A DNA stretch of 64,000 nt. Origin: Utricularia gibba (taxonomy: Eukaryota; Plantae; Magnoliophyta). Position numbers and translations under genes: made by a program. The first letter of the stretch is position 1; each line of letters starts with the position of its first letter. Shown in pieces: positions 1 to 64,000 of the stretch. The notes beneath the pieces were generated by a model. It was not told the origin of the DNA. It searched no databases and was given only the letters and a program-made list of their open reading frames with translations. Location of the stretch: NCBI GenBank assembly GCA_002189035.1, contig NEEC01000010.1:3410001-3474000 (forward strand), read 5' to 3'.

Positions 1-1
1 C

Positions 2-523
2 CTCCTCAACTCCTTACCATCGGCTCTTCCGCCGTTACGGATATCAAGCAGTGCCCCCGTCACCCCACCATTGTCTTCTCCCAGAAAGCTCCCTAAGCAA
101 ACAATCAACTTGGAGTTAGAGGCCCTTGCTAAAGAATCAATTTCTTCATTCAATAGCCCTTTCTTTGCGGTCTCTGCTCCAACAAGTCCTATTCGTGTTC
201 AGCGTTTTACTCCCATCACAATCCCAGAGTGTGATGAATCGGATACTTCCTCCACCATGGATTCAGGCCACTGGATGAATTTCCAGGCCTATGCAAACGC
301 CCCCACTGCCATTCCAACTTCTCCAATGTTCAATCTTATGAAGAAACCCATTCCTCAATCCGTCCCATCTCGGGAAACCAGCATGGTTGATACTGAAAAA
401 GGCAAGAGCAAGGAATTCGACTTTGAGAACATGGCCGTGAAACCGTGGGAAGGGGAGAAGATCCATGATGTTGGAATGGATGATCTTGAACTCACTCTTG
501 GCAGTGGAAACTCTCGGGTTTGA
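2..523 (+). CDS. BZR1: BZR1/BES1-family brassinosteroid transcription factor, 3' part (5' end outside window)
   Basis: Frame open from base 2: [19 protein letters not shown] (BIN2 phosphorylation/14-3-3 region), PEST-like SAPTSP...[10 protein letters not shown]-terminal [10 protein letters not shown] and EAR motif DLELTL. BZR1 vs BES1/BEH paralogue not resolvable. Confidence 0.92.
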
Positions 524-1671
524 TCATCATCATCTTCATCCCACGATGGAAAAAAAGGTTTCAGGTGCAGCATTGCTTCCTTCATCATTCCTTCACCATA
601 TTATATCTATCCATGGCATTGTCAAAATATCTGAGCACCAACTTGCCACTGGCACAATTCATCTGAATTTCCTTCCACTGGTAGTTTAGACATGTGTCGT
701 CTGAGAGCACTTGTTCTATTCATTTTGTCTGCAAAATCAAAAAAAAAAACATCGTGTTTTGTACCTTCTTCTTCTTATTCTTCTAATGGCAGTGGTTTTA
801 CCATCATCCCATGTATGTACTAAACCCTGATTAGCGACATGAAGAGAGTGTGTTATGCAGGAAAGCATTTAAAGCATGCAGCTCATAGGGCTGAATGCCC
901 ATGTTCAATTAGCGGTTGTCATTGGCCCCTCTTGAAAGCTGGCTGCTTGATCCATTGGGACCAATGGCATTAACTCTTATTGCCCTGAGGCAGGCAAAGG
1001 CAATGGAGGTACAAGAAAAATACAAGGATCATGTGGACACACACAGAGTAAAGAGAAGAGAAGAGAATCCAGTTGTTCAATCTGCTTAGATGTGTTGTCC
1101 TAATTATCAATCACATGGTCTGCTCCTCATTAATCTCTCGTGTTCTGAACTGATGATGCGGCAATCATTCATCTCATGCCTCATGCTCACGTCATTGCTC
1201 AACTAGGATGTAGGGAAGCACTCTTGCAGCCAACACACGACGGCCCTGAAATTGTCAGTTTGGGGGCGATGGACCTGGACCTCCTTCACAGGATTCGGAA
1301 TGGGGCCGGGCCATTGTGTGATTTTGCCCCGGCCCATATCGACGATAAACAACACACACACACTTTGACGATACGGTCGATGCCGCAGTTTCACTGTGAT
1401 TGCGAAGGCGACAGAGATTCGTATTGTCCGAAGCAGGGCAGCGCAGGGGCACTCCACCTCCACCTCTTCCCTCTACTTACTACTGCTGCTGGTATAAGAG
1501 ATATATTTGTTCCAAATAAATAATAATAATAATAATAATAGAATAATGGTGTTAAATAAATACCGATAGGCGGGGCCCACAGCTCTGCCCGCTCCATGCA
1601 TTGCATGCATCGTCATCCCCTCGCCTTAGCCGCTTCTCTTGACCACCCACCGCCACCGCCACCGCCTTCCA

Positions 1672-1692
1672 GTGTGTGTGTGTGTGTGTGTG
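1672..1692. repeat. (GT)n microsatellite
   Basis: About 10 perfect GT units read directly, followed by degenerate GCGT units. Confidence 0.9.
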
Positions 1693-1937
1693 CGTGTGCG
1701 TGTTTTTTATTTGTATAGCACAAGGACGCATTATTTGTTTGATGCTGCTGCTGCAATCGCACAAAAAGAAGAAACGTGTACGGCCCTCGCTCAGTATTCA
1801 ATTCAATTCATTCCACTTTCAGGGGCATGATTCCAAATTTCATGATATCCATCCGATTAAAGAAAAAGAAGAAAACGACGTCGTAAATTATTATTCTGAA
1901 AAAAAAAAAAAGGACGCAAAACAAAAAGGGAAGCAAA

Positions 1938-3686
1938 CTATAGAATCGACGGCTTCCGCTCGGATGCATCCTCCCATGCACCCACCCCGGAGAGGTCACC
2001 GGGATGATTCATCGACCTCAGGTAACCACCGCCCCCGGTTCCCAGCCGGAGAAAATCATGGGTCGCACCGCCTCCCCCGCCCTGATGCTTCGCCATCAAC
2101 AGCTCCGACTGTCTTAACATGGCTCCATTTATACACGACTCTGCGAACCCGGTACCATTCTCAACATGCGGGGAGTTTCCCCACGGCGCTGCCGAGGCGG
2201 CGGACACGGGAGCAGCCGGCAAGCGGAGCCCGTGGAGAAATGAGGAGTTGGAGGAAGTTGCCCCCATTTGCGCCGCTTTCTGGAGCAACGCTGTGGCGGA
2301 CATGACTGCCGGGACGACGGGCTTGAGAAGTAGACAGATTGTGGGTTTTGCTCTACGGCTGGGAATGAAGGGAGTGAGCCGTAGAGTGACGGTGAAAGCG
2401 TCAGAGAAATTGGGTCACTGGAGGGCCCCCCGGCGGCGCCGACAATTGGGCGGAGGAGAGACGGGAAAGGCGACTGCGGCGGATGCGATTGGGATGATTG
2501 AGTGAGTTCTGACGCCGAGGAAGCAAAAATACAGAATGAGCGACCGTGGTCACCGATTACACCACCGGAAATGGTGCAGCTTCCGGAGGAGGCTGGCGCG
2601 GCACCAGTAGACGTCACCATTAACATCGCTGGAGATTGTAAATTAGCATTACGATTTTCCGGCAACTCAGCTGCTGCTACTGCTGCTACAGAGACGAATG
2701 TTCAAACAATCAGGACAGATGCATGATTGCTTGGACAGGAAAAGACTTGTGTGATCGTACCAGAACTTTGAACGGACAGAACCGGAGACAAAACGTCGGC
2801 TGAAGGAGTAGGCGGCGGAGGCGTTGAGGAGCCGGAAGCCGAAGACATTATCGGAGGGCCAACAGCTTGAACATTCAGATCCCCGGCGAGAGCCGCCGGC
2901 TGAGTCCGCGCAGTTTCCTGGGCCAAGGCATCACAAAAAGCTCTATGCGTAATGAAACTATCCCTTCTGCAAAGCCATACAGCTTTTCCTTTTTATCATC
3001 GATGAAAACAGAAGAATTGAAATTTAAAAATCTGATTCCGGCGAAACCCACCTGGAAAACAAAGTTCCACAGTCACATCGATACTCACGAGTCCCACAAG
3101 TCTTGACATGGGCTTTCAAGTCCGATAAAACGGCGTACTTCTTCGAGCACCGATCGCATCTATACTTTTTCTCGCCGTGCTTCCGGCAGAAATGTTTCTT
3201 GATTCCGGTGAGATCACCGAGGGCCCTCGCCGGATCATGGTGCACGCACGTCGGCTCAGGGCAGACGTAAACGCGTTTCCTCACTTCTTTGCTCGTCCGT
3301 TGCCGGAGCTTCCACGGCAAGTTATGGCCGCGGCGGTGGAGCTGGAGGTTCTGGTCCCGCTGGAATCCCTTGTTGCAGATCTCGCAGATGAATCTGTTGG
3401 TAGCAAGAAGTGCTTTCGGCGATAAAGCAATTACTTCCGCATCCGGATCTGCAGAAAATAACCGAGATTCCGTTAAAAAAATAAGAACACCCCCATCTCC
3501 TTTATCTTACACCTTTTTCATCCGCCATTTTCAAGAAAGCGGAAAAGGCTTCTACAACAGACAATTACAATTCCTTCAGAAACCTGGCATCCCGGGAAGA
3601 TTCCTCTTTTTCTTGCTCGACACAGCTTTCGATTCCCCTGAGACCGCCGGTGAAATGGTCAAATTATCAGCTTCCTCCTCCATCAT
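1938..3686 (-). CDS. INDETERMINATE DOMAIN (IDD/BIRD) C2H2/C2HC zinc-finger transcription factor, 4 coding exons
   Basis: Exons 3686-3584 (KKKRNLPGMP), 3448-3052 (DPDAEVIALSP...FICEICNKGFQRDQNLQLHRRGHNLPWKL...CDCGTLFSR), 2966-2761 (RDSFITHRAFCDALA) and about 2686-1938 with MSATALLQKAAQMG and a T-x-DFL motif. GT-AG junctions checked. One apparent 1-bp deletion at 2311-2313. Confidence 0.92.
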
Positions 3687-4839
3687 CCCCAGACTTCAAC
3701 ACCGACAAAATCGCCGGAAAACACTTCCTCCAAAAAACCCTATTTCTTGAACACAGTATCTGGAAAACCCCATAAACACTCACAAAATCGGGAAAAAAAT
3801 ATCTCCAACAAAAAGCTCAGGTCGAGCTTCGCCGGAAAAAAACTGAAGCTTCAGTTCCACAAGAACCCGCCCTCTTTTTCCGAGTTTAAACAGCAAGTAC
3901 TGTCGGATGAGTAACGAACAAAAAACAAGGTTCCATCACAAAAGTTTGAACGATTATCCGTAGAGCAGCAGAAATACAAACAGAGAAAGGAAAACAGTGT
4001 ACAAATATCATTGGCATCAGCGAGGCGGCAGGGAATGCAACCATGGTTAGGGGCACTGGAACCCGATGTTTAACCGGGGTTGGGTTAAGAGCTGCCTGAG
4101 TTCAAGTTCCGGAGTTCCAGATGCAGAGTCGTCGGCGCGGGTGCGCACGTGGGGAATTGTTCCCGTCCACGTGGACAGATGTACGGTCGTCGGATATGTC
4201 GTGGATGCACGATCACGTCGTTTAGCGTGATTGGGCTTTTGGGTCTGCGGCCCATCAATCTGAAAAGACACTCATACCCTTGTCGTATTTATCCTTTTTT
4301 TTTTTTCTTGGGGAAAAAACGTATGAACCCAATATTTGAAAAATAAACCCTAAGATATGAGCGGGCCCCAGAGCGACACCCGTCCCTAGGCAGTGAACGG
4401 GGTGTGGTGGTGGGGCCCGGGGTACGCAGGGTAGGCGGGGCCCATCGTGACAGGACTCTCTCATACGGGACCCACACACACCCATGCGGGTGTGTGCGCA
4501 CTGAGGGGTCGCCGTCGCGTAATACCCCCTCCCCGCAATCTGAGTGTACGTTGACGACTCGAGGGGGTGGCGTGGCACAGCACACAGACACACATGCGGG
4601 TGCGCGCGCGCGCGCTTGGGGGTTTCATCATGGAACGAACGAACGAACGAAGGGACTCGTTTTCTTTCAGAAGATGGATCCGCAAAGCGCATGATAGCAT
4701 TACACCACATGGCGGAGATACAGGAATCATCCCATCTGGTGTGATGTGACGACCACATGGACCAGAAGGGGATAAGGTCAAGAAGCACAGACGGAAAAGG
4801 AATTTTCAATGGGAGATGTGACCGAGAGAGAGAGAGAAT

Positions 4840-7800
4840 TCAAGAGTTACCAACGGGTTGGGACGGGGACCAGCACGCCCTGAACACTTCCCCCCGCATC
4901 AGATCGATCGGCAGTTGTTCCTGAGTGTACCTCTCAGGACCCATGTACATACCCGTCTTCTCCAGCAGCCGAACCCCTTCTTCTCTCCCGAATCTCGACG
5001 AGTACAGTTTCAGGTATTCCACGTCCTGCATCCATCGCCTCCATAAGACACCACACCAGCAAACCTGCTGCAATGGCTAGGGCTGGCGGGCATACCTGCA
5101 AACCACTCAGGAGTCGCTCCAGGCGTAATGAAGCAACCGGCTCCGTGGAAGATGAGAACACTTGCCCGGGGTAGAACAGGACACCGTCTCCTGGGGGAGC
5201 CCATGCCTAAACCTTATCTGGGAAGAAAACAAAAGACTACCCAATTCAAGATTGTTCAAGTTGTGACGCAGTTGCCATGCAGACGACACGACAAACCTCG
5301 GCACTAGGAACGGTTGCCTTCTCATAGCAGTTGGCACCCCAGTACAGAAAACCTGTGCTCCCTTCCTTCCAAACACGCCACATAACTGCACGGTGTTGTG
5401 TGCCTCGCATCCCCAAGTGCCAATTAGGTTGAGGGTCGGAGGGTCCCATGCACACATACGTCCACCACTCCTGTACAGAAAGGAAACGTAGGACAACTTC
5501 ACGGCGTAGAAAAGAAGAGGTTATACCGGGCACCTAAGCGCCAAAACTACAACAGGCGCACACAAAAAAAGGACAAGATTTACCTCACCATTTTCAGGTT
5601 GAATTTCCGCTAAGATATCCTTCGCTACGTCTTCACGATTTCCAATCACCCATTCACTAAACAAAAGCAGAGCCATGCTTAGAACGATTATCTGCACTAC
5701 TTGAAGTACTGATAACCAACTTCTTGAAAAACAATGCCGAGAATTCTTGTTAGAATTCCGGAACTTTAAAATGATAGGCAGCAGTACCTCGTGCAGTATA
5801 TTTGGGTGTGCGGGCGAAGAAATTCCGGAACTTTCAGGAAAGCCTCAAAGTTGTTAGAAGCGAGTTGTGCGTTACTTGGACCTGTTTAATGACACAAAAC
5901 TACGTCACATGTCTAAAAACCAGACATTCTTCCGAGTAGCGGGTGCGCCCAGAAGGCTAATATTTACTTATTAGAGAGCTCAACAAGGTGGACAGATACA
6001 GAAACGGATAAACTTTCTAAGCAGGACATTGAGAATTGCTATTGGCACATATCTTGAAGGTGAAAATAGAATAGCATTCACAGGTGAGGCATAACATATT
6101 AGAAAAATGAGGTTAACAAGGAGAAAATTACTCACCACAGTAATAAGTCGTCATAATACGGGCATCAGGTGCATAGGAGTGAATCTCACTAGCCATATGA
6201 CGCATAGCTTCATAGTGTTCAAGGCTGATGGGCTGGAAATGAAATAGATAAGCAAGACAAACTATGGAAGCAATTCAGGTTGCCGTCATATGGAAGATGA
6301 TGACTGTAGATTACTTCATAAAGTGATCTCCATCTTACGTCAAAGTTTATCCAAATCAAGCTTCTCATTATGACATGCACTGAAGTTCTTTTTCTTACGA
6401 TTGTTCTTACTTCATGCCTAACATGATGCAATTATCGTTCATACATATTTTCTAAATCCTTCATTAAACCAAAGAAATCATGCTGCATACGAACTGAATG
6501 AACAGATGATCAAGCAGCTTGTAGTCTCACCTCATCCCACAGGTAAAAGTAGGCTTTCCTCCAATGATCTTTCATTCGTAGTATTTCCACTTCGCTTTGC
6601 AGGAATTCCTCTGCTGTATCGTGACTGAGAGACATTAACGGAGAAATTATGAAGCAGTCTAACATGGTAGCCACAATGAGTTCTTTCGGTACAAAGAAGA
6701 GATTTCAATTGAAAAAAAAATATACATACCAAGAGATCACGGGGCTGTATGGAACAGCATAAGCTGCAAGTCTGGGATCAGAAAAATACTCATCTGATTT
6801 CGGATGATCAGCTGCAACAAACAGAAAGCAAAAAGAAGCACTTTGAAGCAAATAATGCTGCCAAACAATGTGAAGAAGGCTACATCCAGATAATAAAAGG
6901 TTCAACTAAGTCAATGGAAGGCAAAAACTGCAGCCTAGAAAACCACCTGGCCATGGGCAGGTATAAGTTAAGACCTGCATTCCCTCACGCCACCTGCAAA
7001 AGTATGGGCTTATTTTATATTGAAGCAGCCACTTAAAATGCTGATCCAGTATCTCAAGCCACTGGCTGCTTCCATGCTCAACAGCAAATCGATCTTCAAT
7101 AACCGTATCAGATACCTATATATAGTTAAGAATTTAAAGCTGACGCATTTATTTACCAAACAAGGCATCAAGTGATAAATGTGATTGGGAAGAAAGCAAA
7201 TCAACTGCATCATGTTCTAAAACTTTCCAAAAAATCAAATGCAACACATGCTTTTGAGATAACAGTAAAAATAGTAGCATTTTCAAAATCAATAGAAGGA
7301 AAAAGTAGCTGTAGAGGGAATAAGATATTGAGGATACTCCAATAACAGCCGGTAAAGACGGTGTGGCTGGAAGAACAAAATCCCAAATGGTCAAACTTAA
7401 TTTCAATCTGATTGACAGGTGTGAAATAGTATCCTCATCCATCATGTCTACTGGTCCATTATCCAAATTCAGATCTGAAAACAAGGGAGATTGAAGTATT
7501 CCTCTCAGGGATGATGACAAAGATTTCACAGTCTCCACCTGAAGCAGTAATTATACAAAGATTATATGCTTATGCTAATATTAGCACAATCAAAGACTTA
7601 CGTATAGATCAATAGAAATCTGAAATAATTAACATAACGAACCACTCCATCCAAGGGTTGTCTATCAACGGGCTCTGCAAGTTCAAGGCAATGTCTTAAT
7701 TCATTGTACAATTGAATCTTGTCATCTTTACAGAGGAGCTGCCCCGTAGATCTGTAACAAGTCAACGAGACAATCATACAGTCAAGTCATGATCATCAAA

Positions 7801-8943
7801 CAAATAACATCATGAGATAAGAAGAATTATCAAATCAAGAAATTGGTGTAGCTTATCACTCTGAATCAGCTCTGGAAGCAGTAATAAAAAAATCTGCTTC
7901 ATATTGACCAGGTGGCTGTGCATCAGGAACGTCAACTGAAACCCAAATTGCTGTTGTTTCTCTGCAAGAAACTTCATAATAAATCTCAAGCAACTGAAAA
8001 ATTTAAAATGCATCGGTAAGATGAGGAGAATACTTACCCGGGATAAAGGGTCACTCGAGAAACTGGCACTTCAAGAGGCACAAGGGCATCAGGAACACCC
8101 AAAATAGGGACGACCTGTCTCACCTTCAATGATTCTCCAACTACCAATCTGCATACGCAAGATCTACTTTCAGCACTCACTAAAATGAAAACTATTATAG
8201 GGCTTTATCAGACAACCTATCACCAGAAGAGGAGCACAAATCAGAGCACTGCAAATATACAGTTCCAGCCATCCTAGATCCTACCCAAGAAACTTTTGGG
8301 CGTATAGCTATCTGGAAACTTTCCCTCTCATTTCTGGCTGACAAAAGCGATATCTTGAGGATAAAAGATGACATATTAGAAATACTGTTTAGTTGATTTG
8401 CTAAGGCAGGTTGCAGCAACAGCAAACAGACTAAACACAGGGGAGAACATAGGCTTGCTGGAATCCATTCCCAATACATGAAACGGGAAAAAACGTGTGT
8501 GGATCAGAAAGAAAAATGAGATCTGATCTCGTGGAACTGGGAGTGAAAGATAATTGATTTGACAAACCATTTAGAAAATGATCGCACATTATAAGATATT
8601 TGAATGGAAAGCAAGAACGACCGAGTGACATGAAGGAATAAATACTTAGACAAAAAACCAACTTACAGGCTCTAATGCACGGGGCATTTCCTGAGTACCA
8701 ATATTTTCTGTGCTTGGCATGCACCAAACATGCACCAACTCTGAAGAATGAACTTTTAAGGGATCAATTGTCTCCCCTGACAAGGTAGAGACATTGATAC
8801 CAACTTCATTCCATCCGTATGCTGTCCCACCTCCGGCAACTCCTTCAACTGGTACCGGTACTTCCTGATGGTCCCCTGCAAACAACTCTAGTTAGGTGTG
8901 GCTGCCAAAACATAAACAAAGAAAAAAACTAACCAGCTACCAT
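4840..8943 (-). CDS. Conserved plant DUF4091/GH123-like domain protein (At1g45150-like), multi-exon
   Basis: Exon peptides VPVEGVAGGGTAYGWN, LVHVWCMPST, ARNERESFQIAIRPKVSW, LVVGESLKVRQVVPILGVPDALVP, EPVASLRLERLLSGLQ, EYLKLYSSRFGREEG...GPERYT match the recalled family. Start taken as the micro-exon ATG GTA GCT G|GT at 8943. Internal exons not all mapped. Confidence 0.8.
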
Positions 8944-10611
8944 GGGATACCCACTTCTCTTCTTTCATCATCAGAATGATCATTAACAACACAATGCCCC
9001 ACCAACAGAAGACAAAAGAACCCGCAGCCATTCCACCTCTCATGCAACAATCTTCCCGTAAAATGAACATCCACGCAACTATTATTCTCTAACAATACCG
9101 AGCAATCAAAAATCAAATACATATTCACACAACTTAACCCCTCTCCATCAACACAAATAACAAAAGAAATCTAAAGGTGGAAAGATCCTCGGATACCCAC
9201 ACAAATACATCACTTTTTTTGTTTTAATGAAATCAACGATAGATCCTCGACAACCAAACGATGATCCAGAAAAGTAAAATAAAACAACGCACCGGAGTTC
9301 TCCATGGATAACGCCGAGAAACGCTTCTTTCACTGATTCGACTCCCCTTCTCCAGTAAAAACCAAGAACGAAAACTAAAACTTGCGCTAGAAATTGCAAG
9401 ATAAAAAGATCAATGGAAATTGGAAACAGCCGCCCCTCTCCTCTACGTTTGGCCCATTCCGCTCCACTTCACTAGAAAAAAGAAACATCACCATCAAGAA
9501 ATGAGGGAAATCTCAAGATTCCCCTGCCACGTCATCCTAAACAACCAATTTTCGTTTTATAAAAGTTAATGTTACCTTCTTTTGTTTTTTTTCAATTCTT
9601 TATCGCTTCTAAACAGTAACTCTACTGTTGCGCGCTTCAATCCTTAATCCTGAGACGTTATGATTCGTACTGTCGCATTGCCGATTTCTGATCCCAAACA
9701 AACATGAGGGTTTTGTGCAGTACCGACGGCCCAGCAGGCTGCAAAGCATGTCTTCCAAGGACCCCATCTCATGAATATTCCCAATCGGAGTTTCAAACAC
9801 CCGGCCAGGCCACAACTCCCAAGGGCTCTAAGATTTAAGCCCCCGAATCCAAAGCAAATGCCACCGGGACAGAAGTGGGATGGCGGTATGGATATGGATG
9901 CAAGGATACACTACTACCATCACGGGTAACTTCTGAGCAGTTTACAAAGGAAACATATGACTAGCAACACACGAGATATCAAATACCATTGAAATAGTCT
10001 TCATGTGGCTTCGGGGCTATAAAGCATGTATCATCTTGACAAATGAACTAGACACGTTATCATCCATCATCAGGTGCCCGCAGAAAACAACGCAAACTTT
10101 CATAGCAGAATTGCATCTTCGGGGGCTTGCTGTGGTATAAGGACATTCCTCATCCACAATGCCTGAGCAAGGATAACAATGTCACGGTAGGGAAGAAGAA
10201 AAACCTATATATGCCGGACAGATGCGCTTGATTGCAGGTACGCAAAGATTACAGCTTCAGATCTGGAAACTGTCGGAAGTGAAGGATCATGAGATGAAAG
10301 ACAAACATATATGCTGGATAAAATAGCTAGAAGATAATGCGATTTCAACAAATAGACAGAAAGTGCAATTACAGAGAGTAAGATCAAGCTCGTCCATTGC
10401 ACTTAAGCTTGTCTGGTAGGCTGAACACCATTTCAAATAGTATTTTTTTTTTCCCCAGGGAGGGAACTGGGATCGCAGCTTCTCTTTGAAAAATCAAGTC
10501 TTTCACACGGAGTTTCTCAAATTACCATTTCCATCTTCCAATTGTTCGAGGGTCTCAACAGCTAATAAAAATTAAAATCCAGAAATCTGAAACACCCATC
10601 CGACATCTCAC

Positions 10612-10870
10612 CTTCGGCAAAAATCAGTGACGTACTTCCAAGTATTGTAGAAGACAAACCACATCAAAACAAGCATGAGAGTATCTAGACACGATTGAGG
10701 GCTACAAATTCTGAACAACGGGATAAAAGCAAATCGCCAACGAAAATAAGAACAAGTAACCAGAAATTGGAAGAGTTAAGGATACTGAAGAGGTACCGCT
10801 CCCACCAATCCAGCATGTAAAGCCCGAAAGTAACATTGTAAAGATAGATCTTGCGCTGAACCCAGTTCAT
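10612..10870 (-). CDS. ssSPT: Small subunit of serine palmitoyltransferase (ssSPT, about 56 aa), first two exons
   Basis: Exon 10870-10786 MNWVQRKIYLYNVTFGLYMLDWWERYLF, exon 10684-10612 NTLMLVLMWFVFYNTWKYVTDFCR, with GT-AG junctions. Closely matches Arabidopsis ssSPTa/b as recalled. The short last exon was not located with certainty. Confidence 0.9.
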
Positions 10871-11438
10871 GCTTCTGGAATTCCACAGAAGTTCAACAAA
10901 AGAAAAGGGGTGGCTATTCCCAGGTTCCACTACCCCCAAGATCAGGAAAGCACGAGTAGAGAAGTATTATGTGATAATTGGGCCAAATGTTTGGGCTTTG
11001 AAGCCCGCGAGGCCCAAAAATCTCTGCATTGAAAACAAACCCCCTCGGACCGTCGTCAACCATCGGGAACACCGAGGCAGCTGCTTCCGACACCGACGCG
11101 ATATCAGATTCTCCGGATTGGAGGTTCAAGTGTACGATTAAAACGTTTTTTTTCCTTTTTTATTGAATGATATACGTCCTTTGATTCATTTTTTAGGCTT
11201 CCGGTGTTTTTGTTCGAATCTGCCTTTGCAAGATTTTTGTGAAGACAATCGTTTGATGTCGTTGTTTTTATGGATGGCAGAAACTTCATTTTATTGGTTA
11301 TAGACACTTGATTGCCAATCTTTTTGTGGTTTGCCGATTGTTGGCTGCTTTTACTGTTCTTTCTATCCACTCAGATCTGAAAACGTAACTGTGGTATTTA
11401 TTTAAACTCCTTGATTCAGTTTCATCATCAGTGTTGTG

Positions 11439-12455
11439 ATGGAGGAATCAGAGAAGAGAAGGCAAAGGCTTAAAGCATTGAGAATGGAGGCTGCTGATGG
11501 AGGAGCCAATGCGGAGCCTGGAGTTTCAGGGTCGCCATTGCATGGTCTTTCCAATCCATTAATCGAAACTGAAAACGTTCCAATGGCTCCATCGCACCAA
11601 GGTTCTCGAAGATTCGATTACTACACAGACCCTACATCAGCATTCTATGGAAGACAAGAAGCAACTAATGCATATCCTCGAGGGCAATACAGCAATAATC
11701 CAAGTAATTCTCAAATGATGGCTTTCTCAGAACTTTCATTATTCTCTGTTTTAGATTCTACACTTGTCTGAATAGGAGCTCCAAACCAGGCAATGGCTCC
11801 AACACCAAGTTACCAATATCCATCCTTCAATTCTCCGGGAGCGCATCCACAGCAGGTGTATCCACGAAGTTCGTCTCCTTACCAGGCAATGGGTCCCAGT
11901 GCTACTTATCAAAACCAAGCCTTCCGCTCTCCAGGTGCTGTGATGTCCCAAGTTCCAGTAGCTCATCCAAGACATGCCTATCCTGGAAGTACAATAGAGC
12001 CTCGGAGCTCCTGGTCAGCAGCACCAGTGAGACCTCATACTCCTCCAGCTGGTCAACGCAGCGCCTTTAATTATCGCTGGCCTTCCAATTCACCACAAGG
12101 TGTCAACTTCGTTAGGGCAAGGCAAAGACAGGACAACTCTCCTTACACTACGTATGGCCGAGGCATGAATCAAAGAGGCAGAACAGGTCCCAATGATAGA
12201 AGTATTCTTGCAAAGGAACGCCCCGATTTGTATTACAACAGGGGCATGGTAGAAGATCCTTGGAAAAACTTGATTCCTGTTCTTTGGAAGGGTCCTTGGC
12301 CAGGGACGGATGGCTCATGGATGCCCAAGTCAATCACTGCGAAGAAAGCTAAGGTTTCCCCGGAGTCTTCTAAGATATCGTTACCGCAGGGAAGCCTTGC
12401 ACAGTATTTGGCAGAGGCCTTCAACGACCCCTCCGAAGACACTGTTGATGACTAG
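11439..12455 (+). CDS. SIC: SICKLE-like proline-rich protein (splicing/lariat debranching cofactor)
   Basis: MEESEKRRQRLKALRMEA, LSNPLIE, RFDYYTDP, Pro-rich middle and C-terminal YYNRGMVEDPWKNLIPVLWK (MPLKIP-like). One short intron ending at about 11774. Confidence 0.85.
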
Positions 12456-12659
12456 CTGTTGGTTTCGTTAGTGTAGACATAGAGTAATGCCTTTTCTGTA
12501 TATTCAATTCCCGTTTTCTGTGTTTTTTTTTAATGCCAAAAAAAGAGACATGGATCTTCCTGGTAATTCACAAAATATCAAAAAACAATTGAAATTAATA
12601 TGTATTTCAAGTGAACAAAAAATGACTACTATAAATGGGTTGGGTATACTCAGTGGAAA

Positions 12660-14370
12660 CTAGTCTTGCGACGATTCATCCGGATGACTGATTGGAGTAG
12701 CATTTGTTCTCGATAATACAAGTATTCAAACGCCTCATCTGGGTTGATTGGAGTAGCATTCTGTTGCTGATCATACAAGTACTGTGGCGGCTCATCTTGG
12801 TTGATTGGAGTAGCATTCTGTTGCTGATCATAAAAGTATTGTGGCGGCTCATCTGAGTTGATCGGAGTAGCATTCTGTTGCTGATCATATAAGTACTGTG
12901 GCGGCTCATCTTGGTTGATTGGAGTAGCATTCTGTTGCTGATCATAAAAGTATTGTGGCGGCTCATCTGAGTTGATCGGAGTAGCATTCTGTTGCTGATC
13001 ATATAAGTACTGCAGCGGCTCCTCTGGGTTGATTGGAGGAACATTCTGTTGTTGATCATATAAGTATTGTAGCGGCTCATCTGGGTGGGTGATTAGAGTA
13101 CCATTCTGTTGCTGACCATACAAGTATTGTAGCGGCTCATCTGGGTGGGTGATTGAAGGAGCAATCTGTTGCTGATCATACAAGTATTGTTGGGCTCATC
13201 TGGGTGGATGATTGGAGGAGCATTCAGTTGCTGATCATAGAAGTATTGTAGCGGCTCATCTGGGTAGGTGATTGGAGGAGCATTCAGTTGCTGATCATAC
13301 AAGTATTGTAGCGGTTCATCTGGGTAGGTGGTGATTGGAGGAGCATTCCGTTGCTGATCATACAAGTATTGTAGCGGCTCATCTGGGTAGGTGATTGGAG
13401 GAGCATTCTGCTGCTGATCATCCAACAATCGTGAAGCATTAGTGTTTTCCATCTGCTTCAGATGTTTCCGAAATTTCTGGGACGTCAAAAGATGAACAAA
13501 AGAGTCACAGAAGGTGAAAGCATATCAGATACAAGAGACAGGTCAAGGGATGAGGAGGCGAAGAGGACTCACCTGCAAATGGCTTGCAACATGCCCTCGC
13601 TCTAGCCCTGCAACCCCATGAATTCCAGGATTTTCTTGGGCGTAGTATCTAAATCAATGAATAAACAAACGTAGGTGTCAATACACTGCATATTTTCAAC
13701 TCATACATACAACGTAAGTATTTGGTACCGGTTCCAAGTGTCTCCACGGCTTTGACGAACTTGCTATGAAGTTCCTCGGTCCAGGAAATCCTTTTCTTCT
13801 TCTTACATGAACCATCAAGGCTCTCAACTTTAGTGTTTCTGCCCTCAAAGCTTCGTCTCTGACTTGTTCCGGTGGGTGAGGTGGAGGGTGTGGCTTGGAT
13901 GTCCCTGGTATTATTCTCCTCCTTGATACCATGTTGGTTCACCATGTTGCACACCTCGGACATTGGTAAGGGTATAGCAATAGCAGAAACAAAGCGCACG
14001 CCGCTCAATGAAAAACACTGCATAACACGAAAATAGGAACAGAAAACGGGAATAAGGAAAGATTCTTGGAAAGAGGCATTAGAGAGAGAGAGAGAGAGAG
14101 AGAGGACCCACGTAGAACGGAAATATTGTCCGGCGCAGACTCCCTTTCGATTTGCTTGAATTTGCCGTCAGAATATACGAAGACGACTACTTCATCGATA
14201 ATATCAGGCAGGGACGCCAACGCCGCCGTCACCGAACTAGAGGGACTCACTAGAAACAAAAAAAGAATGTACGTAACCATCATAACACCTAAAACACAGT
14301 CTTGAAGCCTTGGTAAACAGATGAAAGCTTCCATAATACGTTGATAAGAGGCCGCCGACAGAAGATTCAT
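12660..14370 (-). CDS. Divergent GARP (Myb-like SHLQ class, type-B ARR/APRR-like) transcription factor with long tandem-repeat C-terminus
   Basis: KKKKRISWTEELHSKFVKAVETLG | DTTPKKILEFMGVAGLERGHVASHLQ | KFRKHL, after restoring one base at 13614-13617. Splice sites seen at about 13723, 13649, 13574 and 13476. Start codon and N-terminal exon structure uncertain. The corrected frame ends at TAG 12660. Confidence 0.75.
12672..13419 (-). repeat. Coding tandem repeat, about 13 units of 57-63 bp (consensus DQQQNAxPI(T)xPDEPLQYLY)
   Basis: Six 20-21-aa units, six 19-aa units and one degenerate unit. A higher-order 114-bp duplication (NSDEPPQYFY/NQDEPPQYLY pair) occurs twice. Confidence 0.95.
14081..14104. 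repeat. (AG)n microsatellite
   Basis: About 12 AG units, probably in a GARP-gene intron. Confidence 0.9.
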
Positions 14371-14821
14371 GGGGTGGGGTGGGGTGGGGTTATCCAAACC
14401 TGGAAGAAGAAGAAGAAGACCCGAGGCCAGGGAGGACTCCTGATAACTGAAAACACACAAGAGTTCCACCTTCCTAGGATTCGGTTGATTATCCGCCCGC
14501 GAATGCCATCTATCCACATGCATTGCATGGGGCTATAAATAGGGGAGAGCAAAAATAGTGGGCCATTTGATTTGGGCCACATGAAAATTTTCAACCCCGC
14601 GGGCCGACCCGAAACCATCTTTTTTACCAATTCAAAAAATCCTATAAAAAGAGCGCGCGGCGCGCAGAGGGAAAGGAATACCTACCTGTAGAGACGAGGG
14701 AAAGCGGGGGGAGGAATCGGGAATCAGGAATCAGGAATCAGGAATTCATCCCCTTCCCCTTTTTTCTCTCTCACCCCTGCGATTCATCCTTTGTGATTCT
14801 GCATGCATGTTGACCGACACG

Positions 14822-16219
14822 ATGAGGAAACTCTGCCCTAATCTCGACAGGGAGGACGGATTGGAGACGGTGTTGGAGGTTCCCATCCCGAGGATATGTA
14901 CAACAAAATGGGGACCAATTCCGCCGCCCGGTGGCACAACATGAGGAGTCTCATGCGCCCCACCCACAACTCCTCCGCCGTGTTGGAAAAGTGGGCCGCC
15001 ACCACGGAGGCGGCCGCCTCTTCCTACAATCACGACCAGTTTCTATTCCTGTTGAAGCTCGTCGGATCCGCCTTCATTCCCTACCCTGTGCAATTGGACA
15101 ACGCCGTCTCCAGGCCCATCAAAGACGGCTCCATTGTAAGCCAAACGCAGACTTGCACGCATCATTTTGTCCTGGTCGATTCCGTTATTTGTATTTCATC
15201 AACAGGAATCCTCAACGGCCAGGTACATCGTACAGCAATACGTGGCGGCCACCGGAGGCTTTGCTGCCCTGAATGCCATCAACAGCATGTACGCCGTGGG
15301 GCAGCTCAAGGTGGAAGCTTTTACAGATGGGGTGGAGAGCTGTAAAAGGCCTAGCGATGCTGGTGGCTTCGTGCTTTGGCAAAAGAATCCGGATTTATGG
15401 TATCTTGAACTCGTGATTTCAGGCTTCAAAGTAGGCGCTGGCAGTGATGGCAAGGTAGCTTGGAGCCAATCTTCCTCCAGCTCTACTCCTGTTAGAGGTC
15501 CTCCCAGACCCCTTCGACGATTCTTCCAGGTACTCATCCAAATCTCACCATGGTTCTTATTCCCACTTCATCTGATAAGCGCACTCGCTTCACCTATATC
15601 TCAATGTCCATTGATATGCGTTTCCACATGCGCTGCTGAACATGACATATTTATAGGGAGTGTTTGCTGGTTCCCCATAACTGCGTTTTTAGTTCTATGT
15701 CTTGAAAATGGTTGTACATGGGTGAAGGGACTGGACCCCAGACTAACAGCCAACCTGTTTCTGGACACCGTCTGCATCTGCGAGACGAAGATCAACGACG
15801 AGGACTGTTTCACGCTGAAGCTAGAAACGAGCTCCGACATTCGCCAAGCGCAGAGCACACCAAACACGGAGCTGGTCCGCCACACGATATGGGGATATTT
15901 CAGCCAGAAAACAGGGCTACTGGTCAAGTTCCAAGACACGAAGCTGATACGGATGAAGTCTGTCAAAGGCGACGATCATGTCTACTACGAGACGACCATG
16001 GAATCCATCCTGCACGACTATCGATACGTCGAGGGTGTCAACATTGCGCATGCCGGAACCACAGCTGCCTCGCTGCATCGGTACGGCAAGAACATGAAGA
16101 AGAGGTGGAGGCTGGAGGAGAGTTGGAGAATAGAAGAGGTGGGGTTCAATGTCTGTGGCTTGTCGCCGGAGTACTTCATGCCGCCTTCCGAGGGGGAGCA
16201 AGATAGTGGTAGCATCTGA
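14822..16219 (+). CDS. DUF620 family protein
   Basis: MRKLCPNLDREDGLETVLEVPIPE (needs one C at 14887-14889), SSTARYIVQQYVAATGG, GGFVLWQKNPDLWYLELVISGFKVGAGSDGKVAW, GLDPRLTANLF, GYFSQKTGLLVKFQD, VEGVNIAHAG, EESWRIEEVGFNVCGLS. Confidence 0.88.
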
Positions 16220-16400
16220 CGTCTTTGGTAACTTTTAGGTCGTTTTTCTGGTGACAAAAATACAGAGGGAGGAAGGAAGGAAGATGTCTGTCATACGTTT
16301 GCGTAATGACGCTGGGAAATTTGTATTTGTTTAATTAGAGGAGGAGGGATACACTTTTGTGGGGAAAAGTCATAAATAACCCTGGCAGAAGATGCTTCTT

Positions 16401-16440
16401 CCTATATATGAACCCCAGGCCTCCACTCCGTAACCCTAGT
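16401..16440 (+). promoter_or_regulatory. Putative Pol II promoter of the snoRNA cluster (TATA box and telo-box)
   Basis: CCTATATAT at 16401-16409 followed by AACCCTAG at 16432-16439. Telo-boxes are typical of plant snoRNA-cluster and ribosome-biogenesis promoters. Confidence 0.5.
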
Positions 16441-16585
16441 TCTCTCTTCTCTTCGTGACGCTGTTGGTCGAGCCGCCTGGCTGTTAGTTCTTTTGTACCA
16501 GAATTGCTATCGGAATCTGTTCGTTTTCTGGCTGATTCCACATTTTCTTTGTCGCTGTTTGAGTAAATGGCGAATTTGTTGATGA

Positions 16586-16731
16586 TTGCATCTGCTTTAC
16601 CCTCTCCTTGTGTCCGATTTGAATGTGAGCATGGAGATATAACTGATGCAAAAACTGATATGGATGGCTTACCAGCCCATAGCACACTCAACTGTGTATT
16701 GCTCTGGCGTCAAACGGACCTTCCAATACTC
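16586..16731 (+). ncRNA. Box H/ACA snoRNA (two hairpins; tentatively snoR80-like) guiding 25S rRNA pseudouridines
   Basis: Hairpin 1: TTGCATC/GATGCAA and TCTCC/GGAGA, pocket GCTTTACCC + ATATAACT, complementary to 25S AGUUNUAUCGGGUAAAGC. Hairpin 2: TGGATGG/CCTTCCA and GCC/GGC, pocket CTTACCA + AAACGG, complementary to 25S CCRUUUUUGGUAAG. ATA lies 3 nt from the end. The H box is imperfect (A5 run at 16650-16654). Confidence 0.7.
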
Positions 16732-16855
16732 TTTTTATTTGTTGAATCGATATTAGGCTCACTGTTCCTGTTTTATTTTGTGAATTGCTATGTGGGGTTG
16801 CTCTGTCAATAGGATTGTTCTTTTTTTACCGAAAATGATGTTACAGTGTGGATAT

Positions 16856-16928
16856 GGCAAGTGATGTTATCTTATCCTACACACTGAATTTTGGTGTGGA
16901 CATTCAACTCCGCTTATTATCTGATGCC
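16856..16928 (+). ncRNA. Box C/D snoRNA, dual guide for 25S rRNA (snoR16-like)
   Basis: Terminal stem GGCA/TGCC, box C variant GTGATGT 16861, D' CTGA 16884, D CTGA 16921. The D' guide CTTATCCTACAC pairs with 25S GUGUAGGAUAAG. The D guide CTCCGCTTATT pairs with 25S 5'-end AAUAAGCGGAG. The D+5 rule selects a U in both cases. Confidence 0.88.
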
Positions 16929-17051
16929 TTTTTATTCGGCTTATTGTAGTTCATCTGGTGTCAAGTTCCAGTTTTTCTATTTTTTTTAGGGATTGGTTTG
17001 TCTGTGCTGGCAATATCTTTTTCGATGAACCTTTTTTTTTTCACTCTGAAT

Positions 17052-17126
17052 TTGCTGTGATGAACATCATATAATTATGTCTGGACATATGAAATACGTT
17101 CGTGATTATATATGAGTTCTGAGCAA
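17052..17126 (+). ncRNA. Box C/D snoRNA guiding 18S rRNA Cm (site equivalent to human 18S C1272/SNORD66)
   Basis: Stem TTGC/GCAA, box C GTGATGA 17057, D' ATGA 17089, C' GTGATTA 17102, D CTGA 17119. Guide ATTATGTCTGGAC (17074-17086) gives 13 bp (one G-U) with 18S GUCCAGACAUAGU. Confidence 0.8.
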
Positions 17127-17230
17127 CCACCTCGGTGCACAACCGGAGCCCTTAACATTCCTTCAATGGTCTTATCGGTTCATAAGTTACTTCATTTCCT
17201 GTTCTCCGGCTACCCAAGTCCAAACTTATC

Positions 17231-17488
17231 TGTTGATGCCCTTGTAGATTGTTGAATTTTTTTGAAGAATGTTGTTGATGCCCTTGTAGATTGTTGTATT
17301 TTTTTGAAGAATGTTGTTGATGCCCTTGTAGATTGTTGTATTTTTTTGAGAATGTTATCGATGCCCTTGTAGATTGTTGTATTTTTTTGAAGAATGTTGT
17401 CGATGCCCTTGTAGATTGTTGAATTTTTTTGAAGAATGTTGTTGATGCCCTTGTAGATTGTTGAATTTTTTTGAAGAATGTTGTTGAT
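17231..17488. repeat. 42-bp minisatellite, 6 copies plus a partial copy
   Basis: GATGCCCTTGTAGATTG restarts at 17235, 17277, 17319, 17360, 17402 and 17444, with a partial copy at 17486 (period 42; one unit 41). Confidence 0.95.
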
Positions 17489-17932
17489 GGCTTGATCTTG
17501 TAGAAGTAGGGGCGACATGCAGACGAGGATTCCGCTCCTGATACGGTCCGAAATACAATTGTGTGATCTGTTATCCCACTTCGCATTGGTGTTTTGATCA
17601 TCGGCCGGGCTGAGGAACATAGTTTTTAATCAGAACCAGTGAGATCCTTGCATCCGCGGCGACTATGAAAACAGACGTGTTGATTTCGTTATTGATTGTT
17701 ACAAGAATCGAACAAGTTTTTTGATGAAAGCACATTCCCAAGAAATGAAGAGCTGACATTTGAAAACAAGATTTACAGTGGAGATGGGAAGAAGATAGGT
17801 TAACCCAAAATTGGTTGAAGTTAGCATGTTCATAAACATTGCGTTGAGTCCGTCAAAATGGCTGGCGTGTTAAAATAGCCATCAAAAGCAATGTGCATCT
17901 ATCACTTACAGCTCCGCGTCCTGATAACCTTG

Positions 17933-19777
17933 CTAGTCATCCACTGTCTGAATCTCTCCCATCATGATCCGGTTGCTTACTACATTGAATCCCAGAATGG
18001 AGGGACTCGGTTTTTTCCCCTTCTTTCCCTTCTTTTTTCCTCTAGTGTTTGCATCCCATTCAGCATCCAGTTGATCAGAAGTTCATGTCTTCCGCTGGTA
18101 CAACAGTGGGGTTCTTTTCATTGTTCTGATTCTTGAAGGCAATTTCAACAGCCTCAGCCGGCAGAAAATCTTTGTAATTCAGGAGCTTGTCATGGTCTGG
18201 GTCAACGGATGCAAGATTCTCCATGAGCAGTGTTTCTGCCTCGGATCTCGATATCTTGAAGCAATATTCCAAGACACTAGTATCTGAGTACCACCACCAT
18301 GAAAATCAGTGAACGAGTGAAAACGAACCAAGAGATAACCGAGAAGGGAAAGAACACAACCTCTTGAACCCATGGGCCTGATACACTCACTTTCACACCA
18401 TCTCTTGAAATCCAAGGCCTGTGCTAAAAAAAATTACAAATCACCATCCCCTTCAAGAAACTAGCGCAGAAAATAACAGACTTCTAAATGGTTGACCTGA
18501 ATGCTTATTCAAAGTAGCTTTCTTCCATGGTTGAATAGACTGAGCACCAGAAGGCTCAGGAAACTTGCCAGCAGTAGACTTCTTATGGCTCAAGGGCCCT
18601 CCAAGAGTTACCGTAGAGACAGCTTTTGCCCGCCAGATTAACCTGTGCCGCAAGTTGAGGAAAATTCAACCTAGAGGAAACAAAGGGCACTTCAGAAGTT
18701 CATCGTCATACAACCCATGAATCAACAGCCAAATAATACTGGCCAGGGCACTCGTGCAGCTTTTGATTAGCTAACAGCATAATGGCAAAAAAACTGAACT
18801 TCTCAGAGGCAAGCGTAGCTCATCACTAGGTACGCGCATACGAGAAATGCTTGAACAGTGCAATTACTGTGAAAACGTAGTACATAATTTAACAATCTTA
18901 CTGCTTACCCTGACGATGTGGTTGTTCTATTGGATCCCAGAACAAATCAGCATCAACTTTCTGTTTTGCCCTAGAACTTGATGGAAGGTTGTTTTCCACT
19001 GGGGATGCCTTTTTTAAAGGTCCCAACGGGCTGCTTTCATGTCCAGGATGGAGGGACGGAAAACATCCTTCTTCCCATGGTTCTCATCAATATCATTCCC
19101 CATTCCAGATAATTTTTTTACATCCTGGTGGACTGCATACCCTGGGAACAATTTGGAGCTATTCTCCTGCAGCAAAGACAATGCGAACAACGAACATGCC
19201 ATCAAATAAATACTGATACAGTGCTTGATGCATCACAAGAACAGAAGAAGGTTCATATAAAGGTAAAGCAGACTGAAACAAACCTCAACAACCATCCAGT
19301 CTTGTTATCACCCGTTTTAGGCAAAAGCGGTACGACAGTGCTTGATTTTTGAACATCTATATTCAAGTACAAAGGCGGAAAATAGGTTAATGTAACTTCA
19401 AAAGAAAGGGCATGCATTATTAAACTAGCCCATCAACATTGGATACATCCTCGCCTTACTTGAAAAGAAAACACAAGACTATCAATAATCTTGGAAACAA
19501 AAGAAAGTCAGGTATGACAATTCGCTTTATCAAATAAAGATATAATTGACAGATAGATTCACCCAACCACATTCGCTTCCTGCTACACTATGAGCATGAA
19601 AAAGCAGCAATGCAAAAAATATATATATTGCTACTGCAGGCACGGAAAAACTGATCCCCGGATGAAATTGAGAATTCAGGGTTTTCCACAGAAACTGTTT
19701 GAGAATACGGGTAGGCGGAAAATCAGACCCCTACCGATCTGTTCGAAGCCAGAACTGAGCTGCAAATCGCCACCCAT
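17933..19777 (-). pseudogene. Internally deleted EXA1/GIGYF-like (GYF-domain protein) remnant
   Basis: N-terminal pieces DVQKSSTVVPL..PKTGDNKTG and KKDVFRPSILDM join directly to C-terminal pieces DADLFWDP, NFPQLA, ALDFKRWCESECIR, TSVLEYCFKISRSEAETLLMENL...LLNYKDFLP and GKKKGKKGKKPSPSILGFNVVSNRIMMGEIQTVDD*. There is an in-frame TAA at 19014, several frameshifts, and no GYF domain. Confidence 0.78.
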
Positions 19778-19980
19778 TGATCAGCGAAACACGGAATTCC
19801 TTTAAAACACACTGAAATGCGATTGAACTCCTAGGTAACTACGTGGCCCCCACAGGCTCACTTGAGCACGCCATTTGAGCGTGTTTGCCTGCCATCCTCA
19901 AATTACCATTTTAGCCTAGAGGGTTTACACTTTTCCGCCTGAATTTGCCATCACCCTTGATTCGCCGCCACATCGTATTT

Positions 19981-21656
19981 GAGGGTGTTTTACATTACTT
20001 ATGATAAATTAACTTATAAGTAAGAGTAATTAGAATTTCATTTAAAGTAAAAAATAAGTATGAGTTGTTTGTTTTAACTTATTTATAAAAGTCATAAGTA
20101 AAAGTTAATAGTGTTTGATATAATTTTAAGAATTTGTAAACAAAAGTCTAAAATACCCATATATTCATTTAAATGTTTTTTAATAATATAATTTATATTT
20201 ATTATTTTCGTATAATTATAAATCAATTTTTTAAAGTTATGTAACAAATTAATAATTAATTTTTTCATATTTTAATGTATTTATTAATATTTGTATAGTT
20301 ATATGAATTGTAATATGTAATAAAATAATATTAACACAAATCTCATTCAATCGTAATAACATGCATAATAAACGATAGATTGAGTCATATAAACTCTGAA
20401 AACAACAATAGATAAACTAGACTTGATATTATGAGACATTTTTAATTTATTCTACTAATTGATGCACATATTGCATCACGTAAAGCAGTCATATATCCAT
20501 CTTGAGTTGATGATGCAAAAGCTTCTACTGCTGGTAGAGCTGTTTGAGGATTATATGGTGGAGTCCAATTATCAACTTCAAAACGTAAGAAATCCGGATC
20601 ATTTGCATCAACTCTCCTGATAAAATTGCAAATCGCCATAGTTGCTGGTACAATAAGTACTTGATCTTGCCATGAAAATCCCCAAGGAAGTCTATTAACC
20701 ATGTCAAATTTTGACTTCCATACTCCAAAACATCGTTCAATTACAGAACGTAGCGAAGATTGTCGATAATTATACATCTCTGTAGGATTTCTAACCCGTG
20801 GATTAGCACGAAACTCTTCCAAGTGGTACCTTTGACCTCTATATGGTGTCAAAAAAAATGTAGTATTCATATACCCAGAATCAGCAAAGTAATACTTACC
20901 TGGTGGTGGCAATGGAAAATTATTTTCGGGTAAATGCATAACCCGTGATAATATTGAACTATCATGCATTTGTCCTTCATATCCTGAAGCTACAAACATG
21001 AACAGCATATTGAAGTCGCATACTGCCAAAATATTCTGTGTGGCTTCACGGTATCGACCAAAAAAAGGACGTCTATCTTCTTTTCTAATTCTCGCAGGAA
21101 TATGAGTACCATCAATGGCACCAACCGCATCTTGAAAATGAGGCCAAAATCGAGAATCATTTCTTATTTTTGCAGGGGGAGTTGACATATCACTCGTTGA
21201 AACTATAAATTCAGAAGCCTTACAAGCATCAAGAACTGCACGAAAACTTTGACTTACAGTATATCCTGAACGTTGGAACCATTCTTGAAGCAAACGGTTA
21301 CTACATTTCAGACCCATTGCCAAGAGAAACGTTGCCACTTGTTCCTCAACAGAGACTGTGCGTGTGGCTATTAAACTATAGCGTTCATATAGAACACTAC
21401 ATAACCTATGAAATGTTTCTCGTTCCATTCGAAGTAGTTGATATGAACAAATCCAATGGCCTTCCAGTATACCTTTTAACCATGCAGTTCCAGATAACTC
21501 TCTATCTCGACAAGGCATTCTTACAAAAGTTCATTGGTAAAATTCAAGAATGGATTGTGCTAGTGTTGCTATAACAGAGACTATTTCAATATTTGGAGTC
21601 TCACTTTCATCTTGATAATTATCGGTACGTGGGTAAGAGTTGTTGGAAGGAGACAT
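19981..21656 (-). mobile_element. PIF/Harbinger element fragment: DDE_Tnp_4 transposase ORF (20442-21518) plus AT-rich flank
   Basis: LLRMERETFHRLCSVL, GAIDGTHIPARI, QNILAVCDF, HDSSIL, YYFADSGY, RSVIERCFGVWKSKF. The upstream ATG at 21656 is separated from the ORF by an in-frame TGA at 21531-21533. GAGGGTGTTT at 19981 resembles a PIF TIR; no partner TIR or Myb/SANT ORF was found. Confidence 0.85.
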
Positions 21657-21808
21657 GGATACGTTGTATTTGAAAATGATACATAGCCTTGCCTTGATTT
21701 TATAGATGAAAAAGGTGAAATCTTAGTAAGAAATCACATGCAATTGTCGTTTAAAACTGTCTTATCTGTAAATTCCGTTTTCCTTTTTTGAAGGTTACGA
21801 CCTTGGCA

Positions 21809-22701
21809 ATGGAGAGTAGCACCCGGTTATTTTTTCGAGCGGCTCAGTGCCCAAGCGGTATTATTTTGTTCTGGGAGAGGGTGATTTGGTTCATTGTGTA
21901 GTAAAACGTCGATTCGTTGTAGAAAATTGATGTGCGGTTTTGGTTTGATGTGGCGTGTTGTAATAAAACTTTGATGACTTGTTTTTGGATTATCCTGTTC
22001 TTAAGCTGCGCGTTGTTCTGCTAAAGTTGAGGTATGGAATGAAAATGCTTTCTTTGTCTCTATGCAACTAGGAGCAGAAACAAAAAATGGTGATGCTGAG
22101 GAATCCAAAGAGCGCGATAGCAAAATTCAGAAGCTTCAAGGTCGTTCTTTTCGGGTTAAAAGGCTCTCTGATAAAGCCATTTTGCCGTCAAGGGTTCTCA
22201 TCTCGCGGCAGGATATGATCTTTACAGGTATACCCGGGATGAAAAGCCTAGTGCGTGATTGTTATCCTACGTTGTAACATGCAGTGCAGCTGACACCGTG
22301 GTGCCCGCCCGAGGCACGGCCTTAGTTCCCACTGATCTGAGCATTGCCGTCCCGGAGGACACGTATGCCAGAGTGGGTAATGCCACATAAACCTTTGATC
22401 TTGTGTAATCTGATCTAATAGGCGGTGTCCTAACTCTGGAAATGGTGTTTCCCGAAGCACCCCGGTCGGGTTTGGCTTGGAAGCATTCGATTGATGTGGG
22501 TGCGGGTGTGATCGATGCGGACTACAGAGGAGCCGTTGGGGTGATCCTGTTCAACCATTCGGATACGGATTTCAATGTGAAAACAGGTGACAGGGTTGCC
22601 CAGTTGATACTTGAGAAGATAATAACTCCCGAGGTAATGGAAGTGGACGATCTTGATGCAACTGTGAGGGCGATGGAGGATTTGGATCCACAGGCATATG
22701 A
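21809..22701 (+). CDS. DUT1: dUTP pyrophosphatase (dUTPase), 4 exons
   Basis: [89 protein letters not shown]. All five motifs are present once single G deletions at 22192-22194 and 22668-22670 are restored. The first exon at 21809 is in frame but less certain. Confidence 0.93.
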
Positions 22702-24009
22702 GCGTGTGTTTTGGAAGGAATCATCCATTGAATGGGCCGGCAGTTGCATCGCGGGCCAATTCATAGTGGACTTTGTGAACCGGTTTGGGCCAGTGCTCGG
22801 CCCGACGAAAACAAAGGAAAGCCTGTCAAGTGTGGGCCCCCACGCACAATAAGTTACAAGCTTTCTCCAGCTGAAAAAAAAAAGTAATTAATCGTAAAAT
22901 GGGAGAGCAACGCCATTGGCATTGGCGTGCGTGGGTGAAACCTTGGCCGCCAGGTAGTTGGGTTGTTGGGACGTACGGATGTGGTGGTGAAGCGCAGACG
23001 TGGAGGAGGAGGTGATGGATGACATGATACTAATTAAGTGCATTATGGGGTCTGGCCTGGCCTGGCCTGGGGATGACCAAATACAGTGTACTAATTGCAT
23101 TATTGAATAATATATAAATGCATTATATGAGGCAATAATGAGTAAATTTAGTGCAAGTCAAGGAGGGTGTTAAGTCGCACTGTTCAACTAGTTGCCCCTC
23201 CCCTGTTTTTAAATCAATAATCATTCGTTATCTCTCCGCCCGCCCGCCCGCCCGTCCGTGTGAGCCCTTCCTGACATGCGACGCGACATCGGGCTCAAGT
23301 TTGAAGTCAGGGAGGCGCATCCCATCCCATCCCATTATTGACCTTATTTAATTCACTACCAATCCCATGAATACTGCTAACTACTTCCATTATCCAATTG
23401 TTTATTCCACTTCTGCCGCATGCACAATCCCCTCCCTTAAATACCCAAGCAGAGGCCACTAACTCCAACCTCACCAACCCTGAATGCTACTTGTGTTCTT
23501 CTTCTACTTGGTTCAAAAATCTTCTTCTTTGAAAAATAATGTCCCACAATCAAATCAATTACAAGTCCCGTTATTCAATGAATGTGTTCATCATCTTTTT
23601 ATTTCTACGTGAATTCTCCTCCTCAACATAACAACCATTTTTGCATGCGTGCGAAGAAATTAGAAAGGTGAAGCTGATTTACGCTAGTCCCTTATTTGGT
23701 CATAAAATTCCAACACTCGCTCTGGGACGCCATGGCACAATGAGGCTATGAATGACACAGCCCAGAAAGAAGGGCAGGCAGGCAGGCAGGTTGTGGGTGG
23801 ATCCATCCAGGTAACGCGAGTGTGCGTGTGTGTCTGGAGCCAGGTGTGCAGTAATTTATTTAATAACGAAAACGAAGAATTCATCCTCATTAACTGTCTT
23901 CTTAACTAACTAACTAAGCCTGCAATTGCATGCAGCTGCCAGCCGCACAAGAGGGTTTGAAGATAGATGCAAGCTCCAGCAGATTAAATGAGCCAAATAC
24001 CTTACCTTT

Positions 24010-24795
24010 TTTAATTCATTTTTTATTTACCTTACTTTTGTCATCACTTTATGAATTATCACAAAAATTAGTTATTCTTTGCGTTTTACCTTAACTTTAT
24101 GATTTTCGTATTTATTATATTTTTAATAAATACGTTGACTTCACGCTTATTTCCATTTCATATTTTTTTACTCGATCTTGAACAAATGGTTCTCATTTAT
24201 TTTTACGATATTCACAATCAAATGATAAATTACATATTTTATTTATTTTTATTTTTATTTATATAACAAGCAGTTTTGATTTTATATTGAACATAAAATA
24301 AAACCAAAATTCAATTATGCATGATTTTTTATTCAATTTTTACTTAATTACATTTTATTAAATTGATTTTTTACTTTTTTTGAAATTTAAAATATATTTT
24401 AATTTTAATGTAAATAAAAGATAACTTTGAAATAAAATATTCATTTATTTTATATAATAATTTTATTGATATACAACATATATTAACAATAAAATTTGTT
24501 ATATAGTCTATTTTTTATATTCCATCTTATAGTATGTTTCATATTTTTCATGAAATCTATTTTATTTTTTTATGATTAATATAGTATGAAAAAAATTGAC
24601 AAAATAATGTATCAGATTTTATTATTTTGATAATTATATTTTTCAATCTTTTTAAAAAGAAAAATAAATACACTATTTGATAAAATCATAAAGTTATTTT
24701 ATTTATTTTTGATAAAAGGTAAAGTGCAAATAAATCTGATTAGTAAATTAAAATGCAAAGAAACTCTGTCAGTAGGGTAAAATACAAATGGCACA
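24010..24795. mobile_element. Degenerate AT-rich fold-back (MULE/MITE-like) non-autonomous element
   Basis: Imperfect long inverted repeats: TTTGCGTTTTACCT + TAACTTTATGATTTT (24078-24106) versus AAAATCATAAAGTTA (24682-24696) + AGGTAAAGTGCAAA (24717-24730), with weaker outer matches. Extremely AT-rich interior. No TSD identified. Confidence 0.45.
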
Positions 24796-25632
24796 CGTCT
24801 TACGGCTGTAAAATGTGGACGAAGCCTTCACTTGACTTAGAGAGGGGAGTCCCGTGGCTTAGGCCTAGGCCCAGGAGGAACCCCACCCCCACCCCAATAT
24901 TGTCAAGGAAGCAGTAATTTGGTTTGCCCCAAGGGAAAGAAAGGAAAGGGCGGGCTACACACTCCTACTCCTACTCCTGGCCAGTCGCAAAGACTGGACT
25001 GTAACACGCTACAGAGCCAGCAGCCAGCCAGAGGTAGGGACCCCGCCCCGTCCCCCGGCCTGCCTATATATACATATATATATTATTTCAAGTACACGTT
25101 GACCGTACCAAGATGGGACCCGAAGCCAAGCGCCAGGATACATCCATTGTGTGTTCTTTTGGTCACCTAATACGTTGCCTTGATATTTCTCGTATCCATC
25201 CGTTTTTGAAACTTGTGGTCAAGCTTATGAAAAATATAATAAATATATCGTATGGCATGGCACGCCTATATTGAATTGAATTTTATTCACCAAGAATAAT
25301 AATAATAATAATAGTAGTTGTAGTAATAATATTGTGTTGTTGTTGTTCATGATGGATTAAGTAAGTGGGATCGTTGGATGGTGTGATGCAGAAGCAGTTC
25401 CATCGGCATTCAGGTGGAGGGAGATTTGCAAAGCCTGTGCCTTGGAGGAGATTTGATTTCCCATTTAAATACAACCCCCAGGCACAGAGCCACGAATTTA
25501 GAATATTCTCATTACAAGAGACCATAGATTCCCCCCTGCCACTGCCCACTATAAATATACACTAAATCCCCCCCTCATGCGCATTGCATTACCTCAGGCT
25601 CCTCCTCCTCCTCCTCCTCCTGTCACACACAC

Positions 25633-27495
25633 ATGGCGGGAGAACCGGAGACCACTAAAGTCTGCTGGAAATCATCATTTCTTTTCCTGCATACCTTGTA
25701 TCGTATCATCCGTAACAGAATCAACTCCTTTTTCGCCTACATCCTCTACTTCCTCTTCCTCTCCCTCATCGGATTCGGGTTAATCAAGTCTATCAAGCCA
25801 CGAACTCCGCACCCCATCGGAGATCTCCGACTCTTCTTCACCGTCGTCTCCCAAGTCACGCAATCGGGCATGTCGGTCGTAAACATGGAGGACTTCTCCA
25901 ACCGCCAGCTTGTCGTTATGACGGCGCTCATGCTCTTGGGCAGCGAGGTATTCATCTCCATGGTTGTGCTGTACCTATCCAAGTCCCAAAGTATTAAGGC
26001 GAGGCGCAGCGAGGCCAAGGTCTCGGCTGCAGACTTGCGGAACCAGATGGAGATTAGGGTGGTGAATGATTTGGAGCAACGCGGTTCCGACTCTGTGGAT
26101 AAGAAAAACCCTATTCTCAGACAAGATTCTATCAAGTTTCTTGCTTACGTGGTTCTTGGCTATCTTCTCTTGATCCAAGTACTCGGAGTTGCAGGTCTGT
26201 GTCTCCTACTTCAGGATGCGCCAACCAACCAAAAATATATATTTTATCAATGATCCTAATGCATTCTAACTTGATTTGTTATTCCGATAGGCGTGAGCAT
26301 TTATCTGGCTGCAATTCCATCGGCAATGAACGTACTGAGAACCAAAGGAATCAAGTCCTTCACCTTCGCGCTTTTCACCGTAGTTTCGACTTTCACCAAC
26401 TGCGGACTCATCCCCACAAACGAAAACATGATAGTCTTCAGTCAGAATGCGGGACTGCTGTGGATCCTAATGCCCCAAATTCTACTCGGGAACACCTTAT
26501 TTCCACCTTGTCTGCGTCTTGTAGTATGGGTTCTGGGTAAAAGAGTGAAGAAGCCCGAAGCCGAGTACTTGCTAAGCGACGAACCAAAGCCCGTGTACTC
26601 GAGTTTGCTTCCAAGGCTCCGTACCCAGCTCTTGACTGCAACTGTTTTCACCCTTCTCCTCACGGGAGTCATCGTATTCTGCGCCTTGGACTGGAACTCT
26701 TCGGCTGTCTCGGGACTGAACCCCTATCAGAAGCTGGTGGCGATCGTATTTCAAACCACTAACACCAGACACGCCGGCGAAAATGTCTTCAACCTCGCCA
26801 ACGTATCTCCGGCTCTCCTCGTTTTCTTCGTCCTAATCATGTTGGTTTTCTGGTCCCTCCATTCTCCGCATTTTCGTTTTAAGAAAAAAATCGGCGTTAT
26901 CATGGCACATCAATTCCCAATTCAAGGCTTTTTTCTCTTCTTCAATCTCCATCTTCAAGGCTTCAACCCTCCTATCTCCTGGTTTGCAGGTATTTACCAT
27001 CCTATACGACGTATATTCCGATCGATCTACGGAGTGAAGAAGATGAAAAAAGGGTACGTAAGGTGAATGGGAGGAAGAAGAGATTAGTGGAAAACTTGAA
27101 GTTTTCACAGCCATGTTATCTGGCCATCTTCATCATCGTGCTTTGCATCACCGAGAGGAGAAGCATGAGGACGACCCCCTGAATTTCAGTCTCCTGAATA
27201 TCGTAGTTGAAGTGATAAGGTACCCAGCTTCCTTCCTTCCTTCCTTCCTCCCAGTAGCAAGTCTGAACTCAAAAGGTTGATGCGTCTTCCTTGCAGTTCA
27301 TACGGGAACGTCGGCTATTCAACCGGGTACAGCTGCGACCTCAGGCCCACACCCGACCCGACATGCGACAGCCCCTGGTACGGACTATCGGGAAGATTCA
27401 GCGCAAGGGGTAAAATCGTCATTATACTAGTGATGTACTTCGGGCGGCTGAAGCAGTTCAGCATGAGAGGAGGGCAAGCGTGGGACCTCATGTAA
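25633..27495 (+). CDS. HKT1: HKT1-type cation transporter, copy A (Gly at pore A; 4 exons)
   Basis: Pore motifs SQVTQSGMS, STFTNCGLIPTNENM, TNTRHAGE, SSYGNVGYSTGYSC; C-terminal GRLKQF. Introns at 26195-26290, about 26843-26988 and about 27220-27296. One missing G at 27167 (MEDDPLNF). Confidence 0.93.
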
Positions 27496-28637
27496 TAACC
27501 ATTCTTTCCATTGGATTACCAAAGACACCGCCGGCGCTTGAGTCGACTACTACTACCCATTAGAAAATAGAAACCTTCAAGTCCAAGGTTCTTCTGTTTA
27601 GGACACTGATGTATGTGAATTGCTAAATAAATAAAAAAAATCATTCCGAATGTTATCAAGTATTTAGGCCAAGTAGATGGAATTCCAATCCTGGCTTTCC
27701 CATATTACCCCCATTTTTTTATGAGTGGGTGTGTTATAATAATTAATCAACAGAAATGGGCATGACCCAGTTGCAACTTGCATCCCGTGATGATGGGGAT
27801 CCAAATGGGCCAAAAAAGCCCACTTGTCCGAGTAACTCAAAAGGTAGCGCACGGACAATCGTTCTCCTCAACTAGACAGACCCATGATGCCTACTTTGTA
27901 GCTCCAACTTGGGCTGGGGAATCAATCATCATTCATCAGCACGCACCCTCCCTTGTGGGGGTGAATTTTGATTTTGACAAAACGGAGCATGTGGGTTTAT
28001 TTTCTTGTCCCATTCTTTCCACATGTTTAATGAACTATTCATCAATTCAATTTCCACCATGTGCACTAGTGTAACGGCGCCGGGAATATCGTAGTTGCCA
28101 ACTTGACAAGGATAATGCCCGTTTTGACCCCCCAAACCCGAAAACTCAACTCGACCCGGTCCTTGCACATGGGTCGGGTCAGTGGAGAAAGATTAATCAA
28201 ACAACACTTCCGTCCTAATCCTTTTTCTCTTCTGGCGAGCTTATCCCATGTTGCTCACTCACTCACTCACTCTTGCTTTCCTCGAATCGAGGTGTCGACG
28301 GCCATGATCATGTCCTCAATACATCCCATCCATGCTCCTCCCAAGTCGCAAAATAGCAAGGAAGGTGTGGGTTTCTTGTGAGTGTCTGTTAACCAATGAC
28401 GAAGGGATAGATTTTGCTGATTGGTGACGATGAGAGGAGGAGTCTTGCCGTCCGTGGAATCTGATAAACAATTCTCACCAAGGGGACCACGTGAAAAACA
28501 CAGCAGCCTCTTGTCTTAATCTGAACCCCGCCCTTTAAAAACACCTGCGCTGATGCTCTGCCTCTTCTGCCCTCTGCCCCTGTTTTTCATTCCAGTGATT
28601 TCGCAACCTCTTGTACTCATCAGGGCAACTGGGGGGG

Positions 28638-30294
28638 ATGGACTGCAATCTGCTGCATCATCAGAAGCCCGGTGAGGAGCGCCGCTCTTGCTACCCTCGT
28701 CGAATCAGGGCTTTTTACGTGCACGTGACGTATCTTGTTGTCCTCTCCTCGTTGGGTTTTCTAACTCTTCAATTGCTAACCCCCAAAACGGACTACGTTC
28801 CCCGGAAGATCGACCTCCTCTTCACAGCGGTCTCCGCGGCCACCGTGTCGAGCATGTCCACCGTTGAAATGGAGGCCTTTTCAGACCCACAGCTCATGGT
28901 GTTAGCCGTTCTGATGTTCTTGGGAGGTGAAATATTCATTTCCATGATCGGGCTTGTCGTGAGAAATCTCAAGAATGAAGTTGAAGAAGACGTGGAGGGA
29001 GATTATCTTCTCGAACACGACTCCGATTCTGATGACCCTGAATATGGACTCTTCGGATACGAAAATCCCTATCTCGAGAACGATGCTTTAGACCACTTGA
29101 TTTCTTCGATCTGGAGATACATTGTGGTTGTTCATTTTCTTGGGGTAGGTTTCCTTTTCTTCTACTTGACTCTCAATCGCTCCGCGGCGGAAGTACTCAG
29201 ATCCAAAGGTCTCAAGGCCTCAACTTTCACTGTTTTCACAGTCATTTCGACGTTTAGCAATTGTGGGTTCGTGCCCACGAACGAGAATTTGATTGTTTTT
29301 CGGGAAAACTCAGGGCTTTTATTGATTCTGATCCCACAAGTTCTTCTGGGAAACACTCTGTTCCCTTTTTGTTTGAGGATTTTTCTGCGGTTTCACAGCA
29401 GCAGGAATAAGAGGGAAGAATCTGAGTACTTGCTGAGCGACGGAAACAAAATCGACTTCTTCCATCTACTTCCATCTCTGCATTCTCTGTTTCTAGCAGC
29501 TACAGCCTTCTGTTTTACTCTCATCGGATTCCTCATGTTCGCTGCCTTCGAATGGGACTCCGTGGCGTTTGACGGCCTGAATCCTTTCCGGAGAGCCGTC
29601 TGCATTCTCTTTGAAGTCGTCAACGCACGACACAGCGGAGAAACTGTCGTCGATTTATCGAAAGTGACACCGGCGGTGCTGGTATTCTTCATAGCGATGA
29701 TGTTAGTCCCACTTCCTCCTTGATTACATAACTCAAATTGATAAATCTGATCTATTCAGCAAAGCAGTCACCTTCATTGAATCGCCATTGCAGGTATCTT
29801 CCTCCATATACCTCGTTTCTACCCATCAAAAACAGGGCAGGAGAGGATGAAAAGGAGAAGAAGCAAAGAAGTGGGATTACAGAACACCTCGTGTTTTCCC
29901 AGCTCTCATACCTCGCCATATTCGTGATCGCCATATGCATCTCGGAGAAGACGAGCATGGAGAACGACCCACTCAATTTCAACGTCCTCAACATCACATT
30001 GGAAGTGATAAGGTAGCCAACCAGCAGCACTTGTGTCCGTACAACTCATTACAGATTGACCACAACGCGCTCAAAATCGCTTCTTTACATGACAGTGCGT
30101 ACGGGAACGTGGGATTCACGGCGGGCTACAGCTGTGAGCGAAGACTGATACAGGATGGCGAGTGCGTGAGCCGGTGGTACGGGTTCGTGGGGGCGTGGAG
30201 CGACCAGGGCAAAATCGTCCTTTTGGTTATCATGTTCTTTGGAAGGCTGAAACAGTTCAACACCGACGGGGGACGAGCGTGGAAGCTCTTATGA
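28638..30294 (+). CDS. HKT1: HKT1-type Na+ transporter, copy B (canonical Ser at pore A; 3 exons)
   Basis: Pore motifs SAATVSSMSTVEME, STFSNCGFVPTNEN, VNARHSGE, SAYGNVGFTAGYSC; C-terminal GRLKQFNTDGGRAWKLL. Two canonical 3' introns. Confidence 0.95.
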
Positions 30295-31059
30295 CGTGGC
30301 GGCGATGAAGCAGTTCTTGCAAATCTATTTAATGTGTTTGCTAAGAAACGACGTCGCATTGAATCATTTTTTTGTGTTCGTTTTATTTAAAACGAATAAA
30401 ACAAAACTAGCTTCTCAAATGAACGAGTGTCCGTCCCCGTGTCCGGTTCAATGGACGGACGGACGGACCACTGCGATGATGATTTAGGACACTCTCCCAA
30501 TGCATCCCACCTGTGATGGGCAACCCTGATCATTACACGTGTAATCTGGTTCGATGCAATGCATCATCTAATCATATGATGCCCACTTTACGTGAGGCCA
30601 GGGCGGTCAACTGCTGCAATGATGCCACGTCATCATCCACGGTGTCCCACCAAGTCCCCATTCCCGCCCTTAAAAATTGTAAAATGTTTGCAATAAAATA
30701 TAATGGTGCGTGCGTTTGTGGGCTTCTTCAGGTAAACTGGGCCTAACTTCCAGTAGTGGGCTTCACTGCGCAGCTTATTGGGTCAAATGATAGGGCTTGT
30801 CTAGATTAGACAATTCGAACACACAAGTACGAAGTAACCAGGTTGGGTGCATGCACACGTGCAGTGGCCAAACATGTATTTGTGCACTGCAAAAAAACAA
30901 ACTTGATGACATTCAAAATTTGTTAGAGGGAGTCCCACAAATGCAGTGCACGATCGACGAGTCACACAAAGCTTATGCGACACAAATTTAAGACGCACTA
31001 CTCACCATTTGTGTTGAATAAATATGATGTCAAAACTCCATTGCAAACCCAAGTGCGAA

Positions 31060-32445
31060 ATGAAGGTGACATTGAAGAAGTCTTGCGTTGTCCGGGCAGC
31101 GGAGCCGACATGGAAGGGAGTCATGCCGTTGACGGAATTAGATCAGATCGGCGTGGTATCCCATGTTCCGACCATCTACTTCTATCGACCGGAACAAACA
31201 TGGCTCACCCGGGGCGCTGACATTTTCACTGCCCTCACTGCTTCTCTGAGCAAAGCGTTGGCCTACTTCTACCCTTTAGCGGGCCGCCTTCGTTGCCTTC
31301 CAGGGGCCCGCCTTGAGCTCGATTGCAACAACGCTGGTGTTTCGCTTACGATGTTCGATTGTGATGGGGATATGAATGTGCTGGGAGACTTCACTCCGTC
31401 GCCGGAGTTTCATAATCTCATCCCACATGTTGATTATTCAATTTCCGTGACAGAGCATCCCCTGTTTCTTGCACAGGTCACTGCATTCAGATGTGGTGGT
31501 GTTTCATTAGGTGTCTCCATTTCTCATGCAGTTACGGATGGGCAAAGCGCTCTTCACTTCATTTCAGAATGGGCGAGGCTAGCTAGAGGAGAGGCGATTG
31601 GAGATCACCCGTTCCTCGACAGGGGAGTTCTCAGGGCAGGGGAGGCTCCACCGCCAACATTCCAATCACAAGAAGCATTTTTCAAACGCTCCCCACCGCT
31701 GATCGTGGGAGAAACCAGCTGGGAAAAAGAGGCCAACAAGAAAACCTCAACAGCGTTGCTGAAACTATCGAAATCGCAAGTCGAAACACTAAAAAATGCA
31801 GCGAACAAGCACTCCCCCGAAAACCTCTGTTACAGTCGCTATGAAGCGATCGCGGCGCACGTATGGAGAACCACCTCCCGTGCCCGCCGCCACGTGGACA
31901 ACCAGCCGACTGGGCTATCAATTTGTGTTGATATACGAAACCGCGTGAGCCCCAATATACCAAGAAAATTCTTCGGAAACGCGATCGTGGACGTGGTTGC
32001 CCACAGCTTCTCAGGCGAACTAAAAACGAAACCTCTGAGCTATGCCGCCGGCAAAATAAGGGAAGCAATCAACTCGGTGACGGACCAATACGTGAAATCG
32101 TGGATCGATTACCTGAAAAACATGGAAGATTTGTGGATGATGCAAGATATCCATGCTCTGAAATCAGGGGAGGGGATGTTCTACGGGAATCCAAATATAA
32201 GTGTGATAAGCTGGCTGAGTTTACCTCTGTATAATTTGAATTTTGGGTTTGGGACAGAGGTTTTTATGGGGCCGGGGACCCACGACTCCGATGGAGACTC
32301 ACTGCTGCTTCCGGGGGCGGGAGGCGATGAGGAGGGAGCGGTGGGGGTTGCCATCTGCCTGCAAGACGAGTGCATGAGCGAGTTCAAGGAGTTGTTCTAC
32401 AAGGAGATAGAGAGGTATGCACGCAAGGAAGATATGCAGGCGTAA
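31060..32445 (+). CDS. SHT: BAHD acyltransferase, spermidine hydroxycinnamoyl transferase-like, intronless
   Basis: AEPTWKGVMPLTELDQIGVVSHVPTIYFY, FYPLAGRL, HAVTDGQSALHFISEWARLARG (HxxxD), GPGTHDSDGDSLLLP. The DFGWG motif reads NFGFG. Confidence 0.9.
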   Translation: MKVTLKKSCVVRAAEPTWKGVMPLTELDQIGVVSHVPTIYFYRPEQTWLTRGADIFTALTASLSKALAYFYPLAGRLRCLPGARLELDCNNAGVSLTMFDCDGDMNVLGDFTPSPEFHNLIPHVDYSISVTEHPLFLAQVTAFRCGGVSLGVSISHAVTDGQSALHFISEWARLARGEAIGDHPFLDRGVLRAGEAPPPTFQSQEAFFKRSPPLIVGETSWEKEANKKTSTALLKLSKSQVETLKNAANKHSPENLCYSRYEAIAAHVWRTTSRARRHVDNQPTGLSICVDIRNRVSPNIPRKFFGNAIVDVVAHSFSGELKTKPLSYAAGKIREAINSVTDQYVKSWIDYLKNMEDLWMMQDIHALKSGEGMFYGNPNISVISWLSLPLYNLNFGFGTEVFMGPGTHDSDGDSLLLPGAGGDEEGAVGVAICLQDECMSEFKELFYKEIERYARKEDMQA

Positions 32446-33312
32446 TATTTAAATATACAAGAAATGAAGGCTGTGCGTGTGCCGGCGTGGGAGAGGAAGA
32501 AGAAGAATGACGTCAGGTGCTCAACACACAGCCAACCGACGCGAGAGGGAGGGAGGATTCGAAATTCAAACGCCCTACGTCGTGGACTGACTTAATTCAT
32601 TAGCACGGTGGTGGGCCCACCTAAGACATGATTGCAATATGAATTACTTTTTCTTTTTATTTATTTATTCCTATAAAGACAAAGTCCTAAAATGGACTGA
32701 CTCCACATATGTATGTGGTAAGCGCGCGTGGCCCGGACACGACAGCGACTGGAGTCGAGGTTGACGACTCTGTGACCCAACCCCAACATTAAACTGGAAC
32801 TAATACGCCGTTTTGGAATCCGCCACCTGCGCGCTTATCGTCCCTCTGTCTCACGCAACGATAAGTGACCGTGCTTATACTCGATAACTTATCGCCTTAC
32901 CGGATGAGAAGCGGACTCCTGCCAAACGCATCGAAGATAGCGAGACCACCACCACCACCACCAGACTGCTTCTTGATCTTTCTTGCATTTTTTTCCTCTC
33001 TCTCTCTATATATACACGCATACATACAATGGGTTGTATGTAGGGTATATATAGATGAGGTCGAGAGTGCCTTCTTTCTGGCCTCTGGAAATTATGCAAA
33101 ACAAGAAATATTAAACGCTCTCTGTCTTCTCGCTCTGTGTCTGTGTGCGCGTGTCTCTCTCTTCTGTCCCTATCTACGTTTCTTTCGGAGCAGCCCGTTT
33201 TCCAGGTTTCGGAGAGAATCCTTAGAGGAGACAAGGGAGTAGGAGGAGTCTGAGGAAGCAGGGGCTCTGATTCCTTCAGGGGACTCCGATCTGTTGAATC
33301 TCAACTCGGAAC

Positions 33313-36300
33313 ATGTCGTCGTTGAGTAGGGAATTGGTTTTTTTAATTCTCCAGTTCTTGGAGGAGGAGAAATTCAAGGAATCTGTTCACAAGTATGCGT
33401 TTACTGCTGTTTTCTCTTCTACGAGTCTTTGTCTTTTGAAATTTTTTAAATCATTTTTTATGTAAATTTTAAACTTACCCAGTTTATATTTCACCCCGAG
33501 TATAATTTTTCTGTTTTCAAGTTGATTGGAAGGGGATTAGGATGGGAAAGTGATGACCTTTTTGTATTTTGGACTTTATCTCTTTAATGACCTGTTAACT
33601 TCCAGCTCGAATAGCTTTTCATTACTGATAGCCGTTCTTTTAATTTTTGTGCGCATGAGTCCAGCCCTGATCTGGGGTGGAAAAGTTACTTGGGCTAAGA
33701 GGATTTGTTGGAATGTCATCGGTTGAAAGAACTCTTAAAATGCAAGGTGTTTAGGCCGTTGTATCATGACTTGACCAAGGTGTTGCGGAGTTATGCATGC
33801 CAACTGCTTTTCGATGCTTTAAATATGTTTGATTCAAAGCGAAAGGTACATTCTTTCACGGCAGTTGTGTTGATAATTATTGAATGAATGTCATTTGCGC
33901 AGGCTTGAGCAGGAATCGGGTTTTTTCTTTAATATGAAGTACTTCGAAGAAAAAGTACACGGTGGTGAATGGGACGAAGTTGAGAAGTATTTGTCTGGTT
34001 TCACTAAAGTTGATGACAACAGATACTCAATGAAGATTTTTTTTGAAATAAGAAAGCAGAAGTACCTTGAGGCTCTTGATGGGTTTGTGTAGTTGGAACT
34101 GCTGTTTCTCTTTTTTATGAACAGTTTTTTTTTTCCTGGTTACATCGATGACTGTTTATGGTTTTTTTGCTAACATGAACTCGTTCAACAGGCAAGACAA
34201 AGCCAAGGCTGTTGAAATTCTAGTTAATGACTTAAAAGTCTTTTCGACATTCAATGAAGATCTGTATAAGGAAATCACGCAGCTCTTAACGCTTGGAAAC
34301 TTCAGGTTAGAGATTCTACCTGGTACTTGTTCGATTAATGCCATGCTTCGGACACGGCATTTTCCGTATCCTTGGAGTGGACACCTAGGAAATTGTGGCT
34401 TGAACACTGACTCTGGGAAAAAAAATCAGCTTTTCTTTTACAGTTTGTACAGATGCGATCTTGGTATTTATCAAACTTATAAACATTGTAAATGGCAGGG
34501 AAAACGAACAGCTTTCCAAATACGGTGACACCAAAACAGCCCGTAGCATTATGTTGATAGAACTCAAGAAGTTGATCGAAGCAAATCCTCTTTTCCGAGA
34601 GAAGCTTGTTTTCCCTACTCTCAAGTCGTCTAGGTTGAGAACGCTCATCAATCAGAGGTACTGTATTTCTAATTTGTGATTCAGGGAACTTCAAGGGTTG
34701 CACGTTATCATTACTCTACTCCAAATATTCTTCCTCTTATTTTTCTTGCTTGTCTTTGCTGTTATCTGTTGTATTCATCTGGGCTTTCGCTGCATCCTAC
34801 ATCCTTAACATGCATAATTGAGAGTTTATTCTGAACCGCAGTCTGAATTGGCAACATCAGCTCTGCAAGAATCCAAGGTCAAATCCAGATATTAAGACAC
34901 TGTTCACTGATCATACATGCATTCCTCCAAATGGAGCTGTTGCACCCACCCCAGTTAATCTTCCTACAGCTGCAGTGGCAAAATCTCCTGCCTTTACAAC
35001 TCTTGGAGCTCATGGGGTACGATATTATTAATATCATTAAACACAAGTCTCCTTATACGTAGGTAAAACTTGTTCTGGTATGAAGATGGACTTGTGATTG
35101 TAAATCTTTTGATCTCCTCTTGCTTTTAGCAGCCGTTCCCCTCTACTGCTGCTGTAGCAAATGCTAATGCTTTAGCTGGTTGGATGGCCAACGCTGCTGC
35201 TGCATCATCATCTGTGCAAGCAGCAGTTGTCACAGCATCTCCGTTGCCTATGCCACCTAATCAAGGTGAGAGCTCCTGAAAATTTTAATTTTTAATACGC
35301 CATCTAACAGAATGATATGAAAGTAGTGATGTTCTTTCCTTCAATTTACCACCGTCCTGTTGGTCTGAACAGTTTCGATTTTGAAGCGGCCAATCACTCC
35401 TCCTGCAACCTTGGGTATGGTTGAGTATCAAAGTGTAGATCATGAGCAGTTGATGAAGCGTTTACGCCCAGTCCCACCTGTAGAGGAGGTAGTGTTATCG
35501 TACCAGATGTAACTTGTTGATTCATACACTAGGAAGTTAAACAATATGATCTTTTTTTTACTCGCAGCTCACATACCCGACCATCCGACATCAACCATCC
35601 TGGTCTATAGATGACCTGCCCAGAACTGTGGCGTTTACACTGCACCAGGGATCTTCTGTAAACAGTTTGGATTTTCATCCATCGTTGCATAACCTGCTTC
35701 TTGGTACTATATTGTCATTTGCTACTCTACTCTAATGTTTCTGCAGCTTTCCTAAATGTATATTACAGCAAATTGGAGTGAAATGGTTTCATTTTTTTTT
35801 TTTAAACAGTTGGCTGCGCCAATGGAGACATTACGTTATGGGAAGCTGGAATGCGAGAGAAGTTGGTTTCAAAACCCTTCAAGGTTTGGGATATTCAAGC
35901 TTGCAGCTCGACATTTCAGGTTCTTGCAGCCTTCTCTTTGTTTCTTTGAATAAATTATTGTTCAACATGCTAGTGCCTACTAGGTACCAGCGACCCATCA
36001 CTCTATCATTACATGCCTTTTTTGTTGTTGATGTTTCTTTGTGCTGTGCCATCTTAGCACATCCATTGTTTCTTAAGCACCGATTTTAAGCAGGCTTCTG
36101 CTGCTAAGGATGGTACGTTTTCTGTGACCCGCGTCACTTGGAGTCCTGATGGAGCATTTTGTGGTAAGCTTGTTCTGGCTCCATGTTCTAAATTTGATCT
36201 TTTAGTTAGCTCATGGAACATGTATCCTGTTGCAGGAGCTGCGTTTTCAAAGCATTTAATCCACTTGTATCAATATGTGAGACCTAGTGATTTGCGCCAG

Positions 36301-39300
36301 CAGTTAGAGGTACATTTTTACATATGCATTTTTAACTCAGTAAGACAACAAATCGTTTTTTGAAATTGAATCGATGGTTCCATTTTGCAGATCGAGGCTC
36401 ATGTAGGAGCAGTGAATGACATTGCTTTTGCTCATCCTACTAAGCAGCTTTGTGTTGTCACATGTGGGGATGACAAGTTGATAAAAGTAGGTGGACGGTT
36501 TTGAAAGTGGTGTTATGAGTTAATCTGATTCTGTTACTGGGTAAACTCATGAATTTGAAACAGGTTTGGGATATGAACGGGAGGAAGCTTTTCAATTTTG
36601 AAGGTCACGAAGCACCTGTTTATTCAATATGCCCTCATCAGAAAGAGAATATTCAGGTACTTCTGCAGCAGTTGTAATAGTGGCGTATGCTTTATAGAGA
36701 GTGTTTGTGTCCAGTGATTCTTCCTGAAAATAATTTAAGTTAAGTGCTCTTTTTCTTGATATTTCTGTCTTCAGTTTATCTTCTCAACTGCCATGGATGG
36801 GAAAATCAAAGCCTGGCTCTATGATTATGTGGGATCAAGAGTTGATTATGATGCTCCCGGGCATTCTTGCACTACTATGCTGTATAGTGCTGATGGAAGC
36901 AGGTAAGATGTTACTTTTTATGGTGTGCATGCTACTAGAATGCTTGTGTTGAAGCGTTGCGTTTTCCAGGCTGTTCTCATGTGGAACTGGAAAAGATGGG
37001 GAGTCTTTTCTTGTGGAATGGAATGAAAGTGAAGGCGCGATAAAGAGAACATTTACAGGGTTCAGAAAGAAGTCAGCTGGCATTGTTCAGTTTGATACCA
37101 CTCAAAATCACTTTCTGGCAGTGGGCGAAGACAGCCAGATCAAATTTTGGGATATGGATAATGTGGCTGTACTAACAACTACTGATGCAGATGGTGGTCT
37201 TCCGGTTAGTTTCTGTGTGAATAAAAAAGCAGATACTTTTTAGTGACACAAAAAGATGTTGAGCTGAAAGAGTTTTTTTTTTTTTTTTTTCTCAGAGTCT
37301 TCCGCGGTTGAGATTTAATGGAGAAGGAAACTTACTGGCAGTCTCTACTGCGGACAATGGAATCAAGCTATTAGCTAATGCTAGTGGTTTGAGATCCTTG
37401 CGCTCTGTTGAACCCCAGACTTTTGAAGCATTAAGGTCTCCTCTGGAACCAGCAGCCATCAAGGTTCCTTGCCTTTTTCCTTTCTTCCACATTGTGGTTG
37501 TTATAGGTAGCCTGGAGAGTGAGAATTACATTGAAAATAACTTTGTTGCATTTTTTGTAGGTTTCTGGGCCCAATGTTGGAAGTGTGACCCCTGTAAGTT
37601 GTAAAGTAGAAAGAAGCTCTCCCGTAAGGCCTTCTCCTACCATAGTAAGTTTCATAACATCTTATGTTTTCCTATTAATAAATAACAACTACGATACATA
37701 ATGACCGGTTCAATCTCAAATGGCTTTCAAGAATGGTGTGGAATCCATGGCTAGAAGCATGGAAAAGCCCAGAGCTACAGAGGATGGTAATGATAAATTG
37801 AGACCCTGGCAACTAACCGAAATTCTTGACCCAACTCATTGCCGCACAGTCACCATGCCAGACAGCACAGATGCGAGTAACAAGGTATGCAGTCGAAATT
37901 CTGCTGACACAAGTTTTGAAATTATGCTTTTGTTTTGCTCATTAGTTATACAACTGGTTCGTTTGAAGGTTGCTCGCCTACTTTATACTAACTCTGGAGT
38001 TGGCATCTTGGCCCTTGGATCAAATGGTATTCAGAAACTCTGGAAATGGAGCCGCAATGAGCAAAATCCAAGTGGAAAGGTACTGAACATGGACACGAGC
38101 ATGTCCTGTTCCCTTCATTTCTCAGTCATCTTCTGAATCAGCTCATCTGCTTTGTTATTTTAGGCCACTGCTAGTGTGACTCCACAACATTGGCAACCCA
38201 ACAGCGGTCTTCTTATGACCAATGACATCTTGGGTGTCAACCTTGAAGAAGCCGTTCCATGCATTGCACTATCGAAGAATGACTCGTACGTGATGTCGGC
38301 TGCCGGTGGGAAGGTTTCTTTGTTCAATATGATGACATTTAAGGTAGGTGTGTTTGAATTTGAAGCTTGTATGTGGTGTTGTTGATCGTCTTGTTGTATT
38401 GTCTGAAGGTGATGACTACATTTATGCCCCCACCTCCAGCTTCCACTTTCCTGGCATTCCACCCTCAGGACAATAATATAATCGCAATAGGGATGGAGGA
38501 TTCGACCATTCACATTTACAACGTCAGGGTTGACGAGGTAGGTGAACGTGCATTCCACCATTTCTGATCATTGCCTGTAAAAAGGAAGCCAGTTTTACAG
38601 TCATGCGTCTGAATCTGAACTTCAACAGGTGAAGTCAAAACTGAAGGGTCACCAGAAGCGCATTACTGGATTGGCATTTTCAACCAACCTCAACATACTG
38701 GTGTCATCTGGTGCTGACGCGCAAGTAAGACTCCCCTTCTCTGAATACAGCATCTAACTGCCAGCATTCCCTCTATAACTGAGACCATCTTTTTTTTGTA
38801 GATATGTATCTGGAGCATCGACACATGGGAGAAGAGAAAGTCAGTTCCGATACAACTGCCAGCTGGGAAAGCGCCTAGCGGCGACACGCGTGTGCAGTTT
38901 CACGCTGACCAAGTTCGCTTGCTCGTAGCTCATGAAACGCAGTTAGCAATATACGACGGCTCCAAAATGGAACGCATTCGGCAGGTAAGTTATGGGTCTG
39001 CGTAAGACTTGAATTCTTTTGTGTGCATGATGGATTGATTGTTTCTGTGAACAGTGGGTACCCCAAGAGCCCCTTTCCGCACCCATAACATGCGCAGCCT
39101 ACTCGTGCAATAGCCAGCTCGTGTATGCTTCCTTCTGTGATGGAAATATTGGAATATTTGATGCGGATACGCTCCGTCTAAGATGCCGAATCTCCCCGCA
39201 CGCGTACTTGTCCCGGCAGCGATGAATGGGTGAGTGCTCTTTGGCTTTCCTAGTTTAACATGCATGGGCTCTGAACTTGGTCTTCAACTTGGCCTTGTGG

Positions 39301-39520
39301 TGGTTTCAGAGGGCAAGCCGTAACCCCGGTGGTCGTGGCAGCACATCCTCAGGAGCCAAGGCAGTTCGCCGTCGGATTGGCCGATGGATCGGTTAAGGTA
39401 ATCGAACCGACGGAGTCTGATGGCAAATGGGGAGAATCTCCTCCAGCCGACAATGGTGTGCCAAATAGCCGACCGGGTTCGTCGTCCGCCGCCAGCAACC
39501 AGGATCAGACCCAAAGATGA
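33313..39520 (+). CDS. TPR: TOPLESS-related co-repressor (TPR2/TPR3 clade), about 25 exons
   Basis: MSSLSRELVFLILQFLEEEKFKESVHK (LisH), CTLH KYLEALD, LIEANPLFREKL, WD40 repeats (HLIHLY, FEGHEAPVYS, VVQFDTT, VMSAAGGKVSLFNMMTFK, KLKGHQKRITGLAFS), VVAAHPQEPRQFAVG. One missing C at 39212-39214. Confidence 0.96.
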
Positions 39521-39952
39521 TAAGGGATCCCCTAGTAACATTTGTATGTCAGTATAATTTTAGTGTGCAGATGATGATAGGGTCACCTGTGCTTCTTCCC
39601 TCTCTGACTGCATTATTTCATTCAACCTTTTACTTCCAAATATCTGATAGGCATCATACCCTCAATGTGCTGCGGATAGTCTGCAGCCTTCCGATGGAAC
39701 TCTTGTACTGCCACTCAAATTAAGAATGTCTTTCATTGACAACTTCTCTCTATTTTCACAATGTGGAAAGGGGCAGGCGTAAACTCTGATATGCGTGCAT
39801 TGATGACCACCAATTTTCAAGGATTGAGAGAAGAAAGGCACGGGGATTGGCAACACGGAACCAGAGACAAAAAAACACCTCAGGTTCTCTTTGCTCAAGC
39901 CCGCCATTGGCTTACACAAATCTCAGACAGCAGCCACACAAAACACGTATAT

Positions 39953-41656
39953 TTACCATAATTCTTGTATGATTGCCTTCTTCCCCTCCATGGCATCTTT
40001 CTTTCTGCTGCAATTTGCACATAGGAAAGGCCCTTCAAAAGGCTTTGACGTGGGGGAGAAGCAGATGGTAAACCTTCACCAGGATGCTCATCAACTTGGC
40101 AAATCGCACACCTCAAAGTTCCTGACTTTGGGTCGACGGGGAAATGCTTGCCTAACCTGAAACATTTCCAAGGAGTGAAAATCATGATGACCGTGTAGCC
40201 CAAGGAAGGAGAACGGTACCTGTCAGCCAGCATTGCAGATCCCTCCTCAAATAGTTCCTCCACGAAGCCGATTGCAGAGAGCCTATTAGTTCCCTTTGCG
40301 GTTTGTTTTCCAAACAAAATGGAGTTCAACAGTCTCTTATTTTTAGGCGTCGTTGGGACAAGGGGTTGGTCATAAGGAATAATATCAACAACCAAACAGG
40401 TTGTATCATCCTTTAAACCTCTTGACCTAAGCGCCTCCTGCAATTCAAATATGTTACAGATAACAATCACACACTTTCAAGACTAGATCACAGTAGATGC
40501 TATATTGTGTCTTACTTTCACAACCAACTTAGCAGCAAGCTCTGCTGGTATACCCCGGCAACAGCGAGCTGCAGCATCAGATGATAGCGCATCCCATATA
40601 CCATCAGAGGCGATTATAAGTCTACCTCCAGCACTTGAAAGCTAAAACAAGCATAAAACTGAAGTGTTAATGATCCACACGCTAAACAAGCATCGCATAC
40701 AAGATGATATGCGTACCTTAACTTGCTTGACATGAGGAATAGGCACAATAAACTCGCCGACATCTGTATCACCAATGGATCTTGAAAGACACAATCCACC
40801 AGGCCAGCAACGGAGTGGACCGACCTAGTTATATAACCGACCAAATCAGCATAACGGAAACATCAGGGAGAGCAGAACCAAGAACTCCTTAAGACTACAA
40901 CCTCATTGCCTCCAAAAATATTAAGCCTCCCTACTTCACCACCACTTGCAGTGACACGCTCCCGTTCTTCTATGTTCTCCTCAAGCCGATGATCGACTGT
41001 CAAGAGGGAAACAATCCCACCCTGCGTGTCAAGAATGCAACGAGAATCTCCCACGGAAGCAACAGTCACAGTCCAATGATCTATCACCACAAACGTAACA
41101 GTAGTTCCTGAAGTCTCCCCTGTCATTAGCGCAAACGCCATATAAAATTTACTTTGAAACATGGGTTGAATGTGTAATGGGAATTCTATATAAAGCTCAC
41201 CACGTTGCTGAAACTCAATGTCGGTTTTAACAAATCCGGCTACCAGTGCTCTTGGAAGAGCTTGAAGCCAGTCTTCCCTACCAAGTTCTTCAGGAATAGC
41301 ACTCAATACATTGTTTAACAAATTCTCCTTGGCAAATATAGCGGCCGATATGCCATTATGCCCATCAAAAATCTGCATTCCAACATTCGAGAAAATTGTT
41401 GAAATTGGACAGCGTAGACGCAAAATTAGGTGAGGATACGGTGGCGACATACAGCGAAAACAGAAAAAGACGTTAAGGGATTCCCTGGAACCCTTTGGCA
41501 TTCCGTGTTAATCAGAAAATAGTCTTCCCCTTTCTTAGCCAACGCAGCTTGCCCGTATTTCACTACAGGCTTCTCCAACCTGCCATTTCTCAATTCTCTA
41601 CCAATCAAAGTCCCGAGTGGGACAAGTTGGTTGTGCCTCATTTCGAACCGGCTCAT
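39953..41656 (-). CDS. Protein phosphatase 2C (At1g09160/At1g68410-like)
   Basis: LVPLGTLIGRELR, VKYGQAALAKKGEDYFL, IFDGHNG, VASVGDSRCILD, RLEENIEERERV, GRLIIASDGIWD, LKDDTTC. The C-terminal PFEGPFLCANCSRKKDAMEGK needs one base restored at 40052-40056. Confidence 0.92.
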
Positions 41657-42800
41657 TGCAGTACCCTTCGTCTACGCACTGGGCATTTCATTCCTCCTGG
41701 ACGGGACAAAGAAAACTGGCATCTAGGAAAATCCTCTATCCTACCCACACCACAAATTTAACGACTTCAATCACTCAAGAACGCATTGAAAGACTGGGGC
41801 AACGGGTCATTGACATAAAACGCTCATTCTATGACTCGAGAAGTAGAATGCAAACCTGGGAAATCAAGAAGAGGAAAGACAAAGAAGAAGAAGAAGGCGG
41901 AGGAGGGTGGGAACTTAGCTTTCCGGGTTGCGCTCGAATGGATCCTTTTTATGTCAAAAAATTCCTGGGAATATGTGAAATGACGAAATACCCCTTGCCT
42001 TCACCAGAAATGCTTGCCAACCCGAAAATTAAAAAAAAAAAAAAAGGGCTTGCTTTTCTAAGCTTTATCTGCGTAATCATAAAAAGCGCGTAAGAAAGTG
42101 ATCGGGATTGCGTGATCGTTGCTTCTTGCTTTCCTCTTCCTCTTTTAGTGTAATTTAATTGGGAAAGAAAGCATGACAGATGGTCTCCTCGAAATGCTGT
42201 CAAGTTTGGGATTTGCGTGGTTTGAATTTGATGTGTGATTTGTGTATGGCCATGGTGGCACCCCTTGGGGTCCATCGCCTCCCTCGACCCTGACACGATG
42301 ATGCATAGGATCATGCTGGGCCTTCTTGCGGGAGCCATCAAACCCTCTCGGGCTAAACTATTTATTTACCTTTTGAAAGTGGGTTGCCATTTGCCAATGA
42401 TGATGATGACGAGAGGGGTAGGCATGTAATTGGGCGCCACGGGTGACATCGCAACGTGGCTTGTCGCCCAGGTCGGGGCCCACTGCAAAGCTGGGTGCTC
42501 TCGTAGGGCCCCCCGACCTGCCCGCCGTGATTTGGCAAACGGGGTTACAGACTGGAATCACAGCTTGAGCTGGCTCATTGGATTACCTACCTAACCCCAT
42601 GGGCCCTACTAAGCATTTCAACTCTCCCCACTCCCCAGTCCCCACCACGGAAGAAGATGATGCTTTGCTTACCACAGGCCCATGCTGCAAACTGCAAAGC
42701 ACCTGCTTATTTATGTGTAATAGTAACACTCCTTACTCCGGTACCCACTCATCCTGTGTACTGGATAACTAACGGTTTGATGTCGAGAGTGTGTGCGAGA

Positions 42801-43879
42801 TCAATGATGGCTGGCGAGTGGGTCTAGAGACTTGGAATCTGCCACATCCTTCTTCTCCTGGCTGGTTAGGCTGTGCCGGAAGTGGCAGCGGTGGCCGTAA
42901 GGGCACGCCACGCCGTTAAGCACCATTCGACAGACCTCCGTCTTGTAGCGGGGGTGGCGGAGGATGGGGCGTAGCTCCCCGATGCCGTGGGCGAATTGGC
43001 ATTCGATGCTATAAGGGCATCTCCCAGTCTGCTGCCACTTGTTGCACAGCTCAGTTTTCCACATTCCCTGGTTGTATACCTCCAGTGCCAACGGTGGTTC
43101 TTCCTCCTTACCCCTCTTGACATACACCCTTTCCTGCATTTTTCATCAACCCTTAGAATTCATTATCCGGCCAGTTGTTAAACCAGGCGATGCTGCCAGA
43201 AAACAAGATTACCATTCACATGTACAGATAGTTACCTTCTCGGAATCAAAGTTCAGCCTACTTGATGCTTTGAGACAAGCCACTGTTGATGCACTGCTAC
43301 CAGACGACCGGCTTGACTTGAGATACCCGCTAGAACGAACGGAAATGCTCTTGGGCAGTTGGAATCGATCATTTACCCCAGGAGCAATCTGAGCAGAATC
43401 CACAGCACTCTTGGGAATCCTAGCTGCACACACATTCTCATTTGCCCCTTCCTCACAACCAAGGCTCAAACCTCCGTATCTATCTTTCCGAGGGCCAAAA
43501 TCCAAACCTTGGAACGGGGTCGAGCCTAGCAACATATCCAGATGTTTCTTCATTTCATGGTTTACCATCTTTAGATTAACGTTCTCTTGATGGAGATCTT
43601 GAGCCTGCTTGGCAACAATGCGTAGCTGAGCATAAGCGATCTGATAACGCTCTAGCAGGTCCTGATAAAGCTTCTGCTGTTGGATCCGAGACCAGCAAGA
43701 ACCTTCTGTCTCCCCATTGTTGGAATGATCCACGAGAACCGAATAGTTTGGGGCGAAGAGTAGGGGTACAACGCCGCAGAATAATCGTCGTCGCCAGGAA
43801 AATGTGTAGAAGACGATGCGGCATTCGCATTCTCCAGGCCAGAAAATGAGATTTCTCCCTCCATAGCTTGCCTCTGCAT
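42801..43879 (-). CDS. Tandem CCCH zinc-finger protein, C3H14/C3H15 (CDM1)-like
   Basis: [12 protein letters not shown]; [31 protein letters not shown]; [29 protein letters not shown] (two C-x8-C-x5-C-x3-H fingers). One missing base at 43763-43766. Confidence 0.9.
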
Positions 43880-44764
43880 GCATCAGCCGTACGTAAATCC
43901 TTCAATCATAAACAAAACCCTAACTTTGATGATAGATGATAACGATGCAGTATGATTTCGGAGTCGTGAAAGTTACCTCCAACGGAAGCGCCTTCAAAAG
44001 AGTATCGTTTCAGAGCGTAATCGATACGAAATGAAAAGAAAAGGTCAAAATCCACCTCTATTTCCACAACTTCAAGGGAGGAAACAAGGAGTGGAGCATT
44101 ACCTCACTCATCCGCCATCATCGATTCCTACGGCACCCGAACAAAGGAAGAAAAAACACAAGAGAGAAGCGATTGAACCTTCAATTCCACGTTACGTTGA
44201 AGGAGAAAGCAGAGCAGATTAAGAAGAAGCAGAGGCAGGGGCTGGTTTTATATGCAGGGGAGTTGGTTAGGTCATCATTTGCGCGGGAATTTTCTGTTGG
44301 GTAATCAAAAGGGGGCGCCAGTGGCTTGTAGATTAAAATATCATCATTCGCATGCAACACAATCGACTTGGGATGACGCATATCTGCCCCTGAGATGGTG
44401 GCGTGCTCTGGAAGGTTATGTACTGGTTAGGGAGACATGCAGCAGGTAGCACAGTCTCGTTTGGTGACGAGAGGCAATGATTCCAAAGGGGCACCAGGCA
44501 GTTCCTTATCTACCACCGCAACACTTACTAACTTAGGACCTGCATCATCCCTATCGCGTAAGCACCAATACTCAAACTCCTCCTCTCTTACGTGGAAATG
44601 CCCCCCCCCCCCCTCCCTCCCTCCCGCTACAGATGTCAAAGCCACCAGCATTTCAGGAAACTCCAAGTTGATACAAAACACGGAAGCAAAAGGCTGACTC
44701 TTTTGTTCTGTACACTGTATGTAATCACAGGAAAGCCTCCAAACATGTCAAGAAAGCAGCATCC

Positions 44765-46204
44765 TCACTGGGATGAGACGCAGATGGTTTCGATATCCGA
44801 CTGCCCGGCTGCAAGATGGTTTCCGCTCTGCCGCTCAGCCATCATCTCGAAATATGCATGAGGTGCCCAACCTGCAGAGCACTCGAGAATTAAAAAAGGG
44901 AAAACTACAAAGAATGGGATCTCTTTTATTGACAAAAACTTGGATATTGGCCGCATAAGTAGATCATATTCGTCCAGCATACAAGTGATTGGTTACAGTT
45001 TGCTGAGTTCATACCATCTGCATTATAGGGAGCTGGAAAGAACTGCAGGTAGCAGAAAGAAGCAATTACTGTTCCTGCATACAACGGAAGTATCCTGATT
45101 GTAGATTAATCTGAACTGAAACCTCGAAAAAAAAAAGCAGCCCTTTAAACTTACGTACCCAATAGCCCTCCAGCAAAAACATCTTGCCAGTGGTGCCAGT
45201 AGTCGTCAACTCTTGAAACTCCGACTAGTGCAGCTATCAACAGTGGCAAGAGGAGAATACAAAGCTTTGCCACATGTCCTTTACGGTCAAAAGCTCTAAT
45301 TTTACCAGATAAATACCAAGCCAGGAAAGCAAGACCAGCGAAGGACCCTGTCATTTAAGGGAAACGCAAAGGCAAATAAGCCATTTTGGACACACCACCA
45401 TCTCAGACTAATTGAGACTGAATTCTCACATGAAGTGTGGCCACTCGGGAAGCTTTTATGACCTTCTTTTATGACACTGCTCAACCCATTACATAGGACA
45501 CCCCTTGTAACACTATCAAACACCTGTCCATCACAATATGCAACTGTTTCCAGGACGCTGTGTTTAAAGCAAGGTCTCGCTCACAAACAAACAAATATAA
45601 ACAGGCCTTACTGGTTGTCCGTCCGGGAAACAACGCCAGAAAAAATCTGGTCGTGGCCGTCCAACGGCATCCTTGATGGCATCAGTCAGAACGCCAGTTA
45701 TAAGCACTGAAAAGAGCAGCCCTAGCAGAGAAAACTGTAAAATAAGCCAGTAACAGAAGAAATGAAAAGAATAATAATAACAAAGAGATAATGATATCAC
45801 ACCCAGTGAAGCTTGGTGAAAATCATAGACATCTCGTCTGATAAAGTAAACGATCAGGATAAAAATGAACGGCAATAATATTGCAATGACCTGCCATGGA
45901 TTGCCATCGTCTATCAATTATCAGAAACATATGCGCAAGACTTGGGGCCCTACATACATCAGATCCAGAATTCTAAAAAAAGCCATACCGGAACAGCCCA
46001 GAATGGGACTGTATTTTCCTTTAAAGGGTACTTGAGATCTGCCATCATATCCTCCCCAACAAAACGGTGAAATGGTTCTATCACATTCAGAATAACCTCT
46101 ATCACGATAAGTAACAGCAGAATGAGCCAATCGTGCATGTGAAACCTAGCCACTCTGATCCCATGAGATCTAATTGTGTGAGTGCCCAGCTGAATCTCTG
46201 GCAT
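44765..46204 (-). CDS. LPP2: Lipid phosphate phosphatase (PAP2 family, LPP2-like)
   Basis: [32 protein letters not shown]; [19 protein letters not shown] (C1); KSFPSGHTS (C2); [13 protein letters not shown] (C3). Confidence 0.92.
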
Positions 46205-47019
46205 TTTCACCCGCTTGCTGCAAGGTGGAATATCATTTTATCCACTAATCAAACCAAGCAGGAAGAAACAATTCAAAAATTAGAACTGAGGGGTAATGTA
46301 CATCACCAGAAACAAAGTAAATCATTTTGACAACCCATTTTCAGGCTCCAGTATCTGCACCAGAACAAGTAACTGAAAAGATGCCCAGCAAGACTTTCAT
46401 AATGCACAGTGCACGCACACACCTAAATTCGCAAACTCCTCTTCCTTCTGTCTGATTAACTTTTCCTCAGGCAACAAAGTCTGCAGTCTGCACTCCATCC
46501 ATATTCCGATTACTTTTTAATTAAAGAAAAGCAAAAGACAAAAAAACCGTTAAACAATGTTCTACTCCCCACGCAAAGCACGAACTTGATATCAGATTCA
46601 AGAAAATGTCACCAATCAAACTAAACGAATCTCAGAATCATCCAACAGTTACCAAAAAAGCGTGATTCGAAGTCAGAAAAAAAAAAACAAAAAACAGAAC
46701 CTAAACAGACCACGCGAAGGCGGACGATATGGAGAGAAATTTACCGGTGGGTTTCTGGTTGCCTGGTTTTACTATCAGATTATCAATTCGATATCATTTA
46801 AGATGCCGAAGGAGACCGCGGGTTGGTTTCCGAAATAAAGTAACCGCCTCCCGGGGCGGCTACTTCCAACAGGCGTCGCCATAGCCGATTGATAGATAGA
46901 TAGGTAATTTGGTGACCAACTGAAAAAGCGGCCGTTTTTTTTTTATTCGGCACAACGGATATTTGGGATTCCATTTACGGAAAATGTGAATGTAATTGAA
47001 ATATCAATTTTCAATGCTC

Positions 47020-48339
47020 TCAGGGACTGGTGAGATTTCTCGAGAGGAGGATTCCTTCAAATGTGATCCCTGGCCCAAAGGCGAGCATCAAACCCCACTC
47101 CTCCTCTCCTTGTTCCAGCATGTATTCCAGCACATAAACAATGGTGTTACTACTAGCATTCCCATAATCAGCCAAAGCTCTTCTACTAGCGCTCAGCTTC
47201 TCCGGCCAAAGCTCCAGTCTTTTTTCCAAACGGTTCAAGATGGCAGGTCCCCCTGGATGCACAGCCCAAAACATATTGTTAAAATCATCCTTCGACAGTT
47301 GCCCAAATCTCATCAACTTCAAGCAGAAATCTTCGATGTTGTCTTCGATAATCTGCGGCAGCTGCTTTTCCAGCCTGAAACTTATCCCTTCTTCCGTGAG
47401 TTTTCCATCTATCACCTTGTCTGTACCGGGCAAGAATTTCTGCATAGCTACGTGGAGTTCAAACAGAGGGGTCTCTGTTTCTTTCCAAGGGTTCGTCCCA
47501 ATGGTCATGGCGCCTGCCCCATCACCAAACAGAGCCACGCCCACCTGTTCAAATTTTCACAGTGTGTTCAGTACTTGACAATTTCATTTCGGAGTTTCGT
47601 GAAACATTACCAAATCGTAAGGCCGATCAGCACTTGGCGGCTTGAATCCTATGATGGTTGTTTCAGAAGTAGCCAACAGCACTCTGCTGCCAGGGTTATT
47701 CTCCGCTATGTCCTTTGCTACCCGGATTCCGGCAACCCCGCCGGAGCAACCAGAGAAATAGAGCATGGTTCTCTGGGTTTGGGGCCGTAGACCGAGAGCT
47801 TGTGCGAGATAGAGATCGCCGCCCGGAAGCCTGGCTTCACTGGAGGAAATGTAAACAAGATGAGTGACGTCTGAAACAGGTCTTCCCCATTTAGCAATGC
47901 AGGATCTTGAAGCTTCAACTGCCATCTCTGTGACTGCAGAATTGCAAATTTCCAGTCGTTGCTGCACCGTGGGATGACCTTCAATTGCTAGCTCTGGATA
48001 CTTTGAAAGTAGTTCCTCTGACATGACGACATATCTAGTCTTCACTGTGGTTGACTTGCCTTGAAACCAGGCAGCAACAAGGATGTATCAATGACCTAGT
48101 AGTTAGTTGAGTGTAAGAAGGGTGGGAGAAGGGGGAGTGAGCTTACATAACTTTGTGAGCTTTTCCTTGAGCTCAGGATCATGGCAATTAGTGTTCTTGA
48201 AATAGCCATCGACGAGAAAATCCTGCATGACGAGCTGCTGAGGAAATGCCTTGCCCAGAGCCAAAATAGCGGCGTTCTTGGAATCCATTTTCGCCATCAC
48301 CCGGAGGCTGTTGCCCTGAAACGAGTTGCTTGTATCCAT
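47020..48339 (-). CDS. LAP5: Anther-type type III polyketide synthase, PKSB/LAP5-like (3 exons)
   Basis: ILALGKAFPQQLVMQDFLVDGYF, KTRYVVMSEE, SSSEARLPGGDLYLA, YFSGCSGGVAG (catalytic Cys), WAVHPGGPAILN (His/Asn), AFGPGITFEG. Confidence 0.93.
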
Positions 48340-49436
48340 CCATCCCTGATATTTATGGAATAAGTTGTTGTTGTTGTTGTTGTTGTGTATTGTGAAGGGA
48401 TGAACGCACCACCACCTAGAAGAAATGATGTGGCGAGCAGGAAGGGGTGGGGCGGGGTTTTAGGTGGGAATTGGGCGTGGTTGTGCGTAGATCATGCGGA
48501 TGTTGCTGCCGCCTTGGTTACTGTTGACTGGTTTTAGTTGGGGGAGGCATGTGCAGAGCGGTGTATTGGAATTGGAATTGGAAGGGGCCTGCCTGCCTGC
48601 CTTCCTGCCTTGATCACATACCATGGGAGCTGCAGTGCAGCGCTGCGCAGCGCAGCAGGCCCCCAGTTCACCAACTCCTCATCCTTTCCGATTGTTATTC
48701 AACTGTTGTAGTTGAGTTGATTGGGCCTGGGCATGCGGAGAGGGAGAGGGAGATGAAGATCCCATGCGTCCGTTCCTTAGCATGTGCCATCCAGCAACTT
48801 GCGCTGCCTCTCAAGTCGTCCCCTGCCTGTCTCCCTCTCTTCAAAATGGAAATGGAAAGGAAGTCAATTACGGTACGGTTTGCTGGGATTGGAATTCCAC
48901 CAGTCAAAGGGAACATTCAAGTGCTTTTAACACCCACCCACCCACACACACACATCTGACTTTTACTTTTCATACGCTACCAGGCCAGCCCAGGCACCTT
49001 TTTAATTTTACACACGACCACAACAAATCCGATACTTCCTCCTCCACTTGCCGTCTTCCGTTTCTACCCTTTCTTTTTCATGAAATTCTTGGAATACCTT
49101 CCTTCGCACTCCTGACTCCACCGTGTGTTGTCGTTTGATGAGCAAGATCTAGATGCGTTTTTTGTTTTTGCAGTTAAATTGGAAAAACAAAACATATAGT
49201 TTATCACTACTATAATTGGAGAGGGCCAGGGGGAGGGTGGTATGGCCCACGATGCTCCTCCTTTCAAGGACCAGCCTTGAGACTGTAGGTCACGGCCTAC
49301 GTGGCCCGCCCCTTGGCTTGGCCCAATTCACAAATAAATACCCCCACCCCCTCCCACATCAATCGCATCCCCGCCGACTTCTCCAAAACCCTTTCTTCCT
49401 TTTTTCGAAACTTCAGCGCTCGCTCGCTCCGGGACA

Positions 49437-49754
49437 ATGGCGATCAAGAGGTGCAATAAGCAGGCTCAAACGGCGGCGTTGAGGAAGATTCTGAAGAGGT
49501 GTTCGAGCCTGGGGAGGAGAAACAGCGTGGACGATGAGGATTGCCTCCCGGCGGATGTTCCCAGAGGGCATTTCGCGGTCTACGTGGGGGACAACAGGAG
49601 CCGCTACATCATTCCGATTTCTTTCCTCTCCCGGCCGGAGTTCCAGGGTCTTCTGCAGCGAGCGGAGGAGGAATTCGGATTCGACCACGAAATGGGGCTC
49701 ACCCTCCCCTGCGAGGAACTCCATTTCCGATCCCTCACTTCGATGCTCCGATGA
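49437..49754 (+). CDS. SAUR: Small auxin-up RNA protein (SAUR50/51-like), intronless
   Basis: [50 protein letters not shown]. Confidence 0.95.
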
Positions 49755-51412
49755 GATAGGCGTATTAGTTAGGGTTTTTTCGTTTTCATTTGGGGTGGGT
49801 TTGTAATTCTGTGTGAGGGGGAAGAGGGAGGTGCGGCTGCACCCATCCATCCCTCAGAGAATCGATCGATCGATCGATCGGATTTTGCCGTCCATCTTGT
49901 AGTTTTTCCCCAATCCACGCCTCTGCTAGGGTGGGTGATTATTATGATTAACAATAATGGGCGCTTGCCCCGACTCAAGAAACAGCAACTTTGAAGCCCG
50001 CCCCAAACCGGGAATTGATTTTAGTTTCAAAGTGTTTTGAGGATGGATGGACCAAAATACGACGACGAATACATGCAATTTTGCAGTTGATGAGCAATCA
50101 CTGCAGTTTCATGTATCCAGATGAGAAGAAAAAAAGTAGCAAGGTTCCGGTTGTTGGGCTGCAGGGGACCAAAGCGGTGGTAGTGCCTCCGCCTCCGCTG
50201 AAAAGCCCTCTCTCTCTCTGTTTGTCCAAGTGGGCGGCGTGTAGCTCTAGGTAGGAGGAGCCTCCCTCTCGGGTCCTCTCCCTGTGGTCTGATGATATTC
50301 CCTGATACCACCTCCTGATTTTACATGCATAGCCGGTTTGACTGGCTCAACAACATCCGGATGCCCCGCCCAAGGGGGAAACGGCCGGAGAGGACAGGAG
50401 CGTGTTTCAATTCTCAGCCGACCAAGTCATTATCACGTACAACCGGGATAGGTGCCGTGAACCGGTACGGTGTACGAAGCCGACATCAGCCATCAGCCAT
50501 CAGCCACGCCACGCAAGCCTGACGGGTCTCGGTTCGGTTACGTGCAGTAACTGTTGAACGGATTCTCATTCATTCTTTACTCAATAGGCTGGGCATGGGC
50601 ATGGGCATGGGCATGGGATGGATGGGATTGGCAGGGCAGCTGGTCTGGTCTGGTCTGGTCTGGTAGTGAATGCCAAGGCGCTACGGCTACGGCTGCGTTG
50701 GTGTCAGACCAGACCAAATCAAATCTAGCTAGCCTAGGCCCGGAATTGAATTGAGATGAGATCCATGAATGAATTCGTTCGGGTTAGCCCTCTCACAACC
50801 ATCCAGATCGCCTCGAGGCAAGGAACGACACTGTGGTGTAGATCTAGCTGAGATTCAGGAGAACATGGTCGGTCGGTCATACGCTGAAATCTCCGCTCCG
50901 CAACAACACCACTCCACTCAACCCATGGATATACAATACAAGAATCAAGGTGCAGACTGCAGGGGGAATGGAAATTTGACTACATGGTAATCTTTGCCCA
51001 TGGATTGGATGTCAAAAAGGGCGATCACGTCCCATCCCCTATTATACCAAAATGATCTCACAGCGAGCGACCAGCGCAGGAGAGCCCCTCTTTCCGGTGC
51101 AACGGCCTGTCCTGTCCTGGTGGGACATGATCAGATAGATGATCAAGACACTCGCATCCCTGACCTTCTATCCCCATTGCCCTACCCTACCTTAACCAAT
51201 TCTTGCACTTATCCACTCATAACACTGGCAATTTTTCAATCCTTCAGTAAAAGATGACTTGAATCTCAATACAGGGCCGACATAAACACTTACGGCCATG
51301 AATTCACCCAACACTGAAAAATGATGAGCCATGGATACAACCTTTTTGAAGCTTGCACAAACATCCCTCTACTCCGCATTACATCTGCTCAAGAAACCTC
51401 CATCACTTGGTG

Positions 51413-53459
51413 CTACTGCCCCTTGGTCGCCTTGTTCGACTGATTGGCTTGTGGTTGCTGTTGCAGCTGATGGACGTGGGCTTGCACACCCTGCTGCTGC
51501 TCTAGATGGAGTTGAGACATCTGAGGGCTGATTGAAAGTTGCTGAAACTTTGAGGCATCTCCGTTCGATTCAGCAGAGGAGAGTTTCAACCGTTGCACCT
51601 CCGCTGTCAAAGCTTCGTTCAGCGCTAACACATCCAAGTTGAAAACATTGTAAGTTTTGATAAAATCATGTAACAGAAAGTCAAGTTATATAGGTCTGAG
51701 CCATATTCCACATGCTTGCAAAAGTCTAAGAACAAATAGTCGCAAATAATGACTACAATTCTCATACAAACTTGTACCATCACGGAGCTGTGCCTGCTGC
51801 TCCATGGCTTGCAACCGGAACTTCAGCTCATTGTTCTGTGTAGTAAGTCCCGCAGAGTCACGCTAAAAAATACCATACAACGACCTTTAGTGATCAAAAG
51901 ATATCACTGCAAAAACTGGTACGGCAAGCCGATCAATTCTGAGGGGTTCACCTGAAGCAGAGTAAGCTGCGCAGACAGTGTGGTTGCTTCTGTCTGTAAA
52001 GTCTGGACTTTGTGTTCCAATTCTGCAATATACCGCATTTTTCTCTCCTTTGACCTGGCAGCTGATTGCCGGTTTGCTAATATCCTAAAGATGAAAAGGC
52101 AAAGGAAACCAAGTTAAAAGCGTATTCGCAGACAATCACACGCACAGGAAGCCAGCTAAGGATGTAGCACCTCTTCACCCGCTTCGGGTCACTGCTTGCA
52201 ATCTCCGCTAGTTTTTCATTGGCCATGATCCTTTTAATTTCAGCACCAGAAAACTCCCCGTTCCCGAAATCCAAGCTAACTGCATTATCATCAGAATCAA
52301 GTGAATCTGCACGCGAGAGTTTTGCAGGTTGCATCCCTGGGGAAGGAGGCATTTTGGGTGACTCATCACTAAAATTTAGTTTCCCCATAAAGCTGTCCAT
52401 GGAGATACTTCTATGATGTCGAGTAGTTAGAGGAGTAGCATCTCCCACAGCGTTCCTCTTAGTTCCTTCTCTCTTCCTGGAGAATGTAGGCATGCCATAT
52501 CCTTGCTTGCTGCTCCCACATTCATTGACACTACCACTAGTTGCTTCGTTATCACTGCTGTTGTTTGTCTTCGTACCACTGGCTCTACTATCCAAATCCT
52601 CTCGATAATCATTTCCCAGCTTGTCATCCGTCCCAGAAGAGTTGAAGGCATCAATGCTGTCCAAGTTCATGTAAGCAGAGAACAGATCATCAACCACTTC
52701 CCCTTCAGTTTTCCTCTCCCCCATGCCATCAGCGATGTTATCTCCTCCTCTCTCCAACATCGATTCCATTCTGGACAAACGAACAGACGGGGATTCTGAA
52801 CCATCTTTTCCAATCATCGGCTTGTACAATACACCAGGATTCCTCATTGGAACGATAGGTGGTGGAGACTGCACAGCGGCCGAGAATCCAAAAGGAATAT
52901 CACTGTTTGATCTTCTATGAGCCTTACGAGGAGGAAGGCTTTCACCATGTCTGGATGAACTACATCTAGTGAAAGGTGAGGGAGGCAAACTTGAGTTTGC
53001 CATACCATCCGTCCCCTCCATGGAGACATCACCGGAGACCACATCCAGCAAATTAGAAGGGGAGTCTCGATACTGGGAAGGGATGAGCGGAGGCAGTGCA
53101 TCAACCCCAAAAAAGCCAGTTTGCGACACAGGCCTCGTCGGTGATGGGCTTGGAATGGTACTGAAACTCTGCAATCCAACTTGCTGATCGAGATATCGGT
53201 TGGCTGAAATCGACGAGTAAGGTGAGAGTGGAGGTATTTGAGGGTGTGAGGGAGAAAATCCAGGCTTTTTGCCACAATCTTCCATCCCTAAATAAGGGAG
53301 GCTGTGCCGCGCCTGACCGCGCAACTGTGCTATTTGTAGCTGAGGTACACTGCCTTGATCAACTGCAAATAATTCCTGGTTCTGAGCAGCGAAGGAAGAC
53401 GATGATGCCCCAAATGAAGATTGGAGCCTTTGCCCTGTACTTCCATTAACACCTGCCAT
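51413..53459 (-). CDS. Group I bZIP transcription factor, bZIP29-like
   Basis: [59 protein letters not shown] | [15 protein letters not shown] (group I Lys-type basic region), leucine zipper, Q-rich tail. Confidence 0.9.
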
Positions 53460-54176
53460 TCTCTCCACTCCAGACTCTTCACTTGTCGACGAGAGAAAAA
53501 GAAAAACCTGCACGTCCCATCAATTCACCAAAAAATCAACAACAAGACTAAATCGCAGCCCAATTCCTAAAAAAGCACCATCAACTATCTAGGCCACGAA
53601 GTCAACAAAATATTCAACACAAACCCAAAACTCGAAAAAAACTAAAACAAAAAAGAGAGGGAGAGTTAGATTCCGGGCAGCGAAAAGAAAGCGGGATACC
53701 AGAGCAGGGAGGAAAATGATCAAGAACTGGGATGGGCGTATCGGAAGCGGAAGTGCGAGTGCCTACTTATCTGGTGGGTATTCATTCCTATGGCTCTGTA
53801 CCCTGCGGGAGCAGAGAGGAGTGAGAAAGAGAGAGAGAGAGCGAGCGATGGGTACACATGTACGCGGATTTCGCGGTGCGATTTGCCTTTATTCTCCAAA
53901 ACGCGTTGATTTTTGGATGAACTGGATAGGAGGAGTGCCTGGACGTTCATTTGGAGTGCATCTGCATTTGGGATTCATTTCATTTTCATTCCGCCGTTCC
54001 CACGCAGTCTCCCTAACGAAATCTTGCTTTCGCCATCCCCCTTTTTTTTCCTTTATTTTTTTTTTATTGCATGCGTAAATAATCCACGAATTCTGGAACA
54101 ACAGAAGGGAATTATGATTAACATTAAGCTTGGCCCTTTCGTCTTTTCTTCACATAAGTGGATGCGGCTGCGGATC

Positions 54177-54185
54177 AAACCCTAA
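54177..54185 (+). promoter_or_regulatory. Telo-box upstream of eIF4B
   Basis: AAACCCTAA about 80 bp before the eIF4B ATG, typical of translation-machinery genes. Confidence 0.55.
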
Positions 54186-54261
54186 TTTGCTTCTCTTAGC
54201 GTGGAACACACGCAGATTTCTCACAAAAACCTATCCTATCGGTTGGGAGGTGCTGCCTACA

Positions 54262-55751
54262 ATGGCGGCAACGGTGAGCGCCTGGGGAAAGCCCGGAGGA
54301 TGGGCTCTGGACGCAGAGGAGAACGATGAAGACCACACCCGCCTTGCCAAGGAAGATTCCTCTGCGGCTAACCACGAATCCGCTGACACCGAAGCGCCTG
54401 ATTTTCCATCTCTGTCGGCTGCCGTCACCATCAAAGCAAAGAAGAAGAAGGGGCAGACGTTGTCACTCCAGCAGTTCTCCAACTATGGCCTGGGTAAGCC
54501 TGCGGCGCTTGAATCCAAGGGATTGACTCCCGATGAGCTTAAGATGCTTCCGACCGGTCCTCGTCAGCGATCAGCGGAGGAACTCGATCGGAATAAGCTG
54601 GGTGGCGGATTCCGATCTTTCGGAGGCGCTCCCAGGGACGACCAGTCCCGCAGAAGCTTCAACAGGGAAACGAATCGCGAGTTTGCGCCATCCAGAGCTG
54701 ATGAAGCTGATGATTGGGGAGCGAAAAAGAAATTTACTTCCGGCGGTGGATTTGACCGGAACGAGAGAGGAGAAAGGGGAAGTTTCTTCTCGGACTCTCA
54801 GTCGAGAGCTGATGATGTCGATAATTGGGCTTCTCAAAAGAATTTTTTGCCATCGGATTCGAGGAAGAGTGAACGGAAGCCGGGATTTGGATTTGATTCA
54901 GGCAGCGGTGGCGCGGATTCTAGTAGCTGGGTGAAGCGGAAGGAGGAGGAGGGGCGGAAGGTTGGCGGAGCTTTTGAAAGCTTGAGGGACAGGAGGGGGG
55001 CTTCGAGCCGAGCAGAGTCGATTCCGAGAGCTGGGGAAGGAAGAAGGAAGACGTTAGTTTTTCAACTAGGCCAAAACTGAACTTGCAGCCTAGAACTCTC
55101 CCTGTGGATGAAGACCAAAATGTGGAGACTGTTAATGCTACCAAACCAAAAATTAGCAGCCCATTTGGGGAAGCTCGTCCGAGAGAGGAAGTTTTGAAGG
55201 AGAAAGGCCAAGATTGGAAGGACATTGATAAAAAGCTCGAGTCTTTGAAAACCAAAGAGGTTGTTCATTCAGGGGCGAACAATGGATCAAATGCAAAAAT
55301 AGGATTTTCGGGTGGCAACCGTGAAGATAGGCTTCAAGAAGGCAAGGCTGATAGGCCTTGGAGGAAGTTGGGGTCAGATGGTTCTCGTCCTATTAGGTCA
55401 GTGTCTTAACTGGGGAAACCATCGAATACTATTTATCGGAGGCCGGAGCCTTGTGTTGGTTTTATGGTTTCTTTGTCATTCCACTGTTAGTTGTTACATT
55501 CTGTTTTCTGTTTGCATTTTACCATGTGTGTAGAGGTTGCATTTAGCTTACTAGACTTGTATTGTGTGTAACTGTATATACAGAATGATTGCGTCTATTC
55601 GGATCCAAGATTGCTTCTTTTTTAAATTAGCAGATCTTTAATTCATGGTTTTTTCATTGAATGTTACAGCGATGATGAAATAAAGAACGGGATTCCTGAG
55701 AACAATGAAGCAGGAGAGGAGGGGGACTTGGAAGGAGGCCCTCGGATGTGA
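54262..55751 (+). CDS. EIF4B: Plant eukaryotic translation initiation factor 4B (eIF4B3-like)
   Basis: MAATVSAWGKPGGWALDAEE, FPSLSAA, KKKKGQTLSL, MLPTGPRQR, SRADEADDWG, RPKLNLQPRTLP, SPFGEARPREEVLKEKG. One missing G at 54995-55000. Confidence 0.88.
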
Positions 55752-56471
55752 TGAGGGCTAAGGCAAATTTTGACCGCTAAATAATATTTTAATTTTCTTC
55801 AAGAGGTGAGTTGCGCTGGCCAGAAGACCGTAGAACCAGCGATTTCCAGTGATGGTTACTTATGCAGTGTTAATACCTGTGGTCGTGGCCTGCTTTCATT
55901 TCCATGTCTCATGGTATCATGACTTGGGATAAATCTGGTGAACAAGAATCCAAATTTCACAATCCTAGCTTCCAACATGATACACACACCATTACATTTG
56001 CGGAAGCTGGAAAAAGTTGCCATCATCGAGTCAGGAGAGATAACTGAAAGCAAGTGAGAAGACTGCACCCGCACCCGAATCCAACAAGCCATTTCTGTTT
56101 TTACCTTGTTCTGTATGGCTAGCGCGTTAGCCGGTTACTGATTCTTTTCTTCGGCATGGCAATGGTTTGCTGCACTTCACTATAAGCTGTCCTTTTTGAT
56201 GCACGGATTTGCGTTGTAGATTGATGAAGGTTTACCGCAGGCTCCAGATAGAAAGGAGGCTAGAAACAAACCACCAACGGCCTATCTGGTTTTTTCCCCC
56301 CTCATTTAACCGCTGGGCTTGATGGATGGACTTCTTTATTATATCTGTACTGTGGCCCATTACCCAACATGTCTCAACGTTTCCGATCGGAGAAGAGAGG
56401 GAAAGCAGGGCACGAATTCTTGAGACTTGGGGATCGCAGTTGAGCGCCACAGTATTTTGTTTTTCGGAGAA

Positions 56472-57765
56472 ATGGCTAGATATGACAGAGCAATCACTGT
56501 ATTCTCGCCGGACGGTCACCTATTTCAGGTAGAGTATGCCCTTGAAGCCGTGCGCAAAGGGAACGCAGCGGTCGGAGTCCGAGGCACGGATGTCATCGTG
56601 CTTGCCGTTGAGAAAAAGTCAACTCCCAAGCTTCAAGATTCAAGGTTCGTTCCTTCTTCTTGTCTCTCCAAACGATCTTCTGATCATTGCTGATGATTTT
56701 TCCTCTGTTATTATACGGTGATGAGATTGCTGAGCCAATTCGATGCGATATAAATGTCGGTTCTGGTGCTGGATGAATTATTTTGCTCTTGCTGAAGAGC
56801 AAGATGCCGAAAAAAGCAGTTTTTTTTCCTTTTACCACTAATGACAAACTTGTGTGCTTGTACTCTGGCCTGCCTGAGAGTGTAGCTTTTCCCTCTATTT
56901 CGTTCTCTGATTGCGGTTGCCCTTGATGTAGCTTTTGCACGACCTACTATGTTTTACACGATTACTGCACCCCAAATCTGTTTCTCATGTTTTATCTTCC
57001 AGATCCGTGAAGAAGATCGTGAATCTAGACGATCATATTGCATTGGCATGTGCTGGTCTGAAAGCAGACGCCCGAGTTTTGATAAACAGGGCCCGGATAG
57101 AATGCCAGAGTTACAAGCTCACTGTTGAAGATCCAGTGACAGTTGAATACATTACACGCTACATTGCTGGGCTTCAGCAGAAATACACACAAAGTGGAGG
57201 TGTAAGGCCTTTCGGCCTATCAACCTTGATTATTGGGTTTGATCCACACACCGGCACTCCGTCACTTTACCAGACTGATCCCTCTGGCACATTTTCCGCT
57301 TGGAAAGCAAATGCTACCGGGAGAAACTCAAACTCCATTCGTGAATTCTTGGAGAAAAATTACAAGGAAACATCTGGTCACGAAACTGTGAAGTTAGCCA
57401 TTCGTGCTTTGATGGAGGTAAGTTGTCGATGATGTTCCTTTACATTTTAACCAAACTCCTTCATTGCGGTTTGTCCAGGAAAAATGTAGGCAAGATAGAG
57501 GGTGATTCATCTTGAGAAGCGGAATTGAAATGATTTGTTCTTGTATATTGCGCTTTCGCTCTACCGGGACCAAGTCTCACTTCCATGTAAAAATATGCAG
57601 GTTGTGGAGAGTGGTGGAAAGAATATCGAAGTCGCTGTGATGACTAAGCAGGATGGACTGCGGCAGCTCGAAGAGGCTGAAATAGATGCTATTGCTGGTG
57701 AGATAGAAGCCGAAAAGGCTGCTGCAGAAGCAGCGAAGAAGGGCCGGGCAGCAACTGAGGCCTAG
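56472..57765 (+). CDS. PAD1: 20S proteasome alpha-4 subunit (alpha type 7), 3 exons
   Basis: [65 protein letters not shown]. Confidence 0.96.
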
Positions 57766-58747
57766 GTATCTTTCTCAGTTTCAATGAATTAGAGCTCAGG
57801 AACACATCCTTCCCAGGTACGGGAGTGTTAAGTCTTTGCCATTCTCATGCTGCTGCTATCTATCCTTCATGCGGGATTGTCCGCCGAATACTACAACTTT
57901 GGGCGGTGGGAAGACGATCTGCCCCTCGTGAGAATTACTTTTTTTTTTTTTTGTTCTATTCTGTCATTCTCAAACAGTGGGTTGGTTGAGCGTGAAGGCT
58001 CCAGCCCTTTATGTTTGTCAGCATACACTTCTGTTCTCTATGAGTAACCAAGAGGTTAGAAACGCCCTTTCTGAACTGAATTTTCTGTTGTTGCAATGGA
58101 GGCCTACCGTGTGGTTCTGTTGCCTGTGTGTGTACCTGTACACAGTCAGAAAGGACTGTTCATTCACCCACCGTATCCCATATCCATCGCGTGGATTCTT
58201 GCTGCTACTTGTTTGTGAGAAGGAACTTCTGTGACTCCATTACTGAAACGAGGATGAATTTTGAGATATAAACAAAAAGGGCAATTTCGAGACTAAAAAT
58301 GAACATCAGAGTTACCAGACTTGACTTGTAATATAAATTTATCCAATTGAATTCCTCAGAAGCGCGGCCACAGCAGTAACCATCTATCCATAGCTGGCCA
58401 AGGAATGGATCTCTCTCTGTTCAATTGAATTCCTCTTTTTTGACTCGCAATCACCAGCTCACTGTTGCCAGCGCCTCCGAATTCGCTCAGGCAGGTGTGT
58501 CTCTCAGCCTTCGTTTCTTGTATTTATCGGAGTAAAAAGATATAATGTGGTTGTTGGGTTTGGTGTCGCGTGATAGGCATTTCCTCTATCCTCGTCGTCG
58601 TAGGTTTTGTAATATATCTGCTTGCCTTTAGATTGATCCCGTGATTCTGGAGATTCCTCCCGCAACTTTTACTTTGTTTTACTGAGTCTGCATCACTTTT
58701 TTCCATTTCTGATTACGTTGCGCTCGGGTGGTGGATCGGCTAACTGA

Positions 58748-60292
<1,545 letters not shown>

Positions 60293-60797
60293 CATGCTTC
60301 TGCTCCAGCTTCAGCTTCAGAATCATAATCAGAATCAGGGACGAGATAAGATTTGTTGTTGTTGTGTTACCGCTGTATGCCTATGATGTCGCCAAGTGCC
60401 AGTCCTGTAATGCTGTTACCTGAACGCCCTGCTAGTATTTGTTTTTCTTCACTTTATTGTAAAATATTCTAAAAAAGGAAAACAAAAAGAAGTAGATTTC
60501 CATTAAAAAAGGCTAATTTCTCTCCGAGTCTCCGTCACCCATTTAATAACTAATCTAAATTAATACGAAAATAATAAAACCCTCACAATTCAGTGGGTCA
60601 GGGCGGCATTGAGAGAAGGTGAATTAGGGTTTGTTGCCGAGGTCCTTCGATCGAATCTCTAGCAGTGGTACTTACGGAAGGTAATCGCGTTTCTTCTTGG
60701 AGCTTGATGTAGCTGACATGATTCGTGCAAGTAAAGTTTACTGCTTGCGTGTATTTATGCGGCGTTCATGATTATAAGGTATTTTTCCCGAAGAAGT

Positions 60798-62297
60798 ATG
60801 GGGGAAGGTGGTGTCGTTCACCCGGATTGCAGAAACGCTTCAAATCCATTCCACGAATGCAGTGAATATTGCTTCAACATTATCGCCGAAGCAAAGAGAC
60901 AGGGGGATAATTCTGATGCGGGTGGGTCTCGGTGTGTGTATTTGGTCTTACTTCATTGTTAAACTTTTTTTTCTATATTTTCATAAGCGTTTGTCACAGG
61001 ATTCATTCTTTCCGGTGTTCCATTGGCTTTTTGATTTATTCACGACTGCGTGAGCGGTTTAAAATATTGATATTTACATGAATTTGTTGCAGGGAGGGCA
61101 TTCTTAGTACTTGTAATACCTTCGTTTTTATTAATTGGCCCCAGGTTTACAAGCCTCTGGTACCAATGATACACCAGATACAATTGCTGCGTCCAATGTT
61201 CAAGAAGGCTCCGATGTTGAACATGATGATGGAGAGCATCAGTCTCATAAGGATGTGGGTATCAATGGCGAAGATGGAGGAGTTGAAGATTCCACTCTTC
61301 TTACAGGGAGGCGGAAGAAGCTCTTTGAGCTGCGGATGAAGATGGTGAGATTAGGGACATCTTTTGTTTGACATGGTTATTGATCTCTCAAGCATGAACA
61401 AGAGGTCCACAGTGTATCCCTAGTGCGTCACATTTACTTTCCTCTTTGCATTTCCTGGGTCTTTTTAATCTCTGGCTTGCCATACACAGAACGAAGCAAG
61501 AAAAGCAAATCAAGCTGCTTTGGTTGCTGAGAAGAAAAAGATGGAGGCGCCAGCAGAATCTAGAGGGATTTCCAAGCAAAAATGGCTCGAGGAGAGGAAA
61601 AAGAAGATCGGGAAACTATTAGATGCTAATGGATTAGATATGAGCAAGGCCTATATGCTGGACACGCAGGAAATGGCCGAATCCAAATACAAGAAGTGGG
61701 AAAAGGAGCCTGCTCCTTCTGGATGGGACGGTATGCCCAGCTTTGTATTTCTTTTTGAGGAGGCCTCTCCGTTGTGTTGATTTTCCGATATCTTTTTTAC
61801 ATTGTGACGACATGTTGGTAATCTGATCGTTTTTTCGGTGTAGTTTTTAACCAAAAAACCTTATATGAAGCATACAAGAAAAGGACAAAAAATATCGAAG
61901 TAGATCTTGATGAGTACAACAGGCAGAAGCAAGCAGACCCAGAATTCTACAGACAGGCTTCAAGTCTTCAATATGGCAAGGTGAGAGACACTCGAATATG
62001 TGATTCCCCCTTCCCATTCATTTTGATTATCTGACAAGCGCGATCCCCGAATTCTGATATTATGAGCAGGCACCGAGCGTCTCACAAGAGAAGATCGATA
62101 AAATGGTGAAGGAACTGAAGGACAGAGAAGAGAAATCAAGGTCCTTTAGCAGAAGGAGAAAGTTCCGGGAGGAAAAGGATATTGACTCGATCAACGACCG
62201 TAACGAGCACTTCAACAAGAAAATCGAACGAGCATTTGGCAAGTATACACTCGAAATCAAGAACAATCTCGAGAGAGGAACTGCTCTGCCAGATTGA
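60798..62297 (+). CDS. SYF2: Pre-mRNA-splicing factor SYF2 (GCIP-interacting family)
   Basis: VHPDCRNASNPFHECSEYC, RKKLFELRMKM, AYMLDTQEMAE, FSRRRKFREEKDIDSINDRNEHFNKKIERAFGKYTLEIKNNLERGTALPD. Confidence 0.92.
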
Positions 62298-62445
62298 TGG
62301 CTTCACAAGCTGAATCTATGAAAAGGAAGTTAAATCCAGGTAACGGTAGTGTTGAGAAAATATTTGGCTTCTCTGAGGTCATTTATCTTCATGTGGTTTG
62401 CTGCAATGCGGTGTAAACACAGTAAGACTCTAGCTTTCCGCATTC

Positions 62446-62841
62446 TTATCCAAACTTGCTGAATGCGAGAGCCATCAAGACTTTTTCCCTTGTAAAGCTG
62501 AGCACAGCTTCATCACCTCGCTGTAATCGCCCTACCAAATAGGACAAGCTTATGATCTCAAAGCGTCTCCATCTTCTGTCCTTTGCAAACTTCTCCATGC
62601 CCTTCTTGACCATCTCATCTCAATCTTTCACCTTCATTGCATCGCCCAGCACAACCCGGTAACGCTCAAAAGTCCCAGCAGACTCAAGAACCAAACTCCG
62701 AATGTCCGTCCAATCTCATCGATCCATCCATGTGGTGACAGAATGTTGTGCTTGTGGTGTGCTGCATTACTCGCAGCTAGGCCAGCAACATGTGCACCGA
62801 GCAGACGAGACGATCACCACCTCCTCCTCGATTTCCATCAT
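62446..62841 (-). pseudogene. Collapsed remnant of an FAD-dependent monooxygenase (MO2/MO3-like)
   Basis: Not in the ORF track. Across 2-3 frameshifts it reads MEIEEEVVIV..GAHVAGLAA (decayed GxGxxG motif), IRSLVLESA, then directly GMEKFAKDRRWRRFEIISLSYLVGRLQ...FTREK, resembling both ends of plant monooxygenases. Confidence 0.6.
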
Positions 62842-63808
62842 CTTATCAAGGGATCGAGCTCCAATTACAGAAGAAAGCCCATCAAGAAGCAAAAGTCGGA
62901 GCCCAAAATGGTGGCCTCATGGCCCAAAATAACTGATGTTGCCACGTTGCAACTTGCAAGTGAAAAAAATGGGCCAATCGATTACGGCACGGCTATCTTG
63001 GATCGCGCTTTCAGCTTCTCTACAACTTGTACTGCCTGGTTGGACGCTTGTACGCTATTCGTCAGCTTCCAATCTCACCAGGCAGAATATTCCTGTAAGC
63101 GGTTCACGATCATCTCGTCCCTTTTCATTCTGTTTTATCTGGTGTCTCTTCTCTGGGTTGGTTTGAAAGGGCTCGGAATTTTCAGATCCGCTATAGTATG
63201 TTTCTTTTTTGAAAAAAAATTCTTTTGAGCGTGAATGTGTAATGAAACTGCTTCATTTCGCTCAGTTGGCCCGGTCCTAGGAAGTTTTCTGGTTTTCAAG
63301 TTTTATTGCCTTTTCTAGATTATTTATTGCCCAGATTTCCAGTTGCTGCTCCATTTCTATCTAGGCCGGTGTGGGGGCTGGTCCCATCATGAAGTTGAAT
63401 TCTTGATGAATTAATTGGTCGATATATGAAAGCGAATTATAGAAATTGCCTTAGGTCGGTGCTTATTGACCGATTTAAAGAGAAAGAGTTATTCTGTTAT
63501 GATTACTGTGTCTTGGACAATTCCAGGTTTGAGATGAAATAGAGTAGCAGTGTGGGGTGTATGAACGGAAACTTTGACCTGCTTTCGTCATCTGACGTTA
63601 TCAATCAGTGGCTTGCTACCAGTTAAATTATAACCTTGATGTTGCCCTTGTTATTTAGAGTTCTGGCTCAGTGTTGTAATGTTGCAACCTCCGTCCCAAA
63701 TTTTATTTTGCGCAGAAACATGAGACCATTGTTTCCCGAATCATTTCCTTCTTATCTTTTAAAATATTCTTGTTGCTGTTAAAGTTATTATTAATTTATA
63801 GGTTGAAC

Positions 63809-63866
63809 ATGGTGGCCGCAGACAACAATGCTGACCTGGAGGAAGGCACCCTTGAGATAGGAATCG
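63809..63866 (+). CDS. VHA-B: V-type H+-ATPase subunit B, first coding exon (gene continues beyond window)
   Basis: MVAADNNADLEEGTLEIG followed by a GT donor. Matches the plant VHA-B N-terminus (DIEEGTLEIGMEYRTV). Confidence 0.8.
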
Positions 63867-64000
63867 GTATGTATCTTCTTGCAGACTTCCTTGTCTACCG
63901 AATGAAATTCATGATTTCGCCAATGCTATTTACGTCTATTAATTTCACCATTTACAATTTTCTAATGGTGTTACCAAAGAACTAACGCTCTTGGAGTTTT

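What the first reader, a model, noticed from the sequence alone, without database searches (positions are those of the whole stretch)
25840..25890. Tandem HKT1 pair with opposite selectivity filters: a eudicot HKT1 with Gly at pore A (G-G-G-G)
Seen: copy A reads FFTVVSQVTQS-G-MSVVNME (GGC at 25867-25869) and copy B reads FTAVSAATVS-S-MSTVEME (AGC at 28851-28853), a single A/G difference in the codon. Pores B-D are Gly in both. Established: Ser at this position (AtHKT1;1 S68) typifies Na+-selective class I HKTs, the usual eudicot form, while Gly typifies K+-permeable class II HKTs of monocots, and S/G swaps change K+ permeability. Copy A also has unusual neighbouring residues (A to Q, V to Q) and a divergent pore C. 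Inference: convergent re-invention of a K+(/Na+) HKT by neofunctionalisation of one tandem copy, plausibly for K+ scavenging in nutrient-poor water or from prey if the plant is carnivorous.
Basis: partly seen in the sequence, partly recalled or inferred. Interest (0 to 1): 0.88.

Follow-up and report, generated by a model that had tools for sequence, protein, structure and literature searches.

The report
Eudicot HKT1 with all-glycine filter
One of two neighbouring sodium-transporter (HKT1) genes in this bladderwort-family plant is intact, expressed and conserved, yet has independently acquired three pore residues typical of the potassium-permeable HKTs of grasses, so it may be a natural re-invention of that transporter type in a eudicot; transport was not tested.

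Summary
Copy A (25633-27495) reads GGC (Gly79) at 25867-25869. Copy B (28638-30294) reads AGC (Ser) at 28851-28853. Pores B to D are Gly in both copies.

- **Assembly error.** DNA and RNA contigs from five runs all carry an extra G behind 27168, so the real gene is intact.
- **Expression and constraint.** RNA contigs show copy A spliced in four exons, including a new 96-nt intron. GGC is unchanged in three genotypes. pN/pS between accessions is 0.25, against 0.30 for copy B.
- **Phylogeny.** Both copies sit inside Lamiales class I, far from monocot class II.
- **Rarity.** Of about 230 class I relatives, all have Ser at pore A except a separate Sesamum paralogue clade. So copy A is rare among eudicots but not unique.
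- **Class II hallmarks.** Copy A alone combines the three class II hallmarks named in the 2021 HKT review: Gly in P1, Leu after the P2 Gly, and Asn in P3. It has also lost three residues of the outer cation-binding site.

K+ permeability is a well-grounded prediction but is untested, and the link to carnivory is speculation. I rate this a new variant of a known kind, of moderate to high interest.

The parts
25633..26194 (+). Copy A exon 1a (start codon to a new splice donor); encodes M1A, pore A and M2A
   Evidence: ORF and hand model. RNA contig X4 record 4 covers 25629-26192 and joins to 26289.
25867..25869 (+). GGC, Gly79: the pore A selectivity-filter residue
   Evidence: Unchanged in 6 runs. 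230 of 230 class I relatives have Ser here.
25816..25830 (+). Ile62 and Arg66, which replace the Pro and Asp equivalent to OsHKT2;2 P71 and D75 (outer cation-binding site)
   Evidence: The mapping was checked on PDB chain 8k69_A, offset 13. The site is described in PMC6632200.
25882..25884 (+). Asn84, which replaces a Glu that is invariant in 232 of 232 class I relatives
26195..26290 (+). Extra 96-nt GT..AG intron, absent from copy B and from the Genlisea gene
   Evidence: Spliced out in RNA contigs of X4, X8 and X9. Genlisea codes straight through this site.
26291..26840 (+). Copy A exon 1b: pore B (CGL, Leu227 at 26407-26409) and pore C (HAGEN, Asn352)
   Evidence: Pfam TrkH match of 76.9 bits.
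26990..27219 (+). Copy A exon 2. The window lacks one G behind 27168 (GG where reads have GGG), which shifts the frame in the assembly only
   Evidence: The CDS is 1541 nt with a frameshift. An extra G is present in contigs of X1, X5, X4, X8 and X9.
27297..27495 (+). Copy A exon 3: pore D (SSYGNVG), Ala484 (equivalent to D501) at 27403-27405, the retained Lys487 and GRLK, and the stop codon
28638..29701 (+). Copy B exon 1, with AGC (Ser) at 28851-28853; a canonical SSM / CGF / GET class I pore
   Evidence: Pfam TrkH match. Spliced RNA contigs in X4, X8, X9, X10 and X11.
29794..30012 (+). Copy B exon 2
   Evidence: Joints 29701/29794 and 30010/30094 in RNA contigs
30096..30294 (+). Copy B exon 3 and stop codon

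Best explanation
Copy A is a working gene, not a pseudogene. It is a class I (HKT1-type) channel of the Lamiales lineage whose pore has been rebuilt.

Shown here:
- A single A-to-G transition changed the pore A filter Ser to Gly, giving a G-G-G-G filter.
- The residue after the pore B Gly changed from Phe to Leu, and the pore C motif reads GEN. These are the three filter-adjacent hallmarks of class II HKTs.
- Three of the four residues of the outer cation-binding site were replaced (P62I, D66R, D484A), as was an otherwise invariant Glu (E84N).
- The four filter glycines, the pore D motif and the M2D GRLK motif are kept.
- The gene is transcribed, spliced and under purifying selection.

Inferred:
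- Ser-to-Gly swaps at this site open HKTs to K+ and other cations.
- Copy A therefore most likely conducts K+ together with Na+, like a class II HKT. Copy B would remain the ordinary Na+-selective HKT1.
For: - **Codon and peptides:**
- **Intact gene:** contigs of five runs carry the missing G at 27168, and full-length spliced RNA contigs exist.
- **Constraint:** 10 synonymous against 8 non-synonymous differences between accessions give pN/pS 0.25 (p 0.003 against neutrality). Copy B gives 0.30.
- **Class I placement:** Lamiales clade support is 100/99. Class II monocots fall outside, and the Sesamum Gly clade is elsewhere.
- **Hallmark combination:** of 235 class I-type sequences, 223 carry none of the three class II hallmarks, 11 carry one, none carries two, and copy A carries all three.
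- **Independent definition of the hallmarks:** the review PMC7918770 names them and states that Gly at P1 gives permeation of multiple cations.
- **Departures from conserved columns:** copy A departs at 16 of 112 conserved class I columns, copy B at 5, and the family median is 1, although copy B has the longer branch.
Against: - No transport measurement exists.
- Exceptions to the Ser/Gly rule are known in both directions.
- The motif is SGM, not the class II SGL. The class II Gly before the pore B Gly and the pore D NxIF motif are absent.
- Thirteen of the sixteen departures hit residues that are conserved in both classes, including D66, E84, G104 and D355. These could reduce conduction instead of retuning it.
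- The whole lineage evolves fast: Genlisea departs at 11 columns.
- The polymorphism sample is small (18 sites).
Confidence: 0.5

Rival explanations
1. Copy A is still essentially a Na+-selective class I channel. In this sequence context the Gly is functionally minor, and the paralogue differs from copy B mainly in where, when or how strongly it conducts Na+.
For: The review lists exceptions to the Ser/Gly rule. Copy A keeps Met after the filter residue (SGM) and Cys before the pore B Gly, as class I does. The only HKT studied in a carnivorous plant, DmHKT1, is a Na+ channel.
Against: Three class II hallmarks co-occur in copy A only. The review reports that a Gly at P1 gives permeation of multiple cations.
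Confidence: 0.2
2. Copy A is a partly degenerate paralogue. It conducts poorly or not at all and survives under residual constraint, for example as a modulating partner of copy B or on its way to loss. On this view the Gly is one of many relaxed-constraint changes.
For: Copy A departs at 16 of 112 conserved columns, 13 of them at residues conserved in both classes. Two acidic residues of the outer vestibule are lost and one basic residue is gained. The other eudicot Gly form (Sesamum) also looks degraded, with pore D and GRLK altered. RNA word depth is lower than for copy B in all six RNA runs, although this is a poor measure. Unchecked scan notes report several other transporters with rewired key residues in this genome.
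Against: pN/pS is 0.25, as low as for copy B. The ORF is intact in three genotypes. The four filter Gly, the pore D motif and the M2D GRLK are kept. The changes match class II residues exactly and are not random replacements.
Confidence: 0.2
3. Copy A has shifted to a different substrate profile, for example divalent cations or a broad non-selective cation leak. The rebuilt outer vestibule, not the Gly alone, would set the new specificity.
For: The equivalents of P71, D75 and D501 are replaced while the equivalent of K504 is kept. The invariant Glu84 is lost. External cations modulate class II conduction.
Against: There is no direct evidence. In OsHKT2;2, mutating P71, D75 or D501 had only minor effects.
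Confidence: 0.1

Closest known systems
Class I HKT1 of eudicots (AtHKT1;1, PDB 8w9n; Lamiales HKT1 such as Sesamum P0002)
   Same: Same family (TrkH/PF02386) and the same phylogenetic clade, at 53-54% identity. Same four MPM units, the same two canonical introns, and the pore D and GRLK motifs.
   Different: Gly instead of Ser at P1, Leu instead of Phe after the P2 Gly, Asn at P3+2, and Glu84, Pro62 and Asp66 replaced. Copy A also has an extra intron.
Class II HKTs of monocots (TaHKT2;1, PDB 8w9t; OsHKT2;2, PDB 8k69)
   Same: G-G-G-G filter, Leu (and Ile) after the P2 Gly, and GEN in P3. These are the class II hallmarks named in PMC7918770.
   Different: Copy A is not related by descent, since class II falls outside the eudicot class I clade. 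It has SGM not SGL, Cys not Gly before the P2 Gly, and no NxIF motif in P4. The outer cation site (P71, D75, D501) is conserved in class II but lost in copy A.
Sesamum Gly-type HKT paralogues (P0310, P0319; fragments P0133, P0147)
   Same: A eudicot (Lamiales) class I-derived HKT with Gly at P1 and many departures from conserved columns (17 of 107).
   Different: They belong to the other Lamiales class I clade, so the origin is independent. They keep Phe at P2+1 and Thr at P3+2. Their pore D and GRLK motifs are altered. Their expression is not known here.
Engineered Ser-to-Gly and Gly-to-Ser filter mutants of AtHKT1 and TaHKT2;1 (as summarised in PMC7918770)
   Same: The same position and the same substitution. 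These mutants are the experimental basis for predicting K+ permeation.
   Different: Copy A is a natural allele fixed in three genotypes and accompanied by further pore changes.
DmHKT1 of the Venus flytrap
   Same: An HKT1-type gene in a carnivorous plant.
   Different: DmHKT1 is described as a Na+ channel for prey sodium. No trap or prey link has been shown for copy A.

Membership tests
Trk/Ktr/HKT superfamily | TrkH cation-transport domain (PF02386) | tested here: met
   Copy A exon 1b scores 76.9 bits and copy B exon 1 scores 82.9 bits, against a cut-off of 27. All homologues carry PF02386.
Trk/Ktr/HKT superfamily | Four pore loops with a filter Gly in P2, P3 and P4 | tested here: met
   G226, G350 and G454 are aligned with invariant Gly columns.
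HKT class I | Placement in the class I clade | tested here: met
   Copy A lies inside Lamiales class I with support 99-100. Class II monocots form the outgroup.
HKT class I | Ser at the P1 filter position (SGGG) | tested here: not met
   Gly79 is encoded by GGC at 25867-25869 and confirmed in six runs.
HKT class II | Gly at the P1 filter position (GGGG) | tested here: met
HKT class II | Leu after the P2 Gly and Asn after the P3 Gly-Glu | tested here: met
   L227 and N352. The features are defined in PMC7918770.
HKT class II | Descent from the monocot class II clade, with SGL motif and NxIF motif in P4 | tested here: not met
   Tree. The motif is SGM, the P4 region reads NIVV, and Cys precedes the P2 Gly.
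HKT class II (function) | Na+/K+ co-transport or K+ permeation | not testable with these tools
   This needs electrophysiology or yeast complementation.

The most novel reading that the evidence does not exclude
Copy A is a true functional convergence. On this reading a eudicot class I HKT has re-evolved class II-type K+/Na+ permeation through Gly in P1, Leu in P2 and Asn in P3, together with a rebuilt outer vestibule. A rootless aquatic carnivore would use it for K+ (or Na+-for-K+) acquisition from very dilute water or from trap fluid.
Probability: 0.3. Interest if true: 0.8.

Novelty: new variant of a known kind. Interest (0 to 1): 0.66.

Why it matters
Reviews from 2021 and 2026 state that eudicots have only Ser-type class I HKTs and that class II is confined to monocots. 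Copy A is an expressed, constrained natural counter-example that arose inside class I. It carries exactly the three filter-adjacent residues that distinguish class II. This offers a ready-made natural experiment on which residues set Na+ against K+ selectivity in HKTs. Its Ser-type neighbour, the Genlisea gene and the independent Sesamum case can serve as controls. HKT selectivity matters for the engineering of salt tolerance and K+ nutrition.

Tried and rejected
- **Pseudogene.** The window's copy A CDS is 1541 nt, with a stop shortly after the frameshift. I rejected this reading because contigs of X1, X5, X4, X8 and X9 all carry an extra G behind 27168.
- **Sequencing error, heterozygosity or RNA editing at the Gly codon.** Rejected: no other letter appears in DNA or RNA of three genotypes.
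- **A retained ancient class II gene in a eudicot.** Rejected by the trees.
- **The only eudicot HKT with Gly.** Rejected: the Sesamum clade also has Gly.
- **Orthologues in other Lentibulariaceae.** Three word-index searches and one exhaustive search of cluster representatives returned only the Genlisea aurea protein. Neither of the window's own two proteins was listed.
- **Synteny with the Genlisea contig.** None was found.
- **Dating the duplication.** Support for A plus Genlisea is 85/95 to 96, but monophyly of A plus B is not rejected (AU p 0.21), so the date stays open.
- **Structure prediction of copy A.** Not run, because the spliced, read-corrected protein has no contiguous reference in the window.
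- **Codon-model branch tests.** Not run. Homologue CDS were not at hand, and at 46-55% protein identity the synonymous sites are likely saturated.

Full report
**What is in the sequence.**
Two HKT genes lie head to tail on the + strand.
- Copy A starts at the ATG at 25633. Codon 79 is GGC (25867-25869), within the peptide FFTVVSQVTQSGMSVVNME.
- Copy B starts at 28638 and has AGC at 28851-28853, within FTAVSAATVSSMSTVEME.
- Copy B and the nearest relative, Genlisea aurea, both read TCG AGC ATG. Copy A reads TCG GGC ATG. The difference is one A-to-G transition.
- The filter Gly of pores B, C and D is present in both copies.

**Gene models and a trap in the assembly.**
- Copy B has the canonical three exons: 28638-29701, 29794-30012 and 30096-30294.
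- Copy A has four exons: 25633-26194, 26291-26840, 26990-27219 and 27297-27495.
- Joined as they stand in the window, the copy A exons give 1541 nt. The frame breaks in exon 2 between ...ITERRSM and DDPLNF..., with a stop a few codons later. Taken at face value this would make copy A a pseudogene lacking pore D.
- Contigs from public runs of the same organism settle the matter. Two DNA runs (X1, X5) and three RNA runs (X4, X8, X9) all have an extra G behind 27168, reading GGG where the window has GG.
- The window therefore has a homopolymer assembly error. The real CDS encodes 513 residues with all four pores.

**Expression and splicing.**
- A 1742-nt RNA contig (X4) runs from 25629 to 27655 and lacks the three introns.
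- It skips 26195-26290 (96 nt, GT..AG) and 26841-26989, and jumps from 27217 to 27295 over the third intron.
- X8 and X9 show the first joint, and X7, X8 and X10 the second. Fragments of copy A appear in all six RNA runs examined.
- X8 is listed as 'DNA?', but its contigs are spliced, so it is in fact an RNA run.
- The 96-nt intron is absent from copy B and from the Genlisea gene, which codes straight through that site and has only the two canonical introns. It is a lineage-specific intron gain.
- Copy B is also expressed and spliced in every RNA run.

**Is the Gly real and stable?**
- None of the runs shows another letter at 25867-25869.
- X5 and X8 come from a divergent accession, with 83 differences over 4.9 kb. 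X9 comes from a third genotype.
- All three genotypes keep GGC.

**Selection.**
- Between the window and the X5/X8 accession, copy A has 10 synonymous and 8 non-synonymous differences. This gives pN/pS 0.25, and a binomial test against neutrality gives p 0.003.
- Copy B has 7 and 7, giving pN/pS 0.30.
- The sample is small. Even so, copy A is at least as constrained as its canonical neighbour.

**Phylogeny.**
- In three trees, both copies fall inside the core Lamiales group of one of the two eudicot class I clades, with support 99-100.
- Monocot class II sequences (Acorus, Canna, Typha, Apostasia, Rhynchospora) fall outside all eudicot sequences.
- Copy A pairs with the Genlisea aurea protein. 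Support is SH-aLRT 90 to 96 in the quick trees and 85/95 in the careful tree.
- Copy B is a long branch of uncertain position. A clade of A plus B is not rejected (AU p 0.21).
- A and B are only 46% identical, which is less than either is to Sesamum HKT1 (53-55%). The pair is old or fast-diverged.
- The organism's name is coded by the tools. The Genlisea affinity and the very compact genes point to Lentibulariaceae, which is an inference.

**How unusual is the Gly?**
- Reviews of 2021 and 2026 state that dicotyledons 'solely contain a serine' at P1 and that class II is found only in monocots.
- In my survey, all 230 class I-type cluster representatives have Ser, apart from copy A and one other clade.
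- That clade surfaced in an exhaustive search of cluster representatives: a small set of Sesamum paralogues (P0310, P0319; fragments P0133, P0147) with Gly at P1.
- They lie in the other Lamiales class I clade on a long stem, so their Gly arose independently.
- Their pore D and GRLK motifs are altered.
- I found no paper that mentions either case.
- Copy A is therefore rare among eudicots but not unique.

**More than one residue.**
- The 2021 review names three class-specific residues next to the filter: Gly in P1, Leu after the P2 Gly (Phe in class I), and Asn after the P3 Gly-Glu.
- Copy A has all three: G79, L227 and N352.
- Among 235 class I-type sequences with all three positions covered, 223 have none of the three, 11 have one, none has two, and copy A has three.
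- Genlisea shares only the Asn.
- Copy A does not have the class II SGL motif (it reads SGM), the Gly before the P2 Gly, or the P4 NxIF motif.

**A rebuilt outer mouth.**
- Copy A departs from 16 of 112 columns that are at least 95% conserved in class I. Copy B departs from 5, Genlisea from 11, and the median of 186 full-length relatives is 1, with a maximum of 8.
- Copy B nevertheless has the longer branch.
- Seven of the departures lie in the first pore unit.
- Three of them hit the extracellular cation-coordination site described for OsHKT2;2, which comprises P71, D75, D501 and K504 (PMC6632200).
- I verified the mapping on PDB chain 8k69_A (offset 13). Copy A has Ile62 for the Pro, Arg66 for the first Asp and Ala484 for the second Asp, and keeps the Lys (K487).
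- Glu84, invariant in 232 of 232 class I relatives, is Asn in copy A.
- Most of these positions are conserved in both classes. They are therefore not convergence, and they could either retune or weaken conduction.

**Mechanism.**
- Shown: copy A is an intact, transcribed, spliced and constrained class I-derived HKT. It has a G-G-G-G filter, two further class II-type neighbours and a less acidic outer vestibule. It keeps all four filter glycines, the pore D motif and the M2D GRLK motif.
[quoted passage not shown] Copy A therefore most likely conducts K+ with Na+, while copy B stays a Na+-selective HKT1. I put this at about 0.5.
- The rivals are a still Na+-selective channel (0.2), a poorly conducting or regulatory paralogue under residual constraint (0.2), and a different cation profile (0.1).
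- Nothing here bears on traps, prey or K+ scavenging. The only characterised HKT of a carnivorous plant, DmHKT1, is a Na+ channel.
- Unchecked scan notes list several other transporters of this genome with rewired key residues. This counsels caution about adaptive stories in a fast-evolving lineage.

**Verdict.**
However, copy A is not the only such eudicot gene, and its transport properties remain untested.
- I rate it a new variant of a known kind, with interest 0.66.

Noticed in passing
window 27168-27170: The window has GG where contigs of five independent runs have GGG. This 1-bp assembly deletion puts a false frameshift into copy A exon 2, and annotation from this assembly would truncate or mis-splice the gene.
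   Followed up: yes
window 26195-26290: A 96-nt GT..AG intron interrupts what is a single first exon in copy B, in Genlisea and in HKT1 genes generally. This is an intron gain in a very compact genome.
   Followed up: partly
proteins P0310, P0319, P0133, P0147 (Sesamum spp.): A Sesamum-specific HKT paralogue clade has Gly at pore A (SGV/SGL). It arose independently in the other Lamiales class I clade and has altered pore D and GRLK motifs. I found no paper that mentions it.
   Followed up: partly
run X8 laid on window 25783-30271: The run is listed as 'DNA?', but its contigs are spliced at all HKT introns. It is an RNA run of the divergent accession.
   Followed up: yes
window 31024-32445 (+): An intronless 473-aa ORF of the BAHD acyltransferase family (Pfam Transferase, 355 bits) lies 0.7 kb downstream of copy B.
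   Followed up: partly
window 25590-25628 and 27220-27257: A (CCT)n run sits just upstream of the copy A start codon, and a (CCTT)n run sits at the start of its last intron. The read tool skips both as repeats.
   Followed up: no
homologue names: In Buddleja, Paulownia and Catharanthus, the genes of the two class I clades carry adjacent or near-adjacent locus tags. This suggests an old tandem of the two clades. In this window both tandem genes belong to the same clade, and no gene of the second clade was seen.
   Followed up: no
L001 8001-9726 (Genlisea aurea contig KE528902.1): The Genlisea gene closest to copy A keeps Ser at P1. It already has His for the conserved Asp (equivalent to D75), Asn at P3+2, and 11 departures from conserved columns. 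The pore began to drift before the Ser-to-Gly change.
   Followed up: partly
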